In this document: positions 1 to 64,000 of the stretch, piece by piece
Layout: each line of letters opens with the position of its first letter
Position numbering within the stretch: position 1 is the first letter of the stretch
Assembly (NCBI GenBank): GCA_937930175.1
Contig: CALGLP010000023.1
Span: forward strand, 100,872-164,871
Reading direction: 5' to 3'
Origin: an uncultured bacterium
GTDB taxonomy: Bacteria; Omnitrophota; Gorgyraeia; Zapsychrales; Aceulaceae
DNA length: 64,000 bases
Program-made: the position numbers and the translations under genes
Notes under the pieces: model-generated
Database searches by the model: none
Told to the model about the DNA's origin: nothing
What the model saw: only the letters and a program-made list of their open reading frames with translations

Positions 1-685
1 CAATACTATTGATAAGAAAATTATTACGATTGAAGACCCCGTGGAGTATCAACTTAAAGGTATTACGCAAATCCAGATCCATCCGCACATTGGACTTACC
101 TTCGCCGCTGGATTGCGTTCGATGTTGCGTCATGATCCTGACATTATGATGGTTGGTGAGGTGCGTGATATGGAAACCGCGCAGATTACGGTGCAAGTTG
201 CGCTGACAGGTCATCTTGTTTTCTCAACGTTGCATACCAATGACGCGGCGTCAGCGGTAGCGCGATTGATGGATATGGGTGTTGAGCCCTATTTGATTTC
301 AAGTTCTGCCTTGTGTTTTATTGCTCAGCGACTTGTTCGCTTGCTTTGCCCTCATTGTAAAGTACCTATACCTATGACCGAGCAGCTATTAAAAGAGTTT
401 CATGTGCATAAAGAAGACCTTAAGGGCCTTGTTGTTTACGAGGCTCAAGGATGTAAGGTGTGTAATGGCACTGGCTATCAGGGCCGACATGGCATTTTTG
501 AATTCCTTGTTGTTAATGAAGAGATCCGCAATCTTATCCTCCAAAAAGCCTCCAACACGCAAATCAGCGTTAAAGCCTGCCAGCAGGGGATGAAAACTCT
601 GCGTCAGTCTGGCTGGGAAAAAATCAAGCAAGGCCTTACGAGTCCTAGCGAAGTGATCCGCGTGACCCAAGAAGAAGATCTCTAG
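1..685 (+). CDS. gspE: Type II secretion / type IV pilus assembly ATPase GspE/PilB, C-terminal part. The gene starts upstream of the window.
   Basis: The translation contains the GspE His-box region ([34 protein letters not shown]) and the C-terminal CxxC...CxxC zinc-binding motif (CPHCK...CKVCNGTG). The reading frame is open from nt 1. Confidence 0.85.
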
Positions 686-817
686 TTTTTTCATCGTTTT
701 TCCTGTCTACGGAGAAGATGTGTGCGGTTGCAAGGCGCAACATTGATTCCCAGATTCATTATTTTGCTTTTGAGTTGTCTTGCATCACTTTTCATCGTAT
801 GTTAGAATGACAGCGTT

Positions 818-2047
818 ATGGCAAAATTTTTTTATCGCGCTAAAAAAGGTGTGAGCAACATCGTCGAGGATATTGTGGAAGCGGCCAATATTAACGATGC
901 CGTACTTAAAGTGACACAGCAAGGATATGTCCCTTTAGATCTTGAGCCTTTTGAAGAAAAGAGACGTTCTGTTTCGCACCTTAAGAAGCCTTTCTTTCAT
1001 TTTACATCATCGCCTATTTCTAAAAAGCATGTTGTTGTTTTGACACGTCAACTTTATGATTTAGTTGATGCGGGCATTCCTCTTTTAAGGGCGTTACGCC
1101 TTCTGGCCAAGCAGGATAGCCATTCTTCCATGAAAAAGATGATAGAGGATATTGCGAATTTTGTTCAAGACGGGGGATCTTTGTCGCAAGGGTTGGCGCG
1201 TTATCCCGCGGTATTTTCTTCGTTGTATATTAATTTAACAAAATCCGGGGAAAGCAGCGGACAGCTCAGTAGCGTTCTGGGGCGGCTCGCGGATTTCTTA
1301 GAAAAAGATCAAGAAATTTCTTCTAAGGCCAAGGCTAGCCTGATTTATCCATCGCTTATTTTAAGCGTGGGAGCTGTTACGGTCTTTGTTCTTTTGTCTT
1401 TCGTGATCCCTCGGCTGACAGAGATGTTTGATGAACTTTCTCAGCAGCTTCCATGGCCGACCGTTTTTTTAATTGCCGTTAGTCATTTTTTTGCGCAATT
1501 TTGGTGGGCTATCCTTTTATTTCTTGGTATAGGAGGGTTTTACTTTTTAAGGCTTCAGCAAACCCCACATGTCAGGATCGTTATTGATCGTTTTAAGCTA
1601 AGAATTCCTGTTTTTGGTGAGTTTATTCTAAAACTTGAAATGGTGCGGTTTGCTCAGACGCTAGCCACGCTTTTAGAGGGTGGGGTGAGTATTGTTGAGG
1701 CGATCAAGGGCGTCTCGGCGGTCGTTTCCAATCACGCCTTGCGACAAGAAATTGAAAAGGTGGCCCAAGATGTTGCGGCAGGGTCAAGCTTGACGGAGAG
1801 TTTAAAAACCGTTTCTTTTTTTTCGACAACCGTGATCAATATGATTTTAGTTGGTGAGGAATCAGGCCACATGGAAAAAGCCTTGCAAAAGATTGCCTCC
1901 TCTTATGAGCGCCAGACCGATCAGGTCATCAAGACGATGACCTCTTTGCTTGAGCCCGTGCTGATTGTTTTTATGGGAGCGATCATTGGCTTTATTGTGA
2001 TCGCGATGTTGCTGCCTATTTTTCAGATGAATCTTACGATCCAATAA
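818..2047 (+). CDS. gspF: Type II secretion inner-membrane platform protein GspF/PilC
   Basis: The 409-aa product has the duplicated GspF domain architecture with three TM segments. A GspF-like motif is present (LTKSGESSGQLSSVLGRLADFLE / LVGEESGHMEKALQKIA). It lies immediately downstream of gspE. Confidence 0.85.
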   Translation: MAKFFYRAKKGVSNIVEDIVEAANINDAVLKVTQQGYVPLDLEPFEEKRRSVSHLKKPFFHFTSSPISKKHVVVLTRQLYDLVDAGIPLLRALRLLAKQDSHSSMKKMIEDIANFVQDGGSLSQGLARYPAVFSSLYINLTKSGESSGQLSSVLGRLADFLEKDQEISSKAKASLIYPSLILSVGAVTVFVLLSFVIPRLTEMFDELSQQLPWPTVFLIAVSHFFAQFWWAILLFLGIGGFYFLRLQQTPHVRIVIDRFKLRIPVFGEFILKLEMVRFAQTLATLLEGGVSIVEAIKGVSAVVSNHALRQEIEKVAQDVAAGSSLTESLKTVSFFSTTVINMILVGEESGHMEKALQKIASSYERQTDQVIKTMTSLLEPVLIVFMGAIIGFIVIAMLLPIFQMNLTIQ

Positions 2048-2062
2048 TGAAAGGAAAGCGAT

Positions 2063-2512
2063 ATGAAGAAAGTACGTCAGCTCCACGGATTTACCTTGGT
2101 TGAAATTATGCTTGTTGTTATTATTATTGGTGTCTTGGTCGCCATGGTTGTGCCAAATCTTGCGGGACGCGGTGAGCAGGCTCGTCGGGCAGCTGCGTCG
2201 GCTGATATTGAGTCCAATTTAGCAACGTCTTTGGATTTGTATGAGTTTGACAATGGTCGTTATCCCACCACCGAGCAGGGTCTTGCGGCCTTATTGGTTG
2301 CTCCCACGACGTCTCCGCTGCCTTCAAATTGGAATGGGCCTTATTTGAAAAAAAGAAAAATGCCTAAAGATCCCTGGGGGAAGGAATATCATTATGTATG
2401 TCCAGGGCTTAAGAATACCGACGCCTATGACTTGTCATCGTATGGTTCCGATGGGGTTGAAGGTAATGATGATGTGACGAATTGGACTCAAGAGCAAAAA
2501 CAAACTCCGTGA
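2063..2512 (+). CDS. gspG: Major pseudopilin GspG
   Basis: The prepilin N-terminus (MKKVRQLHG|FTLVEIMLVVIIIGVL) has G at -1, F at +1 and E at +5. The GspG core (AAASADIESNLATSLDLYEFDNGRYPTTEQGLAAL) is present. RBS aaaggaa precedes the start. Confidence 0.85.
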   Translation: MKKVRQLHGFTLVEIMLVVIIIGVLVAMVVPNLAGRGEQARRAAASADIESNLATSLDLYEFDNGRYPTTEQGLAALLVAPTTSPLPSNWNGPYLKKRKMPKDPWGKEYHYVCPGLKNTDAYDLSSYGSDGVEGNDDVTNWTQEQKQTP

Positions 2513-3075
2513 AACGTGAGCGTTTATTTATTGGGCGAGGTTTTCTTTGCGAGGCCCAAAAGCGTGCTTTTACCATGATCGAGCTTCTTTTGGTTGTAGC
2601 TTTGATGGTGGTAATGGCGGGGCTTGCGATCCCCAATTTCTCCAAGCATTTCTCTTCCCTGGGATTTGATCAGACTACGAAGCATGTCAGCTACTTGATG
2701 CGTTATGCGCAAAGCCTAGCGATCGTTCATCAGAAAGAATATCAAATTTGTTTTTCTTCCGATTACGCGCAATATTGGCTTGAGGAAGAAAGCTTGCTCC
2801 AGGATACGAGCGCTCCTCAACCCGTTTTGAAAAAAGATGCGGGGACGGGGTTTCAAAAAGTTGCTGGAGAGAAAGGAAGGGTCTTTTTTGTTCCCTCGGG
2901 TATTAGTGTGGAAGCAGAAAAGACGGCGATCCGTTTTTATCCTGATGGAACGATTGACAGAATGAGAATAATCTTTAAAAGCGCAAATCGAAAAGAGATT
3001 GTTGTTTCGACGCAAGAACGTCGGGGGCAAATTGATGTTTTTTCATCAGCAGAGCAAATCCAAAGTCCACAATAG
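2509..3075 (+). CDS. Minor pseudopilin, GspH-like
   Basis: Prepilin-type N-terminus (...QKRA|FTMIELLLVVALMVVMAGLAIP) with E at +5 and Ala at -1. The likely start is a GTG overlapping the gspG stop. The ORF track begins at 2482, but that start overlaps gspG. Confidence 0.55.
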   Translation: MKRERLFIGRGFLCEAQKRAFTMIELLLVVALMVVMAGLAIPNFSKHFSSLGFDQTTKHVSYLMRYAQSLAIVHQKEYQICFSSDYAQYWLEEESLLQDTSAPQPVLKKDAGTGFQKVAGEKGRVFFVPSGISVEAEKTAIRFYPDGTIDRMRIIFKSANRKEIVVSTQERRGQIDVFSSAEQIQSPQ

Positions 3076-3448
3076 AGCCCGAGGCTCATTTTTGCTGGAG
3101 GCCTTGATCGCGGTTTCCATCCTTGCGATCAGCCTTGTTATTATTATTCGTTCTCACATGGTCGCGCTTCAGGCGCAGGTTTTTGCGAAAGATTACGCGC
3201 TAGCGACTTTGCTTCTTGAGCGTGAACTAACCGAGGTCATTGAGACGGGTTATTTTGCGAGTGATATCAGTAAGGAAAAGAAGCTTGATAAGCCTTATGA
3301 ACGTTTTACCTTTTCGTTACATACGGCTCCTGCGGGCAGGGAAGAGGTTTTGGATAAATTAAACGAAGTTGAGTTGACCTTGGCCTGGAAACAGGGAACC
3401 AAGCTTCATAAACTTTCTGTTGTGACGTTTGTTTTTGATAAAGAGTAA
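3035..3448 (+). CDS. Minor pseudopilin, GspI-like
   Basis: Prepilin N-terminus (HNRARG|SFLLEALIAVSILAISLVIII) with G at -1 and E at +5. Its small size (~137 aa) is typical of GspI. Confidence 0.55.
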   Translation: MFFHQQSKSKVHNRARGSFLLEALIAVSILAISLVIIIRSHMVALQAQVFAKDYALATLLLERELTEVIETGYFASDISKEKKLDKPYERFTFSLHTAPAGREEVLDKLNEVELTLAWKQGTKLHKLSVVTFVFDKE

Positions 3449-3455
3449 GGCCTCT

Positions 3456-4181
3456 ATGAAAAGATATGCGAAAACACAATACGCGTTTACATTTGTAGAA
3501 ACTCTTTTGGGGTTTCTTATTTTTTCTATCGTAGCGCTTGTTTTGTACAGCACGTTCTTTAGTGGGCTTAAGATCCAGCAGCGCTCTCATGATGATACCG
3601 CGATGTATCATGAAGTGAAGATGGCCCTGGACATGATGGGGCGCGAGCTTGAGCAGGCCATGGCGTTTGATTTTTCTAAGATGTCGTCGGATCTTAAAGA
3701 TTTTGAGCCTACAGCGCAGAGCATCTCTTTTCTCATGGCTGATCGCCATGGCGCCATCAAGAGGATCAGCTATTATTTAGAAGATAAGGACAGGGTTCAA
3801 ATTTTTAAGACATTAATCGGAGAGCATTATCAAAATAATGTTTCCGTTGTTAATGTAAAGCAAGAACAGATTCCGTCGGTCGTTTTGATGCGCAGGGAAG
3901 AGCCTTTTGCCGATTTTATCGCCGGCGCCCATACTTCACACGAGCGCCAAGAAGTATTGCTTGATCATGTTGAACCTAAATCATTTCGGTTTCTTTATGC
4001 CCTTGGACTCGCGGAAGACAAGACTTCTCTTGCGTGGCAGGAGACCTGGGATAAAGAATATATCCCTGCTTTTATTCGCCTTGAGATGACGCTGATTCCC
4101 TCGCAGCCTAAGGAAAAGCCGCTAATGATCAAAAAAGATATCTATATCCCAACAGGATCTTGGGAGGAAACGTCTTCATGA
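3456..4181 (+). CDS. Minor pseudopilin, GspJ-like
   Basis: Prepilin N-terminus (MKRYAKTQYA|FTFVETLLGFLIFSIVALV) with E at +5 and Ala at -1. The ~240-aa product is consistent with GspJ. The ATG at 3456 follows the gspI stop. Confidence 0.55.
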   Translation: MKRYAKTQYAFTFVETLLGFLIFSIVALVLYSTFFSGLKIQQRSHDDTAMYHEVKMALDMMGRELEQAMAFDFSKMSSDLKDFEPTAQSISFLMADRHGAIKRISYYLEDKDRVQIFKTLIGEHYQNNVSVVNVKQEQIPSVVLMRREEPFADFIAGAHTSHERQEVLLDHVEPKSFRFLYALGLAEDKTSLAWQETWDKEYIPAFIRLEMTLIPSQPKEKPLMIKKDIYIPTGSWEETSS

Positions 4182-5257
4182 AATTTACAGGGTTTTGTTT
4201 GAGGCGTGATAATAAATCTGGCATAATATTGATAGTTGTTCTTTGGGTGTTGGCGATTTTGTCTGTCTTGGCCATCGGGCTTGGCCGCGGCGCACGCATT
4301 GATTTAGGCTTGGCCAGGCATGTGGTTGGCAAGCTCAAGGCCGAAGGTTTGGTGCAAGCTGCTGTGACCTATGCGCAGAATCAAATTAGCCTTAAGGCTG
4401 ATAAAGAAGCAACAAAGCCTTTAGTCGGCGATACCCTTTATCAGTGTGGTTTTTATTTGCCAGAGGGTAAAACCTCAGAAGATCTTTTTAAGAATGTTAG
4501 CTTAAAGGATGGTTCTTTTGATATTAGCTATGTCTTGGAGGATCGTTTAGGTAAGAAAGAGATTTGCTATGGGTTTCAGGATGAAGAGCGACGGATCAAT
4601 GTCAATGGTATCACGAGAGAAAATCAAGGCATTCTCGTCAATCTTTTTCTGCTGCTCAATGTGCCCGAAGAACAAGCAACGGCACTCGCCGGTGAAATTG
4701 TATCTTGGAGCTTAGGCCCGGAATCTGTTGGTAGTGGGGCAGGAGAGGGCGATGACATAGGAAAGGTGCAGTCTCTTGAGCATAAGGGGTTGCCGTTTCA
4801 AAATATTGAGGAGCTTTTGCTTGTTAAGGGCATGACAGAAGATATTTTTAAAAAGGTTAAGGACTATTTAACTGTTTTTCCACAAGATGGCGCAGGCGTT
4901 AATATCAACACTGCGTCGGAGATTGTTTTGAGGGCGCTGTTTCGTTTCGTTGTGGAAAAAGACACCAATTATGAAATGACGGCGGCAGATAATGTGGCTC
5001 GGGCAATTCTTTTGTATCGCCAAGGGGATGACGGGCGATCGTGTACCTTCGATGATCGCGTGATCGAGGATGCGAAGATAGGTGAATTTCTTTCGAGTGG
5101 GAGCGAACAGTCTATTTATAATGGATTGTCCAATAAAGTACAGAATTCTCAGTATTTTCGCGTGCATATTCAAGGCAGGGATAAACAATATGGTGTTTCT
5201 TCCCGGGTGGAAACAGTTATCAACAAGGACAGTATTCTTTTTTGGAAGCGACAATAA
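4178..5257 (+). CDS. Minor pseudopilin, GspK-like
   Basis: The N-terminus (GIILIVVLWVLAILSVLAIGLG) matches the GspK signature, which lacks the +5 Glu. The ~360-aa size fits. The ATG overlaps the gspJ stop (ATGA). Confidence 0.6.
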   Translation: MKFTGFCLRRDNKSGIILIVVLWVLAILSVLAIGLGRGARIDLGLARHVVGKLKAEGLVQAAVTYAQNQISLKADKEATKPLVGDTLYQCGFYLPEGKTSEDLFKNVSLKDGSFDISYVLEDRLGKKEICYGFQDEERRINVNGITRENQGILVNLFLLLNVPEEQATALAGEIVSWSLGPESVGSGAGEGDDIGKVQSLEHKGLPFQNIEELLLVKGMTEDIFKKVKDYLTVFPQDGAGVNINTASEIVLRALFRFVVEKDTNYEMTAADNVARAILLYRQGDDGRSCTFDDRVIEDAKIGEFLSSGSEQSIYNGLSNKVQNSQYFRVHIQGRDKQYGVSSRVETVINKDSILFWKRQ

Positions 5258-6703
5258 ATGAAACGCAAAGATCTTCTTATTTTTGAAATCATAGAAAATC
5301 AGCTTAGGGTTTTGCGGGCAAAATTCCTCTCGGACCAATCCTTGCATGTTGTGAGTTTCCATGTGTTTCCCTTGGAGCAGCCGCAGCGGGAGAACTTTCC
5401 TAAGATATTGTCATCGTTTCTCACTGCCAAGGATAAGCGAAGTCAGGTCATTGCTGTCATTGCGCGCAATCAGGTGATCCTTAAGAACTTTTCTTTTCCT
5501 TCGCATTCTAAAGACGAGCTGCGAAAAATGATCACGTTGCAGATGGTGGCCCAGGTTCCCTATGCGCGTGAAGATATTGTTTTTGATTATAATGTCTTGG
5601 GCCAAGATTCTCGAGGGTATACCAGTGTTTTAAGCGCTGTTGTTCATAAGGAAGCTATTGATGATCTTTTTAAGATGTTTAAGTCTGCAGGACTTACGAT
5701 CCACCAACTTGTTTTGAGCTCAAGCAGTATTGTCCGTTGGTTTTATGCGCAACAGCCGCAGCAAATAAAAAATGAGCATGCGATCACGGGTATCTTGAAT
5801 ATTGACCCGGCGCGCAGTGAATTTTGTTTTGCCCGCAAGGGGCAGCTTTTGTATGCGCGAGATATCAAATATGGCCAGCGTGATTTGGGAGCGGATACCC
5901 AAGATCTTTTCTTAAAAGACATTCTCCTGACCCTTGAAACATATGCCCGTGACCATGCTAGGGATGTTATTGATCATATGACGATTCTTGCTCCGGTGCA
6001 GATTCAGGGTCTTTTGCGTGAGAAGTTTCAGGCGCAGAGAAATATTATTGTGGATTTTGTTGACCCCTATGCGTCGATTACAGACTCTAAGAATGTGTCG
6101 ATGATGGAGGTTTTGCAAGCAGGGCATTTGTCTCCGGTTGTTTGTCTTGGTGCGGCACAGGAAAGTCATAAAATTTCTTTGAATCTTCTTCCTGAGGACG
6201 TGAGGAAAAGCCAAAGGGCAACAGCGCAAAAATGGCAGTTGGCTCAGCTCTTTGTTTTAGTTTTGATTAACGTTGCTTTATTTTTTTCTGTTTCTTTTCG
6301 GGCTTTGTATCAAGACCAGGCGCAGCTTAGTGATCTCAAAAAGCAGGTCGTTGAGATGCGGTCGCGTGTTGATGCTATTAATCGCCAGAGTGAAAAGCTT
6401 AAGCAAATTCAAGCGCATTTTCAGCCCCAAGGATCCGCGGTGGATATTATTTATCATCTTTATGACATGACTCCTAAGGAAATCTCTTTTCAGCTGTTGT
6501 ATCTTGATCGTGATAATAATTTGACCATTCAGGGGATCGCGGAAACGCGCTCGAGCGTCAATGATTTCAACCGTAGCTTGACAAAAAATCCTTTGTTTAA
6601 AGATGTGAGTCTGCAGTATGCGGCCCAGCGAAGATTTTTTGAGGGTGAGTTGACGGATTTTAAAATAACCGCGGTTGTTAATGACGCCAAGGAGCCCCAA
6701 TGA
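5258..6703 (+). CDS. GspL-like assembly protein: PilM-like cytoplasmic actin-fold domain, one TM segment, and a PilN-like periplasmic coiled-coil domain
   Basis: The 481-aa product has a single central TM (LAQLFVLVLINVALFFSVSF). A coiled-coil region follows it (QDQAQLSDLKKQVVEMRSRVDAINRQSEKLKQIQ). The gene sits between gspK and gspM. Confidence 0.5.
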   Translation: MKRKDLLIFEIIENQLRVLRAKFLSDQSLHVVSFHVFPLEQPQRENFPKILSSFLTAKDKRSQVIAVIARNQVILKNFSFPSHSKDELRKMITLQMVAQVPYAREDIVFDYNVLGQDSRGYTSVLSAVVHKEAIDDLFKMFKSAGLTIHQLVLSSSSIVRWFYAQQPQQIKNEHAITGILNIDPARSEFCFARKGQLLYARDIKYGQRDLGADTQDLFLKDILLTLETYARDHARDVIDHMTILAPVQIQGLLREKFQAQRNIIVDFVDPYASITDSKNVSMMEVLQAGHLSPVVCLGAAQESHKISLNLLPEDVRKSQRATAQKWQLAQLFVLVLINVALFFSVSFRALYQDQAQLSDLKKQVVEMRSRVDAINRQSEKLKQIQAHFQPQGSAVDIIYHLYDMTPKEISFQLLYLDRDNNLTIQGIAETRSSVNDFNRSLTKNPLFKDVSLQYAAQRRFFEGELTDFKITAVVNDAKEPQ

Positions 6704-7233
6704 CGCATCGCTCTTTTTCCAATCGCGAAAAAAGTATTTTTGTCCTTTGCGTCATAATTGTTGGTTTTTACCTTGTCTACTATTTTGGTTATCAGCAGAT
6801 GAAGGGTGACTTGGTTGCACAGCAAGAGTTGATCCTAGAAGGAAAAAAAGATTTAAGAAAATACAGCCGTATTTTGCGCGAAGAAGAGCCTATCCGTCAA
6901 AAGCTGAAAAGTTACGAGGATCTTTTTAAGCAGCAATCCTCCGACGAAGGAGAGAGGACGCGGATTCTTTCTGACATTGAGGCTGTTGCCCAAAAGGCTT
7001 CGATCAAGATCACCAACATGGAGCCGGGGCGCATGAAGAAACAGGATTTCTATAATTATTTTTCAGTGAGTGTTCAGACTCAAAGTTCTTTAAAGAAAAT
7101 CTGTGCGTTTCTCTACGCTTTAGAAGACAAGCCCTATCTTTTTCATATCGATGAAATGAGACTTGAAAAATATTCGATCCAGGCTGAGGAGCTCAAGTGC
7201 CAGTTTACGATCAGCCGATCCCTTCTTCCGTAA
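6700..7233 (+). CDS. GspM/PilO-like bitopic inner-membrane protein
   Basis: The 177-aa product has an N-terminal TM (IFVLCVIIVGFYLVYYF) followed by a coiled-coil. Its start overlaps the gspL stop (ATGA). Confidence 0.4.
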   Translation: MTHRSFSNREKSIFVLCVIIVGFYLVYYFGYQQMKGDLVAQQELILEGKKDLRKYSRILREEEPIRQKLKSYEDLFKQQSSDEGERTRILSDIEAVAQKASIKITNMEPGRMKKQDFYNYFSVSVQTQSSLKKICAFLYALEDKPYLFHIDEMRLEKYSIQAEELKCQFTISRSLLP

Positions 7234-7474
7234 GATTTTTTTATTGTTTTTCCAAAAATAACCAATTTAGCTTCGTCCTTTGTAGAAGCACAGAGCCTTT
7301 CTTCGGGTTTTTTTCAGAAACCTTGTTTCTCCTCTTTTTTAGTTTTCGTTTAAATTATTCCTAATGTTCTTCTTGTTTACGCTTTTTCCGTCGATGAAAG
7401 CGCTTTCCCCAAATGCCTCAAACCCCCTTGTTTTCTCTTATATATATTACATACTTTAAGTATAAGAAGTAGTA

Positions 7475-10400
7475 GTGCAAAACAGGGTAGGGCATATGAT
7501 AAAGAGTATAAAAACTTATAAGAATTCTCTTTTATACAAAGCCATCATTTTGTGCCTTTTGTTCTCTTTTGGGCTCATGAGCATTGCTCCTCAAGAAGCC
7601 TTGTCTCAAACCCTGGCACCAGCTATTAGTAATACCCTCATCCCCTTAAGCCCGGCTTTCACACCTACCCTGGTTCGTGGAATACGTGTCTACCCTGACA
7701 ATCCCCTGAAGTTCGACTTTATTGTCGATTCTGGTGATTCCGGGCTTCAAGGGGATGAGTTAAAGAGCGAAAGCGAAAAGCTTATCCGCTACTTCCTGGC
7801 AAGTCTTACTCTTCCAGAGAATGATCTCTGGGTCAACCTTTCTCCCTATGAAAAAGACCGCATCGTTCCAGCAGAGCTTGGGACTACCGAGATGGGTATT
7901 GATATGCTTGCCCAAGACTATCTCTTAAAGCAAATAACTGCCTCTTTAACCAATCCTGATAGTGATCTTGGTAAAGAATTCTGGCAAAAGATTTACAAGC
8001 AATCCTATGAGAAATTCGGGACAACGAACGTTCCTGTCGACACCTTTAACAAGGTCTGGATCATGCCCGATAAGGCTGAAGTCTACGTTCAAGAGGATAA
8101 GGCCTTTGTCGTTGAATCGCGATTAAAAGTGATGTTAGAACAGGATTACCTCGCGATTCAACAAGCTCATAGCTCATCGCTCATAGCTGATAGCAAAACC
8201 AGCGAGCCAAGAGCCAAGAGCCAAGAGCTCGCCTCCCAGATTGTTAGGGAGGTTTTTATCCCTGTCCTTGAGAAAGAAGTCAATGAAGGCAAGAACTTTG
8301 CCCAGCTAAGGCAGATCTACAACAGCATTATCTTAAGCTACTGGTATAAGACGAATCTCAAGAACTCAATACTGAATAAGGTGTATGCGGATAAGAGAAA
8401 GGTTAAAGGACTAGAAGTCGTGAATAGTGAAAAGTATCTAGTATCTAGCCAAAAAAGCAATGAAGAGTCGTTAGAAAATGGCGAAGAAAAGCACCGGATA
8501 CTAGATACCAGATACCCTTCACAAACTCAGAATAATTCTTCTCTAGATACTATTCACTCTTCACCAGATACTGTTCAAATCATTTACCAACAATACCTCC
8601 AAACCTTTAAAAAAGGCGTTTGCAATATGATGAAGGTCGAGTATGACCCTTACACCAAGAAGAACATCCCCCGGAAATACTTTGCGGGAGGGGTGACGAC
8701 AGGAGACATAGAGAAGGTTTACAAAGAGACCGGCGCCCCGACCGCTGGCAGCGCACTTATTCGTAATTTTAAGAAAGCTACTTTAATAACGCTTATTTCT
8801 TTAATGCTTTTATCAGATCCTGTCCAGGCAAATATGGCAGCTGATGCTAATAAGAAAATGATTGAAGATATCATCGAAATGTTTGAAGAATCTCTTGGTC
8901 CAGAGAAGGCAAAAGAAATTGCCTATGATTATGTCAATACAAATCCAGAACTACGAGATAAGCTTCTTGCTGATGCGATCGCCAAGGCTCTTCGACCACC
9001 TGACGGGACTATTGATCTTGTTGGCATGCCAGAAGATTTTGAGGATCAAGAAATACCAGCTCCAGGGATCAATCTTGGCCGCTTTTCTTCTTTGGAATTT
9101 GATCATAATTCGTTTTCGCAAGATGCACCAAAAATAGAAAGGGATTCACTGAGAGAGGATGCCATGGCAAATGGAGAGATTGTCGATCGTCAAATAATTA
9201 TGTTGCCAGATGGCAGCAAAGTAACAATTGATTTTCTGCCATATTATTATCCTCCGGGTGGTCGTGTTGGGTCTATTGTAGACGAAAATTATATTGAGTT
9301 ATATCTCAGCGTATTCTTTGATGATATTGAAAATATTTCTATTGATATGCAGGATCCAAATAGTTTCTTAGGGTCCTTTTTAAATAAAGATTTGTTTTCG
9401 TCGAAAGAAGGAAAACTTGCTTTCCTGAAAGAGTGGATACGAACAGTCATGATTTATGAAATAACTAATGTTAATAGAAAAAAAGATCAATTTGAAGATA
9501 ACAAATTTCCAGATCTTGATAAATTGCTTGATCATTACCGTGTTCCCTATGGTAACCGTTCTTATCAGACTGCTGAAGCATTTGAGGCCTATTTGGCTAT
9601 GCTAGCATCAAGCCGAGATGCCAAAATGGTTATGGCGCAACTCTTTTTGTCAGAAATGCAAATACGAACTCCAATCCATTATGCGTCCAAGATGATCCTA
9701 AGAGAAATATTAGATACCTTAGGGTATAAAAAGTTTGTCTTCGCAAAAGAAAAGGAATTTTCTGAAAATACTGAAGAATCTATTGAGAAAGCATATATCA
9801 AGGGAGAGTATTTTCATGATTATGAAATGCTGTCAGAATTTATGCAGTTGCTTAAGGATAGCGAAATTATTCAAGCGGCAAAAGATTTGCATCGGAAAAT
9901 TTTCAACAAAGAAGCTTACAATATCGACGACTATATTTTTTCATTTATTAAGCAGTATTTTGATGAACAATGGCCTTCCAAAGACCTGTATCCTTTTAAT
10001 AATGACACCATTAATTATGAAAATCTTTCTGCGAATGAATTTCGAGAAATACTACAAAAGGCAATCAACCAATTTTCTGATGGATTTTGGACCTATAGCC
10101 CTTTCAATGAAGAACAAAAACCTGAATTATTTTTAAATATTATCAAGAAATCTCCGGTCCTTGGCCTTCAGAATTTCGGGATTGCTTTCCGCTCACTGAA
10201 CAGCAATAAAACAAGAAGGGAATTTGCTGATGGGTTGATGCTTATTTTTGAAAATAATCCTGAAATTGTTTCAACATATGCGGTTGATATTGTTGTGAAT
10301 AATTTAGATTTTTTTATGGATAAAGCATCTGGATTTAACAACAACCTCAAGAAAACACCTGAATACGAGAAAATACCGATTTTCATTTCTTCACTGAGAA

Positions 10401-13400
10401 CCCTCGCTGACTCCAAAGCACCCTTTAGCGACGTGAGCGAAGTGATAAAAGCTGCTTTAAAAAACAAGCATGCTCTCATCGTAGAATATCTAGATACGCA
10501 GATTGATTCCAATCAAATTTTAAGGGATGAGAATCATTTTAATATGTTGACCTATGCTGTTTATGAAATAGAGTTATCGCCTAATAAGAAAATGAAATAT
10601 CTCAAAGTATTGTATGACATTGCAATAAACAAAGTTAATGATTTTGAGCGATTTAAGCACATACGTGCGCTTAGTTCCTTAGTCAGATTGATCGAAGAGG
10701 ACATGCCTTTGCTGGAAGCAATAGATGGACCATTCATCGAGAATCTTAAGACTTTATTAGCCTCGAAGACTTATCCTGACTACAAGATGATGCGAAAAAC
10801 CAATGAGGTGAATGTCGCGCTCTACAATCCACTTGACCCTGAATACGTTATATCAAGATTTATAGACGCAGGATACACGAAAAGCACAAAAGATAATTTG
10901 ATTGTATTAACAAAAACGCTAAATGGGAAAAACGTAACAGTTACCCTTGATCCCACTGGAGACGCAGATAATTATCAAGGTCAGATATTCAAGCTTATGC
11001 TTGACCCAAAAATAAATATTATTAGCTACAGCGGTCATGCAGGAATGGGGGCAACTTTGTTGTTTGCTTTATATCAAGCCCCTGATTTAAAAGATAACCT
11101 GCAAGCAGGCTCAAAGATAATCGCACTCTTAGCATGCTACAGTGCACAGAATTATTTGACACAAGTTATGCAAAAATATCAATATTCTCATTTTTTTGGA
11201 ACATTAACGGATTCATATATGCCAGACGATACAGATGCGCTATTAAACTTGCTCGAGGGTTACAGCTTAGAGGAGTCTTGGGAAGAGATCAGTCGGCGCA
11301 TTTCTGAGCAGGAGCAGGAGGCTTATGGGGGAAGAGTAGAGTATATTTCTCCGAATAATGAGGAACTGTTAGATTATTTAGATTTGGATGGGGATGGTTA
11401 CCCTGATGGAAAAAATAGAGCGGAAAATATTTATTTAACGCCGTTGTCTGATATTTTTCTACTTGAACAGGAAAATTTTAATTATGAGCCTGGTGGAAAC
11501 ATAGACGAAGAAAGAATTGTTTCTAATAAAGTAGGAATCGTAACTGAGAGAGTAAAACATTTCTTTAGATACAATGATTTGCTAAAGACTTTTTCTGAAA
11601 GAATAAACCCTGGAACATTTGAGAGGCCACTGCAGGATCAACAAAATGCATTGTTTGTCGAAGAAAACCGAGTTGCCTTTCAAGACCTTTCCTATGATAT
11701 GAACGTTAATCTTGGATATCGAAACAAATCAGAAGCAGTATTGATAATGATGAGCTTGTGGGAAGCAAATAAATATTTCTCAGGGGATGATGTTTTTGAT
11801 CAAGTAAGAGGGCTTCAATTAGTTGCGGAATTTGTAAAATATTTTAATAAAGAGCATTTATTTCCACTTTTTCTGGAGAAATATAAGCTAAAGTATAAGG
11901 GTATTACGTTATCGACACTCATAAAGACACTAGATATTTATAAAACAGAAGATCGCATTGAAGCAATAAAAGAAATATTAAAGATTTTTAATTATAAGGA
12001 AATATTGAGTGAGGATGAGTTGAAAGATAAGTTGAAAAAAGAGGGATTGCTCTCGGGCTCTGCGGCAACAGGCCAGAATCTAACACCTCAAAAAGATCCT
12101 ATTTTTAAAGGTGTGTATAATCCTGAAGCTATCCCTCCGGGGGCAACCATTGAAGGTTATGGACGAAAAGTTAATAATAAAATGATTTATTATCCTTTGG
12201 CCCTGGGACAGGATTGGCTCTCTCCTGTTCTTTCTGCTATGGTGAACAACACGGATCTTTCTGTTGTTTTTAGAAGATCTCCTAAGGAGGGCCTAGCTCT
12301 TAAGGAGGGCAAAAATCCCACGAAAACCGAGGAAGTCTGGATCGTCAAGGCCGTGGCGCCGGGTGAAAAAGGCAAGAAGGCCGTGGCGTCGTCAAGTGCG
12401 AGCGTTAATCAAGGTTCAGCAAGCGTGTCGTCGTCGAATATTGTGTTCTTAAGAAATTTAAAACAATTAGAAGGGCGCACTGTTTCTTTTGACGGCAAAG
12501 AATATGCATTGAATATTGAGATAGAAGGGGAAAGCGTTAGCATGTACCTCTTTGATGATTTTGGAAGAAGAACTTATCATCCTATTGTTCGCTTGGGGAT
12601 AGATTCAAGCCACGTAGATTTGGCCATGATTGATATTTTTGAGTTTTCTTTGGGAAGCGTAGCTTTTTCTCATGACCATCCCCGTTATGGCAACGAAAAA
12701 AAAGCGATGGAAGCGATTGCGCAAGGAAGAATGGAGGAGGGCTTTGAAGATTTAGAACTCGCCAACTTGAAAGAAAAAGATCCGGATGCCTATATAAAAG
12801 AACTTATTAAAAGGCAAAACGCCACATACAATAAGAACGCAATGAATTTATCGGGAAAAGGAGTTGAACAGCAAGTTTTAAAACATATTCAAAGCACTAT
12901 TCCTCAGAATTCTTTCGCAAGCATTCTTGTGCGTTTGCCGGAGTTTCAAGTCTTTGGGATCCAATCGCCTTATGCAATTTTTTATGATGAAAAAAATGAC
13001 TTTTATAAAAAGTTAAAAGAAGATAATATTGGGCATTATTTTATTATTGAATATGAGGAAGACCGACCTAGAGCTGAGCTATTTCTGGAAGAAGGAGATT
13101 CTGTTTTAACATTAAAAGAGCTGGGAGCACTTCTTATTTTTAAAGATCCTTCTTTTTCAAAGAATTTTGCACGTGCTGGTTGGTACTGGGAAAGGGATGG
13201 GGATTTCTTAGAACTCGATGGCTTGGAAGTTATCGAGGAATTAATTAATTATCAAAACGAAGCAAGGGAGCATTATAAGCTTGTCAGCCTGGGGCTTAAA
13301 AAGGATGACCTGCTTGGCTTTACTCGGATAGATGAAAACGGTGATCCTATGATTGAGAATTTTGTTTTTCAGATTATTCTTGGCGGCACGGCCTCAGCCC

Positions 13401-14974
13401 CCGGCATTGCGTCGTTGAATATGGAAGCCGGGATTGACCACGCGACAATAAGAAAACAAGAGAAGAGCTTGGAAGAAAAGGGTAATGTGTTTATCAAATT
13501 CCTCGCTTCAGGCGCGCAGTATGGAGGCTTGCACCCGGAATTGGTTAAAACCGTCTTTTTGTCTTTTAGCACAGAGATCGAGCAAGAGCTTCTTAGGATC
13601 AAGACAAAGTGGTATCCCAATGATCCTCGGGATGTTTGGGCATTGCTGATGGATCCTCGGGCAACGCTTTTCAAAGATGACTTCAGGAAAAGTGAATTTT
13701 TGTATGAGATCCTCAGGGGCCAGTCGTCTAAGATTATCCGATACCCGGATGAATATTTAGCGCTGATCAATAGTGACGAGTTTTTGGGTATGGTTAAAAA
13801 GGCTGTAACCCAACATCAGGAGAGCCAAAAGCCCCAAGAAATTCGCATTGGTTTGGTGGGCGCAGGTTACGGGCAGGAGGCTGTGTTCTTTCCACTTTTG
13901 GTCCAGAACAAGATCCGAGAGATTTGCCGAACCTTGAACGCGCCTGAATCTACGATCCGTTTGAAGGTCAATGTATATTCCAGAAAAAATAAAATTACAG
14001 ACAAACTTAAGAAAAACGAGATTCTTTATCCGAAATCTGAGGTCATAAAAGCATTGAAATCGACGTATTTTCTTGCGGCCAAGAATAAAACCAAACCCCT
14101 GTACTCGGAGGATGAGATTGAAAGTCAGCTTAAAGGATTTTTACAGTCCCTGCCGGATGATCCCGAGGCCTTACAACGGACTGATATGCTTAATGACATC
14201 TTGAGCTTTCACGACGTCGACCTTGTTTTGTTGATCGATGTTCAGGCAAAGTCATTAGAGAAGAACGATATTCTTCTTGTTCATAATGTGTTTCAATATC
14301 TTAGGCCGAAGGACACCCCTGAGGAAACTTGGGAAAATAACGTGCATAAAGCATTTGTGTTCCTTGATTCCATTGCCTCACCAGGCGCTGTTATTTCCGT
14401 TGTTAACCAGGACAATTGGGATTCTGAAGTCTTTAAGGCGTACGAACAACAATATCGATCTGGCTCCGAATATGAACCGATCATGCCGAAATTTACTCAG
14501 AAGATGAAAAATGAATTGTTATTCGAGGGAAGAGAGTCCGCAGAGAAGGCCTTTTTTAGGAAAAAAGGCCTGGCGATGGAAACGGATGGCACCTTAATAG
14601 ATGCGAACAATGAAAGTACTGGAGGAATCGACTTTAACGCCAAAAATATGAACGTGGAAGTAAGAACAGAAGGGATAAAGGATGGTGAAAAGTTTCAAGT
14701 GTCAAGTGTCAAGGAAGGCCAAAACAATCTAACACCTAACACTTTAAACATGACACAATCTGATTCCTCAAATCCTTTCATCCTCAATTCCTCTAGCCCT
14801 ATTTTTTCTGGCAACTTTGAGGGCCTGTTTCCGGTCATCATCAGCATTACGCCTGTGACAAATTTTTATCATCTTTTAGGATTGTCTCAAGAAGAAAATC
14901 CCGAGGCCTTGCCTCAGCCTGTGGCCCAAGGCGAGCGCATCCTAGCCCTCCAACCTGCTGAAGTAAGAACATAG
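7475..14974 (+). CDS. Giant multidomain protein of 2499 aa. It has an N-terminal hydrophobic/signal-like region, a CHAT/caspase-like His-Cys dyad, a DxDxDG Ca-binding loop and a C-terminal CheR-like Rossmann methyltransferase-like region.
   Basis: The ORF is uninterrupted for 7.5 kb. N-terminal hydrophobic stretch: KAIILCLLFSFGLMSIAPQEALSQ. Clan-CD-like dyad: NIISYSGHAGMG ... KIIALLACYSAQN, about 35 aa apart. Ca-binding loop: DYLDLDGDGYPDGKN. CheR-like motifs: IRIGLVGAGYGQEA ... DILLVHNVFQYL ... SPGAVISV. Confidence 0.7.
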   Translation: MQNRVGHMIKSIKTYKNSLLYKAIILCLLFSFGLMSIAPQEALSQTLAPAISNTLIPLSPAFTPTLVRGIRVYPDNPLKFDFIVDSGDSGLQGDELKSESEKLIRYFLASLTLPENDLWVNLSPYEKDRIVPAELGTTEMGIDMLAQDYLLKQITASLTNPDSDLGKEFWQKIYKQSYEKFGTTNVPVDTFNKVWIMPDKAEVYVQEDKAFVVESRLKVMLEQDYLAIQQAHSSSLIADSKTSEPRAKSQELASQIVREVFIPVLEKEVNEGKNFAQLRQIYNSIILSYWYKTNLKNSILNKVYADKRKVKGLEVVNSEKYLVSSQKSNEESLENGEEKHRILDTRYPSQTQNNSSLDTIHSSPDTVQIIYQQYLQTFKKGVCNMMKVEYDPYTKKNIPRKYFAGGVTTGDIEKVYKETGAPTAGSALIRNFKKATLITLISLMLLSDPVQANMAADANKKMIEDIIEMFEESLGPEKAKEIAYDYVNTNPELRDKLLADAIAKALRPPDGTIDLVGMPEDFEDQEIPAPGINLGRFSSLEFDHNSFSQDAPKIERDSLREDAMANGEIVDRQIIMLPDGSKVTIDFLPYYYPPGGRVGSIVDENYIELYLSVFFDDIENISIDMQDPNSFLGSFLNKDLFSSKEGKLAFLKEWIRTVMIYEITNVNRKKDQFEDNKFPDLDKLLDHYRVPYGNRSYQTAEAFEAYLAMLASSRDAKMVMAQLFLSEMQIRTPIHYASKMILREILDTLGYKKFVFAKEKEFSENTEESIEKAYIKGEYFHDYEMLSEFMQLLKDSEIIQAAKDLHRKIFNKEAYNIDDYIFSFIKQYFDEQWPSKDLYPFNNDTINYENLSANEFREILQKAINQFSDGFWTYSPFNEEQKPELFLNIIKKSPVLGLQNFGIAFRSLNSNKTRREFADGLMLIFENNPEIVSTYAVDIVVNNLDFFMDKASGFNNNLKKTPEYEKIPIFISSLRTLADSKAPFSDVSEVIKAALKNKHALIVEYLDTQIDSNQILRDENHFNMLTYAVYEIELSPNKKMKYLKVLYDIAINKVNDFERFKHIRALSSLVRLIEEDMPLLEAIDGPFIENLKTLLASKTYPDYKMMRKTNEVNVALYNPLDPEYVISRFIDAGYTKSTKDNLIVLTKTLNGKNVTVTLDPTGDADNYQGQIFKLMLDPKINIISYSGHAGMGATLLFALYQAPDLKDNLQAGSKIIALLACYSAQNYLTQVMQKYQYSHFFGTLTDSYMPDDTDALLNLLEGYSLEESWEEISRRISEQEQEAYGGRVEYISPNNEELLDYLDLDGDGYPDGKNRAENIYLTPLSDIFLLEQENFNYEPGGNIDEERIVSNKVGIVTERVKHFFRYNDLLKTFSERINPGTFERPLQDQQNALFVEENRVAFQDLSYDMNVNLGYRNKSEAVLIMMSLWEANKYFSGDDVFDQVRGLQLVAEFVKYFNKEHLFPLFLEKYKLKYKGITLSTLIKTLDIYKTEDRIEAIKEILKIFNYKEILSEDELKDKLKKEGLLSGSAATGQNLTPQKDPIFKGVYNPEAIPPGATIEGYGRKVNNKMIYYPLALGQDWLSPVLSAMVNNTDLSVVFRRSPKEGLALKEGKNPTKTEEVWIVKAVAPGEKGKKAVASSSASVNQGSASVSSSNIVFLRNLKQLEGRTVSFDGKEYALNIEIEGESVSMYLFDDFGRRTYHPIVRLGIDSSHVDLAMIDIFEFSLGSVAFSHDHPRYGNEKKAMEAIAQGRMEEGFEDLELANLKEKDPDAYIKELIKRQNATYNKNAMNLSGKGVEQQVLKHIQSTIPQNSFASILVRLPEFQVFGIQSPYAIFYDEKNDFYKKLKEDNIGHYFIIEYEEDRPRAELFLEEGDSVLTLKELGALLIFKDPSFSKNFARAGWYWERDGDFLELDGLEVIEELINYQNEAREHYKLVSLGLKKDDLLGFTRIDENGDPMIENFVFQIILGGTASAPGIASLNMEAGIDHATIRKQEKSLEEKGNVFIKFLASGAQYGGLHPELVKTVFLSFSTEIEQELLRIKTKWYPNDPRDVWALLMDPRATLFKDDFRKSEFLYEILRGQSSKIIRYPDEYLALINSDEFLGMVKKAVTQHQESQKPQEIRIGLVGAGYGQEAVFFPLLVQNKIREICRTLNAPESTIRLKVNVYSRKNKITDKLKKNEILYPKSEVIKALKSTYFLAAKNKTKPLYSEDEIESQLKGFLQSLPDDPEALQRTDMLNDILSFHDVDLVLLIDVQAKSLEKNDILLVHNVFQYLRPKDTPEETWENNVHKAFVFLDSIASPGAVISVVNQDNWDSEVFKAYEQQYRSGSEYEPIMPKFTQKMKNELLFEGRESAEKAFFRKKGLAMETDGTLIDANNESTGGIDFNAKNMNVEVRTEGIKDGEKFQVSSVKEGQNNLTPNTLNMTQSDSSNPFILNSSSPIFSGNFEGLFPVIISITPVTNFYHLLGLSQEENPEALPQPVAQGERILALQPAEVRT

Positions 14975-15078
14975 AATTCTTGTGTGGATGCTTTTGTTAG
15001 GTATTCTTTAGCTTTGTCTTTGTCCGAAATTTCCCTCTTTCTCCTTGTTTCAGATTTTTAATTTTGTTAATCTATAAG

Positions 15079-15104
15079 CAGAGCGTTCTCTAGAGAGGGC
15101 TCTG
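15079..15104. promoter_or_regulatory. A 26-bp near-perfect palindrome (cagagcgTTCTCTAGAGAGggctctg), 43 bp upstream of exeA/gspA. Candidate operator.
   Basis: The inverted repeat is visible directly in the sequence. A perfect internal 10-bp palindrome (tctctagaga) lies at its centre. Confidence 0.3.
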
Positions 15105-15146
15105 CAAAAAATTATATATATAGATATTAATTTAGAAAATATTATC

Positions 15147-15974
15147 ATGAGCTATTATCAAGCACTGCATTGCTATAAAGAACCATTTTCGTTAAGTCCG
15201 GATCCGGATTTTCTTTATTATTCGCAAGAGCATGCCACGGTTTTAAAACGCTTGGAGATCGCGGTGCGCCTCAAGAAGGGATTGAGCATTGTCTTAGGCG
15301 ATGTGGGGGCAGGCAAGACCACGATTTCGCGGGCGTTATTTCAATCCTTTAGCGGGGAGGAAGATAAGTTTATTTTTCATATGATTTTGGATCCAGATTT
15401 TAAGAATGAGTATCAGTTTTTAGCACATTTGACCAAGATGTTTGGGGTGAGCCCTTTTTTTCGCTCATCTATGGATCAGCGTCAAGCCATTGAGCAGTAT
15501 CTTTTTCGCAAGGCTGTGGAAGAAGGCAAGACCGTGGTCTTAGTCATTGATGAAAGTCAAAAGTTGACCCTGCCTTTTATTGAAATTTTGCGAACCCTTC
15601 TTAACTATGAAACCAATGAATATAAGCTTTTGCAACTTGTTCTTTTTGGGCAGATGGAATTGCTGCCGCGGATTAAGGATGTGAAAAATTTTATGGATCG
15701 CGTGGCCTTAAAATATATTATCAATCCTCTGGATGAACAAGAAACCGCGCAGATGATCCGTTTTCGTTTGGCCATGGCTGGTCTCGACGGACACCGTGAA
15801 GTTTTTACCCCTGAAGCGCTTAAGAAAGTCTACGAAGCAACCCAAGGGTATCCACGAAAAATTACGTTGTTGTGCCATAATGCCTTGGAGCGCTTGGTTA
15901 TGGATGGTTGCGAGACTGTAGGCGGGGATATGATCGAGGCCCTGCTCGATGAAGAAAAAAGGTGGCGTGCCTAA
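15147..15974 (+). CDS. gspA: ExeA/GspA-family AAA ATPase (T2SS protein A / MshM-like)
   Basis: Walker A motif (LSIVLGDVGAGKTTI). The ~275-aa size fits the family. The conserved ExeA region (GYPRKITLLCHNALE) is present. The next gene is a small bitopic partner. Confidence 0.7.
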   Translation: MSYYQALHCYKEPFSLSPDPDFLYYSQEHATVLKRLEIAVRLKKGLSIVLGDVGAGKTTISRALFQSFSGEEDKFIFHMILDPDFKNEYQFLAHLTKMFGVSPFFRSSMDQRQAIEQYLFRKAVEEGKTVVLVIDESQKLTLPFIEILRTLLNYETNEYKLLQLVLFGQMELLPRIKDVKNFMDRVALKYIINPLDEQETAQMIRFRLAMAGLDGHREVFTPEALKKVYEATQGYPRKITLLCHNALERLVMDGCETVGGDMIEALLDEEKRWRA

Positions 15975-16546
15975 TGCGAGAGAATCTTCCGGAAGAAAAG
16001 TTGCTTAAGTTGATTCGTACGAAAAAAGGAGAGGAGCAGAATCCTCTTGCGCAGCCGACACCTAAAGCGTCGGAAGGCGTTGATCTTAAATATTTCTTTT
16101 TTTTGGTGAATGGGGTCTTAATCCTTGCGGCGCTTGGATTGTTAGGATTTTTAGCCTATCATCTTTTTTTTGTTGTTGACGAAAAGCCATTGGTTATCCC
16201 TCAGGAGGTAGCGGTGACTCCTCCAGATGAATTGCTTGAACCTCAAGGGATTGTGGTAGAGAAGAAGCCTTTTGAGTTTTATAGTGAGCAATTTGCTAAG
16301 CGTGATTTGTTTACGCGGTCTCTTAAGGAAGTTGCAGCGAGTGCAAGCGTTGACTTGACCAAACGCTACAAGCTTGTGGGGATTGTTTTAGGTGGCGTTC
16401 CGGAGGCGATCATTGAAGATCTGACGGCGAAGACTACAAAGTTTGTTCATGAAGGTGATCGTTTGGATGCCGTGGAAGTCAAAAGCATTAAAGAGGGACG
16501 GATTGTTTTTCTTCAGGAAGGTCTCGAGATTGAGCTCAAGCAATAG
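15974..16546 (+). CDS. Bitopic membrane protein, possible GspB/ExeB-like or GspC-like partner of ExeA
   Basis: One TM segment (FFFLVNGVLILAALGLLGFLAYHLFFVV). Its start overlaps the exeA stop (TAATG). It lies between exeA and the secretin gene. Confidence 0.35.
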   Translation: MRENLPEEKLLKLIRTKKGEEQNPLAQPTPKASEGVDLKYFFFLVNGVLILAALGLLGFLAYHLFFVVDEKPLVIPQEVAVTPPDELLEPQGIVVEKKPFEFYSEQFAKRDLFTRSLKEVAASASVDLTKRYKLVGIVLGGVPEAIIEDLTAKTTKFVHEGDRLDAVEVKSIKEGRIVFLQEGLEIELKQ

Positions 16547-16744
16547 GATATTTGATAAAAATTGGGGATTAAAAGGAATTGTTGCAAAGAGTTTGATATA
16601 ATAATATTAAACTTTTTGTTTTGCTAATGAAATTAGTAGCAGATTCATTTTCTCGCCAAAGACAGCGAGATAAATTTGCCTGTCAATACAATAATGGCGG
16701 GCTCATTGGGACTTCGCTAAAAGACAGCGGAGTAAATTCGCACT

Positions 16745-16781
16745 TTTAAGTTATGTTCACTAGCGTTCCATAACTTAAGTG
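16745..16781. promoter_or_regulatory. 10-bp inverted repeat (ttaagttatg-N13-cataacttaa) just upstream of the secretin RBS and start. Candidate operator or RNA hairpin.
   Basis: The inverted repeat is visible in the sequence. It ends about 15 nt before the RBS (aaaggag) of gspD. Confidence 0.3.
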
Positions 16782-16797
16782 CTCATTTAAAGGAGCT

Positions 16798-18525
16798 ATG
16801 ATGAAGATGAGAAAAAAATTATGGATAAGTTTTTGCGTACTTGGCCTGGTTTTGGGTATGCGGCATGATGTTGCTGCTCAAAAAGCTCCTGGTGTCGTTT
16901 CGCAAACTCCTTTAGAGGTTCAGCAAGCCCTTGATGAAATGGAGCGAAGGGATGCTCTGGTCGTGCCTGTTGCTGGTGATGATTTCCCAAGGGAAAATGC
17001 TTTTATGGACCCTGAAGGCGGCTTTGCGCAGGATGATCCAGTTGTTGCCGCAGGATCTTCAGAGGGTGAAGTTTTAGCGCAAGGTGTTGTGGAGGGGAGG
17101 CCTTCGTTGATTCTTGATGTCCTTGAGCTTAAAGATATGGATATCGGTGATGTTTTGAAACTTATTTCTAAAAAAAGTGGGCTCAACATCATTTCAGGTA
17201 AGAATGTTGTTGGCAAGATAACAATTTATTTGAAGAACGTTGATGTGCGCGATGCCTTGCGGATTATCCTTGAGGCGAATAATCTGGCGTATGTTGAAGA
17301 TAAAGGCATTATCAAGGTTATTCCAGGACAGGAGTTTGAGACTACCTTTGGGTACAAGTTTGGACAAGATCTGACAACCAAGATTATTGAGTTGAAATAC
17401 GCGAAAGTAGAAGATGTGACGGCGGTGCTTAATCAGCTTAAGGGTCAGGCTGGCAAGATATCTTCCGACGGCATATCAAATACGATTATCCTTATCGATC
17501 GCTTAGACAAAGTCCTTTTGATGGAAGATATGATTAAGCGCATGGATATTCCGGTTCTTACCAAGGTGTTTGAGCTTAAATATGCCAAGGCGGAAGACAT
17601 TACAAAGAACGTAGAAACTCTTTTATCAAAGAATGTTGGCAAGATTGAATTTGATAAACGATCGAATAAGCTTTTTATTACGGATACGTTAGACAAGCTT
17701 AAAGAAGTTGCGAAGATGCTTCAGGCCTTTGACCAGCGGCATTCTGAGGTCATGATCGAGGCCAAGATCGTTCAGGTTACATTGAGTGATGACTATAAAC
17801 TGGGTATTGATTGGGAAGCGATTGTGAGTGATTTTCATAATTTAACGCTGGCTAGTCAATTTCCTGTCTTTCAGTCAGTAGTTGCTGGTCAGGTCGTTGA
17901 TGACAACAGTGATCGAGGAAAGCTTAAGATTGGAACACTTGCTGCTGATGATTATGAAGTCTTAATTGAAGCATTGGATGTTGTTGGGAAGACCAATGTC
18001 TTGTCTAACCCGCGTATTACGGTAATCAACAATGAAGAGGCCAAGATCCTTGTTGGATCAAACGAGCCTTATGTGACATCTCAAACTACAACGAGCTCTT
18101 CGGGTCCAGCGACGACAGCTGAAACCATTAATTTTATTGAGGTGGGTGTGAAGCTTTTTGTAACGCCGACGATTCATGGCGATGGCTATATCACAATGAA
18201 GATTAGGCCAGAGGTCAGTTCTGCTGCAAATTTCTTACTCACGAGCACGAATAATAAAATTCCTATTGTAGAAACATCTCAGGCTGAAACAATAGTTATG
18301 GTTAAGGATAATGCTACGGTTGTAATCGGCGGACTCATTAAGGATGAAGAGAACCATACGGTTAATAAAGTTCCTGTGTTGGGGGATGTGCCTTTCTTGG
18401 GTCGTATTTTTCGCAGCGAAACGAGAACCAAAGATAAGACAGAGATCGTGATCTTCTTGACGCCTAAAATTGTGACTGGCGAAAATCCTTCGAAAACAAA
18501 CAATTCGGCAGAAAGTTCAAAATAG
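16798..18525 (+). CDS. gspD: Secretin GspD/PilQ (outer-membrane channel)
   Basis: Signal peptide present. The C-terminal secretin domain motifs are present (NPRITVINNEEAKILVGSNEPY ... VPVLGDVPFLGRIFRSETRTKDKTEIVIFLTPKIV). Confidence 0.85.
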   Translation: MMKMRKKLWISFCVLGLVLGMRHDVAAQKAPGVVSQTPLEVQQALDEMERRDALVVPVAGDDFPRENAFMDPEGGFAQDDPVVAAGSSEGEVLAQGVVEGRPSLILDVLELKDMDIGDVLKLISKKSGLNIISGKNVVGKITIYLKNVDVRDALRIILEANNLAYVEDKGIIKVIPGQEFETTFGYKFGQDLTTKIIELKYAKVEDVTAVLNQLKGQAGKISSDGISNTIILIDRLDKVLLMEDMIKRMDIPVLTKVFELKYAKAEDITKNVETLLSKNVGKIEFDKRSNKLFITDTLDKLKEVAKMLQAFDQRHSEVMIEAKIVQVTLSDDYKLGIDWEAIVSDFHNLTLASQFPVFQSVVAGQVVDDNSDRGKLKIGTLAADDYEVLIEALDVVGKTNVLSNPRITVINNEEAKILVGSNEPYVTSQTTTSSSGPATTAETINFIEVGVKLFVTPTIHGDGYITMKIRPEVSSAANFLLTSTNNKIPIVETSQAETIVMVKDNATVVIGGLIKDEENHTVNKVPVLGDVPFLGRIFRSETRTKDKTEIVIFLTPKIVTGENPSKTNNSAESSK

Positions 18526-18529
18526 CCTC

Positions 18530-19564
18530 ATGAAAAAGGAGATTAAGGGCAGTTGCCTTTTGAGCGTCATCATTCTTGGTCTTCTTTTTTTGCATGGATG
18601 CGCGTCCGTGCCACCCCCCACGCCTTCTTCGCAAGAGCCGGATGTTATTCTTAAAGATCTGTGTGTTCGCTATGGAATTAGTTGCGTTGTGGATACGGTG
18701 AGTCAAGTAATTACTCTTGAAAAGCAGGATTTGTGCGCCAAGGCGATTGTCGGTAGCGACATTGTCATGGTGGATAACGATAAGATTAATCTGAGTAGCC
18801 CTGTGCGCATGAGTCAGGGTGTTGTTTATATTCCCGCTGATTTTAAAACAAAGGTGATCTCTCCGTTACTTAAGAAAGTTTCCTCGATTAAGGGCGCTTT
18901 TTGTATTATGCTTGATGCCGGCCACGGAGGGGATAATTGGGGGGGTGTAGGAGCTCTAGGGACAAAAGAAAAAGATGTTGTTTTAGATATTACTAAGCGA
19001 CTCAAAAGCTTGCTAGAGGAAAAAGGGATTGATGTTAAGCTGACGCGCGCGGATGATCGATTTCTTTCTTTGGAGCAAAGAGCTGATTTGGCTAATCAAG
19101 AACATGTCGATCTTTTTGTTAGTATCCATGCCAATATTGCCCAGAATCGGCAGGCCAAGGGATTTGAAGTTTTCTGTTTACGCCCTCTTGATTTTAAAGA
19201 AAGAAAAGAGGTCTTGGATCCCGAGAAGTATCATAAGATGTTTCAAGGATATAAAATGAAACAAAACGATATGCTTCTCAAGAAAACCGTGATCGACATG
19301 CTTAGTGATTATAAAAATTATGAATCTAATCGCCTGGCACGCTCGTTAGCTCAAGAAGTTTCTGTTAATATCAATTTACGTAACCGCGGGGACAAGGAAG
19401 CAGGTTTTTATGTTTTAAAGTATACTCTTGCTCCGGCGGTTTTGATTGAGGTTGGATTTTTATCTAATCGCAATGAAGAAAAAAATCTTAGGACGCCAAG
19501 TTATCGTCAGAAAATTGCTGAGGGTCTTGCGCGGAGTTTGACACGTTATGTGAACACGAGGTAA
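18530..19564 (+). CDS. N-acetylmuramoyl-L-alanine amidase (Amidase_3 / AmiC-like) lipoprotein
   Basis: Lipobox LLFLHGCAS. Amidase_3 motifs are present (IMLDAGHGGDNWG ... DLFVSIHANI ... GFLSN). Confidence 0.8.
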   Translation: MKKEIKGSCLLSVIILGLLFLHGCASVPPPTPSSQEPDVILKDLCVRYGISCVVDTVSQVITLEKQDLCAKAIVGSDIVMVDNDKINLSSPVRMSQGVVYIPADFKTKVISPLLKKVSSIKGAFCIMLDAGHGGDNWGGVGALGTKEKDVVLDITKRLKSLLEEKGIDVKLTRADDRFLSLEQRADLANQEHVDLFVSIHANIAQNRQAKGFEVFCLRPLDFKERKEVLDPEKYHKMFQGYKMKQNDMLLKKTVIDMLSDYKNYESNRLARSLAQEVSVNINLRNRGDKEAGFYVLKYTLAPAVLIEVGFLSNRNEEKNLRTPSYRQKIAEGLARSLTRYVNTR

Positions 19565-19568
19565 GACA

Positions 19569-20366
19569 ATGCATAAAAATCATTGTCCCATTGGTGTTTT
19601 TGATTCTGGACTTGGAGGCTTGACCGCGGTCAAGGAGTTGATGCGTCAACTGCCTCAAGAGGATATTGTTTATTTTGGGGATACGGCCCGCGTGCCTTAT
19701 GGCACAAAGTCTAAAGAGGCGATCATTCGTTTTTCGCAAGAGAACGCTGAGTTTTTGATTAAGCATAAGGTTAAAATGATCGTTGTGGCTTGCAATTCTT
19801 CATCGAGTTTTGCCTTAGAATATTTGCGCAAAAAATATTCTTTGCCGATTGTGGGCGTGATTGTTCCTGGCGCGTGCAAGGCCGTGCAAATGACCCGCAA
19901 GCAGCTTATTGGTGTGATCGCCACTTCAGCAACGATCAATAGCGGGGAGTATGAACGGACCATCAAGGGTATTGATAAAAATATACGAGTTGTGAACACT
20001 GCCTGTCCGCTTTTTGTTCCATTAGTTGAGGAAGGGTGGTTTCAAGGCCCTGTAACAGAGGGGGCGGCTAAGATTTATTTGAAGGGTGTGATGCGCGCTA
20101 AGGTGGATGTCCTTATTTTAGGGTGTACGCATTATCCATTGCTCAAAAGCGTGATTCAAAAGATTGTTGGCCCCAAAGTTTATTTAGTGGACTCTGCGAA
20201 AGAAATTGCGAATAATGTGAAGGAGCTTCTGGGGGTCATGGGCATTGCCAATGTGAAAAGTCATCGTGGGCAGCAAAAATTTTTTGTGAGTGATAAGCCG
20301 CAGCATTTTAAAAAACTTGCGAAACGGTTTTTGGGCTGTGATATTAAAAATATTACCAAGGTGTGA
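19569..20366 (+). CDS. murI: Glutamate racemase
   Basis: N-terminal IGVFDSGLGGLT motif. Second active-site region VVACNSSS. The 265-aa size fits. Confidence 0.9.
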   Translation: MHKNHCPIGVFDSGLGGLTAVKELMRQLPQEDIVYFGDTARVPYGTKSKEAIIRFSQENAEFLIKHKVKMIVVACNSSSSFALEYLRKKYSLPIVGVIVPGACKAVQMTRKQLIGVIATSATINSGEYERTIKGIDKNIRVVNTACPLFVPLVEEGWFQGPVTEGAAKIYLKGVMRAKVDVLILGCTHYPLLKSVIQKIVGPKVYLVDSAKEIANNVKELLGVMGIANVKSHRGQQKFFVSDKPQHFKKLAKRFLGCDIKNITKV

Positions 20367-20734
20367 TCATGTATGAATTGACGGTTAAGGGTGAGTTTGC
20401 AGCGTCGCACTCCCTTCGCGATTATGAAGGCAAGTGCAAGAATTTACACGGACATACTTGGCGCGTGGATATTGTTGTTGCTGGTAAGGCGCTTAATAAT
20501 GTGGGGATGGTGATCGACTTTAAAGAAATCAAAAGCCATCTACACGCGTTTCTTGAAACCCTTGATCATCAGCATTTAAATGATTTGGAACATTTTAAAG
20601 TCGTGAATCCAACCTCGGAACAGATTGCCAAGTATCTTTTTGATTGCCTCAAAGAAAAGTTGCACACCGTTAAGGTCAAAAAAGTCACTGTGTGGGAATC
20701 GGACAAGTCTGGCGCTTCTTATGACGAAGCCTAA
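20363..20734 (+). CDS. queD: 6-carboxy-5,6,7,8-tetrahydropterin synthase (QueD / PTPS family)
   Basis: CxxxHGH zinc motif (CKNLHGHTWRVDIVV). The product is 123 aa and the gene is immediately followed by queC/E/F. Confidence 0.8.
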   Translation: MIMYELTVKGEFAASHSLRDYEGKCKNLHGHTWRVDIVVAGKALNNVGMVIDFKEIKSHLHAFLETLDHQHLNDLEHFKVVNPTSEQIAKYLFDCLKEKLHTVKVKKVTVWESDKSGASYDEA

Positions 20735-21401
20735 AAATAATAAAGCGGTTGTTTTGCTTTCTGGAGGACTTGATTCAGCGACAACCCTTTACGTTGCTCT
20801 CCATCAAGGGTATTGGCCTCTAGCACTTATTTTTGATTATGGGCAACGTCACAGAAAAGAAATCATCCGGGCTAAGGCTATTGCAAAGCGCGCAGGTTGT
20901 CCTTGCAAGGTGGTTAAGCTTTCGTTCCCTTGGAAAGGTTCTGCGTTGACCGATCGCGCGATGGATATTGCCCCACACCGGCCTTTTAAGCGTAGGCAAG
21001 AAGCAATCCCTTCCACTTATGTCCCCTCGAGAAATATTATCTTTCTAAGTGTTGCTGCTTCCTGGGCGGAGGTCATAGGTGCGCAGGCGATTTTTATCGG
21101 TGCTAATGCCATTGATTATTCGGGATATCCGGATTGTCGGCCTAAGTTTTTAAACGCTTTTCAGACCATGCTTTCTCTTGGGACAAAAACAGGTGTCGAG
21201 AATAAAAAGATTAAGATTTGCGCGCCACTTTTACGCAAAACAAAACAAGAGATCATTCGCTTAGGCGTAAGCCTCAATGTTCCTTATCGTCTGACATGGT
21301 CGTGCTATCAAGGAAAACAAAAGCCCTGTGGTGTTTGCGATAGTTGTCAGTTGCGTCAAAAAGGTTTTGCAGCGCTTAAAATGAAAGATCCGGGTTTGTG
21401 A
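20721..21401 (+). CDS. queC: 7-cyano-7-deazaguanine synthase
   Basis: PP-loop motif AVVLLSGGLDS. C-terminal Cys cluster (CGVCDSC). The ATG at 20721 avoids the long overlap with queD implied by the track start at 20625. Confidence 0.85.
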   Translation: MTKPKNNKAVVLLSGGLDSATTLYVALHQGYWPLALIFDYGQRHRKEIIRAKAIAKRAGCPCKVVKLSFPWKGSALTDRAMDIAPHRPFKRRQEAIPSTYVPSRNIIFLSVAASWAEVIGAQAIFIGANAIDYSGYPDCRPKFLNAFQTMLSLGTKTGVENKKIKICAPLLRKTKQEIIRLGVSLNVPYRLTWSCYQGKQKPCGVCDSCQLRQKGFAALKMKDPGL

Positions 21402-22087
21402 TGAGCGCGAGAATTAGTGAAATTTTTAAATCCATTCAAGGCGAAGGAATCTATCTGGGTGTGTCCCAGGTTTTTGTCCGCTTCTTTGGATGCAGCTTAA
21501 ATTGCAGAATTTGTGATACGCCCCAAGGCAAAGATCTTGCGTATGGTTTTAAAGAATACACGGCGCAAGAACTTTTGAGCCAGGTGTGGTTGTTGTCGCA
21601 AGGCATTCATTCGGTGAGCCTTTCGGGTGGCGAGCCTTTAGAGCAAAAAGAATTTTTGAAAAGTTTTTTACTTCTTCTTAAAGGTAAGGGGCTCAAGACT
21701 TATTTAGAAACAAACGGGATCTTGGCGGAGTCTCTGCAGGATGTGATTGGCCTGGTTGATATTGTGGCGATGGATATGAAACTTCCAAGCTCGACGGGGG
21801 AAAGGGCATTCTGGCCGGAGCATCGCGCTTTTCTTCATATCGCTAAGCAACGAGATGTTTTTGTTAAAGTCGTGATGACGCTTGGGACGCTCTTTGATGA
21901 TGTTGCGAACGCGGCAAGACTTGCATCAGAGGTGAATCGTGGTATAGTATTTATCCTGCAGCCTAATTTTTTTGAGTCAAGCGCGAAACTGTTAGAGATC
22001 TGTCAAGAGGCGCATGGGATTGCAAGAGAATATTTAGATGATGTTCGTATTATTCCGCAGATGCATAAACATTTAGGAATCCGATGA
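21398..22087 (+). CDS. queE: 7-carboxy-7-deazaguanine synthase (radical SAM)
   Basis: Radical-SAM Cys triad (FFGCSLNCRICDT). The gene sits between queC and queF, with ATGA start/stop overlap. Confidence 0.8.
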   Translation: MMSARISEIFKSIQGEGIYLGVSQVFVRFFGCSLNCRICDTPQGKDLAYGFKEYTAQELLSQVWLLSQGIHSVSLSGGEPLEQKEFLKSFLLLLKGKGLKTYLETNGILAESLQDVIGLVDIVAMDMKLPSSTGERAFWPEHRAFLHIAKQRDVFVKVVMTLGTLFDDVANAARLASEVNRGIVFILQPNFFESSAKLLEICQEAHGIAREYLDDVRIIPQMHKHLGIR

Positions 22088-22491
22088 TGGGAAAAAGAAA
22101 GAAAACATACGAAGGATTGCAAGAAAACGTCCGTACGCTGAAGACCCCTAGCATTGATGTTTGGCGTAATAAATACGCAGATCGTGATTATGTTGTGGAT
22201 TTAACTACTGATGAGTTTACCTGTATTTGTCCTAAAACAGGTTTGCCGGATTTTGCCACGATTAAGGTGTATTATAAACCTGATCAAAAATGTCTTGAGC
22301 TTAAATCATTTAAATATTATTTAATGTTTTATCGGGATATTGGTATTTTTCATGAACATCTGACCAATCGGATTTTAGATGATATTATTAAGGCGTCTAA
22401 TCCTCGCTGGGTCAAGGTTGAGGTTGCGATGAAACCCCGGGGAGGTATTGAGACGGTGGTGACGGCAGAGTATCCTCAAACAAAACGATGA
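22084..22491 (+). CDS. queF: NADPH-dependent 7-cyano-7-deazaguanine reductase (unimodular type)
   Basis: The catalytic Cys region (FTCICPKTGLPDFATIKVYY) and the QueF motif (EHLTNRI, E-x-h-T-N-R) are present. The product is 135 aa. Confidence 0.8.
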   Translation: MMGKRKKTYEGLQENVRTLKTPSIDVWRNKYADRDYVVDLTTDEFTCICPKTGLPDFATIKVYYKPDQKCLELKSFKYYLMFYRDIGIFHEHLTNRILDDIIKASNPRWVKVEVAMKPRGGIETVVTAEYPQTKR

Positions 22492-22500
22492 AAGGTTTTT

Positions 22501-23208
22501 ATGCCAAGAGCTCATGGACGTCGTGCGGATGAACTGAGATCGGTCAAGATCACCAAGCCTTATTTAAAGCATGCGCCAGGCTCATGCTTGATCGAGTTTG
22601 GCGAAACTAAGGTTATCTGCAGCGCCATTTTGGAAAATATGGTTCCGCTTTTTTTAAAAGGTACGGGTACGGGTTGGTTGACAGCTGAGTATGGCATGCT
22701 TCCCTGTTCTTGCGATCAGCGTGTGGCACGCAATAAGACATCCGGAAGGACTTTTGAGATCCAGCGTTTGATTGGGCGTTCGCTTCGTAGTATTGTTGAT
22801 TTTTCTGCCATTGGCGAAAGAACGATTAAGATTGATTGCGATGTGATCCAGGCGGATGGAGGCACAAGGACAGCTGCGATCACTGGAAGTTATGTTGCTT
22901 TGGTATGCCTTTTGAAACAATGTAAAAAAGAATTGCGATGGCTAGAGCTTCCTTTGAAAGATATTGTCGCGGCGGTTAGCGTTGGGGTTCTTAAAGGTGA
23001 GACGTTGCTTGATCTAAACTTTGAAGAAGATTCTAAGGCAGATATGGATATGAACGTTGTCATGCGCGGATGCGGTGATTTTATTGAAGTGCAAGGGACA
23101 GCGGAAGGTGTTCCTTTTTCACGCGCCAGAATGAATGCAGCCCTAGATTTAGCAGAAAAGGGAATTGAAGAGCTTTTTGATATTCAAAAGAATGCTTTGG
23201 CAGAGTAA
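22501..23208 (+). CDS. rph: Ribonuclease PH
   Basis: The N-terminus ([33 protein letters not shown]) and [14 protein letters not shown] are classic RNase PH motifs. Confidence 0.9.
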
Positions 23209-23235
23209 AGTGTAGGGAGTTAAGAGGTAATAGGG

Positions 23236-23270
23236 AAGGCGCCTTTTTCTTCAAAGAAAAAGGCGCCTTA
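23236..23270. terminator. Bidirectional intrinsic terminator between the convergent rph gene and the minus-strand hypothetical gene
   Basis: Perfect 13-bp stem (aaggcgccttttt/aaaaaggcgcctt) with loop cttcaaag. It is flanked by T-runs on both strands. Confidence 0.6.
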
Positions 23271-23318
23271 TGTTTTTATCTTGAAAGCGTTAGGAAGCTT
23301 TAAGAATAAAAGGCCTTT

Positions 23319-23981
23319 TTAAATCTCGAGATCTTGTTGATACGTATGTACAAAAGGATCCACATAAAGCTCTACGCTTGAAAGGACTTTATTCTTCTCA
23401 CAGATGCAGATTAAGAGTTTCGTATGTTCAGGGAGCCTGCCGTCGCCGTAGGTGTAAAGATGATAGGAACCATCAATGCTAACTGGTGTTTCCGCAAGAA
23501 TGTATCCGGGAGGTGTTTGTAGCTGCGCTATTTTTCCAGAAGAAATACATTCGGTATCTCTATTTTCTTTGACCTTGCCAGAAAAAAGAAGTGGCCGTTC
23601 ACAAAAACTCCAGCTTAAAGGAAGTTGGATCGCGCCTAAATCATAAGCGTTCTGACGAGGCAAGAATACGAATCGTTCAGTTCCAAAAAAGATGGGAAAT
23701 GGTTTGCCAAAGGAAGATGGTGTCGAGTATGTGCAAATATGCACACCGATATCTTGTCCGCGTAAGGACAAGGGGACTTCTTTTTTGAAATAAAAGTGTC
23801 CTGTCGGTCCAGAAAGGGTTTTTCCTAAAGCGAGAAGAGTTTCGCCATTTGGACCACTGGTAACAAACTCAATAACTGCATTCTTAATAGGGGTATTTTC
23901 AAAAAAGATATGCCCTGAAATCTCCAGACTGACGTTGAGTTTTTCTAGGGCTGATTGTTTTTCTTGTTTTTGGATGAGCAT
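23319..23981 (-). CDS. Hypothetical protein (220 aa, no recognisable motif)
   Basis: Long ORF convergent with rph. It shares the bidirectional terminator. No family could be assigned by eye. Confidence 0.45.
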   Translation of the reverse strand: MLIQKQEKQSALEKLNVSLEISGHIFFENTPIKNAVIEFVTSGPNGETLLALGKTLSGPTGHFYFKKEVPLSLRGQDIGVHICTYSTPSSFGKPFPIFFGTERFVFLPRQNAYDLGAIQLPLSWSFCERPLLFSGKVKENRDTECISSGKIAQLQTPPGYILAETPVSIDGSYHLYTYGDGRLPEHTKLLICICEKNKVLSSVELYVDPFVHTYQQDLEI

Positions 23982-24415
23982 GGCAATTCACCTCCTTTTT
24001 GAGAGCTTTAGGTTAGTCAGTTTACGTTTTTATAAGAGAAGAAGTATAAAAGATAACACCCTTGGGGTAGGTTGCGTTACCACAAAGAAGTGTGGATATC
24101 AGTTTTGCAGGCCTGATGGAACAATATGGGAAGATTTTTTAATAAGAAGCGCACGGCCTACCTTTTTGAGAGTGTGATCTTAAAAAGGTTTTGAAAGATC
24201 GCTCGTGGCTATTTTAAGTATAGCATCCAGGCGCATGCAAAAACAATGGGTTTTGGCACTTGTGAGAAAGCGTTTTCTTGGAGCAGCCTTCGGAAGCGAT
24301 TATATCGACGGTAAAAAGTGTTTTGGGGGTTGAAATGTTGGAGAAAATAGTCTAAAACAGGCGGTCTTTTTTAAGAAATAAAGGGGTTTTTGTGGTATAG
24401 TAAAATAAATTTGAT

Positions 24416-25039
24416 TTGAAGCAGGGAGGAAAAATGGTTGAACTGTTGGTGGCCACGCGAAATTTAAAGAAATTTAAAGAGATCAAGGACTTATTGGCTG
24501 ATCTTTGTGTCAAGGTCACATGCCTTGAGGATTATCAGCATATGCCAGAGATCGAGGAAGATGGAAAAACGTTTGCGCAAAACGCTATGAAAAAAGCTGC
24601 CACAATTTCATTGTATACCAAGAAACTTGTGATGGGGGAGGATTCTGGGTTGGAAGTTCGCGTCTTAGGAAATCGGCCAGGGGTGTATTCTGCGCGGTTT
24701 TCTGGGTTTCAGGCCACGGATAGGAAGAACAATCAAAAGCTTTTGCGTTTGCTCAAAGGTGTACCTTTAAAAAAGAGACAAGCCCGATATCGTTGCTGTG
24801 CTGCATTGACTGACGCGCAAGGGATCGTAGGCATGGCCTCAGGCAGTTGCCAGGGGTTGATTGCTCTGCGATCAAAGGGCAAAAATGGGTTTGGCTATGA
24901 TCCGTTGTTTCTTGTTAAGAGGTTCGGTAAGACTTTTGGTGAATTGGATGCTTCCGTTAAGGCGCAGATGAGCCATAGGGCGCGAGCCCTTAAGAAATTG
25001 CGCCAGCTTATTGAAAAATATTTGGCAAGGTGTCGATAA
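24416..25039 (+). CDS. rdgB: Non-canonical purine NTP pyrophosphatase (dITP/XTP pyrophosphatase, Ham1/RdgB family)
   Basis: N-terminal VELLVATRNLKKFKEI and C-terminal GFGYDPLF motifs. The true start is probably the ATG at 24434 (MVELL). Confidence 0.85.
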   Translation: MKQGGKMVELLVATRNLKKFKEIKDLLADLCVKVTCLEDYQHMPEIEEDGKTFAQNAMKKAATISLYTKKLVMGEDSGLEVRVLGNRPGVYSARFSGFQATDRKNNQKLLRLLKGVPLKKRQARYRCCAALTDAQGIVGMASGSCQGLIALRSKGKNGFGYDPLFLVKRFGKTFGELDASVKAQMSHRARALKKLRQLIEKYLARCR

Positions 25040-27878
25040 TGAAATCTTTTGTTTTTTGAATAACATTCAATGGTTTTGAGGTAACTTTGTATTTTGGTTC
25101 TTGAATCGTTCCCGTAACTTTAACCGTTAGGATATCCTCGGCTTGTGCTAAAAAGGCTGCAATGGTTTTCTGAAGCGAGTCAGAGCTTCGGATGACCCCT
25201 TCCGCAAATTGCGACACAATATCAAAATCAAGATCTCCTTTAAACGTAACGGCCCCGTTGCAGGTGAGCTCAACTTGATTGCCTTTAATAATAGCATCCT
25301 TCACGATGACCTTTTCGTTGACGACAGAAAAGTTGCTTTCGGCGCTGTCGAGGGTAATGTTTTCATGCTCAGGAACAAAGAGCATTTGGGCTAATCCTTT
25401 AAAAACATCAAATTGCCAGAGCTTGCCATTTTTTATGGATAGAAATCCTTGACCCTGGCTGAAATTGAGATTGGATAAAGGACCGGTTCCGGCATAGGTC
25501 AGGGAGGCTAGGCCGGAGAGGTCTTTGTCCTTGAGGGGGGTGTCTTTTTTCAGGCTTGCGAGATTGACGTCTTTGATATCAACGTTAATTTTGTAAGGCG
25601 TCTCCGGGATCGATAAGTCCGATGAGCCTTGCATGGCAAGGACGCCATTATAAAATAGCGATCCTAGTGTGCATTCATTAATAAAACGGTCGCGTTGAAC
25701 GTATTTGATGGAAAGCTGATTAAACTTGTAATGATAAAAGGAAGCTTCTTTGCTGGTAATGTTGAGGACTAAGGCCCAGTCGCGCCATTGTTGCGGGTTT
25801 CCAGCAAATAATCCATCGATCAGGCAAAGGCCTTGAGGTGCGATAGGCAGTAGTTTTTCTTTAAGTTCTGGAAAAAGACTTGATAAGTCTTCGAGCAAGA
25901 GCTTTCCTTTCATTTTGATGTTAAATCTTGGCCCTTGCTGTTTCTCTTTAGGATAAAAGATTTCTCCTTGAGCGCTCATATTCGACTCATGATATTGTCC
26001 AGTGAGGCTAAGGATCGTGAGTCTTTCCGGAAAGATTTTTGAGGTAAGGTCAATATGTAAATCATCACGTTTAAGCGTCGTTAACAAGTTGTTGAATTGG
26101 AGGGTTCCGTTGAGAAGGTAGGGTTTATCCTGGAAGGTGAAGCGCAGATTATTCCAAGAACCCTGGTCAGGAAGAAAGTGTGATGGGTTGAAGCGTTCAA
26201 TCATGTAGCGAATATCTCCGGAGACGTCAAAGATGCCATCGGCTATGAGCTTTGTTTTAAAGGCAACGTCTTTGAGTGAGGCGGTGCAATCAATGGTGGC
26301 GCCCGCGAGCTGTTTTGTTGTACCTCGGTACTTGAGGTCAATTGTAGCGATCCCTTTCGCGTCAAGATTAAGCTCTGGGAGATATTGATTGATTAAGCCT
26401 GTCCATGCGCCGAGATTAAGATTTTTGGCGTTAAAAGTTATATTCAAGAAAGGATTCTTAAAGTTTTCAACAACGCCAGACAAGGCCACCGGAGTTTGGT
26501 TGACAACGGCGCTTAAGGACTCTACAGATATTTTGTTTGGCTCAAAAGTTGCCTTTCCAGAAATATTGTCAGCGGTTTGTAGGGCGGGAAGGTTGATCGC
26601 TTTAGCATCGGTGACTGTGATAGAGACTTTATAGGTAGATTGCGTAACTTCTGTTTTTGGTGACTGAGAACTTAGTGAAATATCAATCAAAGGGTTTCCG
26701 GTGACTTGGATGTCGGGCGGTAAGCTGATCCTTGTATTTTGGAGCTTGAGTTGAGATTGGCCTTGGAAGAGGCCATCGGCATAAACAAAGTCCGTTTTGC
26801 CTTGCACCTGGGCGGTTATATTTGCCTTGGGGCCAAATTGTCCTGAGAGATTCGGCGCCGTTAACGTTCCTTGTACCGCGATTTTATTGATCATTCTCGA
26901 AGCAACAAACGCATAAGAGATATCGGTTGTGATTTTCTTATCTTGTTCTAAAAGGACTTCGCCTTGCTTAAGATCAAGAAGCCCCTGAAGGCGTAGTTCT
27001 TCATTGACGATGGTCATGTCATCGAGTTTGAGCACAGGAAGACATGCGATGCTTGTTTTGTCCTCAAGAAGGACCTTGATGGGGTCAAAGATGATTTCGC
27101 CTTTGCCGGAGATTTTCCCGCTGCGCCTTGATAAATCTAACGAAGCGATGTTGATCTTTGCCTTTTGTAGAACAAAGCCTGGCAGGATGGCGTAGGCAGC
27201 TATTTTTTCGAGATTGACATTCTCAGCACGAAGTTGACATAAAAAGTCTTTGGAGAGAAAATTAAAATTAAGATCGGAGAAAACTTTGAGCGCGCCTTGT
27301 TTTTTGGGAAAGATTTTAATAGTGGCTTTGACGCTATCAGGAAGGGCAAGGGACGCATGGATGTTGATATTGTCAATGGTTTCGATCGGATCGGGGGCGA
27401 TATTTTTATCAAAGATAATCGTTGTTCCGTTGAAAATAGTGAGACCTGTCAGATAAATCTCTAAAGGCGGTTTTTCATTGTTGTTTTGAAAGAGATTCGC
27501 GAGGTCCGCAAAATTCCAGGCCCCGGTACGTTCCAGGCTGAGCATCACGATGGGCCGCGTGATCACAATCGATGGTATCATTAATTTTTTTTGCGTCAGA
27601 AGCGGTAAATAAAAAATACTGACAGCGATCTCATCGGCGGAGAAGATGTTTCCGGCTTGAGGGGCTATCTCTTGAACAGAGACATTTCTAAAGACAAGAC
27701 CTTTGAAGGGGGCGTAGTAAAGGCTTGTGATGTTGACGCGGCGATTGAGTTTTTTCGAGGCTTCATGCATAATGAATTCTTTGAGCTTGATAGGCAAGAA
27801 AACATTGTTGAGATACACCAAGCCAGCCGTGAGCAGCGCAAGGATGAGGAGGATGATTAAAATGGGTTTTTTATGCAT
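25008..27878 (-). CDS. AsmA/TamB-like large membrane-anchored protein
   Basis: 956 aa. It has an N-terminal signal anchor (KPILIILLILALLTAGLVYL). The long low-complexity beta-rich body is typical of the AsmA family. It converges on and overlaps the rdgB 3' end. Confidence 0.55.
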   Translation of the reverse strand: MHKKPILIILLILALLTAGLVYLNNVFLPIKLKEFIMHEASKKLNRRVNITSLYYAPFKGLVFRNVSVQEIAPQAGNIFSADEIAVSIFYLPLLTQKKLMIPSIVITRPIVMLSLERTGAWNFADLANLFQNNNEKPPLEIYLTGLTIFNGTTIIFDKNIAPDPIETIDNINIHASLALPDSVKATIKIFPKKQGALKVFSDLNFNFLSKDFLCQLRAENVNLEKIAAYAILPGFVLQKAKINIASLDLSRRSGKISGKGEIIFDPIKVLLEDKTSIACLPVLKLDDMTIVNEELRLQGLLDLKQGEVLLEQDKKITTDISYAFVASRMINKIAVQGTLTAPNLSGQFGPKANITAQVQGKTDFVYADGLFQGQSQLKLQNTRISLPPDIQVTGNPLIDISLSSQSPKTEVTQSTYKVSITVTDAKAINLPALQTADNISGKATFEPNKISVESLSAVVNQTPVALSGVVENFKNPFLNITFNAKNLNLGAWTGLINQYLPELNLDAKGIATIDLKYRGTTKQLAGATIDCTASLKDVAFKTKLIADGIFDVSGDIRYMIERFNPSHFLPDQGSWNNLRFTFQDKPYLLNGTLQFNNLLTTLKRDDLHIDLTSKIFPERLTILSLTGQYHESNMSAQGEIFYPKEKQQGPRFNIKMKGKLLLEDLSSLFPELKEKLLPIAPQGLCLIDGLFAGNPQQWRDWALVLNITSKEASFYHYKFNQLSIKYVQRDRFINECTLGSLFYNGVLAMQGSSDLSIPETPYKINVDIKDVNLASLKKDTPLKDKDLSGLASLTYAGTGPLSNLNFSQGQGFLSIKNGKLWQFDVFKGLAQMLFVPEHENITLDSAESNFSVVNEKVIVKDAIIKGNQVELTCNGAVTFKGDLDFDIVSQFAEGVIRSSDSLQKTIAAFLAQAEDILTVKVTGTIQEPKYKVTSKPLNVIQKTKDFIIDTLPNIFQ

Positions 27879-28058
27879 GGCGGCATTATATCGAAATTTG
27901 GCGCACTGTACAATACATGCCTTTTCTGGAATTTAATTGAAGGTAGGTATGGGCTTCCATCATTTTTAATGGCAGGAAGGCTCATAGTTGCAACTTTACT
28001 TTTCCCGTGATATACTCATGGCTCGTTGTTCCTCATGAAAAGGAAAGACCAGTAAAAT

Positions 28059-28136
28059 CGGGGAGTAGCGCAGCTTGGTTAGCGCGTCTGTTTTGGGAAC
28101 AGAAGGTCGAGAGTTCAAATCTCTCCTCCCCGACCA
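28059..28136 (+). tRNA. tRNA-Pro (anticodon TGG)
   Basis: Hand-folded cloverleaf. Acceptor cggggag/ctccccg, D-stem gcgc, anticodon stem tctgt/acaga with loop ttTGGga. T-stem gagag/ctctc with loop ttcaaat. CCA is encoded. Confidence 0.85.
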
Positions 28137-28145
28137 TTTTTCCTC

Positions 28146-29819
28146 ATGCATAAACTCTCTGCTGTTTTAAGGTCGTTATTTCTTTCCTCGTGGCATCCGT
28201 TTGCCTCTTTTGCGGTGATTGGGTTTTTGGTTTACGGCCAAGCGCTCTTTTTCGGCTTTTCTTATCTTGACGATCATGTCTTGATACTCGAGCATCTTGG
28301 GGATCTCACAGATTTCTCACGCATGGGACAAATCTTCCAAGCAGATGTTTTTCGTCTTGCGGGGCAATCGGAAAGTTATTATCGGCCGCTTTTAATCCTG
28401 TCGTTTATGGTTAATGCTTTTGTGGGAGGGGCCCATCCTTGGGGCTACCATTTTGTCAATATCATGATCCATGTTATTGCTGCAGGCCTTGTCTTTGCAT
28501 TGCTTCTGCGTATGGGATTTGATCGCGTAAAAGCCTTCTGTTTGTCACTCTTGTTTCTGATCCATCCCGCGTTGACTCAGGCTGTGGCCTGGATTCCTGG
28601 ACGAAACGATTCTCTACTGGCGGTTTTCATTCTTTCTTCTTTTCTTTTCTTTATTCATTATGTTAAAACGTTTCGTGCTCGAGATTATTGGGGGCATCTT
28701 GTTTTTTTTCTTTGCGCGCTTCTGACCAAGGAATCTGCGGTTGTTCTGCCTCTTATGCTGGGTTCTTATTATTTCTTGGTCCAAAAAGAGAAATTTTTAG
28801 ACTTCCCGCTGAAAGTATCTGTCGGGTGGTTAGGATGTTTTTGTTTTTGGTTTGTTTTAAGAATGAGGGTTATTCACACAGATGCTCTATTGTTGCGGGA
28901 TGGGATAGCGTCGATCGCTACCAATAGCCCTGCGGTTCTTCTTTATTTGGGAAAGGTTTTTTTTCCATTTAATCTTTGTGTTTTTCCTATTCTTCCTGAT
29001 TCCCATTTTTGGTATGGCGCCCTATCTGCGATAACTATTGCAGCCCTTATTGTTTTCTCGAAAGAAAAGAATGGCAGGATGCTTTTTTTTGGATTTTTAT
29101 GGTTTTTTGTTTTTCTGGTGTTTGCCTTAATGCGCTTAGCGCAAAAAGCTGATTCGCCGGATTTCTTAGAACACCGTCTTTATGTGCCTATGATAGGATT
29201 AATTTTTGTATTAGCTGAATTAAAACCGTTTTCGTTTTTTGCGTATCGCAAAGTTTTGATGAGGTTTGTTTTCGTAACAGTTTTTTGTGTTTTTCTTGTG
29301 ATGAATGTAACCTATGTTCAGCATTTTAAGGATCGCGTGCTTTTTTGGCAAAACGCTGTTCACTGTTCGCCTCATTCAGCGTTTGCCCATGGCAACATGG
29401 GAGCCATGTATTTCTTGGAAGGTAAGGAGGAGGCCGCCGTTTATGAATATGCTAAGGCTCTCTATTTAAATCCGAAGCAAAAAATGATCTATAATAATTT
29501 CGGTCTTATTTTTATGCGACAACAGAAGTGGCGGGAAGCGCAGAAGGCTTTTCTGAAGGAAATTGATATCAATCCTCGCTATGCGGATGCGTATTATAAT
29601 TTTGGCCTTCTTTGCTATCGCCAGGGAAAGAAAGAACAGGCGCGTCAACTTATGCAGAAAGCTCTTAAGATTAATCCGGATTTTATTAGTGCCTATGAAG
29701 CCTTGGCGGTTGATTTTTATCAACAAGGGGATGAGCCTAAAGCCCGCTATTATTTTGAAGAACTTAAAAAGAGAAAAGTTTACGTAAGCAAGGAAATGCT
29801 AGACAATCTGGCCCTTTAA
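28146..29819 (+). CDS. Polytopic membrane protein with C-terminal TPR repeats (PMT_2 / DUF2723-like glycosyltransferase-family architecture)
   Basis: The 557-aa product has about 11 TM segments. These are followed by TPR repeats (AAVYEYAKALYLNPKQ ... ADAYYNFGLLCYRQGKKEQA ... AYEALAVDFYQQGD). Confidence 0.55.
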   Translation: MHKLSAVLRSLFLSSWHPFASFAVIGFLVYGQALFFGFSYLDDHVLILEHLGDLTDFSRMGQIFQADVFRLAGQSESYYRPLLILSFMVNAFVGGAHPWGYHFVNIMIHVIAAGLVFALLLRMGFDRVKAFCLSLLFLIHPALTQAVAWIPGRNDSLLAVFILSSFLFFIHYVKTFRARDYWGHLVFFLCALLTKESAVVLPLMLGSYYFLVQKEKFLDFPLKVSVGWLGCFCFWFVLRMRVIHTDALLLRDGIASIATNSPAVLLYLGKVFFPFNLCVFPILPDSHFWYGALSAITIAALIVFSKEKNGRMLFFGFLWFFVFLVFALMRLAQKADSPDFLEHRLYVPMIGLIFVLAELKPFSFFAYRKVLMRFVFVTVFCVFLVMNVTYVQHFKDRVLFWQNAVHCSPHSAFAHGNMGAMYFLEGKEEAAVYEYAKALYLNPKQKMIYNNFGLIFMRQQKWREAQKAFLKEIDINPRYADAYYNFGLLCYRQGKKEQARQLMQKALKINPDFISAYEALAVDFYQQGDEPKARYYFEELKKRKVYVSKEMLDNLAL

Positions 29820-29916
29820 ATGGTATTATTCTTTTTACGTGTTAGCTTTTAGTGACGACAAAAGAATAAAGAATTTTTATCCGGGGATCAATAGTATTTA
29901 GTGAAAGGGGAAGCAA

Positions 29917-30441
29917 ATGAATAAAAAGTTTTTTATTGTTTTGGCCATGAGTTTGATTTTGGCAGGATGCAGCTCTCCAAGCTCTTCGAATCTTTCTGAG
30001 GGTGTTTCTACGGAGGCTGTCTCAGCTCCCAATACCCCTGAGGCTTTTCAGCAAAAAGCCATGATGCTTTTGGCTCAAGGACAAGTGCCTGCCGCTATTG
30101 AGACCTTGCAGGAATCTATTGACCTTTTTCCGCAGGATCAGAATTCGTACTTTGCGTTAGCTCAAGTTTTTATGAAAATGGGTTCTTTTGATAATGCCAT
30201 TGCAGTTTGTCAAAAAGCAATCCAAAGCAATCCGGACAATGGCCACATCTATCTTCTTATGGCTGGGTGTTATGATCTCAAGAATGAGCCTCAAAAGGCG
30301 AGCGATCTTGTGAAGTTGAGCATGGCTGTTTTTCAGAAACAAAATGACACGAAGAATGCTGAAGCTGCCGCAGCTGTGTTGCAAAAACTGACAACTCAGG
30401 TAACAGATCAAGCACAAGCTTTGCAAAAGAACATTAAATAA
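29917..30441 (+). CDS. TPR-repeat lipoprotein
   Basis: Lipobox LILAGCSS. TPR-like repeats are present (FALAQVFMKMGSFDNAIAVCQKAIQSNPDN). Confidence 0.55.
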   Translation: MNKKFFIVLAMSLILAGCSSPSSSNLSEGVSTEAVSAPNTPEAFQQKAMMLLAQGQVPAAIETLQESIDLFPQDQNSYFALAQVFMKMGSFDNAIAVCQKAIQSNPDNGHIYLLMAGCYDLKNEPQKASDLVKLSMAVFQKQNDTKNAEAAAAVLQKLTTQVTDQAQALQKNIK

Positions 30442-30464
30442 AAAGGATCGTAATGAGCTGGAAC

Positions 30465-30500
30465 AGGGCGCCAGGTTCTGGCGCCCTTCTTATTTTTGTT
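30465..30500 (+). terminator. Intrinsic terminator downstream of the TPR lipoprotein gene
   Basis: Stem gggcgccag/ctggcgccc with loop gttc. It is followed by ttcttatttttgttt. Confidence 0.55.
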
Positions 30501-30600
30501 TCGTTTAAAAGGTTTACGATTACCTTAAACTAGTGGTATAATTTCTTTCAGTGATTCTTGTGGTGATTGAAATGAGAATTTTAATACAAGAAAGGATGTT

Positions 30601-30945
30601 ATGAAAAGGATAGGCGTGTTAACGATTTTTTGTCTTTTTCTTGGCCTAAGTCTGGCGCATGCTCATCCGCCAGCGTCGATAGATATCAAATACGATCAAG
30701 CTGCAAAGCAGATCACAGCGACGATTGATCATCAAGTGAGCAATCCTAAGAAGCATTTTATTGATCATATTATTCTGAAGGCTAATGGAATTGTTTTAGA
30801 GACAAAACGGTTTAGTTTCCAGGTAACGGCTCAAAAACAGATCGCTGTTTTCGCTATTCCTGACGCTAAGCCAGGGGACGTTATTGTCCTGGAATCTTAT
30901 TGCAACAAAGGTGGAAGGTTGAGCCAGCAGATTAGGGTTGAATAA
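30601..30945 (+). CDS. Small secreted protein of unknown function (114 aa)
   Basis: Signal peptide MKRIGVLTIFCLFLGLSLAHA. An RBS aaaggatg lies upstream. Confidence 0.45.
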   Translation: MKRIGVLTIFCLFLGLSLAHAHPPASIDIKYDQAAKQITATIDHQVSNPKKHFIDHIILKANGIVLETKRFSFQVTAQKQIAVFAIPDAKPGDVIVLESYCNKGGRLSQQIRVE

Positions 30946-31069
30946 TAAAATGTTCTTTATACAAGAAGGTTTTTGAAGATATGAATTTCTCTTTTGTTGC
31001 GTCTTCAATTTTCCTGTAAATGAAGTACCAAGGATGCTTGTCCTTGGTATAATGGGAAAGATTTTATTT

Positions 31070-31136
31070 AGGAAAATGTCCCTTGCTTACAATTACATCT
31101 GATTTTTAAATGAGGAAGTTGGAGCAGGGATAGATC
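31070..31136. repeat. Copy 1 of a ~67-nt direct repeat (aggaaaatgtcccttgct...aagttggagcagg)
   Basis: About 80% identical to the copy at 31320–31386, including an identical 18-mer at the 5' end and the shared aagttggagcagg. Further partial copies begin at 31154 and 31267. Confidence 0.5.
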
Positions 31137-31319
31137 TTTTAAGTAAGTCAATTGAGGAAAATGTCCCGTGCCCCGACTCTTCTGGAAAACGGAAAGGTTG
31201 TTGGGACAGGGACAAGACTTCTTAAAAATAGATAATAATGTAGCTTGTCCCTGACTCGATTTTCCTGGAAAATGTTTTTAGCGGTAATCGAGACGTGGTT
31301 ATTTCATCTGTAACAAATT

Positions 31320-31386
31320 TAGGAAAATGTCCCTTGCTCGCAACATCTCTAGATTTTTAAAGCAGGGAAGTTGGAGCAGGTCCAGA
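31320..31386. repeat. Copy 2 of the ~67-nt direct repeat, immediately upstream of tRNA-Arg. It may carry the tRNA promoter.
   Basis: See copy 1. It ends about 30 nt before the tRNA-Arg 5' end. Confidence 0.5.
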
Positions 31387-31417
31387 TTTCCCTAGAATGA
31401 AAACATTAAGGTTATCT

Positions 31418-31491
31418 GTCCCTGTAGCTCAGTTGGATAGAGCAACAGCCTTCTAAGCTGTGGGTCGGCCGTTCGACTCGGCCCAGGGACG
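31418..31491 (+). tRNA. tRNA-Arg (anticodon TCT)
   Basis: Cloverleaf: acceptor gtccctg/cagggac, D-arm gctcagttggatagagc, anticodon stem acagc/gctgt with loop ctTCTaa, T-stem ggccg/cggcc. CCA is not encoded. Confidence 0.85.
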
Positions 31492-31656
31492 TTTGAATTT
31501 AAAAGAAAGGTTTGCTCTCGATGGTTCATGAAGGAAAGTTTGTTAAACTTTAAAGCCTTGCGCTTGGATCGAGAATATAATCTTTGTTAAAATAAAGGAT
31601 GGAAAACTTATAGTTGCGAAGAATATTGACCAAGGGGTTTTAGCCCAAGGTGGTTT

Positions 31657-32619
31657 ATGAGAAAAATTCTAAGAATGTTGATTATTTTCTTTTTGGCGAT
31701 TCTTATCCTTTTAACGAGTGCGTATTTTTATTTGCGTTTGAAAGGCAAGGATCTTATTGTCCAAAGAATCGAGCAACAGCTTGGCCGGAAGGTTTCATTT
31801 GGTTCTGTTCTTTTTTCTTATCCTTTGACGGTTAAGATTGGTAATTTGAGCGTTGAAGGCTATGGGAGTGCTCAACAAGCCATTTTTTCTTTAAATGTGC
31901 CATATTTATTTATAGGAGAAGTTTATTTTTTTAGCATTGAGCTTCTGGACCCTTGGATGATCTCTACAAGAGGCGCCGATGAAAAGATTTCTTGGATTCC
32001 CGCATTGGTGCAGCCGCCCCAAACACAAGCGATAGGAGCTGCTGTTACGTCGGCAAAGTCTAAAAAAGCTGGGTTTGCTTTGTTTGCGCGCAAGGTCATT
32101 GTTCGCAACGGGACTTTTCAGGTCTTTGAAAGTTTAGGGGACAGCGCAAAACTTGCATTTCAGATAAAAAACATTGATGCTGAGATAGGGCACGTCAGTT
32201 TTCCCGTTAGCAAGCCTTTGAAGACAACTCTTGCGCTTAAAGCTCTTGTTTCTGGCTTTGATAGTCGCTTAACAGAGGAAGAATTTTCAATGAATGGATG
32301 GGTTGATTTTTATCAAAAGGACATGCTTGTGCAAGCTAAGCTTATTGGGGCCAATGGTCAAGTAGGTTTAAGCGCAGATATGACATCGATAACGAATGAT
32401 ATGACTGTTAAGGGTGTGATGAGTTTTGATTTTAAGGCCAAGACATCTGGGTCTAGTGAGAAGGAGTCAAGGGATGTGGAGAGTTTTCTTCTGCAGGCTT
32501 TGCAGTCCAGCGGGGCGAATGTGGATCTGAAATTTCAATTTAAGACGAAGATGGACGACTTTAAGGTGGAAAAAGTTTCATTGTCGGGAGAACTTAACAA
32601 GGAGTCGATTGCGAAATGA
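31657..32619 (+). CDS. Hypothetical membrane-anchored protein (320 aa). N-terminal signal anchor.
   Basis: N-terminal TM (MLIIFFLAILILLTSAYFYL). No recognisable catalytic motif. It lies between two tRNA genes. Confidence 0.45.
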   Translation: MRKILRMLIIFFLAILILLTSAYFYLRLKGKDLIVQRIEQQLGRKVSFGSVLFSYPLTVKIGNLSVEGYGSAQQAIFSLNVPYLFIGEVYFFSIELLDPWMISTRGADEKISWIPALVQPPQTQAIGAAVTSAKSKKAGFALFARKVIVRNGTFQVFESLGDSAKLAFQIKNIDAEIGHVSFPVSKPLKTTLALKALVSGFDSRLTEEEFSMNGWVDFYQKDMLVQAKLIGANGQVGLSADMTSITNDMTVKGVMSFDFKAKTSGSSEKESRDVESFLLQALQSSGANVDLKFQFKTKMDDFKVEKVSLSGELNKESIAK

Positions 32620-32719
32620 AGCCAGAGATGTGGCGTGGCGGGGTGACCAAATTTTCTTGAGAGAGTGTTAAGGAAATTTGGTCACCCCGCTACTGTTCTG
32701 GAAAAAAAATAGAGGTAAT

Positions 32720-32798
32720 GGTGGATGTAGCTCAGTTTGGTTAGAGCACAAGATTGTGGATCTTGGGGTCGAGGGTTCAAATCCCTTCATCCACCCCA
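32720..32798 (+). tRNA. tRNA-His (anticodon GTG), with the characteristic extra 5' G(-1)
   Basis: G-1 plus acceptor gtggatg/catccac. Discriminator C, CCA encoded. Anticodon stem caaga/tcttg with loop ttGTGga. T-loop ttcaaat. Confidence 0.85.
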
Positions 32799-33013
32799 GT
32801 AATTATCCTTTCTAGTAAGAGAGGGTCGAGATAGAAGCCTAGATGATATTAAATCATCTGGGCTTTGTGCATCTCCAAACGTTCCACATTGTTAGTCAGT
32901 AGTAATGATAGGCATATTTTTTTAAGCTATATTTATGCTACAATCTAATAAATTAATTTATTTGGAAATTATAAGTATTTTATAAAACAAATCATCGTTG
33001 CAGAGGACCATCA

Positions 33014-35143
33014 ATGGAAGCAAAAAGATTTGGAACATTTGAAGGCGTTTTTACGCCCACGGTCTTAAGTATTTTGGGCGTGGTCATGTATCTGCGTTTG
33101 GGTTGGGTTGTGGGTCAGGTTGGCCTCGCTGGAGCGCTGACCATTGTTGTCATGAGCAATCTGATTACGTTGTGCACCGGGCTTTCGATTGCAAGCATTA
33201 CGACTAACATTCGAATAGGCACGGGAGGTGCTTATGCGATTATTTCGAAGTCTCTTGGGCTTGAGGTTGGAGGGGCCATTGGGATTCCGCTGTATCTTTG
33301 CCAATCCATTTCTGTAGCTTTTTATATTACTGGTTTTAGTGAATGTTGGGTTTCTATTTTTCCTCAACATATTTTTATATTTGTTTCTGTTATCACCTGG
33401 TTTGCCTTGCTTATTATTTCATATATTAGTGCAAAATTTGCTTTTCGCCTTCAAATTGTTATTTTGGGTATTATTGCGCTTTCTCTTTTATCTATTTTTT
33501 TAGGTAAGAGCACGCTTGATCAACCTATTGCTTTTTGGTATGGCTTGGGGCAGATGAGTTTTTGGAAAGTGTTTGCGATCTTTTTTCCTGCCGTCACGGG
33601 TATTTTAGCAGGCGTTAGCATGTCTGGAGAGCTTAAGGAGCCCGAGCGCAGCATTCCTTATGGAACGCTTCTGGCGATTGTGGTTACCTTTGGTGTTTAT
33701 GTGGCATTGTCGTCTTGGTTTGCGTTTGCTGCCAAGCCGCAAGATTTGGTTGAGAACACGTCGATTATTATTGGCTTGGCGCGATGGCGTTCTTTGGTTA
33801 TTGCCGGGATTATGGGCGCAACGCTTTCTTCGGCCCTGAGCATGTTTGTGGCATCTCCTAGGACTCTTTTGGCGCTTAGCAAGCAGAGGATTGTTCCATT
33901 CTCTTCAGTTTTTAATCGTCTTAATGCTAAGGGTGAGCCTGCCCCAGCCATTCTTTTTACTGCCTTACTTGCGTTGGCAACGATTTCCATGGGAACCCTT
34001 AATACCATTGCAGGTATTCTGACTATGTTCTTTCTTATTACGTATGGAACGCTGAATGTCACTGTTTTTATAGAGAAGGTGACTGGGATTGCAAGCTTTC
34101 GCCCCACATTCAAGATCCCTGCCGTTGTATCGCTGGTCGGTGGATTTGGTTGTTTATACGCGATGGTTCTTATTAATCAACTTTTTAGCATTATTGCTAT
34201 AGCTGTCACGGCTATTATTTATATCGTTCTTGTGCGAAAACATATTCAGAGCAATCTTCCTGATGCGCGTAAAGGTATTTTTATTTTTATTGCAGAACAG
34301 GCAACTAAGGTTGCTTCGCGACTTCCTTATCATCCCAAGATATGGAAGCCTAATCTTCTTATTCCTGTTAAAGATCCTCGGGATTGGTTAAACATGGTTG
34401 ATTTTATCAAAGCTATTGTTTCCCCTCGGGGAAGGGTTGTTCTTTTTAATATTATGGATCAAAAGGTTTCTGATCTAGCTACTGAAAAAAAGAAGGTTTC
34501 CCAAGGGCTTTTGTCTTTGGCTGCACCGCTTAAGGATGACGATATTTTTATTTCTTCTTTTGTGGTGGATGCAAGTCAATTTGTAGAAGGAGCGACAATT
34601 GTGACGCAAACCTTGCTAGGATCGCCTTTACCTCCTAATGTATTGTTTGTTATGCTTGGGATCGATCAAGGTAAAGATCAGAAGATTAAAGATTTTATCT
34701 CTCAGGCAAAGGTTTTAGGATTAGGTATTATTATTTTTAGGCTTCATCCAAGAATCGCTTTCGCCAAGAAGCAAGTGATTAATCTCTGGGTTAGAAGGGG
34801 GAGTCCTAATATTCATTTGGCTATCTTGATTAGTTTACAGTTAGAAAGAAATTGGGAAGGTCGCTTGCGACTTGTACAAGTTTTCAAAGACGCTGGTGAG
34901 AAGTTAGAGGCGCAAATTTATTTTGATAAGCTTAAAAAACTTATGAGGCTACCGCAGGAAACAGAGGTTGCCATCATGTGCGGCTCTTTTGAAGAATCGC
35001 TGCTTAAGGCACCTTTGGCTGATATCAATATTTTTGGCGTAACAAAAGAGCTCAATACTTCTTTTATCAGGGAGATTTCTGATAAGATTAATACATCGGT
35101 ACTTTTTTTAGAAGATTCTCACCAAGAAAACGCTATTGAATAG
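33014..35143 (+). CDS. SLC12-family cation-chloride cotransporter homologue (APC superfamily)
   Basis: The N-terminus (FGTFEGVFTPTVLSILGVVMYLRLGWVVGQ) is near-identical to the SLC12 TM1 signature. The product has 12 TM segments plus a large C-terminal cytoplasmic domain (709 aa). Confidence 0.75.
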   Translation: MEAKRFGTFEGVFTPTVLSILGVVMYLRLGWVVGQVGLAGALTIVVMSNLITLCTGLSIASITTNIRIGTGGAYAIISKSLGLEVGGAIGIPLYLCQSISVAFYITGFSECWVSIFPQHIFIFVSVITWFALLIISYISAKFAFRLQIVILGIIALSLLSIFLGKSTLDQPIAFWYGLGQMSFWKVFAIFFPAVTGILAGVSMSGELKEPERSIPYGTLLAIVVTFGVYVALSSWFAFAAKPQDLVENTSIIIGLARWRSLVIAGIMGATLSSALSMFVASPRTLLALSKQRIVPFSSVFNRLNAKGEPAPAILFTALLALATISMGTLNTIAGILTMFFLITYGTLNVTVFIEKVTGIASFRPTFKIPAVVSLVGGFGCLYAMVLINQLFSIIAIAVTAIIYIVLVRKHIQSNLPDARKGIFIFIAEQATKVASRLPYHPKIWKPNLLIPVKDPRDWLNMVDFIKAIVSPRGRVVLFNIMDQKVSDLATEKKKVSQGLLSLAAPLKDDDIFISSFVVDASQFVEGATIVTQTLLGSPLPPNVLFVMLGIDQGKDQKIKDFISQAKVLGLGIIIFRLHPRIAFAKKQVINLWVRRGSPNIHLAILISLQLERNWEGRLRLVQVFKDAGEKLEAQIYFDKLKKLMRLPQETEVAIMCGSFEESLLKAPLADINIFGVTKELNTSFIREISDKINTSVLFLEDSHQENAIE

Positions 35144-35176
35144 ATTTTTTTTGTAATTTATAGAGAGGAGTACAAA

Positions 35177-35863
35177 ATGATTGCGTTGTTTAGTTTATTA
35201 ATCATTATTGCTATGTCTGTTGTTGTTGTGCGTATAGGTTCGATTGCCTTAGAGCTTACAGGAATCTCTTCCGACATAGCCTCTTTTCAGGCGCAGTCAG
35301 CTTTCTCGGGAGTAGGCTTTACGACGGTTGAGTCCGAAGCTATTGTGACACATCCTGTGCGCAGGCGTATTATTAGAATTCTTATCCTTTTGGGAAGCGC
35401 GGGTGTGACAACCGCGATCGCAACGCTTGTCTTGGCATTTGTAGGACAAACCGGTACTAGCATTCTCGCTAAAGGAGGCGTGTTGCTTGCAGGGCTTTTG
35501 TCTATCTTTTTGTTTGCTCGCTCAAAGCATATTTATAATGCCATGAAAGTGATTATTACTGGGGCTCTTGAAAAATGGACGACTTTACGTATTTATGATT
35601 ATGAGCAGCTTTTTGGCTTAGGAGAAGGTTATGCCATTGCAAAAATTACGGTTAGGGAGGATAATCCGTGCAGTGAGAAGTCACTTAAGGACATTAAGGC
35701 ACAGTTAGGCGAAGTGCTTATTTTGGCTATTTATCGCAAGGTTGATAAAAAAATACAATTTATTGGGGCTCCGCATGGAGATGTCGTTCTTAAGATTGAT
35801 GATGAATTAATATGCTATGCCAAGGAACAAGCCATTAGCAAGATTTTTTTACCAACAAAATAA
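35177..35863 (+). CDS. Membrane protein with a C-terminal RCK_C (TrkA-C) domain
   Basis: N-terminal TM helices. The C-terminus (ITVREDNPCSEKSLKDIKAQLGEVLILAIYRKVDKKIQFIGAPHGDVVLKIDDELICYA) looks like TrkA-C. It is adjacent to the SLC12 gene. Confidence 0.5.
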   Translation: MIALFSLLIIIAMSVVVVRIGSIALELTGISSDIASFQAQSAFSGVGFTTVESEAIVTHPVRRRIIRILILLGSAGVTTAIATLVLAFVGQTGTSILAKGGVLLAGLLSIFLFARSKHIYNAMKVIITGALEKWTTLRIYDYEQLFGLGEGYAIAKITVREDNPCSEKSLKDIKAQLGEVLILAIYRKVDKKIQFIGAPHGDVVLKIDDELICYAKEQAISKIFLPTK

Positions 35864-36097
35864 CAATAGCTTGTTTTTAGGGAGATGGTTCTTTATTCAA
35901 GAGTTTTTATGCTGGAGTTTCTTAGTGCAAGCAAGCTTCTAAAGAAAAAATTTTCTTTAGAATGACAAAACTTTTTCAAACAAAGAGAGATTGCCCAGAT
36001 AATAACGCTATTCACTGGACGAGAGGATTTCTTAGGGCAGATAGTCCTAGGACCCTTGTATGTCGTGTCTCATTGCAGCATAATGAGCTACAATAAG

Positions 36098-36130
36098 TCT
36101 CCGACGGGATAACCTGTCGGAGATTTTTAT
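36098..36130 (+). terminator. Orphan intrinsic terminator in an AT-rich non-coding region
   Basis: 11-bp stem (tctccgacggg/cctgtcggaga, one G·U pair) with tetraloop ataa, followed by tttttat. No annotated ORF ends here. Confidence 0.5.
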
Positions 36131-36542
36131 CTATCGATGTTCTTAGGATTTAGGGCATTATTTCTGTTGCGGAATTCTGTGATATTTTAAGACACGATTT
36201 CCGTTGGAAAAAAGAGAACTATAAAGAATAATTTTTTAAGAAATCGTGAAAATCCTCTTGTAGTTCTTGATTCCTAGTTTATGGCATATTTGTTAGTTTT
36301 TTAAGATTTTATTTTCTAAAATAAGTATAAACTAAAGGTGAGGACAACAATCAACAGAGAGTAGAATTTTACTTTGCAAGATAAATATCTTATTAACGCA
36401 TTATTTATTGATAATATTGATTATTATTGGTGAAATAGTTCGAATTTCTTTAAGGAATGATGAGAGGATGTTTTCTCGCAAGGTTTAGGCCTCTCCAGAG
36501 CCTTAGTAATATGCCTTTTGACGGGAGAGATAATCCAACGAT

Positions 36543-36580
36543 AGCGCTGATCCGAAATCGGGATCAGCGCTATTTTTTTA
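36543..36580 (+). terminator. Second orphan intrinsic terminator, ~75 bp upstream of the epimerase gene
   Basis: Perfect 11-bp stem (agcgctgatcc/ggatcagcgct) with loop gaaatcg, followed by attttttta. Confidence 0.55.
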
Positions 36581-36585
36581 AATTT

Positions 36586-36616
36586 TTGTGTAATGTCATG
36601 AGGAGTCAGTATAATA
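36586..36616 (+). promoter_or_regulatory. Candidate sigma70 promoter for the epimerase/M15 operon (ttgtgt-N18-tataat)
   Basis: -35-like and consensus -10 hexamers with 18-nt spacing, about 40 nt upstream of the ATG at 36654. Identified by eye. Confidence 0.3.
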
Positions 36617-36653
36617 CTAATAGAGTATTCTTCTAAAATTTAACAGGAACATA

Positions 36654-37742
36654 ATGCCAAGTAAAAAGCTTCGTATTCTTAAAGTCGCAGTGCGTGACCT
36701 GAAAATGCCTTTGATTTATCCTTTTTGGATTGCTTCTGGGAAGCACGATGTCCTTGAGAATGTTTTGTTTGAGATCGAGTGTGAAAACGGAATCAAGGGA
36801 CTTGGCGAGGCCGCGGTGGCTACGCATATTACCAGCGAGACCGTTACACAAACTCGTGGCAATCTTCAGCGGTTGGCTGACCATCTTATTGGTCAAGATA
36901 TTGCGGATTATCCTTTATTATCAACATTTGCCGCGAAGCGATTGCAGGGGAATAAGTCAGCCCTTGCCGCTGTGGAAATGGCTTTGCTTGATGCCTATAC
37001 CCGCAGCCGAGGCTTGCCGCTATGGAAGTTTTTTGGAAAAAGATTGCACCGGATTGTCACCGACATCACGATCGTTATTTCTCAATTGTCTGACACGAAA
37101 AACGCAGCTAGAAAATTTTACAGCCAGGGTTTTCGCACGTTTAAAGTTAAAATTGGACGCGATTTCGATGGTGATATTAATCGCGTTTGCGCGATCGCGA
37201 AGATCGCGCCACGAGCTAAAATGATATTGGATGCGAATCAGGCTTTTAGCACAAAGCAGGCTTTGGCTTTCTTGCACGAACTTAAGAAGGTGAACATTCA
37301 TCCCCTCTTGATCGAACAGCCCGTCCCGAAAGCGGACTGGGAAGGCTTGCAGGAGATTACGCGAGAATCGCAGGTCAAGGTTTGCGCGGATGAGAGTATC
37401 AGCAGTTTCAAGGAGGCTTTATTTGTTATTCAACGTAAAGCAGTGGACGTGATTAATGTTAAGTTTATGAAAACTGGTATTTTTGAAGCGCAACAAATTG
37501 CCAAGTTGGCTGTTAAACATCATGTTGAGTTGATGTTGGGCTCGATGATGGAAAGTCCAATATCTGCTTTAGCCGCGGCCCATTTTGCCGGTGGTAGCGG
37601 GTTTTTTAAGTATATTGACCTGGATACACCTTTTTTTATTAAGGGAAATATCTTGAAAAATGCCTATTTGGGTTCTAATGGTATTTATCATCTAGTGAAA
37701 ATAAAGCAGGGAATAGGGGTTGTTTCTAAAAGGGAGGATTAA
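36654..37742 (+). CDS. Enolase-superfamily (MR/MLE) enzyme, likely L-Ala-D/L-Glu dipeptide epimerase
   Basis: MR/MLE motifs (KVKIGRDFDGDINRVCAIAKI ... ILDANQAFS ... IEQP) are present. The metal-ligand D/E/D pattern matches. Neighbouring M15 and NlpC/P60 peptidase genes support a murein-peptide substrate. Confidence 0.7.
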   Translation: MPSKKLRILKVAVRDLKMPLIYPFWIASGKHDVLENVLFEIECENGIKGLGEAAVATHITSETVTQTRGNLQRLADHLIGQDIADYPLLSTFAAKRLQGNKSALAAVEMALLDAYTRSRGLPLWKFFGKRLHRIVTDITIVISQLSDTKNAARKFYSQGFRTFKVKIGRDFDGDINRVCAIAKIAPRAKMILDANQAFSTKQALAFLHELKKVNIHPLLIEQPVPKADWEGLQEITRESQVKVCADESISSFKEALFVIQRKAVDVINVKFMKTGIFEAQQIAKLAVKHHVELMLGSMMESPISALAAAHFAGGSGFFKYIDLDTPFFIKGNILKNAYLGSNGIYHLVKIKQGIGVVSKRED

Positions 37743-37752
37743 AGAGAGAGCG

Positions 37753-38544
37753 ATGAAGAAAGTTTTCGTATTTTTTATGGCATGTTGCTTGGTTGTTGGG
37801 TTGAGTGTTCTAGCGTTTGGCGAATTAGCGCTTGATGGACTGCCAGCAAAAGACATTAGGATGGTCAAATCGCTGCTCAAGAAACTTGAACCTTTGATCA
37901 AGGCAAGAGAAAAGATGAGCACTCTGGCCACGCTGACCTTTGATGAATTGTATGCTCCTTTAAGTGGTGACGAGGCGCAGTTTTTGAAAGAATTTCAGGA
38001 GCTCGACGCCAAAGTGCTGAATGTTAAAATCCCCTTTCGCGGTATGGCCACGGGTGAAGAGCCTTTGATAAAAATTACTGGGCAGAGGATACGCTATATT
38101 CATATCCAGAATGGCGATTCCCATGAGATGGGCGTTCAATATTTGCCGCAAGATGTTTATGAAAAATATCAAGACATGATGGCCGCCATGGAAAAAGATA
38201 TCGGTAAGCGTTTGCTCGTCGAGTCTGGATATCGCTCAAGTGCGTATCAGCTTTATCTTTTTGTGTATTATCTTAAGAATCATGCCTATTCTATTCGAGA
38301 GACCGTGAAGTTTGTGGCGCTTCCTGGCTATAGCGAGCATGGTGCGCCGGCGCATCAGGCAATTGATTTTATCAATGAGTTTGGCATCAACGGGGAGTAT
38401 AATACCAAAGAGTTTGAGGACCTGCCGGAATACCAGTGGCTGTTGGCGCATGCTTCTGAGTTTGGATTTGTTTTATCGTATCCAAAAGCGGATCAAAGCG
38501 GTATTACGTATGAGCCGTGGCATTGGCGGCTTGATGCACGCTGA
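37753..38544 (+). CDS. Peptidase M15 (VanY / D-Ala-D-Ala carboxypeptidase-like) with signal peptide
   Basis: Signal peptide MKKVFVFFMACCLVVGLSVLA. M15 motifs VESGYRS ... LPGYSEHGAPAHQAIDF ... EPWHWR. Confidence 0.75.
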   Translation: MKKVFVFFMACCLVVGLSVLAFGELALDGLPAKDIRMVKSLLKKLEPLIKAREKMSTLATLTFDELYAPLSGDEAQFLKEFQELDAKVLNVKIPFRGMATGEEPLIKITGQRIRYIHIQNGDSHEMGVQYLPQDVYEKYQDMMAAMEKDIGKRLLVESGYRSSAYQLYLFVYYLKNHAYSIRETVKFVALPGYSEHGAPAHQAIDFINEFGINGEYNTKEFEDLPEYQWLLAHASEFGFVLSYPKADQSGITYEPWHWRLDAR

Positions 38545-38565
38545 GCATATTGACCTTAGCGCATA

Positions 38566-39816
38566 ATGAGGAGAATGAAAATGAATAAGAGAAAAGGAGC
38601 ATTTTTCAAGAATTATGCTTTTTCGCTTATTTTGATCGGCTCGATTGTGATTGGTTCGATCACGGGATTGATCTTTAAGGAAAAAGCCGTTATCTTAAAG
38701 CCTTTTGGAGACATTTTTCTTAATCTTCTTTTTACGATCGTTGTTCCTCTGGTATTTTTTTCGATTTCATCGGCGGTAGGGTCCATGTCCGATGTCCGGA
38801 GATTGGGGAAAATTATATCCTGGATGTTGGTGATCTTTTTGGCCACCAGTTTCGTTTCGTCGCTTCTGATGGTGGTTGCGGTTAAAACTTTTCCTCTAAC
38901 GCAGGGGATGCAGCTCCAAACACTTTCGAGTTATCATCCACCCGATATCAGCGTGTCGCAGCAAATTGTTAAGGCCTTAACTGTTTCTGATTTTAATGAA
39001 CTTTTTAGCAAAAAGAATATGTTGGCTCTTATTTTGTTTGCGATGTTTATTGGTTTGGCGGCTTCCTTGTCAGGAGAAAAGGGAAAGCTGTTTGTGCAGT
39101 TTCTTCAGGCCTCAAGCGCTGTGATGGAAAAGGCTATGTCGTTTATCATGCTTTACGCGCCGGTTGGTTTGGGCGCGTATTTTGCCTATTTGTTAGGGTC
39201 TTTCGGCCCGCAGCTTTTTGGTTCGTATTTTAAGGCTCTTCTTTTATATTATCCAATGGCGATTGGGTATTTTGTGGTGGGATTTTCTTTGTATGCGTAT
39301 TGTGCTGGGGGGCTTCACGCGATCAAGAAATTTTGGGCGAATATCCTTCCGGTCGCTGTAACGGCTTGGGCCACTGGGAGCAGTATCGCGACGATCCCTG
39401 TGAATTTAAAAGCCGCCGAAGACATCGGCACACCAAAAGATATTCGCGAGATCATGATCCCCATCGGTGCTACGACGCACATGGATGGCTCCTGCCTGGC
39501 GGCTATTTTGAAGATTGCTTTTTTGTTTGGAATTTTTGGCATGGATTTTTCATCTTTGCACGTTATCCTTTCCGCGATCGGGGTGGCCATGGTCGCTGGC
39601 GTTGTCATTGGTGGTATTCCGAGCGGCGGTATGTTGGGAGAGTTGATGATTGTGACCTTGTATGGGTTTCCAATTGAGGCGTTGCCGATGATCACCATGA
39701 TCGGAACGCTTGTGGATCCACCGGCTACGATGGTCAATGCCGCTGGCGATAATGTGGTGAGCATGGTGATTGCCAGGATTCTTAACGGGAAAGGATGGAT
39801 GAAGAAAGTCCTATGA
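38566..39816 (+). CDS. Dicarboxylate/amino acid:cation symporter (DAACS / SDF family)
   Basis: The 416-aa polytopic product carries typical SDF-family motifs (NLLFTIVVPLVFFSISSAVGSM ... IPIGATTHMDGS ... NAAGD). Confidence 0.8.
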   Translation: MRRMKMNKRKGAFFKNYAFSLILIGSIVIGSITGLIFKEKAVILKPFGDIFLNLLFTIVVPLVFFSISSAVGSMSDVRRLGKIISWMLVIFLATSFVSSLLMVVAVKTFPLTQGMQLQTLSSYHPPDISVSQQIVKALTVSDFNELFSKKNMLALILFAMFIGLAASLSGEKGKLFVQFLQASSAVMEKAMSFIMLYAPVGLGAYFAYLLGSFGPQLFGSYFKALLLYYPMAIGYFVVGFSLYAYCAGGLHAIKKFWANILPVAVTAWATGSSIATIPVNLKAAEDIGTPKDIREIMIPIGATTHMDGSCLAAILKIAFLFGIFGMDFSSLHVILSAIGVAMVAGVVIGGIPSGGMLGELMIVTLYGFPIEALPMITMIGTLVDPPATMVNAAGDNVVSMVIARILNGKGWMKKVL

Positions 39817-40979
39817 TTCAAAATCCTCTTTTGATTATTTTGGTCCTTGTCGTAATCGAAGCATTTATTATATTTGTTTCGGAGCGAAGGATTTATAAAA
39901 AATACTTTTCGTTCTTTCCGGCAGTATTTTGGATTTATTTCTTGCCTATGCTGTGTTCCTCGCTAGGGTTGCTTCATAACAAGAGTCCTGTTTATTCAGC
40001 GATCACAAATTATTTTCTGCCGGCTAGCCTTATTCTTTTACTGATGTGCGTCGATATCAAGGCGATTATGCATCTGGGGCGGACAGCCTTGGGGATGTTT
40101 TTGATCGGAAGTTTGGGGATCATGACGGGAACCGTTTTGGTTTTTGCTGTTTTAAAAAGGATTGTCGGGCCGCAATTTTGGGGTGGGTTTGGAGCGCTGG
40201 CGGGTTCTTGGACTGGGGGCAGTGCTAATATGATCGCGGTCAAGGAGGCCTTATCAGTGCCAAGCGATGTTTTTTTTCCGATGGTAGTCGTTGATACCGT
40301 TGTGCCGTATGTTTGGATGGCCTTCCTTATATTAATGGTAGGATGGCAGAAGCTGTTTGATCCGTGGAATCACGCACGAATGGATCTTTTGACGGAGTTT
40401 AATAAGAAGGTTCATTTTACCTTGGTGAAAAGTTTTAACGGATGGCAAATAAAGCAAGTCTTCTTGATTTTAGTTATTGCTGCCGCAGGAAGTGTTTTAT
40501 CAGGTCTGCTGGCACAGTGTTTACCTGAAATGCCAGGCATTATTTCAACTTATACGTGGACGATCATCCTTGTTTCCTTTTTGGGAATTGGATTATCCTT
40601 GACGCGTTGCCGGAATCTCGAGCATGATGGTGCTTCACGGATGGGTGCGGGGATCCTTTATTTTGTGTTGACATCGATTGGCGCAAAAGCTAGCTTAACT
40701 AACTTGGGAAGCACTTGTGTTTTGATCTTTGCTGGATTCTGTATTGTTTTTGTCCATGCGGTGTTTATGTTGGTGGGCGCGCGCTTATTGCGCGCGCCCT
40801 TATATTTAGCGGCGATTGCCAGTCAGGCCAATATTGGAGGCGTTGCGTCGGCTCCGATGGTGGCTGCTTGTTATCAACCGAGCTTAGCTCCGGTGGGATT
40901 GTTGTTAGCGGTGTTAGGCAATATCCTTGGAACTTATTGTGGCATTATAACTGGCCAGTTGTGCCATTGGATCAGATGA
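39795..40979 (+). CDS. Polytopic membrane protein, DUF819-like (putative transporter)
   Basis: The 394-aa product has ~10 TM segments. Its family resemblance is weak and was judged by eye only. Confidence 0.35.
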   Translation: MDEESPMIQNPLLIILVLVVIEAFIIFVSERRIYKKYFSFFPAVFWIYFLPMLCSSLGLLHNKSPVYSAITNYFLPASLILLLMCVDIKAIMHLGRTALGMFLIGSLGIMTGTVLVFAVLKRIVGPQFWGGFGALAGSWTGGSANMIAVKEALSVPSDVFFPMVVVDTVVPYVWMAFLILMVGWQKLFDPWNHARMDLLTEFNKKVHFTLVKSFNGWQIKQVFLILVIAAAGSVLSGLLAQCLPEMPGIISTYTWTIILVSFLGIGLSLTRCRNLEHDGASRMGAGILYFVLTSIGAKASLTNLGSTCVLIFAGFCIVFVHAVFMLVGARLLRAPLYLAAIASQANIGGVASAPMVAACYQPSLAPVGLLLAVLGNILGTYCGIITGQLCHWIR

Positions 40980-42388
40980 TGAATCGAAGAAAGTATATTT
41001 TAAGTTTCTTAGTTTTTGCAGTCTTCTTGGTTGCGCTTAGCGGGTGCTGTCAAATTTCTCAAAAACGAGAACTCAGGGCTCCGAGCATTTTGCCTTATAC
41101 AACACGCCAGATGAAAACCGCTGGATTTTGGATTTCGAAGATCGCGGACCCTGACAAAGTCATTCTTACCATGCAGGAAATCAATGCCGTTAATTTGCAT
41201 ACTCAGGATCAAGTGAAGCTGGTTGAAGATATCATGCTGTCTCAGCCATCTATTAAAGGTAAAGAAGTGGCTGCGGTCTTGATGAAGTCTTTAAATTCTA
41301 TTCGGGCGCGATCGTTATTTGTAGAATCTGGGAACAAGGTAGGTGAGGAGTTCTTTGCTTCTATTGTTCAACAGATGAATTTGGAAGCCATGCCTGATCA
41401 AGTTATTGTACGTTATGGCTTGGCAGTTCATTATACCGATCAGCGTGTTTTGCCGACAACGCATGCATTGTATGGTGCAAAAGGTGATGTTGATTTTGAT
41501 GAATTACAAAATAGCAGTCTTGATATCGGGGAACCAATTCTGATTTTGCACCAAACTCAGGATGGCCAATGGATTTATGGGAAGACGCAGCTCAGTGCGG
41601 GTTGGGTTCAGGCGCGTGATGTTGCAATAGCGGATTTTAATGATATAAAGCGCTATGTGGCGCGGGACCGTTTTGTGGTTGTGATTGCGCCTAAGGCTGA
41701 TATTTTTCTTAACAGGGAACTTACGCAATATTATGATTATGTTCGCATGGGAACTGTTTTGCCGTTATTAAAGGAGGATGGCAATTGCGTTGAGGTGAAG
41801 ATCCCGACACGAAACCCTGACGGCACATTAGTCGAAGTTTCTGGATACATGAAAAAAGAAGCGATTAATGTCGGATTCTTGCCGTACACGCCAAGGAATA
41901 TCATCGACCAAGCTTTTAAAATGCTCAATAGCCCTTATGGCTGGGGGGATATGTATGGCGAGCAAGATTGCTCGCGTTTTATCCAGGAAGTTTTTTCAAC
42001 TGTCGGACTCGTTTTACCAAGAAATTCAAGCCAACAGGCACAAGTCGGCACCTTGGTGGCGGATTTCTCGTATCAAGAAAAGAGCGATGTCAAGCTGGCA
42101 GCATTGCAACAAAAGGCAATTCCTGGCATGACGACGCTGTACATGAAAGGCCACATCATGCTTTATTTAGGATCGGTGGAGGGTCGGGCCTATGCTATTC
42201 ATGCATCGTGGGGTTATCGAGACAAGTGTCCTGAGACAGAAAGCGGCCAAGAATGTCGTCAAGATATTATCCGTGTAATGAACCGTGTTGTCGTGAGTGA
42301 TTTATCGTTAGGTGAGGGTTCTGCGAAGAAATCGTTGCTTGAACGGTTGTTAATTGTCCGGCGCTTTGATAGTTCAGAAGAGCAATAA
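40976..42388 (+). CDS. NlpC/P60 (C40) peptidase lipoprotein with N-terminal SH3b-like region (YkfC-like gamma-D-Glu-L-diamino acid endopeptidase)
   Basis: Lipobox LVALSGCC. C40 catalytic Cys (GWGDMYGEQDCSRFIQEVF) and His (MKGHIMLYLG). The ATG at 40976 is preferred over the track start at 40715, which overlaps the previous gene in another frame. Confidence 0.7.
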   Translation: MMNRRKYILSFLVFAVFLVALSGCCQISQKRELRAPSILPYTTRQMKTAGFWISKIADPDKVILTMQEINAVNLHTQDQVKLVEDIMLSQPSIKGKEVAAVLMKSLNSIRARSLFVESGNKVGEEFFASIVQQMNLEAMPDQVIVRYGLAVHYTDQRVLPTTHALYGAKGDVDFDELQNSSLDIGEPILILHQTQDGQWIYGKTQLSAGWVQARDVAIADFNDIKRYVARDRFVVVIAPKADIFLNRELTQYYDYVRMGTVLPLLKEDGNCVEVKIPTRNPDGTLVEVSGYMKKEAINVGFLPYTPRNIIDQAFKMLNSPYGWGDMYGEQDCSRFIQEVFSTVGLVLPRNSSQQAQVGTLVADFSYQEKSDVKLAALQQKAIPGMTTLYMKGHIMLYLGSVEGRAYAIHASWGYRDKCPETESGQECRQDIIRVMNRVVVSDLSLGEGSAKKSLLERLLIVRRFDSSEEQ

Positions 42389-42575
42389 CTCTTGCTTGGC
42401 TTCGCAGCGCAGGCAAGATTTTTGGAAGGAATGATTTTTATGGGGGGGCAAAACTTCTTGATATCAAGAAGTTTTGCCCATATAATAATGCTATTATGTT
42501 AGGAGAGGGCTCTTTAGAATGAAGATTTGAAGGGCCCTTGATTTTTCTATTTAAAAATCTTTTAGGAGGTGCTGT

Positions 42576-43532
42576 ATGAAGGCTTATGGCAGGATTTTAC
42601 TCATGGTAAGTTTTGTTTGTCTTGCTTTTCATTGCCACACAGTTTGGGGTCAGGATCAGAAGACGGAAAGAAAGCAGCAAGAACAGCAGCAATTACAAAA
42701 AGAATTTGAGTGGTGGCCAACGGATGCCCAACCCGCTCCTGTTAAAGATGAGGGACGTGGAGGCTATTGGTGGTGGCCGACGCAACCAGGCCAGGCTAAA
42801 CCCTGGGGCAATCGCGGATATGTTTATGTGTATAAGATAATCTATGACTATCAAGCTCCCGATGAAGAAGTCCTCAATCGGCCAGACATGAGGCCGTCTT
42901 TGTTGATCAAAAAGATTGTTAAGAATATTAAGATTTATTTTGATTGCAACAAAGCTGATTTAAGAGAGGATCATATCTCCATTTTGAAGAATGCCGTCAG
43001 AACGCTTCAACGCAATCCTGAGGCCGATATTCTTATCACGGGCAATTGTGATGCCCGTGGGTCTGATGAATACAATCTTAAGCTTGGCAAGAAAAGAGGG
43101 GAAGTGGTTGAGCAGTTCATGATCGAGCAAGGGATCTCGGAAGACCGCATTAAGATCGTCAGCCGAGGCAAGCTGGATGCTGCGGCGCCCCTTAGCGATC
43201 TCGATGGAATGCAGAAGGATCGAAACGCCCAGTTTGTTATTGCAGAAGTTGAGGAGATCATGATCCCTGCTGGGGATATTCCGGAAGAGCCCAATGCGAA
43301 AATTATTGAAGAAGGCAAATATGTCGTTGAGCAAGATGAAAAAATTGAATCCGCGCCAAAGGTTTCAACGCGGGAATATATCATCAAGAAAAATGATTCG
43401 TTGTGGAAAATTGCCGCAAGGGAAATGGGCAACGGAAACCGCTGGAAATATCTTTATGAGCTAAACAAGGAGAGAATTAAGAATCCAAGTAAGCTTAAGG
43501 TTGGGCAAAGCATTACGATTCCTATCGAGTAG
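42576..43532 (+). CDS. OmpA-family peptidoglycan-binding protein with C-terminal LysM
   Basis: Signal peptide present. OmpA_C motifs ILITGNCDARGSDEYNLKLGKKRGEVV. LysM motif YIIKKNDSLWKIAAR...VGQSITIP. A W-rich repeat (EWWPTDAQP / YWWWPTQPGQ) is present. Confidence 0.75.
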   Translation: MKAYGRILLMVSFVCLAFHCHTVWGQDQKTERKQQEQQQLQKEFEWWPTDAQPAPVKDEGRGGYWWWPTQPGQAKPWGNRGYVYVYKIIYDYQAPDEEVLNRPDMRPSLLIKKIVKNIKIYFDCNKADLREDHISILKNAVRTLQRNPEADILITGNCDARGSDEYNLKLGKKRGEVVEQFMIEQGISEDRIKIVSRGKLDAAAPLSDLDGMQKDRNAQFVIAEVEEIMIPAGDIPEEPNAKIIEEGKYVVEQDEKIESAPKVSTREYIIKKNDSLWKIAAREMGNGNRWKYLYELNKERIKNPSKLKVGQSITIPIE

Positions 43533-43636
43533 GCTTGGCGCGATGATTGTTGCGTTAGATTAAGGAGGGGTTTTTGGGTAGAAGAGCCCCAGGATCCCAG
43601 ATGTATGCTTTTTAAGGGGGAGCCCTATAGACAGTA

Positions 43637-43678
43637 GCGCTGATTCTTCATAAGAATCAGCGCTGCTTTTTGTTTTGA
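43637..43678 (+). terminator. Intrinsic terminator downstream of the OmpA-LysM gene
   Basis: Perfect 13-bp stem (agcgctgattctt/aagaatcagcgct) with loop cat, followed by gctttttgtttt. Confidence 0.55.
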
Positions 43679-43798
43679 GGGGCATGCCGAGATTGGTTAG
43701 GCTTCCATTAAATTCATTGAATACGCTGCATTTTAGTGGTATATCTAAGCATGCCTTAACTCTGGTGGATCATGTTTCTTGTATTATAGGAGGTCTCG

Positions 43799-44272
43799 AT
43801 GAAAAGAATCTTTATCGTTTCGCTATTCATGTGCTTTATAAGTTGTTTAGGCCCCCTGACGACAAAAGCGCAGGCCTTGGATGTCAATACGCTTTTTACA
43901 GCGTTGAAAAATGAACTTGGGGATAAGGTTGTGGCGGCCAGCGATATCAATGCGGCTGAGCAACCGATTAAGAAATTGCTTGGCATGGGAGCAAGCTTAG
44001 CCGAGGTCAAGACCGTTTTGCTTGATTTTATTGGTAAGGGATTTAAAGGCAACGATCTTAACAGCTTGGTCAGCTGTGTTAGTGATTTAATGAAAAATAA
44101 AGAGGCGATTAAGACCGCTGCTAGTTTTGTTTCTCAGGCTATAGGGCAGGCGAGCGCCATGGGCTTAAAAGGAAAAGACCTGATTGCAAAAGTTCAGGGA
44201 CTCGTTTCCCAGAAAAAGGTTTCTCAAGATTTATTGGATAAAAAAGGGTTAAGTTCATTTTTCGGTAAATAA
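43799..44272 (+). CDS. Small secreted protein of unknown function (157 aa)
   Basis: Signal peptide MKRIFIVSLFMCFISCLGPLTTKAQA. The mature part is helical and Lys-rich. Confidence 0.45.
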   Translation: MKRIFIVSLFMCFISCLGPLTTKAQALDVNTLFTALKNELGDKVVAASDINAAEQPIKKLLGMGASLAEVKTVLLDFIGKGFKGNDLNSLVSCVSDLMKNKEAIKTAASFVSQAIGQASAMGLKGKDLIAKVQGLVSQKKVSQDLLDKKGLSSFFGK

Positions 44273-44293
44273 CAAACAACAAAGGAGGAGCGC

Positions 44294-44620
44294 ATGTCTT
44301 TTATCAAAGAATTTAAAGAATTTGCTGTCAAGGGTGATGCCGTGGATATGGCTGTAGGTATCGTGATAGGCGCTTCATTTAGTAAAATCGTTACCTCGCT
44401 CGTCGGTGACGTGATCATGCCTCCGATCGGGTTGCTTTTGGGAGGAGTCGATTTTAAAAATTTGAAGGTTGTTCTCAAAGCGGCTGTTGGCGAGGCCCCT
44501 GCCGTCACTCTCAACTATGGCGCATTCATTAACACAACGATTGATTTTCTCATCGTGGCATTCTCGATATTTTTAGTGGTGAAGGGTATTAATCATTTAA
44601 AAAAGAAACAAGTGGGGTAA
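44294..44620 (+). CDS. mscL: Large-conductance mechanosensitive channel
   Basis: Near-canonical MscL N-terminus ([54 protein letters not shown]). Confidence 0.9.
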
Positions 44621-44623
44621 GCG

Positions 44624-45169
44624 GTGTTTTCCTTTATTAATATTCCGGCGCGTATTCTCGCCATTTTGGAGCTTAACATTTCTCCGGCGCAGGTGGCTGG
44701 AGGAGTTTGCTTGGGAATGTTTTTAGGGTTTACTCCGTTGAACGGTCCGATGGCGCTTGTGCTTTTTATTTTTTTCTTTCTTTTTAAAGTGAACAGGTTT
44801 TCTACGGTAGCGACCCTGCCCCTGTTCAAGTTGCTTTATGTGCTTGGGTTCAGCTCGTTAACTGATCGTATTGGCGGATATCTTTTGATCGATGCAAGCT
44901 TTTTGGCCGGGTTTTGGAAATGGGTCACAAGTTTACCGATTTTGGCTCTCCTGGATCTCAATAATACCTTGGTCATTGGAGGCCTGGCCTTGTCTGGGAT
45001 TCTTTGCCTTCCGGTTTATTTCTTGGTAAGACTTCTCTATATTCATTTCATCGCGCCCCGCTTAAATAAAATTCAAGAATTAAAATTTGTAAAGCGGATC
45101 AAGGGATATAAAGTGATCAACACCGTGATCAAAAAGATGGATGTTGTCAGGAGAAAAACGCAATCATGA
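44624..45169 (+). CDS. DUF2062-like small membrane protein
   Basis: GTG start right after the mscL stop. Motif CLGMFLGFTPLNGPMALVLFIFF. Confidence 0.45.
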   Translation: MFSFINIPARILAILELNISPAQVAGGVCLGMFLGFTPLNGPMALVLFIFFFLFKVNRFSTVATLPLFKLLYVLGFSSLTDRIGGYLLIDASFLAGFWKWVTSLPILALLDLNNTLVIGGLALSGILCLPVYFLVRLLYIHFIAPRLNKIQELKFVKRIKGYKVINTVIKKMDVVRRKTQS

Positions 45170-46533
45170 AGTATCTGAATATCAGAAATATTATCATCGT
45201 GCTATTGGTTCTTGCGGTGGTTCATTTTAGCGTGGGGTTGTTGATTAGCCCAAAGCTCGGTAAGCTTATGGTTGAGAAAATGAATCAATATAGCCGGGCA
45301 AAGATTTCTGTTGAACGGGTCAATATTTGGCCACTGACATTTTCATTCTTTTTAAAGAACTTAAAAATTTTTGATCCAGAAAGCACAGATAAAAGAATTG
45401 CTGAAATAAAGGAAGCCTCTGTTCGCGTAAGTCCACTAGGATTGCTTTCCAAACGGTTAGTTATTGGGGTTAAGATAAAGGGTGCGCAGGTTAACCTACA
45501 GGGCGAACCTGATGGAACTTTTAATATTCAGAAACTTGCCGAGCCCAAAACTCCTGGCAAGCCTATTGAGCTGACGGGAATCAGGGAAGGCGTCCTCAAG
45601 AATAAGGATTGGTTTGCTAAGGGCTACGATTTGTTGAAAAAGAAGTTTTCTGGCGATGCGCTCAAGAAAGAAAAAGCGCAAGCCATCGAGGCAAAAAAGA
45701 TTACAAAGACCGTGGATGCTTTGCCGCGAGGGCGTAGGGTTCACTTTAAGTCAAAAGACAGTTATCTCTTGGAAATTAAGAGTTTGGGCATTGCAGACGC
45801 TTCCCTTGACTTAAGGAATCAAGATGGCCGTTCTGTACAGATTGAAGATGTTCGAATCGAATTACGGAATGCTGCTTTTGATCCTGAGCTAGGTTTTCGC
45901 TTAGGAGTGGCGCAGGCAAAAGGGAAGATTAAAAATGCTGGGGTTGATGCGGGGAGTTTGACGTTTGTGTATAAGAGAGCGTGGAGTGAGAATAATCGTA
46001 AGGTCCAATTTAATCTTGGGCTTAAAGAGGTTGATCTGGATGCCGTGCGTTTTATTTATGAAAATTCTTTGCCCATAGAAATAGTTAGGGGAACAACTAG
46101 CATGACTTCAGAAACTCTTTTGGATCAGGGCAATATTCATTCTGTTAATCAGATTTCTCTTGGGAGCCACGAGCTAAAACCTAAAGGAGCATCAGGGGCT
46201 TCCGATATTTTTATGCCGATGCCTTTACTGTGTGAGGCGCTCAACGGGATCAATCCACTACGCTTGGATTTTACTATTTCTGGCACCGTTGAAAATCCAG
46301 AATTTAAAGGATTGATGCGTTCGCTTGCGGAGCTGGTTAAGCCAAGCATGAAAAATCTCGGCGAGGTTATGAAAGGTGAGTTGAAGCGCAAAGGCGTTAC
46401 GGGGATGCTTGAAGCCGTTTCGGGAAAGAAAGAAGACAAGGCTCAGAGTGTCTCTTCTCAAGAAAAAGAGAAGAACGTGAGCGCGGAAGACGTTGTCAAT
46501 TCCTTGCAGTCGATCTTTGGTCAGAAGAAATAG
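45166..46533 (+). CDS. Hypothetical membrane-anchored protein (AsmA/DUF748-like N-terminus)
   Basis: N-terminal TM (IIIVLLVLAVVHFSVGLLI). The beta-rich body is 455 aa. Confidence 0.4.
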   Translation: MKYLNIRNIIIVLLVLAVVHFSVGLLISPKLGKLMVEKMNQYSRAKISVERVNIWPLTFSFFLKNLKIFDPESTDKRIAEIKEASVRVSPLGLLSKRLVIGVKIKGAQVNLQGEPDGTFNIQKLAEPKTPGKPIELTGIREGVLKNKDWFAKGYDLLKKKFSGDALKKEKAQAIEAKKITKTVDALPRGRRVHFKSKDSYLLEIKSLGIADASLDLRNQDGRSVQIEDVRIELRNAAFDPELGFRLGVAQAKGKIKNAGVDAGSLTFVYKRAWSENNRKVQFNLGLKEVDLDAVRFIYENSLPIEIVRGTTSMTSETLLDQGNIHSVNQISLGSHELKPKGASGASDIFMPMPLLCEALNGINPLRLDFTISGTVENPEFKGLMRSLAELVKPSMKNLGEVMKGELKRKGVTGMLEAVSGKKEDKAQSVSSQEKEKNVSAEDVVNSLQSIFGQKK

Positions 46534-46561
46534 GATGTTAGGGTAGTCTTTTTGGAAGCTT

Positions 46562-46591
46562 AAGGGCCCAGGAGAAAATTTTCTCCTGGGC
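46562..46591. terminator. Bidirectional hairpin between convergent genes
   Basis: Perfect 15-bp inverted repeat (gggcccaggagaaaa/ttttctcctgggccc). Confidence 0.5.
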
Positions 46592-46650
46592 CCCTTTAAA
46601 CAACTTTGAACTATTAGAATGAATGTGAAAAGTCTACAGCGGCGCTTAGA

Positions 46651-46866
46651 TTAGCGGCTGTTATTTTTGCGCTTGGAAAAACAATCCTTGCAGTAGACCG
46701 GACGGTCGCCGCTGGGTTTGAAAGGAACTTCGCATTCTTTTTTGCATTCTGAACAAGTTGCTTTGTGGAACGTTGTCGGGCGATTGTTGCCGTACCCACT
46801 TCTACCACCATCTCTGTCAAAACCCATACTTCCTCCTTGATCTTTGGACCCAACCCGGTTGGACAC
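46651..46866 (-). CDS. Small zinc-ribbon protein (CxxC-x17-CxxC) with a Gly/Arg-rich N-terminal tail
   Basis: Motif TCSECKKECEVPFKPSGDRPVYCKDCF. The N-terminus is GFDRDGGRSGYGNNR. The start may be the internal Met (MGFDRDGG). Confidence 0.5.
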   Translation of the reverse strand: MSNRVGSKDQGGSMGFDRDGGRSGYGNNRPTTFHKATCSECKKECEVPFKPSGDRPVYCKDCFSKRKNNSR

Positions 46867-47173
46867 GAGTACAACCTTCTTGCTAGGTCACTTCGTTATC
46901 CTAGATAATACACCAACTTTGTTGAAAGCCAAGATAAATTTTTGATTATCGTTTTTTTAAGGGTTTCGTAGGTTATCAGAAACAAAAAGTTTTTATGATG
47001 CAAATTTTGCTCTCTTTTGTGATATTGTCTCAACAAGAGGCGCTTTTTAAGTTGCTTTCTTGAATATTTATGTTAAATTTAGACATATTTTAGGAGAAAT
47101 ACTTTCTATGAATTGCAAGAACGTCTTTTGATTCTTGTGCAGAAAAAGCAAACTCTTGAAGGAGGTTATCGGG

Positions 47174-47962
47174 ATGAAGGCAGGTATTTATTATTTCTCA
47201 GGCACTGGCAATTCTCTTGTGGTTGCGCAAGATATCACGCGTGGATTGGGCCAGGCAGCAGAGCTTGTCCCTATGGTCAAGGCTTTAGCTAGAAGCAATC
47301 AATCAGATTATGATGTCGTAGGTTTTGTTTATCCTGTCTACATGTTTGGCTTGCCGCGTATCGTTGTTGATTTTCTAAAGAAAATAGAAATAATATCTAA
47401 CGCTTATGTTTTTAGCGTTGCTACGTTTGGAGGGTTGCAAGGCAGGCCTCATAGCTTGGCCAAAGAGATTTTAGGAAAGCGCGGCATTGATTTGAGCGCA
47501 GGGTTTTCAGTCCTGATGCCTGGAAATTATACGCCGCTTTACGGGGCTATTGCCCAACAGGAGCAAGAGGCGATGTTTACGCGGCAAAAAACCAAGACGC
47601 AGGAGATTGTTGATTCTGTGCGTGTGAAAAAGAAAGGTTTACTAGAAGAAAAACCTTTTTTGCTTAATTTATTGCTTTATGTCGCGCTTTACAAAGGTGG
47701 GTCTTCTCAGATTCCTCTTGCCGCGAAAGGTTTCTGGCTGACCGAAGCTTGTACGCGATGCGGGATGTGCTCTAAGGTTTGTCCAGCTAAAAATATTCAG
47801 ATGAAAGAGGGAAAGCCTTTATGGCTTGCGCATTGTCAGCATTGTATGGCGTGTTTGCAATGGTGCCCGGTGGAAGCTATTCAATATAAGAAAGCGACTT
47901 TAGGTAAGAAGCGGTATCATCATCCGCGCGTTACGGCGCAAGATATCATGAGCCAGAAATAG
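47174..47962 (+). CDS. Flavodoxin-like domain fused to a 2x[4Fe-4S] ferredoxin domain
   Basis: The flavodoxin-like N-terminus is MKAGIYYFSGTGNS. Two Cys clusters are present (CTRCGMCSKVCP, CQHCMACLQWCP). An RBS gaaggagg precedes the ATG at 47174. Confidence 0.6.
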   Translation: MKAGIYYFSGTGNSLVVAQDITRGLGQAAELVPMVKALARSNQSDYDVVGFVYPVYMFGLPRIVVDFLKKIEIISNAYVFSVATFGGLQGRPHSLAKEILGKRGIDLSAGFSVLMPGNYTPLYGAIAQQEQEAMFTRQKTKTQEIVDSVRVKKKGLLEEKPFLLNLLLYVALYKGGSSQIPLAAKGFWLTEACTRCGMCSKVCPAKNIQMKEGKPLWLAHCQHCMACLQWCPVEAIQYKKATLGKKRYHHPRVTAQDIMSQK

Positions 47963-47983
47963 GAATTTCTTGGTAGGTGTTCT

Positions 47984-48424
47984 ATGAAAAACATTAAGAA
48001 CCTGACACCACAAAATTTTAAAATTTACGGTAAGATTATTGATTATCCTGGCAGAGAAAAGAAGGGAAGGGTGCGCAATCTTTGGCGTATTGTTCATAGT
48101 GAAAGCGCTAAGGTTGGTTGGCGCATCGCGTATCTTGTTTTAAGGGATCGCTCCCTTGGGCGACTGGAGCGTCATCCTCATTCGGATGAAACTTTTGAGC
48201 CTGTTCATGGAAAGGCTTTGCTATTTGTTTCATTGACAAAAGATATCAGCAAGGTTCAGTGTTTTTTGTTAGATCGCCCGATTGTTTTGCGTAAAGGGAT
48301 ATGGCACGGATTAATGAGCGTGGATCAAGAAGCGGAGATCAAGATAACAGAGAACAATATTGTTGTTTGTCAATACTGGCCCTTTGGTTTTCGCGTTCAA
48401 AGCCTGGCTGATTTTCAAAAATAG
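47984..48424 (+). CDS. Small cupin-like protein, possibly ureidoglycolate-lyase-like
   Basis: The N-terminal pattern FKIYGKIID resembles the AllA family. The similarity is weak. Confidence 0.3.
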   Translation: MKNIKNLTPQNFKIYGKIIDYPGREKKGRVRNLWRIVHSESAKVGWRIAYLVLRDRSLGRLERHPHSDETFEPVHGKALLFVSLTKDISKVQCFLLDRPIVLRKGIWHGLMSVDQEAEIKITENNIVVCQYWPFGFRVQSLADFQK

Positions 48425-48486
48425 TCCAACTTTTTCTTGTCTTGACAGGAGAAAGAAGTAGACTATAATCAAACGAAAAAAAATAG

Positions 48487-49413
48487 GTGTTTATGCTTAA
48501 GAAATATCACATTTTAGACGGTAAGCTCATCGAAAATGGTTTGCATGAAAGCCCGATCCAGGTTTATGTCAATCCGGATAAGGAGGAGAAGAACTTTCTT
48601 ATCAATACTTTGCAGATCGATGAGCACACCCTTAACTCAGCCTTGGATCCCGACGAGTTAAGTCGTCTTGAGTTCGAATCTAATCATGCTGTCGTAATCA
48701 TTAAAAGTCCCAAGCGTTATACTGCGGAAGATAATTTTCTTTTTAAAGTTTATTCGCTAGGTCTTTTTCTTTTTGCAGACAAACTCGTTATTGTTTTAAG
48801 TGAAGATGGGCTGTTGTTTGATGGCCGTCCGTTTCAGAGGCTTCGCTCCAATTTGGATGTTTTTTTAAAAGTCATTTTTCGTTCTATGCAGCATTTTGAA
48901 GGACATCTGAACATTATCCACAAGATTTCCAACGAGCTTGAATCAGAAATCAACCATGCCTTAACCAATAAAGATTTAATTAATATGTTTAATCTTGAAA
49001 AAAGCCTTGTTTATTATCTCAAGGCGATCAGCTCTAATAGCAAGGTGATTGAAAAGGTTAAAATAAATGCGGGAAAGCTTGGACTTTCTAATGAAGATAT
49101 TGAGTTTATTGAAGACATCACGATCGAAACGGCTCAATGTTTTGAAGAGGCGAATACCTATTTGCAGGTTATCTCGAACCTGATGGATGCCTGGGCTTCG
49201 ATGGTGAGCAATAATATTAATATTCGTATGAAGACACTAACGATTCTTTCAATTTGTATTATGGCGCCTACATTTATCGTAAGTCTTTTTTCTATGAACC
49301 TTCCTTTACCTTTGCCGCATCAAACGACGCTACTGCCGTTCTGGATCGTGGCCATTTTTGCTGCTATTTCGGTTGCTGTTATTGTTATTTTCTGGCGTAT
49401 TAAAAAATGGTAG
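48487..49413 (+). CDS. CorA-family divalent cation transporter. The GMN motif is replaced by SMN.
   Basis: Two C-terminal TM helices flank the motif FSMNLPLP. The N-terminal soluble domain is CorA-like. Confidence 0.65.
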   Translation: MFMLKKYHILDGKLIENGLHESPIQVYVNPDKEEKNFLINTLQIDEHTLNSALDPDELSRLEFESNHAVVIIKSPKRYTAEDNFLFKVYSLGLFLFADKLVIVLSEDGLLFDGRPFQRLRSNLDVFLKVIFRSMQHFEGHLNIIHKISNELESEINHALTNKDLINMFNLEKSLVYYLKAISSNSKVIEKVKINAGKLGLSNEDIEFIEDITIETAQCFEEANTYLQVISNLMDAWASMVSNNINIRMKTLTILSICIMAPTFIVSLFSMNLPLPLPHQTTLLPFWIVAIFAAISVAVIVIFWRIKKW

Positions 49414-49453
49414 AAATAGAGAGAAAATAAAAAGAGGGAGAGAACCAATTATT

Positions 49454-51223
49454 ATGCCTACACCGTTAGAAAAATGGGTTGAAGAACAAGCGCGCTTGAC
49501 CAAGCCAGAAAAGATTTATTGGTGTAATGGCTCCGAAGAAGAGGCGCGTACGCTGATCCAAATTGGCATGCAGGAAGAAAAAATCGAAGGATCGGCTGTT
49601 TTTCAAGCTCTCAATCCAACCACGTGGCCTGACGCCTATCTTCATCGCAGTCATCCTACCGATGTTGCGCGCACGGAACACTTGACCTTTGTTTGCCATC
49701 CTGATAAAGAAACCGCTGGGCCCAACAATAATTGGATGGCACCTGCCGAAGCTAAGGCATTGATGACCAAGATTTCTGAGGGGTGCATGAAGGGTCGCAC
49801 GATGTATGTCTTGCCCTATATGATGGGTCACCCTGATTCACCGTATGCTAAGGCCTGTGTCCAGCTGACAGATATTTCCTATGTGGCTGTCAGTATGCGG
49901 ATCATGACGCGCATGAGTAAAAAGGTGATTGAAAAGATTGGGCGTCGTAAAGATTTCGTTAAAGGTCTTCACTCCGTCGGAGATTTTGATATCAACAAGC
50001 GTTTTGTGATGCATTTTCCTGATGAAAATTTTGTCTGGAGCATTGGCTCAGGATATGGAGGCAACGCCCTTTTAGGAAAGAAATGTTTTTCCCTGCGTAT
50101 CGCAGCGTGTCAGGGATATAAAGAAGGATGGCTCGCAGAACACATGGTCATTTTAGGCATTGAAGATCCCCAAGGCCAGATCACTTATGTGACGGCGGCC
50201 TTGCCTTCAGCTTGTGGAAAAACAAACCTTGCTATGCTTCAGGCGACCTTGCCTGGTTATCGCGTGTGGACCTTAGGAGATGACATCGCGTGGCTTAACG
50301 TGGGCAAAGATGGACGCCTCTATGCGATCAACCCCGAGACAGGATTTTTTGGCGTGGCTCCGGGAACATCGATGAAAACGAATCCCAATATGATGCGTAC
50401 GCTACGATCGAATAAGTTTTATCCGACACTTTTTACCAATACGGCGTTTAATACCGAGGTCAATGAACCTTGGTGGGATGGTATTGATGGTCCAGTTCCG
50501 CATAATATTATGGATTGGCAGGGTAAGCCATGGAACCCAACCTTAGGAACAAAGGCTGCGCACGCGAATTCACGTTTCACGGTTTCGATTTATAACTGCC
50601 CAACTCTTTCTAAGGAGATTGATAATCCTAAAGGTGTTCCCATCTCGGCGATTATTTTAGGTGGTCGACGAACTCAGCGTGTGCCACTCGTAACCGAATC
50701 TATGGATTGGCAAAACGGTGTTTTTTTAGGAGCGAGAACAGGCTCTGAAACAACCGCAGCCGCCTTGGGACAAGTGGGTGCTCTTCGACGTGATCCTATG
50801 GCCATGATCCCGTTTTGTGGATACAATATGGGAGATTATTTTGGCCATTGGCTCAAAGTTGGGTCGCGCTTAAAACATCCGCCTAAGATCTTTTCTGTTA
50901 ATTGGTTTAGGGCGAATGAGCAGGGTGAGTATATCTGGCCTGGATTTGGTGAAAATATTCGGGTTTTGAAATGGATTGTCGATCGTGTTAATGATCGCGT
51001 AGGTGTTAGGGAGACACCTATTGGTTTTTTACCTCAGGTGAAAGATCTAGATATGACTGGGCTGCATATTCCAGCTGATAAATTGGAGCAACTTTTTTCT
51101 GTCGATAAGGCGCAGTGGCAGGATGAAGTGAAAGATATTGAAAAGTTCTTTGCTCAATTTGGCCATCACTTACCTAAGGCGATGGCGGATGAGTGCGCTA
51201 AGCTTAAAAAGGCATTTGCCTAG
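49454..51223 (+). CDS. pckG: Phosphoenolpyruvate carboxykinase (GTP)
   Basis: MPTPLEKWVEE N-terminus. Kinase-1a motif GSGYGGNALLGKKCFSLRIA. Motif CGKTN. The ATG at 49454 is preferred over the track start at 49358. Confidence 0.9.
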   Translation: MPTPLEKWVEEQARLTKPEKIYWCNGSEEEARTLIQIGMQEEKIEGSAVFQALNPTTWPDAYLHRSHPTDVARTEHLTFVCHPDKETAGPNNNWMAPAEAKALMTKISEGCMKGRTMYVLPYMMGHPDSPYAKACVQLTDISYVAVSMRIMTRMSKKVIEKIGRRKDFVKGLHSVGDFDINKRFVMHFPDENFVWSIGSGYGGNALLGKKCFSLRIAACQGYKEGWLAEHMVILGIEDPQGQITYVTAALPSACGKTNLAMLQATLPGYRVWTLGDDIAWLNVGKDGRLYAINPETGFFGVAPGTSMKTNPNMMRTLRSNKFYPTLFTNTAFNTEVNEPWWDGIDGPVPHNIMDWQGKPWNPTLGTKAAHANSRFTVSIYNCPTLSKEIDNPKGVPISAIILGGRRTQRVPLVTESMDWQNGVFLGARTGSETTAAALGQVGALRRDPMAMIPFCGYNMGDYFGHWLKVGSRLKHPPKIFSVNWFRANEQGEYIWPGFGENIRVLKWIVDRVNDRVGVRETPIGFLPQVKDLDMTGLHIPADKLEQLFSVDKAQWQDEVKDIEKFFAQFGHHLPKAMADECAKLKKAFA

Positions 51224-51417
51224 CGATAAAAAGATTGCGCGACCAAGCCCTGCAGGTGCTCAAAAAATCTTCTTAAGATCTGCCTTTGGCTTATTGTAAA
51301 ATATACAATACCCTTTTCATTTAAAGCATTATTTTCCATTGTTAGCGGGGAAAGTATCTGCGCTCGGAAACTATATGTGTTTAATATTATTCTGTTTTTG
51401 ACCCAAGGAAGCTAAAA

Positions 51418-53034
51418 ATGATTTCTGTTAATAATGTTTCGTTGCAGTATGGCCAGCGCAAGCTTTTTGCCGGCGTGAACATTGTGTTCTCGTCGGGTAA
51501 TTGCTATGGGCTTATTGGAGCCAATGGCTCAGGGAAGTCGACATTCTTGAAGATCCTTTCGGGGGAAATTGAAACAACGACCGGCGAGGTCACTGTGGTC
51601 AAGGGCAAACGCGTTTCAATTCTAAAACAAGATCAGTTTGCCTTTGATGAGTTTTCTGTTCTGACAACCGTGATCATGGGGCACAAGCGGCTTTACGATA
51701 TTATGATGGAAAAAGAAGCGCTTTACGCCAAGGCGGATTTTTCTGACGCGGATGGGATGCGCATTGCGGACTTGGACCATGAGTTTTCTGAGCTTAACGG
51801 GTGGAACGCCGAGTCTGAGGCCTCACAGCTGTTAAGTCGGCTTGGCATCGGCGAAGACCTTTGTGCGTTGCCGATGAAACAGCTTGAGGCAGGGCAGAAG
51901 GTGCGCGTACTTTTAGCGCAGGCGCTGTTTGGCAATCCAGATATTTTACTTTTGGATGAGCCGACCAATCATTTGGATATTGAAACATGTATGTGGCTTG
52001 AAGAATTTTTGTGTGATTTTGAAAATACCGCGATCGTCGTCTCCCACGACCGCCATTTTCTCGATAAGGTCTGCACGCATATTGCGGATATTGATTTTGG
52101 CAAGATCCAGCTTTATCCCGGCAACTATGCCTTTTGGCAGGAGTCAAGCCAGCTGGCGCTGCGTCAACGCAGCGAGGCCAACAAAAAGATTGAAGAAAAG
52201 CGAAAAGAGCTCATGGATTTTATTGCGCGCTTTAGCGCCAATGCGTCAAAGGCCAAGCAGGCCACAAGCCGCAAAAAAAGCCTAGAGAAGCTTACCATTG
52301 AAGAAATTCGCCCATCGTCGAGAAAATATCCTTATGTTGGGTTTGACCAAGAGCGCGAAGCGGGCAACGACCTTTTGCATATCAACGGTTTGTCGAAATC
52401 CATTGACGGCCAAGTGATGTTTGAGAATTTAAATATGACGATTGAAAAAGGAGACAAGGTTGCTTTTGTGGGCCCCAACGATCTCGCCAAGACTCTGCTT
52501 TTCCAGATCCTGATGGAGGAGCTCAAGGCGGATAGCGGAGAGTTTAAGTGGGGTTTCTCGACCCGGCGCGCGTATTATCCTAAGGAGAATCTGAAGTATT
52601 TCGATAATGAATTGAATATCATTGATTGGCTCCGCCAGTTTTCGGATAATACGGACGAAAATTTTGTGCGCGGATTCTTAGGTCGTATGCTTTTTTCCGG
52701 GGATGAGACTTTTAAGCCTGTCAAGGTTCTCTCCGGCGGGGAAAAGGTGAGGTGTATGCTTGCGCGGATGATGCTTTTACGGGCGAATGTGTTGATCCTC
52801 GATGAGCCCACCAATCATTTAGATCTGGAATCGTTAACTGCCCTCAACCGTGGCCTTGAAAAATTTCGCGGTACGATCCTTTTTTCCTCCCACGACCATG
52901 AGCTTGTCCAAACCGTAGCCAACCGCATTGTTGAGATCACCCCTAAGGGCTACATTGACCTGGTTGGCACAACCTTTGATGAATATTTAGCTGATGAGAA
53001 GACCAGAGAACGGTTAAAAAAGATGTACGCATAA
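51418..53034 (+). CDS. ABC-F family ATPase (two ABC domains, no TMD; EttA/Uup-like)
   Basis: Two Walker A motifs (GANGSGKST, GPNDLAKT). Two signature motifs (LSGGEK variants). Two Walker B motifs (LLLDEPTNHLD, LILDEPTNHLD). Confidence 0.85.
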   Translation: MISVNNVSLQYGQRKLFAGVNIVFSSGNCYGLIGANGSGKSTFLKILSGEIETTTGEVTVVKGKRVSILKQDQFAFDEFSVLTTVIMGHKRLYDIMMEKEALYAKADFSDADGMRIADLDHEFSELNGWNAESEASQLLSRLGIGEDLCALPMKQLEAGQKVRVLLAQALFGNPDILLLDEPTNHLDIETCMWLEEFLCDFENTAIVVSHDRHFLDKVCTHIADIDFGKIQLYPGNYAFWQESSQLALRQRSEANKKIEEKRKELMDFIARFSANASKAKQATSRKKSLEKLTIEEIRPSSRKYPYVGFDQEREAGNDLLHINGLSKSIDGQVMFENLNMTIEKGDKVAFVGPNDLAKTLLFQILMEELKADSGEFKWGFSTRRAYYPKENLKYFDNELNIIDWLRQFSDNTDENFVRGFLGRMLFSGDETFKPVKVLSGGEKVRCMLARMMLLRANVLILDEPTNHLDLESLTALNRGLEKFRGTILFSSHDHELVQTVANRIVEITPKGYIDLVGTTFDEYLADEKTRERLKKMYA

Positions 53035-53069
53035 GCGTTACGTGTCGATCAGGGGTGTTATCTTTACCC

Positions 53070-53097
53070 TTGACGCCTGGAAGAGTTGGCCTATACT
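53070..53097 (+). promoter_or_regulatory. Candidate sigma70 promoter (TTGACG-N16-TATACT) upstream of the Arg/Ser-rich protein gene
   Basis: Near-consensus hexamers seen directly in the sequence, about 70 nt upstream of the ATG at 53170. Confidence 0.35.
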
Positions 53098-53169
53098 GAC
53101 GGTGCTATCGTTTGCATTCTTAAGCAAAATAATTTTAAAGTTATGAGTATTTAACGAAAGGAAGGCGAC

Positions 53170-53658
53170 ATGAGTGAAGAATTGAAGAATGAGGGTGTTC
53201 CCGTAATGCCCGAGACCCAAACAGATGTTGTTGCCATGATCAAAAAGATGCAGCAGCAATTAATTGCGCTCGATAAGAAGATCGAGATCTTGATGGGTCG
53301 GCCCAGAGAAAGTTCATTTGGGCATAAGCCTTACGCGCGACCATCTGGTTCTTTTAGTCGCCCTTCGTTTCATGGCAGAAGCGATCGTCGTCCGTCTGAC
53401 AGGGGAGAATATCGTCATGGCGGCCGATCATCTTTTGGCAGCCGCGATTCATTTCGCTCAGGAGAAACGCGGGAAGGTCATTTTAGAGAGCGAGATTCGA
53501 GGGAAGGTTCTTCGTTTGAGAAAAAACCGTATAGCAGCGCAAGGTCTTATCATGGCGGTGAGAGATCACGTAGCAGCGATAGGTCTCATGGTGGAGAACC
53601 GCGTGCCTTTGCATCCAAAAAGAAGCCATTCTTTCTAAAGCGCAAAGAACGGGAATAG
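53170..53658 (+). CDS. Arg/Ser/Gly-rich intrinsically disordered protein (162 aa) with a short N-terminal helical segment
   Basis: The C-terminal ~110 aa are low-complexity (SFGHKPYARPSGSFSRPSFHGRSDRRPSDRGEYRHGGRSSFGSRDSFRSGETREGHF...). RBS gaaaggaagg. Confidence 0.5.
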   Translation: MSEELKNEGVPVMPETQTDVVAMIKKMQQQLIALDKKIEILMGRPRESSFGHKPYARPSGSFSRPSFHGRSDRRPSDRGEYRHGGRSSFGSRDSFRSGETREGHFRERDSREGSSFEKKPYSSARSYHGGERSRSSDRSHGGEPRAFASKKKPFFLKRKERE

Positions 53659-54066
53659 GAAATAGGTAAAGATTTCATAGTCTGAAGGGAGGCCTTTTTA
53701 ATCGGTTCTTGTTGTTCATTGATACTATTATTAAGAATAGATGCGTGCGAAAAGTTTGCAGTAGGTCAAGACTTTGAAAATCAATCGTTTGGAGATGATC
53801 GACCGATCGTTCGCTAGGAAGTGGTTTAAGCATAAGCGAAGTCATTTCCTATGACTGAGGATAAAATGTTTGAAGAAAAGCCGAGACCTTCCGGCTAGGG
53901 CCTGCTAACTTTTACTCAAAGCGCGTCATGTTATCTGTGTATTTTCTTGTTAGATGCCTACTGTCACTCAATGTCCACTCAATCGTGGGCATTTTTTTTG
54001 TATTAATGCCGTTGGCGTAAGTCTGAGGATTTTCATATTGACAGGAAAATCTTTTTTGCTATTATA

Positions 54067-54085
54067 AACAGAAATCATTTCTATT
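54067..54085. promoter_or_regulatory. Fur-box-like inverted repeat (acAGAAATcATTTCTatt) immediately upstream of fur-family gene 1
   Basis: 6-1-6 palindrome overlapping the -10 / RBS region of the TTG-start fur-family gene at 54099. Confidence 0.45.
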
Positions 54086-54098
54086 TGAGGAGGCGCTA

Positions 54099-54515
54099 TT
54101 GGAACAGTATTTAGGGAAGCTAAAAGAAGGTGGTTTTAAGCTCACGCCGCGCAGGCAGGCGATCATTGAGCTTTTTGTTGATGGGAAGACTCATCTGACG
54201 CCGGAAGAGGCGTGGGAGGGGCTCAAGAAGCAGTTTGACCGGTGCGGGCTTCCCAGCGTGTACCGCAATCTTGAGAGTTTGGTTGAATGTGGAATATTAA
54301 CGAGGATCCAGCAGTTTGACCGCAAAAAGCATTACGGGTTATGTTCCGCGCTTCACGGCGATCATCACCATCATCACATCACCTGTATCAAGTGCGGGAA
54401 GGTCGATGAGATAAAAGACTGCGCGATTAATGAGGTTAAGAAGATCAAGGGGTATAAAGTCGTGAGTCATTTTATGCAGGTTAACGGGGTATGCGCCGGT
54501 TGCTCTAAAGAGTAA
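54099..54515 (+). CDS. Fur-family transcriptional regulator (Fur/Zur/PerR-type). TTG start.
   Basis: DNA-binding helix region LTPRRQAIIELF...PSVYRNLESLVECGIL. HHHHH plus CxxC...CxxC metal sites (ITCIKCG...CAGCS). RBS gaggagg precedes the TTG start. Confidence 0.8.
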   Translation: MEQYLGKLKEGGFKLTPRRQAIIELFVDGKTHLTPEEAWEGLKKQFDRCGLPSVYRNLESLVECGILTRIQQFDRKKHYGLCSALHGDHHHHHITCIKCGKVDEIKDCAINEVKKIKGYKVVSHFMQVNGVCAGCSKE

Positions 54516-54533
54516 AATTTTTTAATTTCTAAA

Positions 54534-54548
54534 TAGAAATGATTTCTA
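54534..54548. promoter_or_regulatory. Fur-box-like inverted repeat (TAGAAATgATTTCTA) upstream of the His/Cys-rich membrane protein gene
   Basis: Perfect 7-1-7 palindrome, related to the site at 54067. Confidence 0.45.
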
Positions 54549-54633
54549 CTTAAAATGTGTCAATATTGCGGGAATACTGGATTATGCGGGTTATTTTTTG
54601 GCACTGTCATGTTGAAATTAGGGCAATGGATAG

Positions 54634-55317
54634 TTGCATTATATAAAAGCCTCCGCAAGAAACCAAGAAAGGATCAATCAAATGCTCTTGAAAATAATAC
54701 ATGAATTAAAAGCGCACGCGCCATTTACTTTATTCGGCGCATTAACGGGTATCGTTTTGATGTTTGTTTTCCGCGGCATATCTCATGAAGCGGCTCATAA
54801 TTTCTTTTACATTTTTCACCCGCTGCATATCTGCTTAAGTGCTATCGTCACCGCTGCTATGTACAAGAGGTATCTTTCCAGCGAGCGCCCTGGGATTAAG
54901 CTATTTTTGAAAGTTCTAGTGGTTGGATATGTAGGATCGGTAACTGTTGGAACGTTAAGTGATTCTTTGATCCCGTTCTGGGGCGAATCGTTACTTCATA
55001 TGCCTCATCGGCATGTTCATATTGGTTTTGTCGAGAAATGGTGGCTGATCAATCCTCTTGCGGTATCGGCCATTGTTTTTGCCTATTTTAAGCCGGTGAC
55101 AAAATTCCCGCATGCCGGACATGTTCTTGTTAGCACGTGGGCATCGCTTTTTCATATGCTGATGGCCACCGACCATAGCCACAGTATTCCCTATTTGGGT
55201 ATATTTATTTTCTTGTTTCTAGCGGTGTGGATTCCGTGTTGTTTTAGCGATATTGTTTTTCCTTTGCTGTTTATACGTGACAAGAATGCCGTGATGGCCT
55301 GTGGGCATTGCAAATAA
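54634..55317 (+). CDS. His/Cys-rich polytopic membrane protein, probably metal-related
   Basis: Clusters HNFFYIFHPLH, HMPHRHVHIGF, HMLMATDHSHS. C-terminal ACGHCK. It sits between two Fur-family genes, behind a Fur-box-like site. Confidence 0.4.
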   Translation: MHYIKASARNQERINQMLLKIIHELKAHAPFTLFGALTGIVLMFVFRGISHEAAHNFFYIFHPLHICLSAIVTAAMYKRYLSSERPGIKLFLKVLVVGYVGSVTVGTLSDSLIPFWGESLLHMPHRHVHIGFVEKWWLINPLAVSAIVFAYFKPVTKFPHAGHVLVSTWASLFHMLMATDHSHSIPYLGIFIFLFLAVWIPCCFSDIVFPLLFIRDKNAVMACGHCK

Positions 55318-55348
55318 CGATTGAATTAAGAGAGAAGGAAAGATTGGC

Positions 55349-55834
55349 ATGAGGAAATGTTTAGGTTTTGTAGTTGTGATGCTTTTTTTATTGCAAAGTG
55401 TTTTAAGTAATATGGCATTCGCTCAGACATCGGTGTTTGATCTTGGGCAGGGGGTTGTTTCTAAGGAGTGGGATCAAGAAGAAAAGCTGACCATCGAAGA
55501 AAAAGAGAAGATCACGCAGAAGACCCTTAAGTCTCACAAGGTGGTTGACTTGGCTGAGATATTGCCCGATGAATTGATCGAGGCATTCATGATCCGCAAA
55601 AGCTGTTATGGCAATGAGGTAGGACTACGGGGTTTTACGAAAAGCAATTTACGTTTTACGTTAGATGATGCTTTAATCGAAGGTTCTTGCGGAAGCCGTA
55701 AAGACCCGCCGCTTTCACACATTAATATGCTTACGGTTAAAAGTTTAGAGGTTAAACAAGGGCCTTATGACGTCAGTGCTACTGGGACGCTGGGAGTTGA
55801 TATTAATGTTATTTCAAAAGATACTCAAAAATGA
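55349..55834 (+). CDS. Secreted protein of unknown function (161 aa)
   Basis: Signal peptide MRKCLGFVVVMLFLLQSVLSNMAFA. Confidence 0.4.
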   Translation: MRKCLGFVVVMLFLLQSVLSNMAFAQTSVFDLGQGVVSKEWDQEEKLTIEEKEKITQKTLKSHKVVDLAEILPDELIEAFMIRKSCYGNEVGLRGFTKSNLRFTLDDALIEGSCGSRKDPPLSHINMLTVKSLEVKQGPYDVSATGTLGVDINVISKDTQK

Positions 55835-55991
55835 GTGAAAAGATAAAGATAGAGTTGGATATTATGTTTATCTTTTATTTGTTTGCGAAGTAGTTTCTAA
55901 AGAATTTCTTTTGAATAATAAGAATAAGGCCGCTACAATTTTTTTAAAGATCGATATTGTTAAATGCCGTAAATCTGCGCAGGTAGGCTAA

Positions 55992-56687
55992 ATGATGAAC
56001 ACCTTACAAACAATCATTACGCAATCGCCTTTTCTGGCAATTGTTATTGTCTTTTGGGCTGGATTTGTTGCGTCTTTGAGTTCTTGCACGCTCGTCAGGA
56101 TCCCGATTGTTTTTGGATATGTTTCGGGGGCCTCCAACTCCAAGAAGCACTCTTTTTTATTGTCGCTATCTTTGGTCGCAGGCTTGGTTGTTAGTTATAC
56201 ACTGGTAGGAATACTGCTTATCTTTTTAAAGAATTTTGCGTCTCATCTGGTGCAAATGAGCAGGTACACGTATTTGGTGCTTGGAATTCTTTTGCTTGGC
56301 TCAGGCTTAGTTTATACTGGCCTTATCCCGACCAAGCATGCGCACGCGCAATGCCACACCAAGAATACGTTTAAAAAGTCTGGGTTTGTTGGCGCCTTTC
56401 TTTTTGGCCTGATGTTTGCATTTCTCGAGATGCCGGCTTGTCCTTGCTGCGCATCCGTACTTTTTGTGATCGTTGGCGTTGTGAGCTTGTGTGGTTCATG
56501 GGTTTATTCTTTTATTATTTTGTTAAGCTTTGCTCTTGGGCAAGGTTTGCCGATTCTTTTGATCGGGTCTTCGACAAGCTTAACGAAGATCTTGGCGCCT
56601 AAGATGGAGAGATTTGAAAAATATATTCAATTTATCGCGGGAACGATTTTGATCCTTATTGCTTCATACTTCTTTATTATCGCATAA
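55992..56687 (+). CDS. CcdA/DsbD-transmembrane-domain-like protein with paired Cys motifs
   Basis: Six TM segments. Cys in TM1 (FVASLSSCTLVRIP) and a CPCC motif (EMPACPCCASV). Confidence 0.45.
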   Translation: MMNTLQTIITQSPFLAIVIVFWAGFVASLSSCTLVRIPIVFGYVSGASNSKKHSFLLSLSLVAGLVVSYTLVGILLIFLKNFASHLVQMSRYTYLVLGILLLGSGLVYTGLIPTKHAHAQCHTKNTFKKSGFVGAFLFGLMFAFLEMPACPCCASVLFVIVGVVSLCGSWVYSFIILLSFALGQGLPILLIGSSTSLTKILAPKMERFEKYIQFIAGTILILIASYFFIIA

Positions 56688-56696
56688 AGGTGTTTA

Positions 56697-57275
56697 ATGA
56701 AAATACATCATCCTACTTGTAGTTGCGGACACGCTCACAAAATCCAATATCGATTATGGCACAAGTGGTTATTTGTCCTTTATGTTGTCGTCATAAGTTT
56801 CATCGCGATGAAGCCGTTGATCATCCGACAGCTTTCTACTCGTGCGTCTTCCTACATGACGTGCGCATTGTATCATGACGCGATACGTATTTATAAGAAG
56901 GCGATTCTTTTTGATAGGAAGAATGCTGTTCTCTGGGAAGATCTTGGATATGCGTATCAGGTCAGTGGAGATATCGAAAAGGCTAGCCAGGCTTATCGTG
57001 ATGCTCTTAGGGCTGATCCTAAAAGTAAAAGTGCTTACCTGAGCTTGGGAGCGATTTTCATGGCGCAAGAGCGATACAGGGAAGCCGTCTTGTGTTTTGA
57101 GTCAATACGACTGCTGGGGCCGGAAAACAAAAAAGATTTAGAGGTCAACGTTCTTGCCTATCATCGATCCGCCCTTCAGATGCTAGTTAAGTGTTATGAC
57201 GTCTTGGGTGAAGACCAGAAGAAAGAAGATGTTTTAAAAGACTTTAGGCGTTATTATCCAGAGAGTAACTTTTAA
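56697..57275 (+). CDS. TPR-repeat protein with N-terminal Cys/His cluster and one TM segment
   Basis: N-terminus HHPTCSCGHAH. TM WLFVLYVVVISFIAM. TPR repeats AVLWEDLGYAYQVSGDIEKASQAYRDAL. Confidence 0.45.
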   Translation: MKIHHPTCSCGHAHKIQYRLWHKWLFVLYVVVISFIAMKPLIIRQLSTRASSYMTCALYHDAIRIYKKAILFDRKNAVLWEDLGYAYQVSGDIEKASQAYRDALRADPKSKSAYLSLGAIFMAQERYREAVLCFESIRLLGPENKKDLEVNVLAYHRSALQMLVKCYDVLGEDQKKEDVLKDFRRYYPESNF

Positions 57276-57896
57276 GTGATCAAGCTGATGGCTAAGGATT
57301 TCTTTCTGATGAGAAATAAAATGATCCGTTTTGTGAAATATGTGATCGTCGTGATGGTTGTCTTTTTCTTGGCGAGTAAGAAGCTGCTCCCGGTGCGACC
57401 GCTCCCATTTGTCAATTTTACCCGTGCAGCCTTTGCGGAAATTCCTGATGATAAGAAAGTATATTCATTAGACATAAGCAAGCTTGAGAAGATCCAGAAC
57501 GAGTTGACGCGGGAGGGAGATGATATCACTGGGTTTCCTATTGATATTTTGGCGCTGCATGGCAAGAAAGTAAAAATTACAGGATATCTTTTGATACCTT
57601 ATGACGCTTATCTTGCTGACGGCAAGTCTCTTGACAGCTTTGCCGTTGGAAAGAATGCTTATGGATGCCCATGCTGTGATTGGGGCAATAGCCCGCCGCC
57701 AACGATATTTAATACAGTTTTTGTTAAGACAAAAGAAGGGGAGAAGCTAAGCCCGCCTTTTAAGCCCTTAGTTGAGGTCACGGGAATATTTTCCGCTCAC
57801 CGAGAATATTTTGTGGACGAGGACGGCGTTAAGCAACTCTCCGGATTGTTTTTCATTCAAGACGCAGAAGCTACGACTAGAAACAAATGGTTCTAG
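57276..57896 (+). CDS. Membrane-anchored hypothetical protein with CPCC motif
   Basis: N-terminal TM (FVKYVIVVMVVFFLA). Motif YGCPCCDWG. Confidence 0.4.
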   Translation: MIKLMAKDFFLMRNKMIRFVKYVIVVMVVFFLASKKLLPVRPLPFVNFTRAAFAEIPDDKKVYSLDISKLEKIQNELTREGDDITGFPIDILALHGKKVKITGYLLIPYDAYLADGKSLDSFAVGKNAYGCPCCDWGNSPPPTIFNTVFVKTKEGEKLSPPFKPLVEVTGIFSAHREYFVDEDGVKQLSGLFFIQDAEATTRNKWF

Positions 57897-57967
57897 CACT
57901 TCTTTAAAGTTGCCTTCCTATCTTGCTTTCAAAATAATTATTGACAAATCCTGCTTGGTGATTATAC

Positions 57968-57990
57968 TTGATAATGAAAATCATTTCCAT
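57968..57990. promoter_or_regulatory. Fur box-like site (ttGATAATGAAAATCATTtcc) upstream of fur-family gene 2
   Basis: Matches 15 of 19 positions of the classical GATAATGATAATCATTATC Fur box. It lies 15 nt upstream of the ATG at 58005. Confidence 0.5.
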
Positions 57991-58004
57991 AAAGGAGAAT
58001 TCTA

Positions 58005-58478
58005 ATGTCAAGGGGTAATTGTCAGGGACAGGGTTGGTGGCATGGGAAGTTCAGGGGTTGCGGGTATCGGCTCACTCTAGGTCGCGAGGCGATCCTTGAT
58101 GTTTTGTCTAAAACGGATGATCATTTAAGCGCTGAGGATATCTATATGAAGATCCATCCCAAGCATCCGGGGGTAGGGTTAACAACGATTTATCGCACCT
58201 TGGATGTATTATCAAATCTTGGGATGGTTTACAAGCTTGATTTTGGAGACGGGAGAGCCCGTTATGAATTTGCTGAGGGACCTAAGGGTGCGCATCATCA
58301 TCACCACTTGGTCTGCACGGAATGTGGGAGAGTTGTTGAATATACTGATTTTATAGATGAAGAAATGGAGCTTCTTAAGCAAACTGAGGATGGGCTTTCT
58401 AAAAAGTATCATTTTAAGATTACGAATCATCTCATACAGTTTTATGGTTTATGTCAAGAATGTAACGGCAAGAAATAA
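58005..58478 (+). CDS. Fur-family transcriptional regulator, second copy (possibly PerR-like)
   Basis: Helix region LSAEDIYMKIHPKHPGVGLTTIYRTLDVLSNLGMVY. HHHHH and CTECG...CQEC metal sites. Confidence 0.8.
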   Translation: MSRGNCQGQGWWHGKFRGCGYRLTLGREAILDVLSKTDDHLSAEDIYMKIHPKHPGVGLTTIYRTLDVLSNLGMVYKLDFGDGRARYEFAEGPKGAHHHHHLVCTECGRVVEYTDFIDEEMELLKQTEDGLSKKYHFKITNHLIQFYGLCQECNGKK

Positions 58479-58501
58479 TTAATTTTTTTTTCATTCTTAG
58501 T

Positions 58502-58514
58502 GAAAATGATTTCC
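58502..58514. promoter_or_regulatory. Fur-box-like half-palindrome (GAAAATGATTTCC) upstream of the DUF5320 gene
   Basis: Shares the core AAATSATTT with the other three sites. Confidence 0.4.
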
Positions 58515-58539
58515 AATAAAAAGAAAGGAGACGATTGCA

Positions 58540-58875
58540 ATGCCAAATAAAGACGGAACAGGCCCTATGGGGCAAGGTGCGATGACGGGAAGAGGAAATG
58601 GGTATTGTGTTGTACCGCTTAATAGAGAAAATGGTAGGATTTTTGATGGAGGTGGTTTTTATGGCAGAGGTGGAGGGAGGGGAAGGCGTAATTGTTTTTA
58701 CGCGACTAATCTTCCGGGATGGATGAGGGGTCAAGGAGGCGGGCAGGCGTTTGGCGGCTTTGGAAGAGTAATGTCCAAGGAAGATGAGCTAGCGGCCCTT
58801 AAAAATAAAGTTGTTTATCTTAAAGAGGAGCTTGAAGCTGTTCAGGGGCGTGTTCAGGTCTTAGAAAGTAAATAA
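58540..58875 (+). CDS. DUF5320-like Gly-rich small protein with C-terminal coiled-coil
   Basis: N-terminus MPNKDGTGPMGQGAMTGRGNGYC. C-terminal coiled-coil (ELAALKNKVVYLKEELEAVQGRVQVLE). Confidence 0.55.
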   Translation: MPNKDGTGPMGQGAMTGRGNGYCVVPLNRENGRIFDGGGFYGRGGGRGRRNCFYATNLPGWMRGQGGGQAFGGFGRVMSKEDELAALKNKVVYLKEELEAVQGRVQVLESK

Positions 58876-58921
58876 AAAGAAAGAAAATAGTTATTATAGC
58901 GTTTCACTAAAAAAGGAGTTT

Positions 58922-59305
58922 GTGCTTATGAGAGTCGGAGTCGTACTAGAGGATGAGTCGGGTGTGCAGGGCAATGTTTGTGCACATTTTGGTCAGTGTA
59001 AGTTTTTTTTCTTAGCGGATATTGACAAGGAAAAGAAGAAAATTATTAGTACGCGTATTGTGCCTAATACTGTTTCTCACGGGGGAGGCGGATGCGTCGC
59101 TGTTGATGAGATATTAAAGCATAAGGTTACTCATGTCATTGCCGGAGGAATGGGTGGTGGCGCTCAGCAGAAGTTTGCGCAAGCAGGCGTGCAGGTGTTT
59201 GGTTATTCTGGCAATGTGCAGAAAGCCTTGGATGATTTTATGAATAACACGTTGGGCGGCCTTAATGCGTGTAAAGATCACGGCCATGCCGGAGAATGTC
59301 ATTAA
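58922..59305 (+). CDS. Dinitrogenase FeMo-cofactor-binding family (Nitro_FeMo-Co; NifB C-terminal / NifX-like) small protein
   Basis: Family pattern VCAHFGQCKFFFLADID ... THVIAGGMGGGAQQKFAQAGVQV. Confidence 0.6.
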   Translation: MLMRVGVVLEDESGVQGNVCAHFGQCKFFFLADIDKEKKKIISTRIVPNTVSHGGGGCVAVDEILKHKVTHVIAGGMGGGAQQKFAQAGVQVFGYSGNVQKALDDFMNNTLGGLNACKDHGHAGECH

Positions 59306-59322
59306 GCAAAGGAGATGCCAAA

Positions 59323-60015
59323 ATGGAAAATGTAACGGACGCTGTAAATCGAATTCCGCTCATTGGCGAAAAAGCTCCAGCCTTTGAAGCAGATACGACT
59401 CAGGGTAAAATTAAGTTTCCTGATGATTATAAAGGAAAATGGGTGATTTTATTTAGCCATCCGGCAGACTTTACCCCGGTGTGCACCACGGAGTTTATGA
59501 CGTTTGCGGCCATGGAAAAAGAATTTGAAGCTCTCAATTGTAAGCTTATTGGCTTGTCTATTGATAGCCATTATAGCCATATCGCATGGTTAAGAACAAT
59601 CAAGGAAAAGATTGAATATAAGGGCATGAAGAACGTTGAGATAAAGTTTCCGGTTATCGCGGATGTTAAAATGGATGTTGCTCATAAGTTTGGGATGGTT
59701 CAGCCTGCCGCTAGTGATATTAGTCCGGTCCGCGCTGTGTTTTTTATGGATCCGGAGGCTAAGGTCAGGGCGATGGTTTTTTATCCATCATCGATGGGGC
59801 GAAATTTTCAGGAAATCAAGCGCATGATCATCGCGATGCAGACTGCGGATACCTATAAAGTGGCGACTCCCGCTGATTGGCAACCCGGCGATGATGTGAT
59901 TGTGCCACCTCCGGGAAGTTGCGGCATGGCTAAGGATAGGGTTGATAATGCTCAAAAAGAAGGTATTAAATGTCTTGATTGGTTTATGTGCTTAAAGCCG
60001 CTTAAGCTTAAGTAA
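59323..60015 (+). CDS. Peroxiredoxin (AhpC/TSA family, Prx6-like 1-Cys type)
   Basis: Peroxidatic Cys motif FTPVCTTEF. Motif HIAWLRT. RBS aaaggaga before the ATG at 59323. Confidence 0.85.
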   Translation: MENVTDAVNRIPLIGEKAPAFEADTTQGKIKFPDDYKGKWVILFSHPADFTPVCTTEFMTFAAMEKEFEALNCKLIGLSIDSHYSHIAWLRTIKEKIEYKGMKNVEIKFPVIADVKMDVAHKFGMVQPAASDISPVRAVFFMDPEAKVRAMVFYPSSMGRNFQEIKRMIIAMQTADTYKVATPADWQPGDDVIVPPPGSCGMAKDRVDNAQKEGIKCLDWFMCLKPLKLK

Positions 60016-60035
60016 TGTGAGGAAGGAAGGGTGTT

Positions 60036-60413
60036 ATGAAAATATGTATTACGTCGGAAGGGAAAACGTTGGATTCCAAGGTCGATCCTCGCTTCGGCCG
60101 GTGTCAGTATTTCATTTTTTTTGATATGGATGCCGGTTCTTTTGAAGTTCAAGAGAACACTAGCGCTCAGTTTCAAGGAGGAGCCGGTATTCAATCAGGC
60201 CAGTTTGTCGTATCCAAAGGTGTCCAAGCCGTGCTTACGGGAAATGTTGGGCCTAACGCGCATCAGGTGTTATCGGCCGCAGGGATTAGTATAATGACCG
60301 GAGTTTCTGGAACGGTAAAAGATGTTATTGCAGCGTATAAAAAAGGAGAACTGAAGGCGGCTTCCGGTCCAAGCGTCGGTTCGCATTTTGGTATGCCCAG
60401 CAAGAATAAATAG
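60036..60413 (+). CDS. Second Nitro_FeMo-Co family small protein
   Basis: DPRFGRCQYFIFFDMD ... VQAVLTGNVGPNAHQVLSAAGISI. Confidence 0.6.
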   Translation: MKICITSEGKTLDSKVDPRFGRCQYFIFFDMDAGSFEVQENTSAQFQGGAGIQSGQFVVSKGVQAVLTGNVGPNAHQVLSAAGISIMTGVSGTVKDVIAAYKKGELKAASGPSVGSHFGMPSKNK

Positions 60414-60423
60414 GAGGTGTAGG

Positions 60424-60594
60424 ATGCCTTATGGTCAAGGTTGTGGAAAAATGAATGGAAATCGTCAGGGTTCTGGGCCTGGGGGAAATTGTGTTTGCCC
60501 AAAATGCGGGGAACGCATTTCGCATCAGCAGGGAGTACCTTGTTATGAAGTGAATTGCCCTAAATGTGGGACAAAAATGGTCCGAGAGCAATAA
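60424..60594 (+). CDS. Gly-rich small zinc-ribbon protein (two CPKCG motifs)
   Basis: MPYGQGCGKMNGNRQGSGPGGNCVCPKCGERISHQQGVPCYEVNCPKCGTKMV. The Gly-rich N-terminus resembles the DUF5320 protein. The start at 60424 has RBS taggaggtg. Confidence 0.5.
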   Translation: MPYGQGCGKMNGNRQGSGPGGNCVCPKCGERISHQQGVPCYEVNCPKCGTKMVREQ

Positions 60595-61207
60595 CGTGGA
60601 TAAAGAAATTCTAGAAAATTTTGAGCGATATTTAGAGCGCAAAGCTCTCTATAAAAGTTTTGGCTACGACGTAGATCAGGAGAGGGGATTTGTTCTTGAG
60701 CAAGCTAAGCCACTTATGGGGAAGATCCTTGAGGCTGGAACAGGAAAGGGACATTTTGCGCTTGCTTTGGCTAAGGCCGGGTATTCGTTTGTGACTTTTG
60801 ATATCTCAGCGCAGGAGCAGCATTTCGCAAGATTAAATATCGCGCATTTTGGTTTTGAAAAACAGGTTGACTTTAAAATTGAAAATGGCGAGCACACAAG
60901 TTTTATTAGCGGTAGTTTTGATGTTATTTTTTCGGTTAATGTTCTTCATCATCTGCATCATCCTTATATGGTTCTTGATGAGTTCATCCGAATACTTTCT
61001 CCAGCTGGAAAAATAGTTTTAGCTGATTTTACTGAAAAAGGATTTCGTATGATGGAAAAGATTCACGCTTCTGAGGGCAATGCCCATGAGGTGGGGAGCG
61101 TGGCACTGGATGATGTCAAAAAATATTTTTTAGAAAAACATTTTATTGTCAACGAAGCGCAGACTGATTATCAACGTGTTATTGTTGCCTCCCAAGGAAG
61201 TGCTTAG
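60566..61207 (+). CDS. Class I SAM-dependent methyltransferase
   Basis: Motif I ILEAGTGKGHFALALAKAGY. Acidic post-I FDIS. The true start may be the GTG at 60596, directly after the upstream stop. Confidence 0.7.
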   Translation: MGQKWSESNNVDKEILENFERYLERKALYKSFGYDVDQERGFVLEQAKPLMGKILEAGTGKGHFALALAKAGYSFVTFDISAQEQHFARLNIAHFGFEKQVDFKIENGEHTSFISGSFDVIFSVNVLHHLHHPYMVLDEFIRILSPAGKIVLADFTEKGFRMMEKIHASEGNAHEVGSVALDDVKKYFLEKHFIVNEAQTDYQRVIVASQGSA

Positions 61208-61210
61208 AGC

Positions 61211-62065
61211 ATGATCATTTCAGTGGCAAGCGGAAAAGGCGGTACAGGAAAGACAACGATTGCGGTCAATTTGGCGTTATCTCTTGGCAGCGTTCAATTT
61301 CTTGATTGTGATGTTGAAGAGCCTAACGCGCAGATATTCTTGAAAGCGCGTATAACCGGCGATAAGAAAGCCTTTGTTCTTGTGCCTAAGGTCGACGAAG
61401 ATAAATGCATTTATTGCGGTCAATGTCGCGAGGTTTGCGCTTATAACGCTATTGCTGTTTTGCCTGGAAGTGGCGGGGCAAAGGGAAAGATTCTTGTTTT
61501 TCCTTATCTTTGTCACGGATGCGGCGCGTGCAGCTTGTTTTGTCCTCAAGGAGCAATAAAGGAAGTTCACAAGGAGATCGGCCTGATCGAAGTTGGTGAT
61601 AAAGACGAAATACAGTTTGTCCACGGCCGCCTTAATATCGGCGAGACCATGTCGCCGCCGCTGATCCGACAGGTTAAAGAATATATCAATCCTACAAGGA
61701 CGGTTATTATTGACGCGCCACCAGGAACATCGTGTCCGGTTATTACAGCCGTGAAGGGAAGTGATTTTTGTATCTTGGTCACGGAGCCGACACCTTTTGG
61801 GTTGAACGATCTTATCCTGGCGGTTGAGGTTTTAAAGAAAATAGAGATACCTTTTGGCGTTATTATTAATCGCGCGGACATCGGTGACCATGGTGTTGAA
61901 CTATATTGTCAAGAAAATAATATTCCGATTTTGATGCGCATCCCTTTTGACCGAGAGATCGCTAAATTATATTCAAACGGTACGCCATTGATCGTCAAAA
62001 AACCGGAGTATATCGCGCAGTTTAAAGATATGTTTAATCTGATCACAAAAGGGTTATCGGCATGA
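61211..62065 (+). CDS. MinD/ParA-superfamily P-loop ATPase with inserted 2x[4Fe-4S] ferredoxin domain
   Basis: Deviant Walker A SGKGGTGKTT. Ferredoxin Cys clusters CIYCGQCREVCAYNAI and CHGCGACSLFCPQGAI. Confidence 0.75.
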   Translation: MIISVASGKGGTGKTTIAVNLALSLGSVQFLDCDVEEPNAQIFLKARITGDKKAFVLVPKVDEDKCIYCGQCREVCAYNAIAVLPGSGGAKGKILVFPYLCHGCGACSLFCPQGAIKEVHKEIGLIEVGDKDEIQFVHGRLNIGETMSPPLIRQVKEYINPTRTVIIDAPPGTSCPVITAVKGSDFCILVTEPTPFGLNDLILAVEVLKKIEIPFGVIINRADIGDHGVELYCQENNIPILMRIPFDREIAKLYSNGTPLIVKKPEYIAQFKDMFNLITKGLSA

Positions 62066-62517
62066 GACTTGTTCCCATCGGCGTCATTCACACCCCGTTT
62101 AAATGTAAAAAAGAAACGCCTATCCAGCCGTTTAAATCAAAAGCAGTCGGCACTGTTGAAGTCTTTAGCAAGTACGCAGAAGGCTTAAGCGATGTTGAAG
62201 GTTTTTCGCATGTGCTGCTGGTTTACCGATTTCATAAGTCAAAAGGATATAAGTTAAAAACGAGGCCATTTCTTGATAAATGTGAGAGAGGTATTTTTTC
62301 ATGTCGCTATCCTCGCAGGCCAAATCAGATCGGGATCAGTGTTGTTAAATTATTGCGCAGGGATAAGAATATTTTAACCGTTAAGCAAGTCGACATGCTA
62401 GACGGGACACCTCTTTTAGATATCAAATCTTACAATCCGCACTTTGATCCTAAAAAGGGGATTAAGGTTGGCTGGTATAAGAATGTCATGAAAGCTATTC
62501 CTCACAAGGAGATATAA
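62062..62517 (+). CDS. TsaA/YaeB-family SAM-dependent methyltransferase (UPF0066)
   Basis: N-terminal IGVIHTPF motif. The ~150-aa size fits. Its start overlaps the upstream stop (ATGA). Confidence 0.7.
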   Translation: MRLVPIGVIHTPFKCKKETPIQPFKSKAVGTVEVFSKYAEGLSDVEGFSHVLLVYRFHKSKGYKLKTRPFLDKCERGIFSCRYPRRPNQIGISVVKLLRRDKNILTVKQVDMLDGTPLLDIKSYNPHFDPKKGIKVGWYKNVMKAIPHKEI

Positions 62518-62521
62518 TTTT

Positions 62522-63303
62522 ATGCTTGAAGGTGCCATTTTGTTGGCAAGCGCGATTGTTGCGGGGATTTTAGGCGGACTTCTGGGGATAGGCGGGGCGT
62601 GATTATCATGCCAGTCCTGTGTTTTGTCTTTGACGTATCAACACCATTTGCGGCAGGAACAACAGCGCTGGCAGTTTTCTTTACGACCTTAAGCGGCGGA
62701 TACAAACATATTAGATTAGGGCATGTCGATATAAAATCGTTGGCGCCTATCATGATCGCAGGTGCCATATCGACAGCATTTTTTTCTTATCTGTTTATAT
62801 TTATGGCTCAGAAACCTATGTGGCTTGATCTGGGAGTAGGATGTATTTTTCTTTTTATCTCTCTTCGTATGGCTTATGAAGGTATCGTTAGAGGTAAAGA
62901 AGCGCAAGAGGTAAAGGATCAGTCTATAAAAGGCATGTCCACGGTAAAAATATTTATTGGAATCGTCTCAGGTGTACTTCCAGGCCTTTTTGGTATCGGA
63001 ACAGGTGCTGTGCTTGTTCCCGCATTTAATTATTGTCTCAAGAGCCCCATTAAGGTGGCTATTGGTTCTTCACTGGCCTGTTTCGCGGTGAACGCTTTGA
63101 TCAGTTCAGCGTTTAAGTTTTTTCAAGGTTTTGTGTTGTTGGATAAAGCACTTATTCTTTGCGCAGGAACAGTCCTTGGTGCATCTATAGGAGCCAAGCT
63201 GAACAAAGGATTTCCTCCATCATTATTGAAACTTTTGTTTGGCTTAGTATTTTTATATGTTTCTTTTAAGTATATTTTTCTTTTTTGGGGAGTGAAGGTT
63301 TAA
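62522..63303 (+). pseudogene. TSUP (TauE/SafE, DUF81) family membrane transporter disrupted by a -1 frameshift in a G4 run
   Basis: A 26-codon ORF (MLEGAILLASAIVAGILGGLLGIGGA*) carries TM1 and the GxGGG motif. The family continues in another frame from 62599 (VIIMPVLCF...). One extra G in ggcgggg would give the contiguous ...GIGGGVIIMPVL. Confidence 0.5.
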
Positions 63304-64000
63304 TGAAAACGTTGTTAGTCATTAGCGGAAAAGGCGGAACAGGCAAGACCGTTGTTACGGCTTCGTTTGCCGCTTTAGCCAAAAACAAGGTCATGGTCGA
63401 TTGCGACGTCGACGCGGCAGACTTGCATCTTTTGCTTCATCCTGTGATTAAAGAGCGTCATGCATTTAGAAGCGGCCAAAGCGCGGTCATTGATAATTTA
63501 CTTTGTAAGAAATGTGGCAAATGCGCGTCAGTGTGCAGATTTGCAGCCATTAAAGCTGATTATACGGTTGAGCATTTTTCCTGCGAGGGGTGCGGACTTT
63601 GTCGTCGTGTGTGTCCTCAGGGTGCAATACATATGGAAGAAAATGTTGCCGGGGAGTGGTTTGTCTCGGAGATAAAGCATGGCCCTTTTGTGCATGCCAA
63701 GCTTGGTATCGCCCAGGAGAATTCAGGTAAGCTCGTGGCAAAGATCAGACAGGTTGCCAAAGAATTGGCCGAGCAACAAGCCCTTGATTATGTCATTATC
63801 GACGGGCCGCCGGGCATAGGATGTCCGGTGATCGCCTCGCTCTCAGGCGTTGATTGCGCTCTGATCGTGACGGAGCCAACGCTTTCGGGCTTGCATGACG
63901 CCAAGCGTGTGGTAGAAGTTGCAAAGCATTTTAATATTCCAGCCAAGCTTGTCATCAATAAATATGATTTAAATTTAACAATGACGGGGATGATCGAGGA
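63303..64000 (+). CDS. Second MinD-type P-loop ATPase with 2x[4Fe-4S] ferredoxin insert. 3' partial; it continues beyond the window.
   Basis: SGKGGTGKT Walker A. CKKCGKCASVCRFAAI and CEGCGLCRRVCPQGAI. The frame is open to nt 64000. Confidence 0.75.
   Translation, partial: MKTLLVISGKGGTGKTVVTASFAALAKNKVMVDCDVDAADLHLLLHPVIKERHAFRSGQSAVIDNLLCKKCGKCASVCRFAAIKADYTVEHFSCEGCGLCRRVCPQGAIHMEENVAGEWFVSEIKHGPFVHAKLGIAQENSGKLVAKIRQVAKELAEQQALDYVIIDGPPGIGCPVIASLSGVDCALIVTEPTLSGLHDAKRVVEVAKHFNIPAKLVINKYDLNLTMTGMIE

Follow-up and report, generated by a model that had tools for sequence, protein, structure and literature searches.

A predicted Fur-controlled version of the anaerobe ORP gene cluster in an uncultured member of the Omnitrophota

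The stretch of DNA analyzed (64,000 nucleotides of contig CALGLP010000023.1; "the window") runs out in a tightly spaced array of genes on the + strand, with intergenic gaps of -4 to 81 nt, which extends about 5 kb beyond the window end. The features of this part of the window are as follows:

57941..57968, +, sigma-70-like promoter (TTGACA, 16 nt, TATACT; 11 of 12 matches), the best of the region and directly 5' of Fur box 1
57975..57989, no strand, Fur box 1 (aTGAAAATCATTTCCAt), one mismatch to the dFUR consensus WTGAAAATNATTTTCAW
58005..58478, +, Fur-family regulator, 157 aa (PF01475, 112.8 bits)
58501..58515, no strand, Fur box 2 (gTGAAAATGATTTCCAa), 25 nt 5' of the DUF5320 start codon
58540..58875, +, DUF5320 protein, 111 aa (PF17253, 66.8 bits)
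58928..59305, +, Nitro_FeMo-Co protein #1, NifX-like, Cys/His type (Pfam; match to the NCBIfam MrpORP model)
59323..60015, +, 1-Cys peroxiredoxin (NCBIfam PRK13189, 330 bits, cut-off 211)
60036..60413, +, Nitro_FeMo-Co protein #2, orange-protein (Orp8) type, tail-less (match to D. gigas ORP, 2WFB)
60424..60594, +, Gly-rich Cys peptide, 56 aa (no Pfam family)
60596..61207, +, class I SAM-dependent methyltransferase (Pfam/NCBIfam)
61211..62065, +, MinD/ParA-type P-loop ATPase, paralogue 1, Orp3/Orp4-type (Pfam/NCBIfam)
62062..62517, +, protein of 151 aa with a TrmO_N/TsaA-type methyltransferase domain (TIGR00104, 127.6 bits, cut-off 93), its gene sharing 4 nt with the end of that of MinD paralogue 1
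62599..63303, +, TauE/SafE-family membrane protein (PF01925)
63303..64000, +, MinD-type ATPase, paralogue 2, with two [4Fe-4S] motifs, incomplete at the window end (283 aa in contig L001)

Every element listed in the initial annotation was recovered on the + strand by Pfam and NCBIfam profile matches; its list had left out fur (58005-58478) and the TauE-family gene (62599-63303). Contig L001, identical to the window over 12,790 nt (0 mismatches), continues beyond the second MinD gene with genes for DUF2099, NifU_N, Mrp/NBP35, ARMT1, AAA_23, DsrE and MBL proteins. The whole array is operon-like and comprises about 11 kb and 17-18 genes, the first two-thirds of which lie in the window. A search of its intergenic gaps for terminator-like sites found none, and spacing and missing terminators together suggest co-transcription. 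A ferritin gene and other metal-related genes are located near the array; a nitrogenase or NifEN/NifB radical-SAM context is absent from the window.

The sequence TGAAAATsATTTCCA occurs at exactly two sites in the 64 kb, 57975 and 58501, which stand either side of fur and match near-perfectly the published dFUR box WTGAAAATNATTTTCAW, the iron-Fur box of delta-proteobacteria (Rodionov et al. 2004; PMC545781), a group to which the present host does not belong. The same pair was the top-ranked inverted repeat of an independent repeat finder. Box 1 lies 16 nt 5' of the fur start codon and just 3' of the -10 element. A box is found about 30 nt 5' of fur in nine of ten orthologous loci, which belong to several phyla, compared with a background frequency of 0.15 per kb; ten of the 24 box sites in 1.06 Mb are no more than 150 nt 5' of a fur or DUF5320 gene, and boxes 5' of DUF5320 also occur in loci L012, L013 and L041. 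The "Fur-like operator" proposed earlier is therefore borne out by the exact 15-mer pair, by its dFUR match, and by retention of the box 5' of fur in orthologues. Among solved structures, the regulator itself is closest to iron Fur proteins (9ire, 114 bits), while PerR (2fe3) reaches 79 bits; the clostridial PerR model of NCBIfam (92 bits) likewise scores below the Fur models. Since the operator is of the dFUR type and the regulator is nearer to Fur than to PerR structures, iron control rather than peroxide control is suggested; the array appears to be switched by the iron sensor Fur, and fur is predicted to be autoregulated. The delta-proteobacterial Fur regulon has the same 17-bp palindrome 5' of fur itself, indicating autoregulation, and FeoAB is encoded beside the cluster in some related loci; however, the host group differs, and the orp cluster is not part of the published regulon (PMC545781).

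Were the Fur paralogue a PerR-like peroxide sensor, the array might repair oxidized clusters, as the initial annotation had considered under the heading of oxidative stress. The peroxiredoxin within the array, here and in the relative L088, would suit this role, as would the PerR matches and the response of Desulfovibrio orp operons to redox potential (PMC8359166), but the operator follows the iron dFUR box instead of the PerR consensus given in PMC545781, TTATAATNATTATAA, Fur models outscore PerR on the regulator, and the peroxiredoxin is present in just two of 80 related loci and missing from L089. We consider such a regulon very unlikely; operator and regulator point to iron, and the inserted peroxiredoxin alone speaks for repair under oxidative stress.

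These 80 loci, bacterial and archaeal and from many phyla, were collected via the first MinD-type ATPase, whose presence in all of them is due to this construction. The second ATPase is encoded in 78 loci and any NifX-like protein in 73, the ORP-type NifX in 71 and the Cys/His type in 40; Mrp (42/80), the IscU-like NifU_N protein (34/80), the Cys peptide (32/80) and DUF5320 (31/80) follow, and a fur orthologue occupies the same position in 13 loci. Unrelated flanking genes of the window, used as internal controls, were each found in a single locus (CcdA, TauE and DsrE, 1/80). The neighborhood had been described as conserved in anaerobes; its conservation indeed is far above chance, and nearly all of the lineages concerned are known from anoxic environments. 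The core shared by bacteria and archaea consists of an ORP-type NifX, a pair of paralogous MinD-type ATPases with two [4Fe-4S] motifs apiece, a Cys/His NifX, Mrp/NBP35 and an IscU-like scaffold. The class I methyltransferase occurs in 12 loci, at this position in Omnitrophota relatives. The peroxiredoxin and TrmO (5/80; same position in L088, L089 and L068), which had been counted among the conserved set, do not belong to it; together with TauE, which is confined to the window genome and absent from L088 and L089, they are lineage-specific inserts.

Nitro_FeMo-Co protein #1 carries the motifs CAHFGQC near its N-terminus and ACKDHGHAGECH at its C-terminus, Cys/His motifs of the type described in PMC6345978, and matches positions 273-365 of the NCBIfam MrpORP model (E 5e-14); comparison with the ORP structure 2WFB gave no significant match. 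Together with the separate Mrp/NBP35 gene, it looks like a split MrpORP. Protein #2 in turn matches D. gigas ORP (PDB 2WFB, E 2.3e-18) and MTH1175 (8e-20). NifX, NafY and the C-terminal domain of NifB share the domain fold and carry complex metal-sulfur clusters between proteins, but the window proteins belong to a different clade, with ORP, MTH1175 and TM1290-type proteins as best matches. MinD paralogue 1 has a deviant Walker A motif (SGKGGTGKT), and a 2x[4Fe-4S] ferredoxin domain comprising two CxxCxxCxxxC motifs is inserted in its sequence. All eight ferredoxin cysteines and the deviant Walker A are conserved without exception in the MinD-type ATPases compared with Desulfovibrio-type loci, and the ATPases of Desulfovibrio sp. 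X2 and a Desulfobaccales MAG form two orthologous groups to which the two window ATPases also belong. The latter loci, found with D. gigas ORP, encode, in this order, ORP, two MinD proteins with ferredoxin domains, and a NifX-like protein with the motif GAHFGHCD.

The "undescribed" of the initial annotation does not apply to the core, which corresponds to the ORP complex, or orp cluster, known from Desulfovibrio (Fievet 2011, cited in PMC6345978 and PMC8359166). Publications on it deal with the formation of the complex, with MrpORP as a donor of Fe-S and with regulation by redox state; in vitro, MrpORP passes Fe-S clusters to Orp3-Orp4-Orp8 (PMC6345978). Like the clusters of D. vulgaris Hildenborough and D. 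alaskensis G20 (Orp3, Orp4, Orp5, Orp7, Orp8, Orp9/MrpORP), the array encodes an ORP-type NifX-like protein of a single domain and a pair of paralogous MinD-like ATPases that both carry two [4Fe-4S] motifs. It also shares with them a Di-Nase-type Cys/His NifX domain, an Mrp/NBP35 P-loop protein and small neighboring proteins rich in Gly or Cys, and the restriction to anaerobe lineages is common to both. In contrast to the two divergent operons of Desulfovibrio, it forms one same-strand array; MrpORP, a single protein there, is represented by two widely separated genes; DUF5320 and the zinc-ribbon-like Cys peptide replace the Desulfovibrio small proteins and, compared with their equivalents in Desulfovibrio sp. 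X2, are different families; and the peroxiredoxin, two methyltransferases, TauE, DUF2099 and the IscU-like gene are additional. A Fur regulator and dFUR boxes take the place of sigma-54, IHF and OrpR; in Desulfovibrio sp. X2, two genes of OrpR-like sigma-54 PAS activators are located 5' of the cluster. We conclude, from gene content and operator, that the window probably holds a Fur-controlled version of the anaerobe ORP cluster. The redox-sensing sigma-54 activator used instead of Fur in Desulfovibrio means that ORP-cluster regulation is not uniform, which counts against our explanation.

The discoverers of the ORP complex proposed septum positioning, which also speaks against a cluster-handling role. 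In anaerobes that lack canonical Min, the MinD-like ATPases might accordingly position the septum or the chromosome, with the metal centers as redox sensors only. Their MinD/ParA family membership and deviant Walker A agree with this, as do published observations of abnormal morphology when OrpR is missing, of MrpORP at the cell pole and of an amphipathic helix at the C-terminus (PMC6345978, PMC4672049). Yet the genes conserved nearby code for metal-cluster proteins (NifX-like, Mrp, IscU-like, radical SAM, FeoAB, DUF364), no division genes are among them in the 80 loci, control by an iron-Fur box fits a housekeeping division role poorly, and many archaeal lineages possess the cluster too, making a division role unlikely.

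Handling of Mo, W or Cu thiometallates, with the cluster buffering or detoxifying thiomolybdate and copper in sulfidic habitats, is very unlikely. It would be in line with the clear homology of protein #2 to ORP, since the only cofactor seen on an orange protein is the Mo-Cu sulfide cluster [S2MoS2CuS2MoS2]3- and not Fe-S (as cited in PMC6345978), a point against our own explanation as well. Transport or sensing genes for Mo, W or Cu were, however, not seen in the 80 loci, whereas Fur, FeoAB (next to the cluster in four loci), the IscU-like protein and Mrp all indicate iron; and although copper-exposure transcriptomes of D. alaskensis G20 show a strong orp response, the orp genes in these data co-vary with feoA and flavodoxin, predicted members of the Fur regulon (PMC10533852).

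DUF5320 consists of an N-terminal MPxxDGTGPxGxGxMTGRG, a cationic Gly/Arg/aromatic segment and a C-terminal coiled coil; residues 1-75 have a pI of 10.4. The Cys peptide, whose start codon follows a strong AGGAGG ribosome-binding site at a distance of 5 nt, is disordered and Gly-rich at its N-terminus and carries a C-terminal knuckle, CxCxxC-x11-C-x4-CxxC, and a His. The claimed relatedness of their N-termini does not hold for the window pair itself (BLASTP E 0.54, not significant) but does at the family level: orthologues of the Cys peptide begin with MPRGDGTGPxGQGPGTGRG and align with DUF5320 model positions 1-40 at E values between 2e-5 and 5e-3, and profile-profile comparison gave E 8e-5 over MPxxDGTGP. 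A (GMGR)n-tailed ORP-like protein, mostly with a coiled coil after the tail, is encoded in 17 of 73 loci; the DUF5320 model scored above its gathering threshold on all eight tails tested, and fusions of an ORP domain with a Cys peptide occur in L011, P0423 and P0448. DUF5320 and the Cys peptide are free-standing forms of Gly/Arg-rich tails which other genomes encode as part of ORP-like proteins, an IssA-like architecture. Counting against our overall explanation, the Cys peptide is absent in the close relative L088, and in L089 a small ferredoxin takes its place; moreover, 30 of the 80 loci, many of these 30 on short contigs, showed neither of the two peptides and no tailed NifX protein.

IssA of Pyrococcus furiosus and its "IssX" relatives share with the array the IPR003731/Nitro_FeMo-Co domain and a cationic, Gly-rich, partly aromatic disordered segment, proposed to bind anionic inorganic Fe-S species electrostatically (tail model in PMC5524996). 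They differ in that the segment resides here on separate small proteins with an added coiled coil (DUF5320) or Cys knuckle (Cys peptide), in the predicted iron repression, and in the dedicated ATPases encoded alongside. If the NifX-like proteins and Gly/Arg peptides mineralized excess iron and sulfide as thioferrate-like particles, with the ATPases mobilizing the store, the proximity of protein #2 to MTH1175 (placed in the IssA clade by PMC5524996), the tailed ORP-like proteins resembling the described high-pI, Gly-rich tails, and the ferritin and further metal-related genes nearby would be accounted for. Storage should be induced by iron excess, though, the boxes sit where Fe-Fur would repress, and the ORP-type protein of the window is tail-less, so that storage is a rather unlikely function. 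That IssA is made at abundant iron and sulfide is, conversely, the opposite of what our Fur-repression prediction implies.

Trafficking of metal clusters, suggested from the outset, stays the best reading, and the most probable function of the array is the handling of iron-sulfur clusters or of metal-sulfur clusters of another kind. To the explanation in full, a Fur-controlled ORP-type array for iron-regulated metal-sulfur cluster handling, we assign a probability of roughly 0.6. Fe(II)-Fur bound to both boxes, just 3' of the -10 element, would repress fur and the array, which would be de-repressed at low iron. The NifX-like proteins would hold anionic inorganic metal-sulfur species non-covalently, assisted by the cationic Gly/Arg segments that DUF5320 and the Cys peptide provide in detached form, as the IssA tail may do with thioferrate, while coiled coil and Cys knuckle could provide oligomerization and extra metal ligands. 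The two MinD-like ATPases may be ATP-dependent dimer switches bearing [4Fe-4S] clusters that, with Mrp and the IscU-like protein, would build or pass on Fe-S clusters; peroxiredoxin, TrmO, TauE and DUF2099 would be accessories confined to this lineage. The Suf system of Escherichia coli offers a functional analogy only: its core proteins are not homologous, and no cysteine desulfurase is seen in the array, but it is likewise an Fe-Fur repressed Fe-S assembly operon with ATPase, scaffold and carrier, serving under iron limitation and oxidative stress. In Methanococcus voltae grown on pyrite, IssA-clade proteins, possibly orthologous to those of the window cluster, are up together with FeoAB (PMC9431491).

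The locus at the 3' end of the window is very probably a cluster of the ORP type, named after the orange protein (ORP, Orp8) of Desulfovibrio, and can be characterised as an ORP cluster arranged in a single array, with probable Fur control, detached tails, and inserts specific to its lineage. Gene identities were assigned from the ORF listing and by Pfam and NCBIfam scans:

58005-58478, +, Fur-family regulator
58540-58875, +, DUF5320 protein (PF17253, 66.8 bits versus a cut-off of 27; model positions 1-97 of 99)
58928-59305, +, Nitro_FeMo-Co protein (NifX #1; PF02579, 125 aa)
59323-60015, +, 1-Cys peroxiredoxin
60036-60413, +, Nitro_FeMo-Co protein (NifX #2; PF02579, 125 aa)
60424-60594, +, 56-aa Gly-rich Cys peptide, with a strong AGGAGG ribosome-binding site
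60596-61207, +, class I SAM methyltransferase
61211-62065, +, MinD/ParA ATPase (MinD1) with two CxxCxxCxxxC motifs
62062-62517, +, TrmO_N/TsaA-type protein
62599-63303, +, TauE-family membrane protein
from 63303, cut by the window end, +, second MinD+ferredoxin ATPase (MinD2; 283 aa in contig L001)

All genes listed in the initial annotation are present on the plus strand; the TauE-family gene was absent from its list. The two Nitro_FeMo-Co proteins score 89.8 and 71.1 bits with the Pfam model. Intergenic spacing in the array ranges from -4 to 81 nt, no terminator-like sites were detected within the gaps, and an Rfam scan of the region did not reveal an RNA element. The public contig L001, which is identical to the window across 12,790 nt, shows that the array goes on beyond MinD2 on the same strand, with genes coding for DUF2099, a NifU_N/IscU-like protein, an Mrp/NBP35 carrier (GKGGVGKS and CPHC motifs), ARMT1/DUF89, AAA_23, DsrE, and a metallo-beta-lactamase-fold protein. 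The closest named relatives of MinD1 belong to Candidatus Omnitrophota.

In Desulfovibrio, the divergent operons orp3-orp4-orp5 and orp7-orp8-orp9 encode two MinD-like proteins with two [4Fe-4S] motifs apiece (Orp3 and Orp4), the small Fe-S protein Orp5, the orange protein Orp8, and MrpORP (Orp9), which together make up the ORP complex (PMC6345978; PMC8359166). In MrpORP, an Mrp/NBP35 P-loop domain bearing a CxxC motif is joined to a Di-Nase domain that has CxHFGxC and, C-terminally, Cys/His motifs; proteins of the Orp5/Dde_3197 type are small, contain Cys, and bind [2Fe-2S]. The window likewise contains an Orp8-type NifX-like protein and, encoded near it, two Orp3/Orp4-type ATPases; the core of this neighbourhood (orange protein plus two ATPases), initially taken to be undescribed, has thus been published already as the Desulfovibrio ORP cluster. 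NifX #2 matched the ORP structure of D. gigas (2WFB; E 2.3e-18, alignment spanning residues 2-113) and MTH1175, an IssA-clade structure (E 8e-20), whereas NifX #1 gave no significant match to the ORP structure. NifX #1 contains the motif CAHFGQC near its N-terminus and ACKDHGHAGECH, including CKDH, at its C-terminus, and aligns with the NCBIfam MrpORP model towards its C-terminal end (positions 273-365, E 5e-14). Instead of a fused MrpORP, the array appears to have a split pair, NifX #1 and the Mrp protein with CPHC encoded 5 kb downstream in L001, neither of which reaches the NCBIfam MrpORP cut-off of 450 bits.

Reference orp loci of Desulfovibrio sp. X2 and of a Desulfobaccales MAG, retrieved with the D. 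gigas ORP sequence, both encode ORP, two MinD+ferredoxin proteins, and a NifX-like protein with GAHFGHCD; in strain X2, two PAS/sigma-54 activator genes and genes of small Gly-rich proteins are located upstream of the cluster. The ATPases of the window and of the reference loci align as two orthologous groups, with the eight ferredoxin cysteines and the deviant Walker A motif SGKGGTGKT being invariant. MinD1 and MinD2 share 32% identity, and the window ATPases show 41-45% identity to the first ATPase of the X2 and Desulfobaccales loci. The PDB yielded no structure combining MinD and ferredoxin, with matches only to the separate halves, and membership of SipB of Pyrococcus furiosus in this ATPase family could not be established; a literature search for COG1149 together with COG1433 did not return any report. 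The Orp5-like protein of strain X2 is a divergent NifX-like domain, and with this protein as reference no Orp5-type gene was found in the window. The Cys peptide belongs to another family, yet is fused to an Orp5-like domain in a Syntrophobacterales MAG (L068).

A scan based on the ATPase alignment, with one genome per species, retrieved 80 loci, all ORFs of which were searched with the window proteins. The bacterial loci derive from Omnitrophota, Clostridia, Dehalococcoidia, Ignavibacteria, Acidobacteriota, Desulfobacterota, Leptospirales, Zixibacteria, and Armatimonadota; archaeal and further sources include Bathyarchaeia, Methanocellaceae, Thermoplasmatota, Altiarchaeota, and others. MinD1 is present in 80/80 loci by construction, since the loci were found through it. 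MinD2 occurs in 78/80 and an ORP-type NifX in 71/80 loci, followed by Mrp (42/80), the Cys/His NifX (40/80), NifU_N (34/80), the Cys peptide (32/80), DUF5320 (31/80), the metallo-beta-lactamase fold (20/80), ARMT1 (15/80), Fur (13/80), the class I methyltransferase (12/80), TrmO (5/80), peroxiredoxin (2/80), and TauE, CcdA, and DsrE (1/80 each). These family counts indicate that the core is conserved far beyond chance. A mere juxtaposition of unrelated genes was ruled out, as core synteny extends over 71-78 of the 80 loci, while genes flanking it in the window (CcdA, TPR, TauE, DsrE) recur in only 1-3. The neighbourhood proposed initially is borne out in its core; peroxiredoxin and the methyltransferases, which had been counted among its conserved members, are not part of it, and peroxiredoxin, TauE, and TrmO are outside the conserved core. 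Unbiased clustering of the remaining ORFs identified neighbours that are absent from the window, namely, a Zn_ribbon_8/FmdB-like protein with a Cys-rich tail (28/80), radical SAM proteins (23/80), DUF134 (21/80), DUF364/DUF4213 'heavy-metal chelation' proteins (9/80), DUF1847 (7/80), CGGC (6/80), and FeoAB (4/80).

Two close Omnitrophota relatives differ from the window in gene content. L088, whose MinD1 is 85% identical, contains peroxiredoxin, TrmO, and DUF2099 and lacks the Cys peptide (gene missing at 6378-6383) and TauE; L089, with a 75% identical MinD1, is devoid of peroxiredoxin and carries a gene for a 55-aa 2x[4Fe-4S] ferredoxin (6036-6203) in the Cys-peptide slot. The ferredoxin in this slot and the absence of the gene from L088 hint at the Cys peptide being a replaceable small metal- or Fe-S-binding component. 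The TrmO_N/TsaA-type gene is located between the ATPase genes in the window (62062-62517), in L088 and L089 (7852-8307 in both), and in the Syntrophobacterales MAG, and overlaps the first ATPase gene by 4 nt in the window, L088, and L089. DUF2099, an archaea-conserved family according to Pfam, is encoded after MinD2 in L001 (12947-13885, just past the window end), L088, and L089, but is absent from all 80 loci of the scan; this arrangement is confined to the present Omnitrophota sublineage.

Gly accounts for 32% of residues 1-75 of the DUF5320 protein, and the pI of this segment is 10.4. The two small peptides had been noted to have related N-termini, which is true at the family level but not for the window pair itself: direct BLASTP of the window sequences was not significant (E 0.54), while profile-profile comparison aligned the MPxxDGTGP segment (E 8e-5). 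Orthologues of the Cys peptide mostly start with MPRGDGTGPxGQGPGTGRG, which is shortened in the window copy, and all four tested aligned with the DUF5320 model at positions 1-40, with E values between 2e-5 and 5e-3. The Cys-peptide family, annotated as hypothetical in the source records and not represented by a Pfam model, comprises about 2,100 representatives at 50% identity, with the invariant pattern CxCxxC...C-x4-CxxC plus a His. In the AlphaFold model, the N-terminal 20 residues are disordered and the C-terminal knuckle is confidently predicted (pLDDT about 88); Foldseek returned generic zinc-ribbon/rubredoxin-type knuckles, none of them significant (best E 0.34). A literature search for DUF5320 retrieved two incidental mentions only. 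Long proteins of 600-1430 aa with three to five copies of the knuckle also exist (P0361 and P0367), and Pro-rich repeats in P0361 suggest an extracytoplasmic location.

IssA of P. furiosus offers a framework for these peptides. In the model proposed for it, anionic thioferrate arises on the NifX-like domain and is wrapped by a cationic Gly-/aromatic-rich tail, and an uncharacterised 'IssX' clade also has Gly-rich tails (PMC5524996); IssA is produced in iron and sulfide excess and forms thioferrate nanoparticles. The globular Nitro_FeMo-Co domain (IPR003731) is common to IssA and the NifX proteins of the window. However, the tail is part of the same polypeptide in IssA, whereas the window proteins are tailless and the tail-like segment resides on DUF5320. 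Tailed ORP-type orthologues do occur elsewhere: 17/73 loci encode an ORP-type protein with a (GMGR)n tail, in most cases followed by a coiled coil, and all eight tails tested exceeded the gathering threshold of the Pfam DUF5320 model (31.7-47.7 bits). Direct fusions of the ORP domain to the Cys peptide were found in L011 and in the family sequences P0423 and P0448. These domain fusions, the most telling of the findings on the peptides, indicate that DUF5320 and the Cys peptide are free-standing forms of NifX-protein tails, corresponding to detached Gly/Arg tails of IssA-like proteins. A RiPP-like reading, with the Gly-rich peptides as precursors and the methyltransferases as modifying enzymes, was ruled out by full-length conservation across phyla, by the NifX fusions, and by the low frequency of the methyltransferases (12/80 and 5/80).

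In contrast to the two divergent Desulfovibrio operons, which depend on sigma-54, IHF, and the redox-sensing PAS-[4Fe-4S] activator OrpR (PMC6345978; PMC8359166), the window contains one same-strand array with fur and dFUR boxes. The sequence TGAAAATsATTTCCA occurs in exactly two copies in the 64-kb window, and a repeat finder independently ranked this pair as the top inverted repeat:

57975, Fur box 1, 16 nt ahead of the fur start, just downstream of the top promoter-like site TTGACA-16-TATACT
58501, Fur box 2, 25 nt ahead of DUF5320

Each box deviates by one mismatch from the 17-bp dFUR palindrome WTGAAAATNATTTTCAW, a consensus for delta-proteobacterial Fur that was built on the promoters of feoAB and fur; the window box differs from the consensus sequences for PerR and Zur given in the same study (PMC545781). 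The regulator scores higher with the Bacillus-type Fur model of NCBIfam (143.8 bits) than with those for PerR (91.8 bits) and Zur (44 bits), albeit below the equivalog cut-off of 220 bits, and matches Fur (9ire, 114 bits) better than PerR (2fe3, 79 bits) in the PDB. A box with up to three mismatches is located about 30 nt 5' of fur in 9/10 orthologous loci, against a background of 0.15 per kb; the Fur-like operator recognised initially recurs in these loci. Sites with up to two mismatches number 24 in 1.06 Mb, ten of which precede fur or DUF5320 at a distance of no more than 150 nt, and a Leptospirales locus has three boxes ahead of DUF5320 and no fur gene nearby. Judging from the operator sequences, the array is probably under Fur control, with iron as the predicted signal in the window's lineage. 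In 11/80 loci, almost all of which carry sulfate-reducer or delta-proteobacterial labels, the cluster is flanked by a gene for an OrpR-like sigma-54 activator, and in 21/80 by one for the predicted DNA-binding protein DUF134, indicating that different lineages have placed one module under different regulators. Three Fur-family paralogues are encoded within about 15 kb, all of them ahead of metal-related genes: the first (54099-54515) precedes genes for a His-rich membrane protein, CcdA, a TPR protein, and a DUF3299-like protein, and the third (L001 17755-18267, about 69,000 in window numbering and hence past the window end) precedes PTPS, ZIP transporter, and ferritin genes; dFUR boxes are present only at the middle one (58005-58478), which heads the ORP-like array.

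Few 'anaerobe-only' gene sets are as widely conserved as the ORP cluster, whose role has been disputed for 15 years between cell division and metal-cluster biology. The present locus offers a simple iron-Fur switch, kept in several phyla, instead of the redox-sensing activator of Desulfovibrio, and links the ORP core to Mrp and IscU-like Fe-S assembly proteins. The Fur switch, this association, and the tail fusions favour a metal-sulfur cluster function, and the initial suggestion of a role in metal-cluster trafficking holds up as a plausible function in view of the metal-cluster neighbours in core synteny, the Fur box, and the fusions. In the proposed scheme, Fe(II)-Fur would repress the array and iron limitation would switch it on; the NifX-like proteins and cationic peptides would hold anionic metal-sulfur species, and the two MinD-like ATPases, which may act as ATP-dependent dimers in view of their deviant Walker A motif, would assemble or hand on Fe-S clusters together with Mrp and the IscU-like protein. 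MrpORP indeed passes Fe-S clusters to Orp3-Orp4-Orp8 in vitro (PMC6345978). In transcriptomes of strain G20, the orp genes Dde_3197-3199 vary together with feoA and flavodoxin (PMC10533852), which are predicted Fur-regulon members (PMC545781), and in Methanococcus voltae grown on pyrite IssA-clade proteins, putative counterparts of members of this cluster, increase along with FeoAB (PMC9431491).

Several points argue against a metal-sulfur role. The sole cofactor seen on an orange protein is a non-covalent Mo-Cu sulfide cluster (as cited in PMC6345978), the discoverers of ORP proposed a function in cell division, and the Cys peptide is dispensable in the close relative L088. Moreover, by analogy, production of IssA in iron and sulfide excess would be the opposite of the Fur repression predicted for the window. 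For metal-sulfur trafficking by the array, taken by itself, the odds appear about even; to the combined reading of an ORP-type cluster with Fur control and metal-sulfur trafficking we assign a probability of roughly 0.6. A more far-reaching model, in which ORP-type NifX, detached tails, MinD-like ATPases, Mrp, and the IscU-like protein would form a widespread iron-regulated pathway in anaerobic bacteria and archaea from pre-formed inorganic iron-sulfide to protein-bound Fe-S, apart from ISC, SUF, and NIF, with MPxGDGTGP docking the free peptides onto a NifX-like or ATPase partner, is speculative and rather unlikely to be correct as a whole. The Fur link and the relation between peptides and tails make the function easier to test and point to co-purification partners; if confirmed, they would be relevant to the acquisition or storage of Fe-S clusters by strict anaerobes, among them uncultured groups such as Omnitrophota and Bathyarchaeia.

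Elsewhere in the window, positions 53170-53658 encode a protein of 162 aa that begins with a coiled coil, continues into a long disordered region rich in Arg, Ser, and Gly, and has no Pfam match. The stretch 8000-12000 is low in GC (0.35-0.39, as compared to about 0.43 elsewhere) and includes a dFUR-like site with two mismatches at 10528-10542. Three tRNA genes are located at 28-33 kb (28059, 31418, and 32721).
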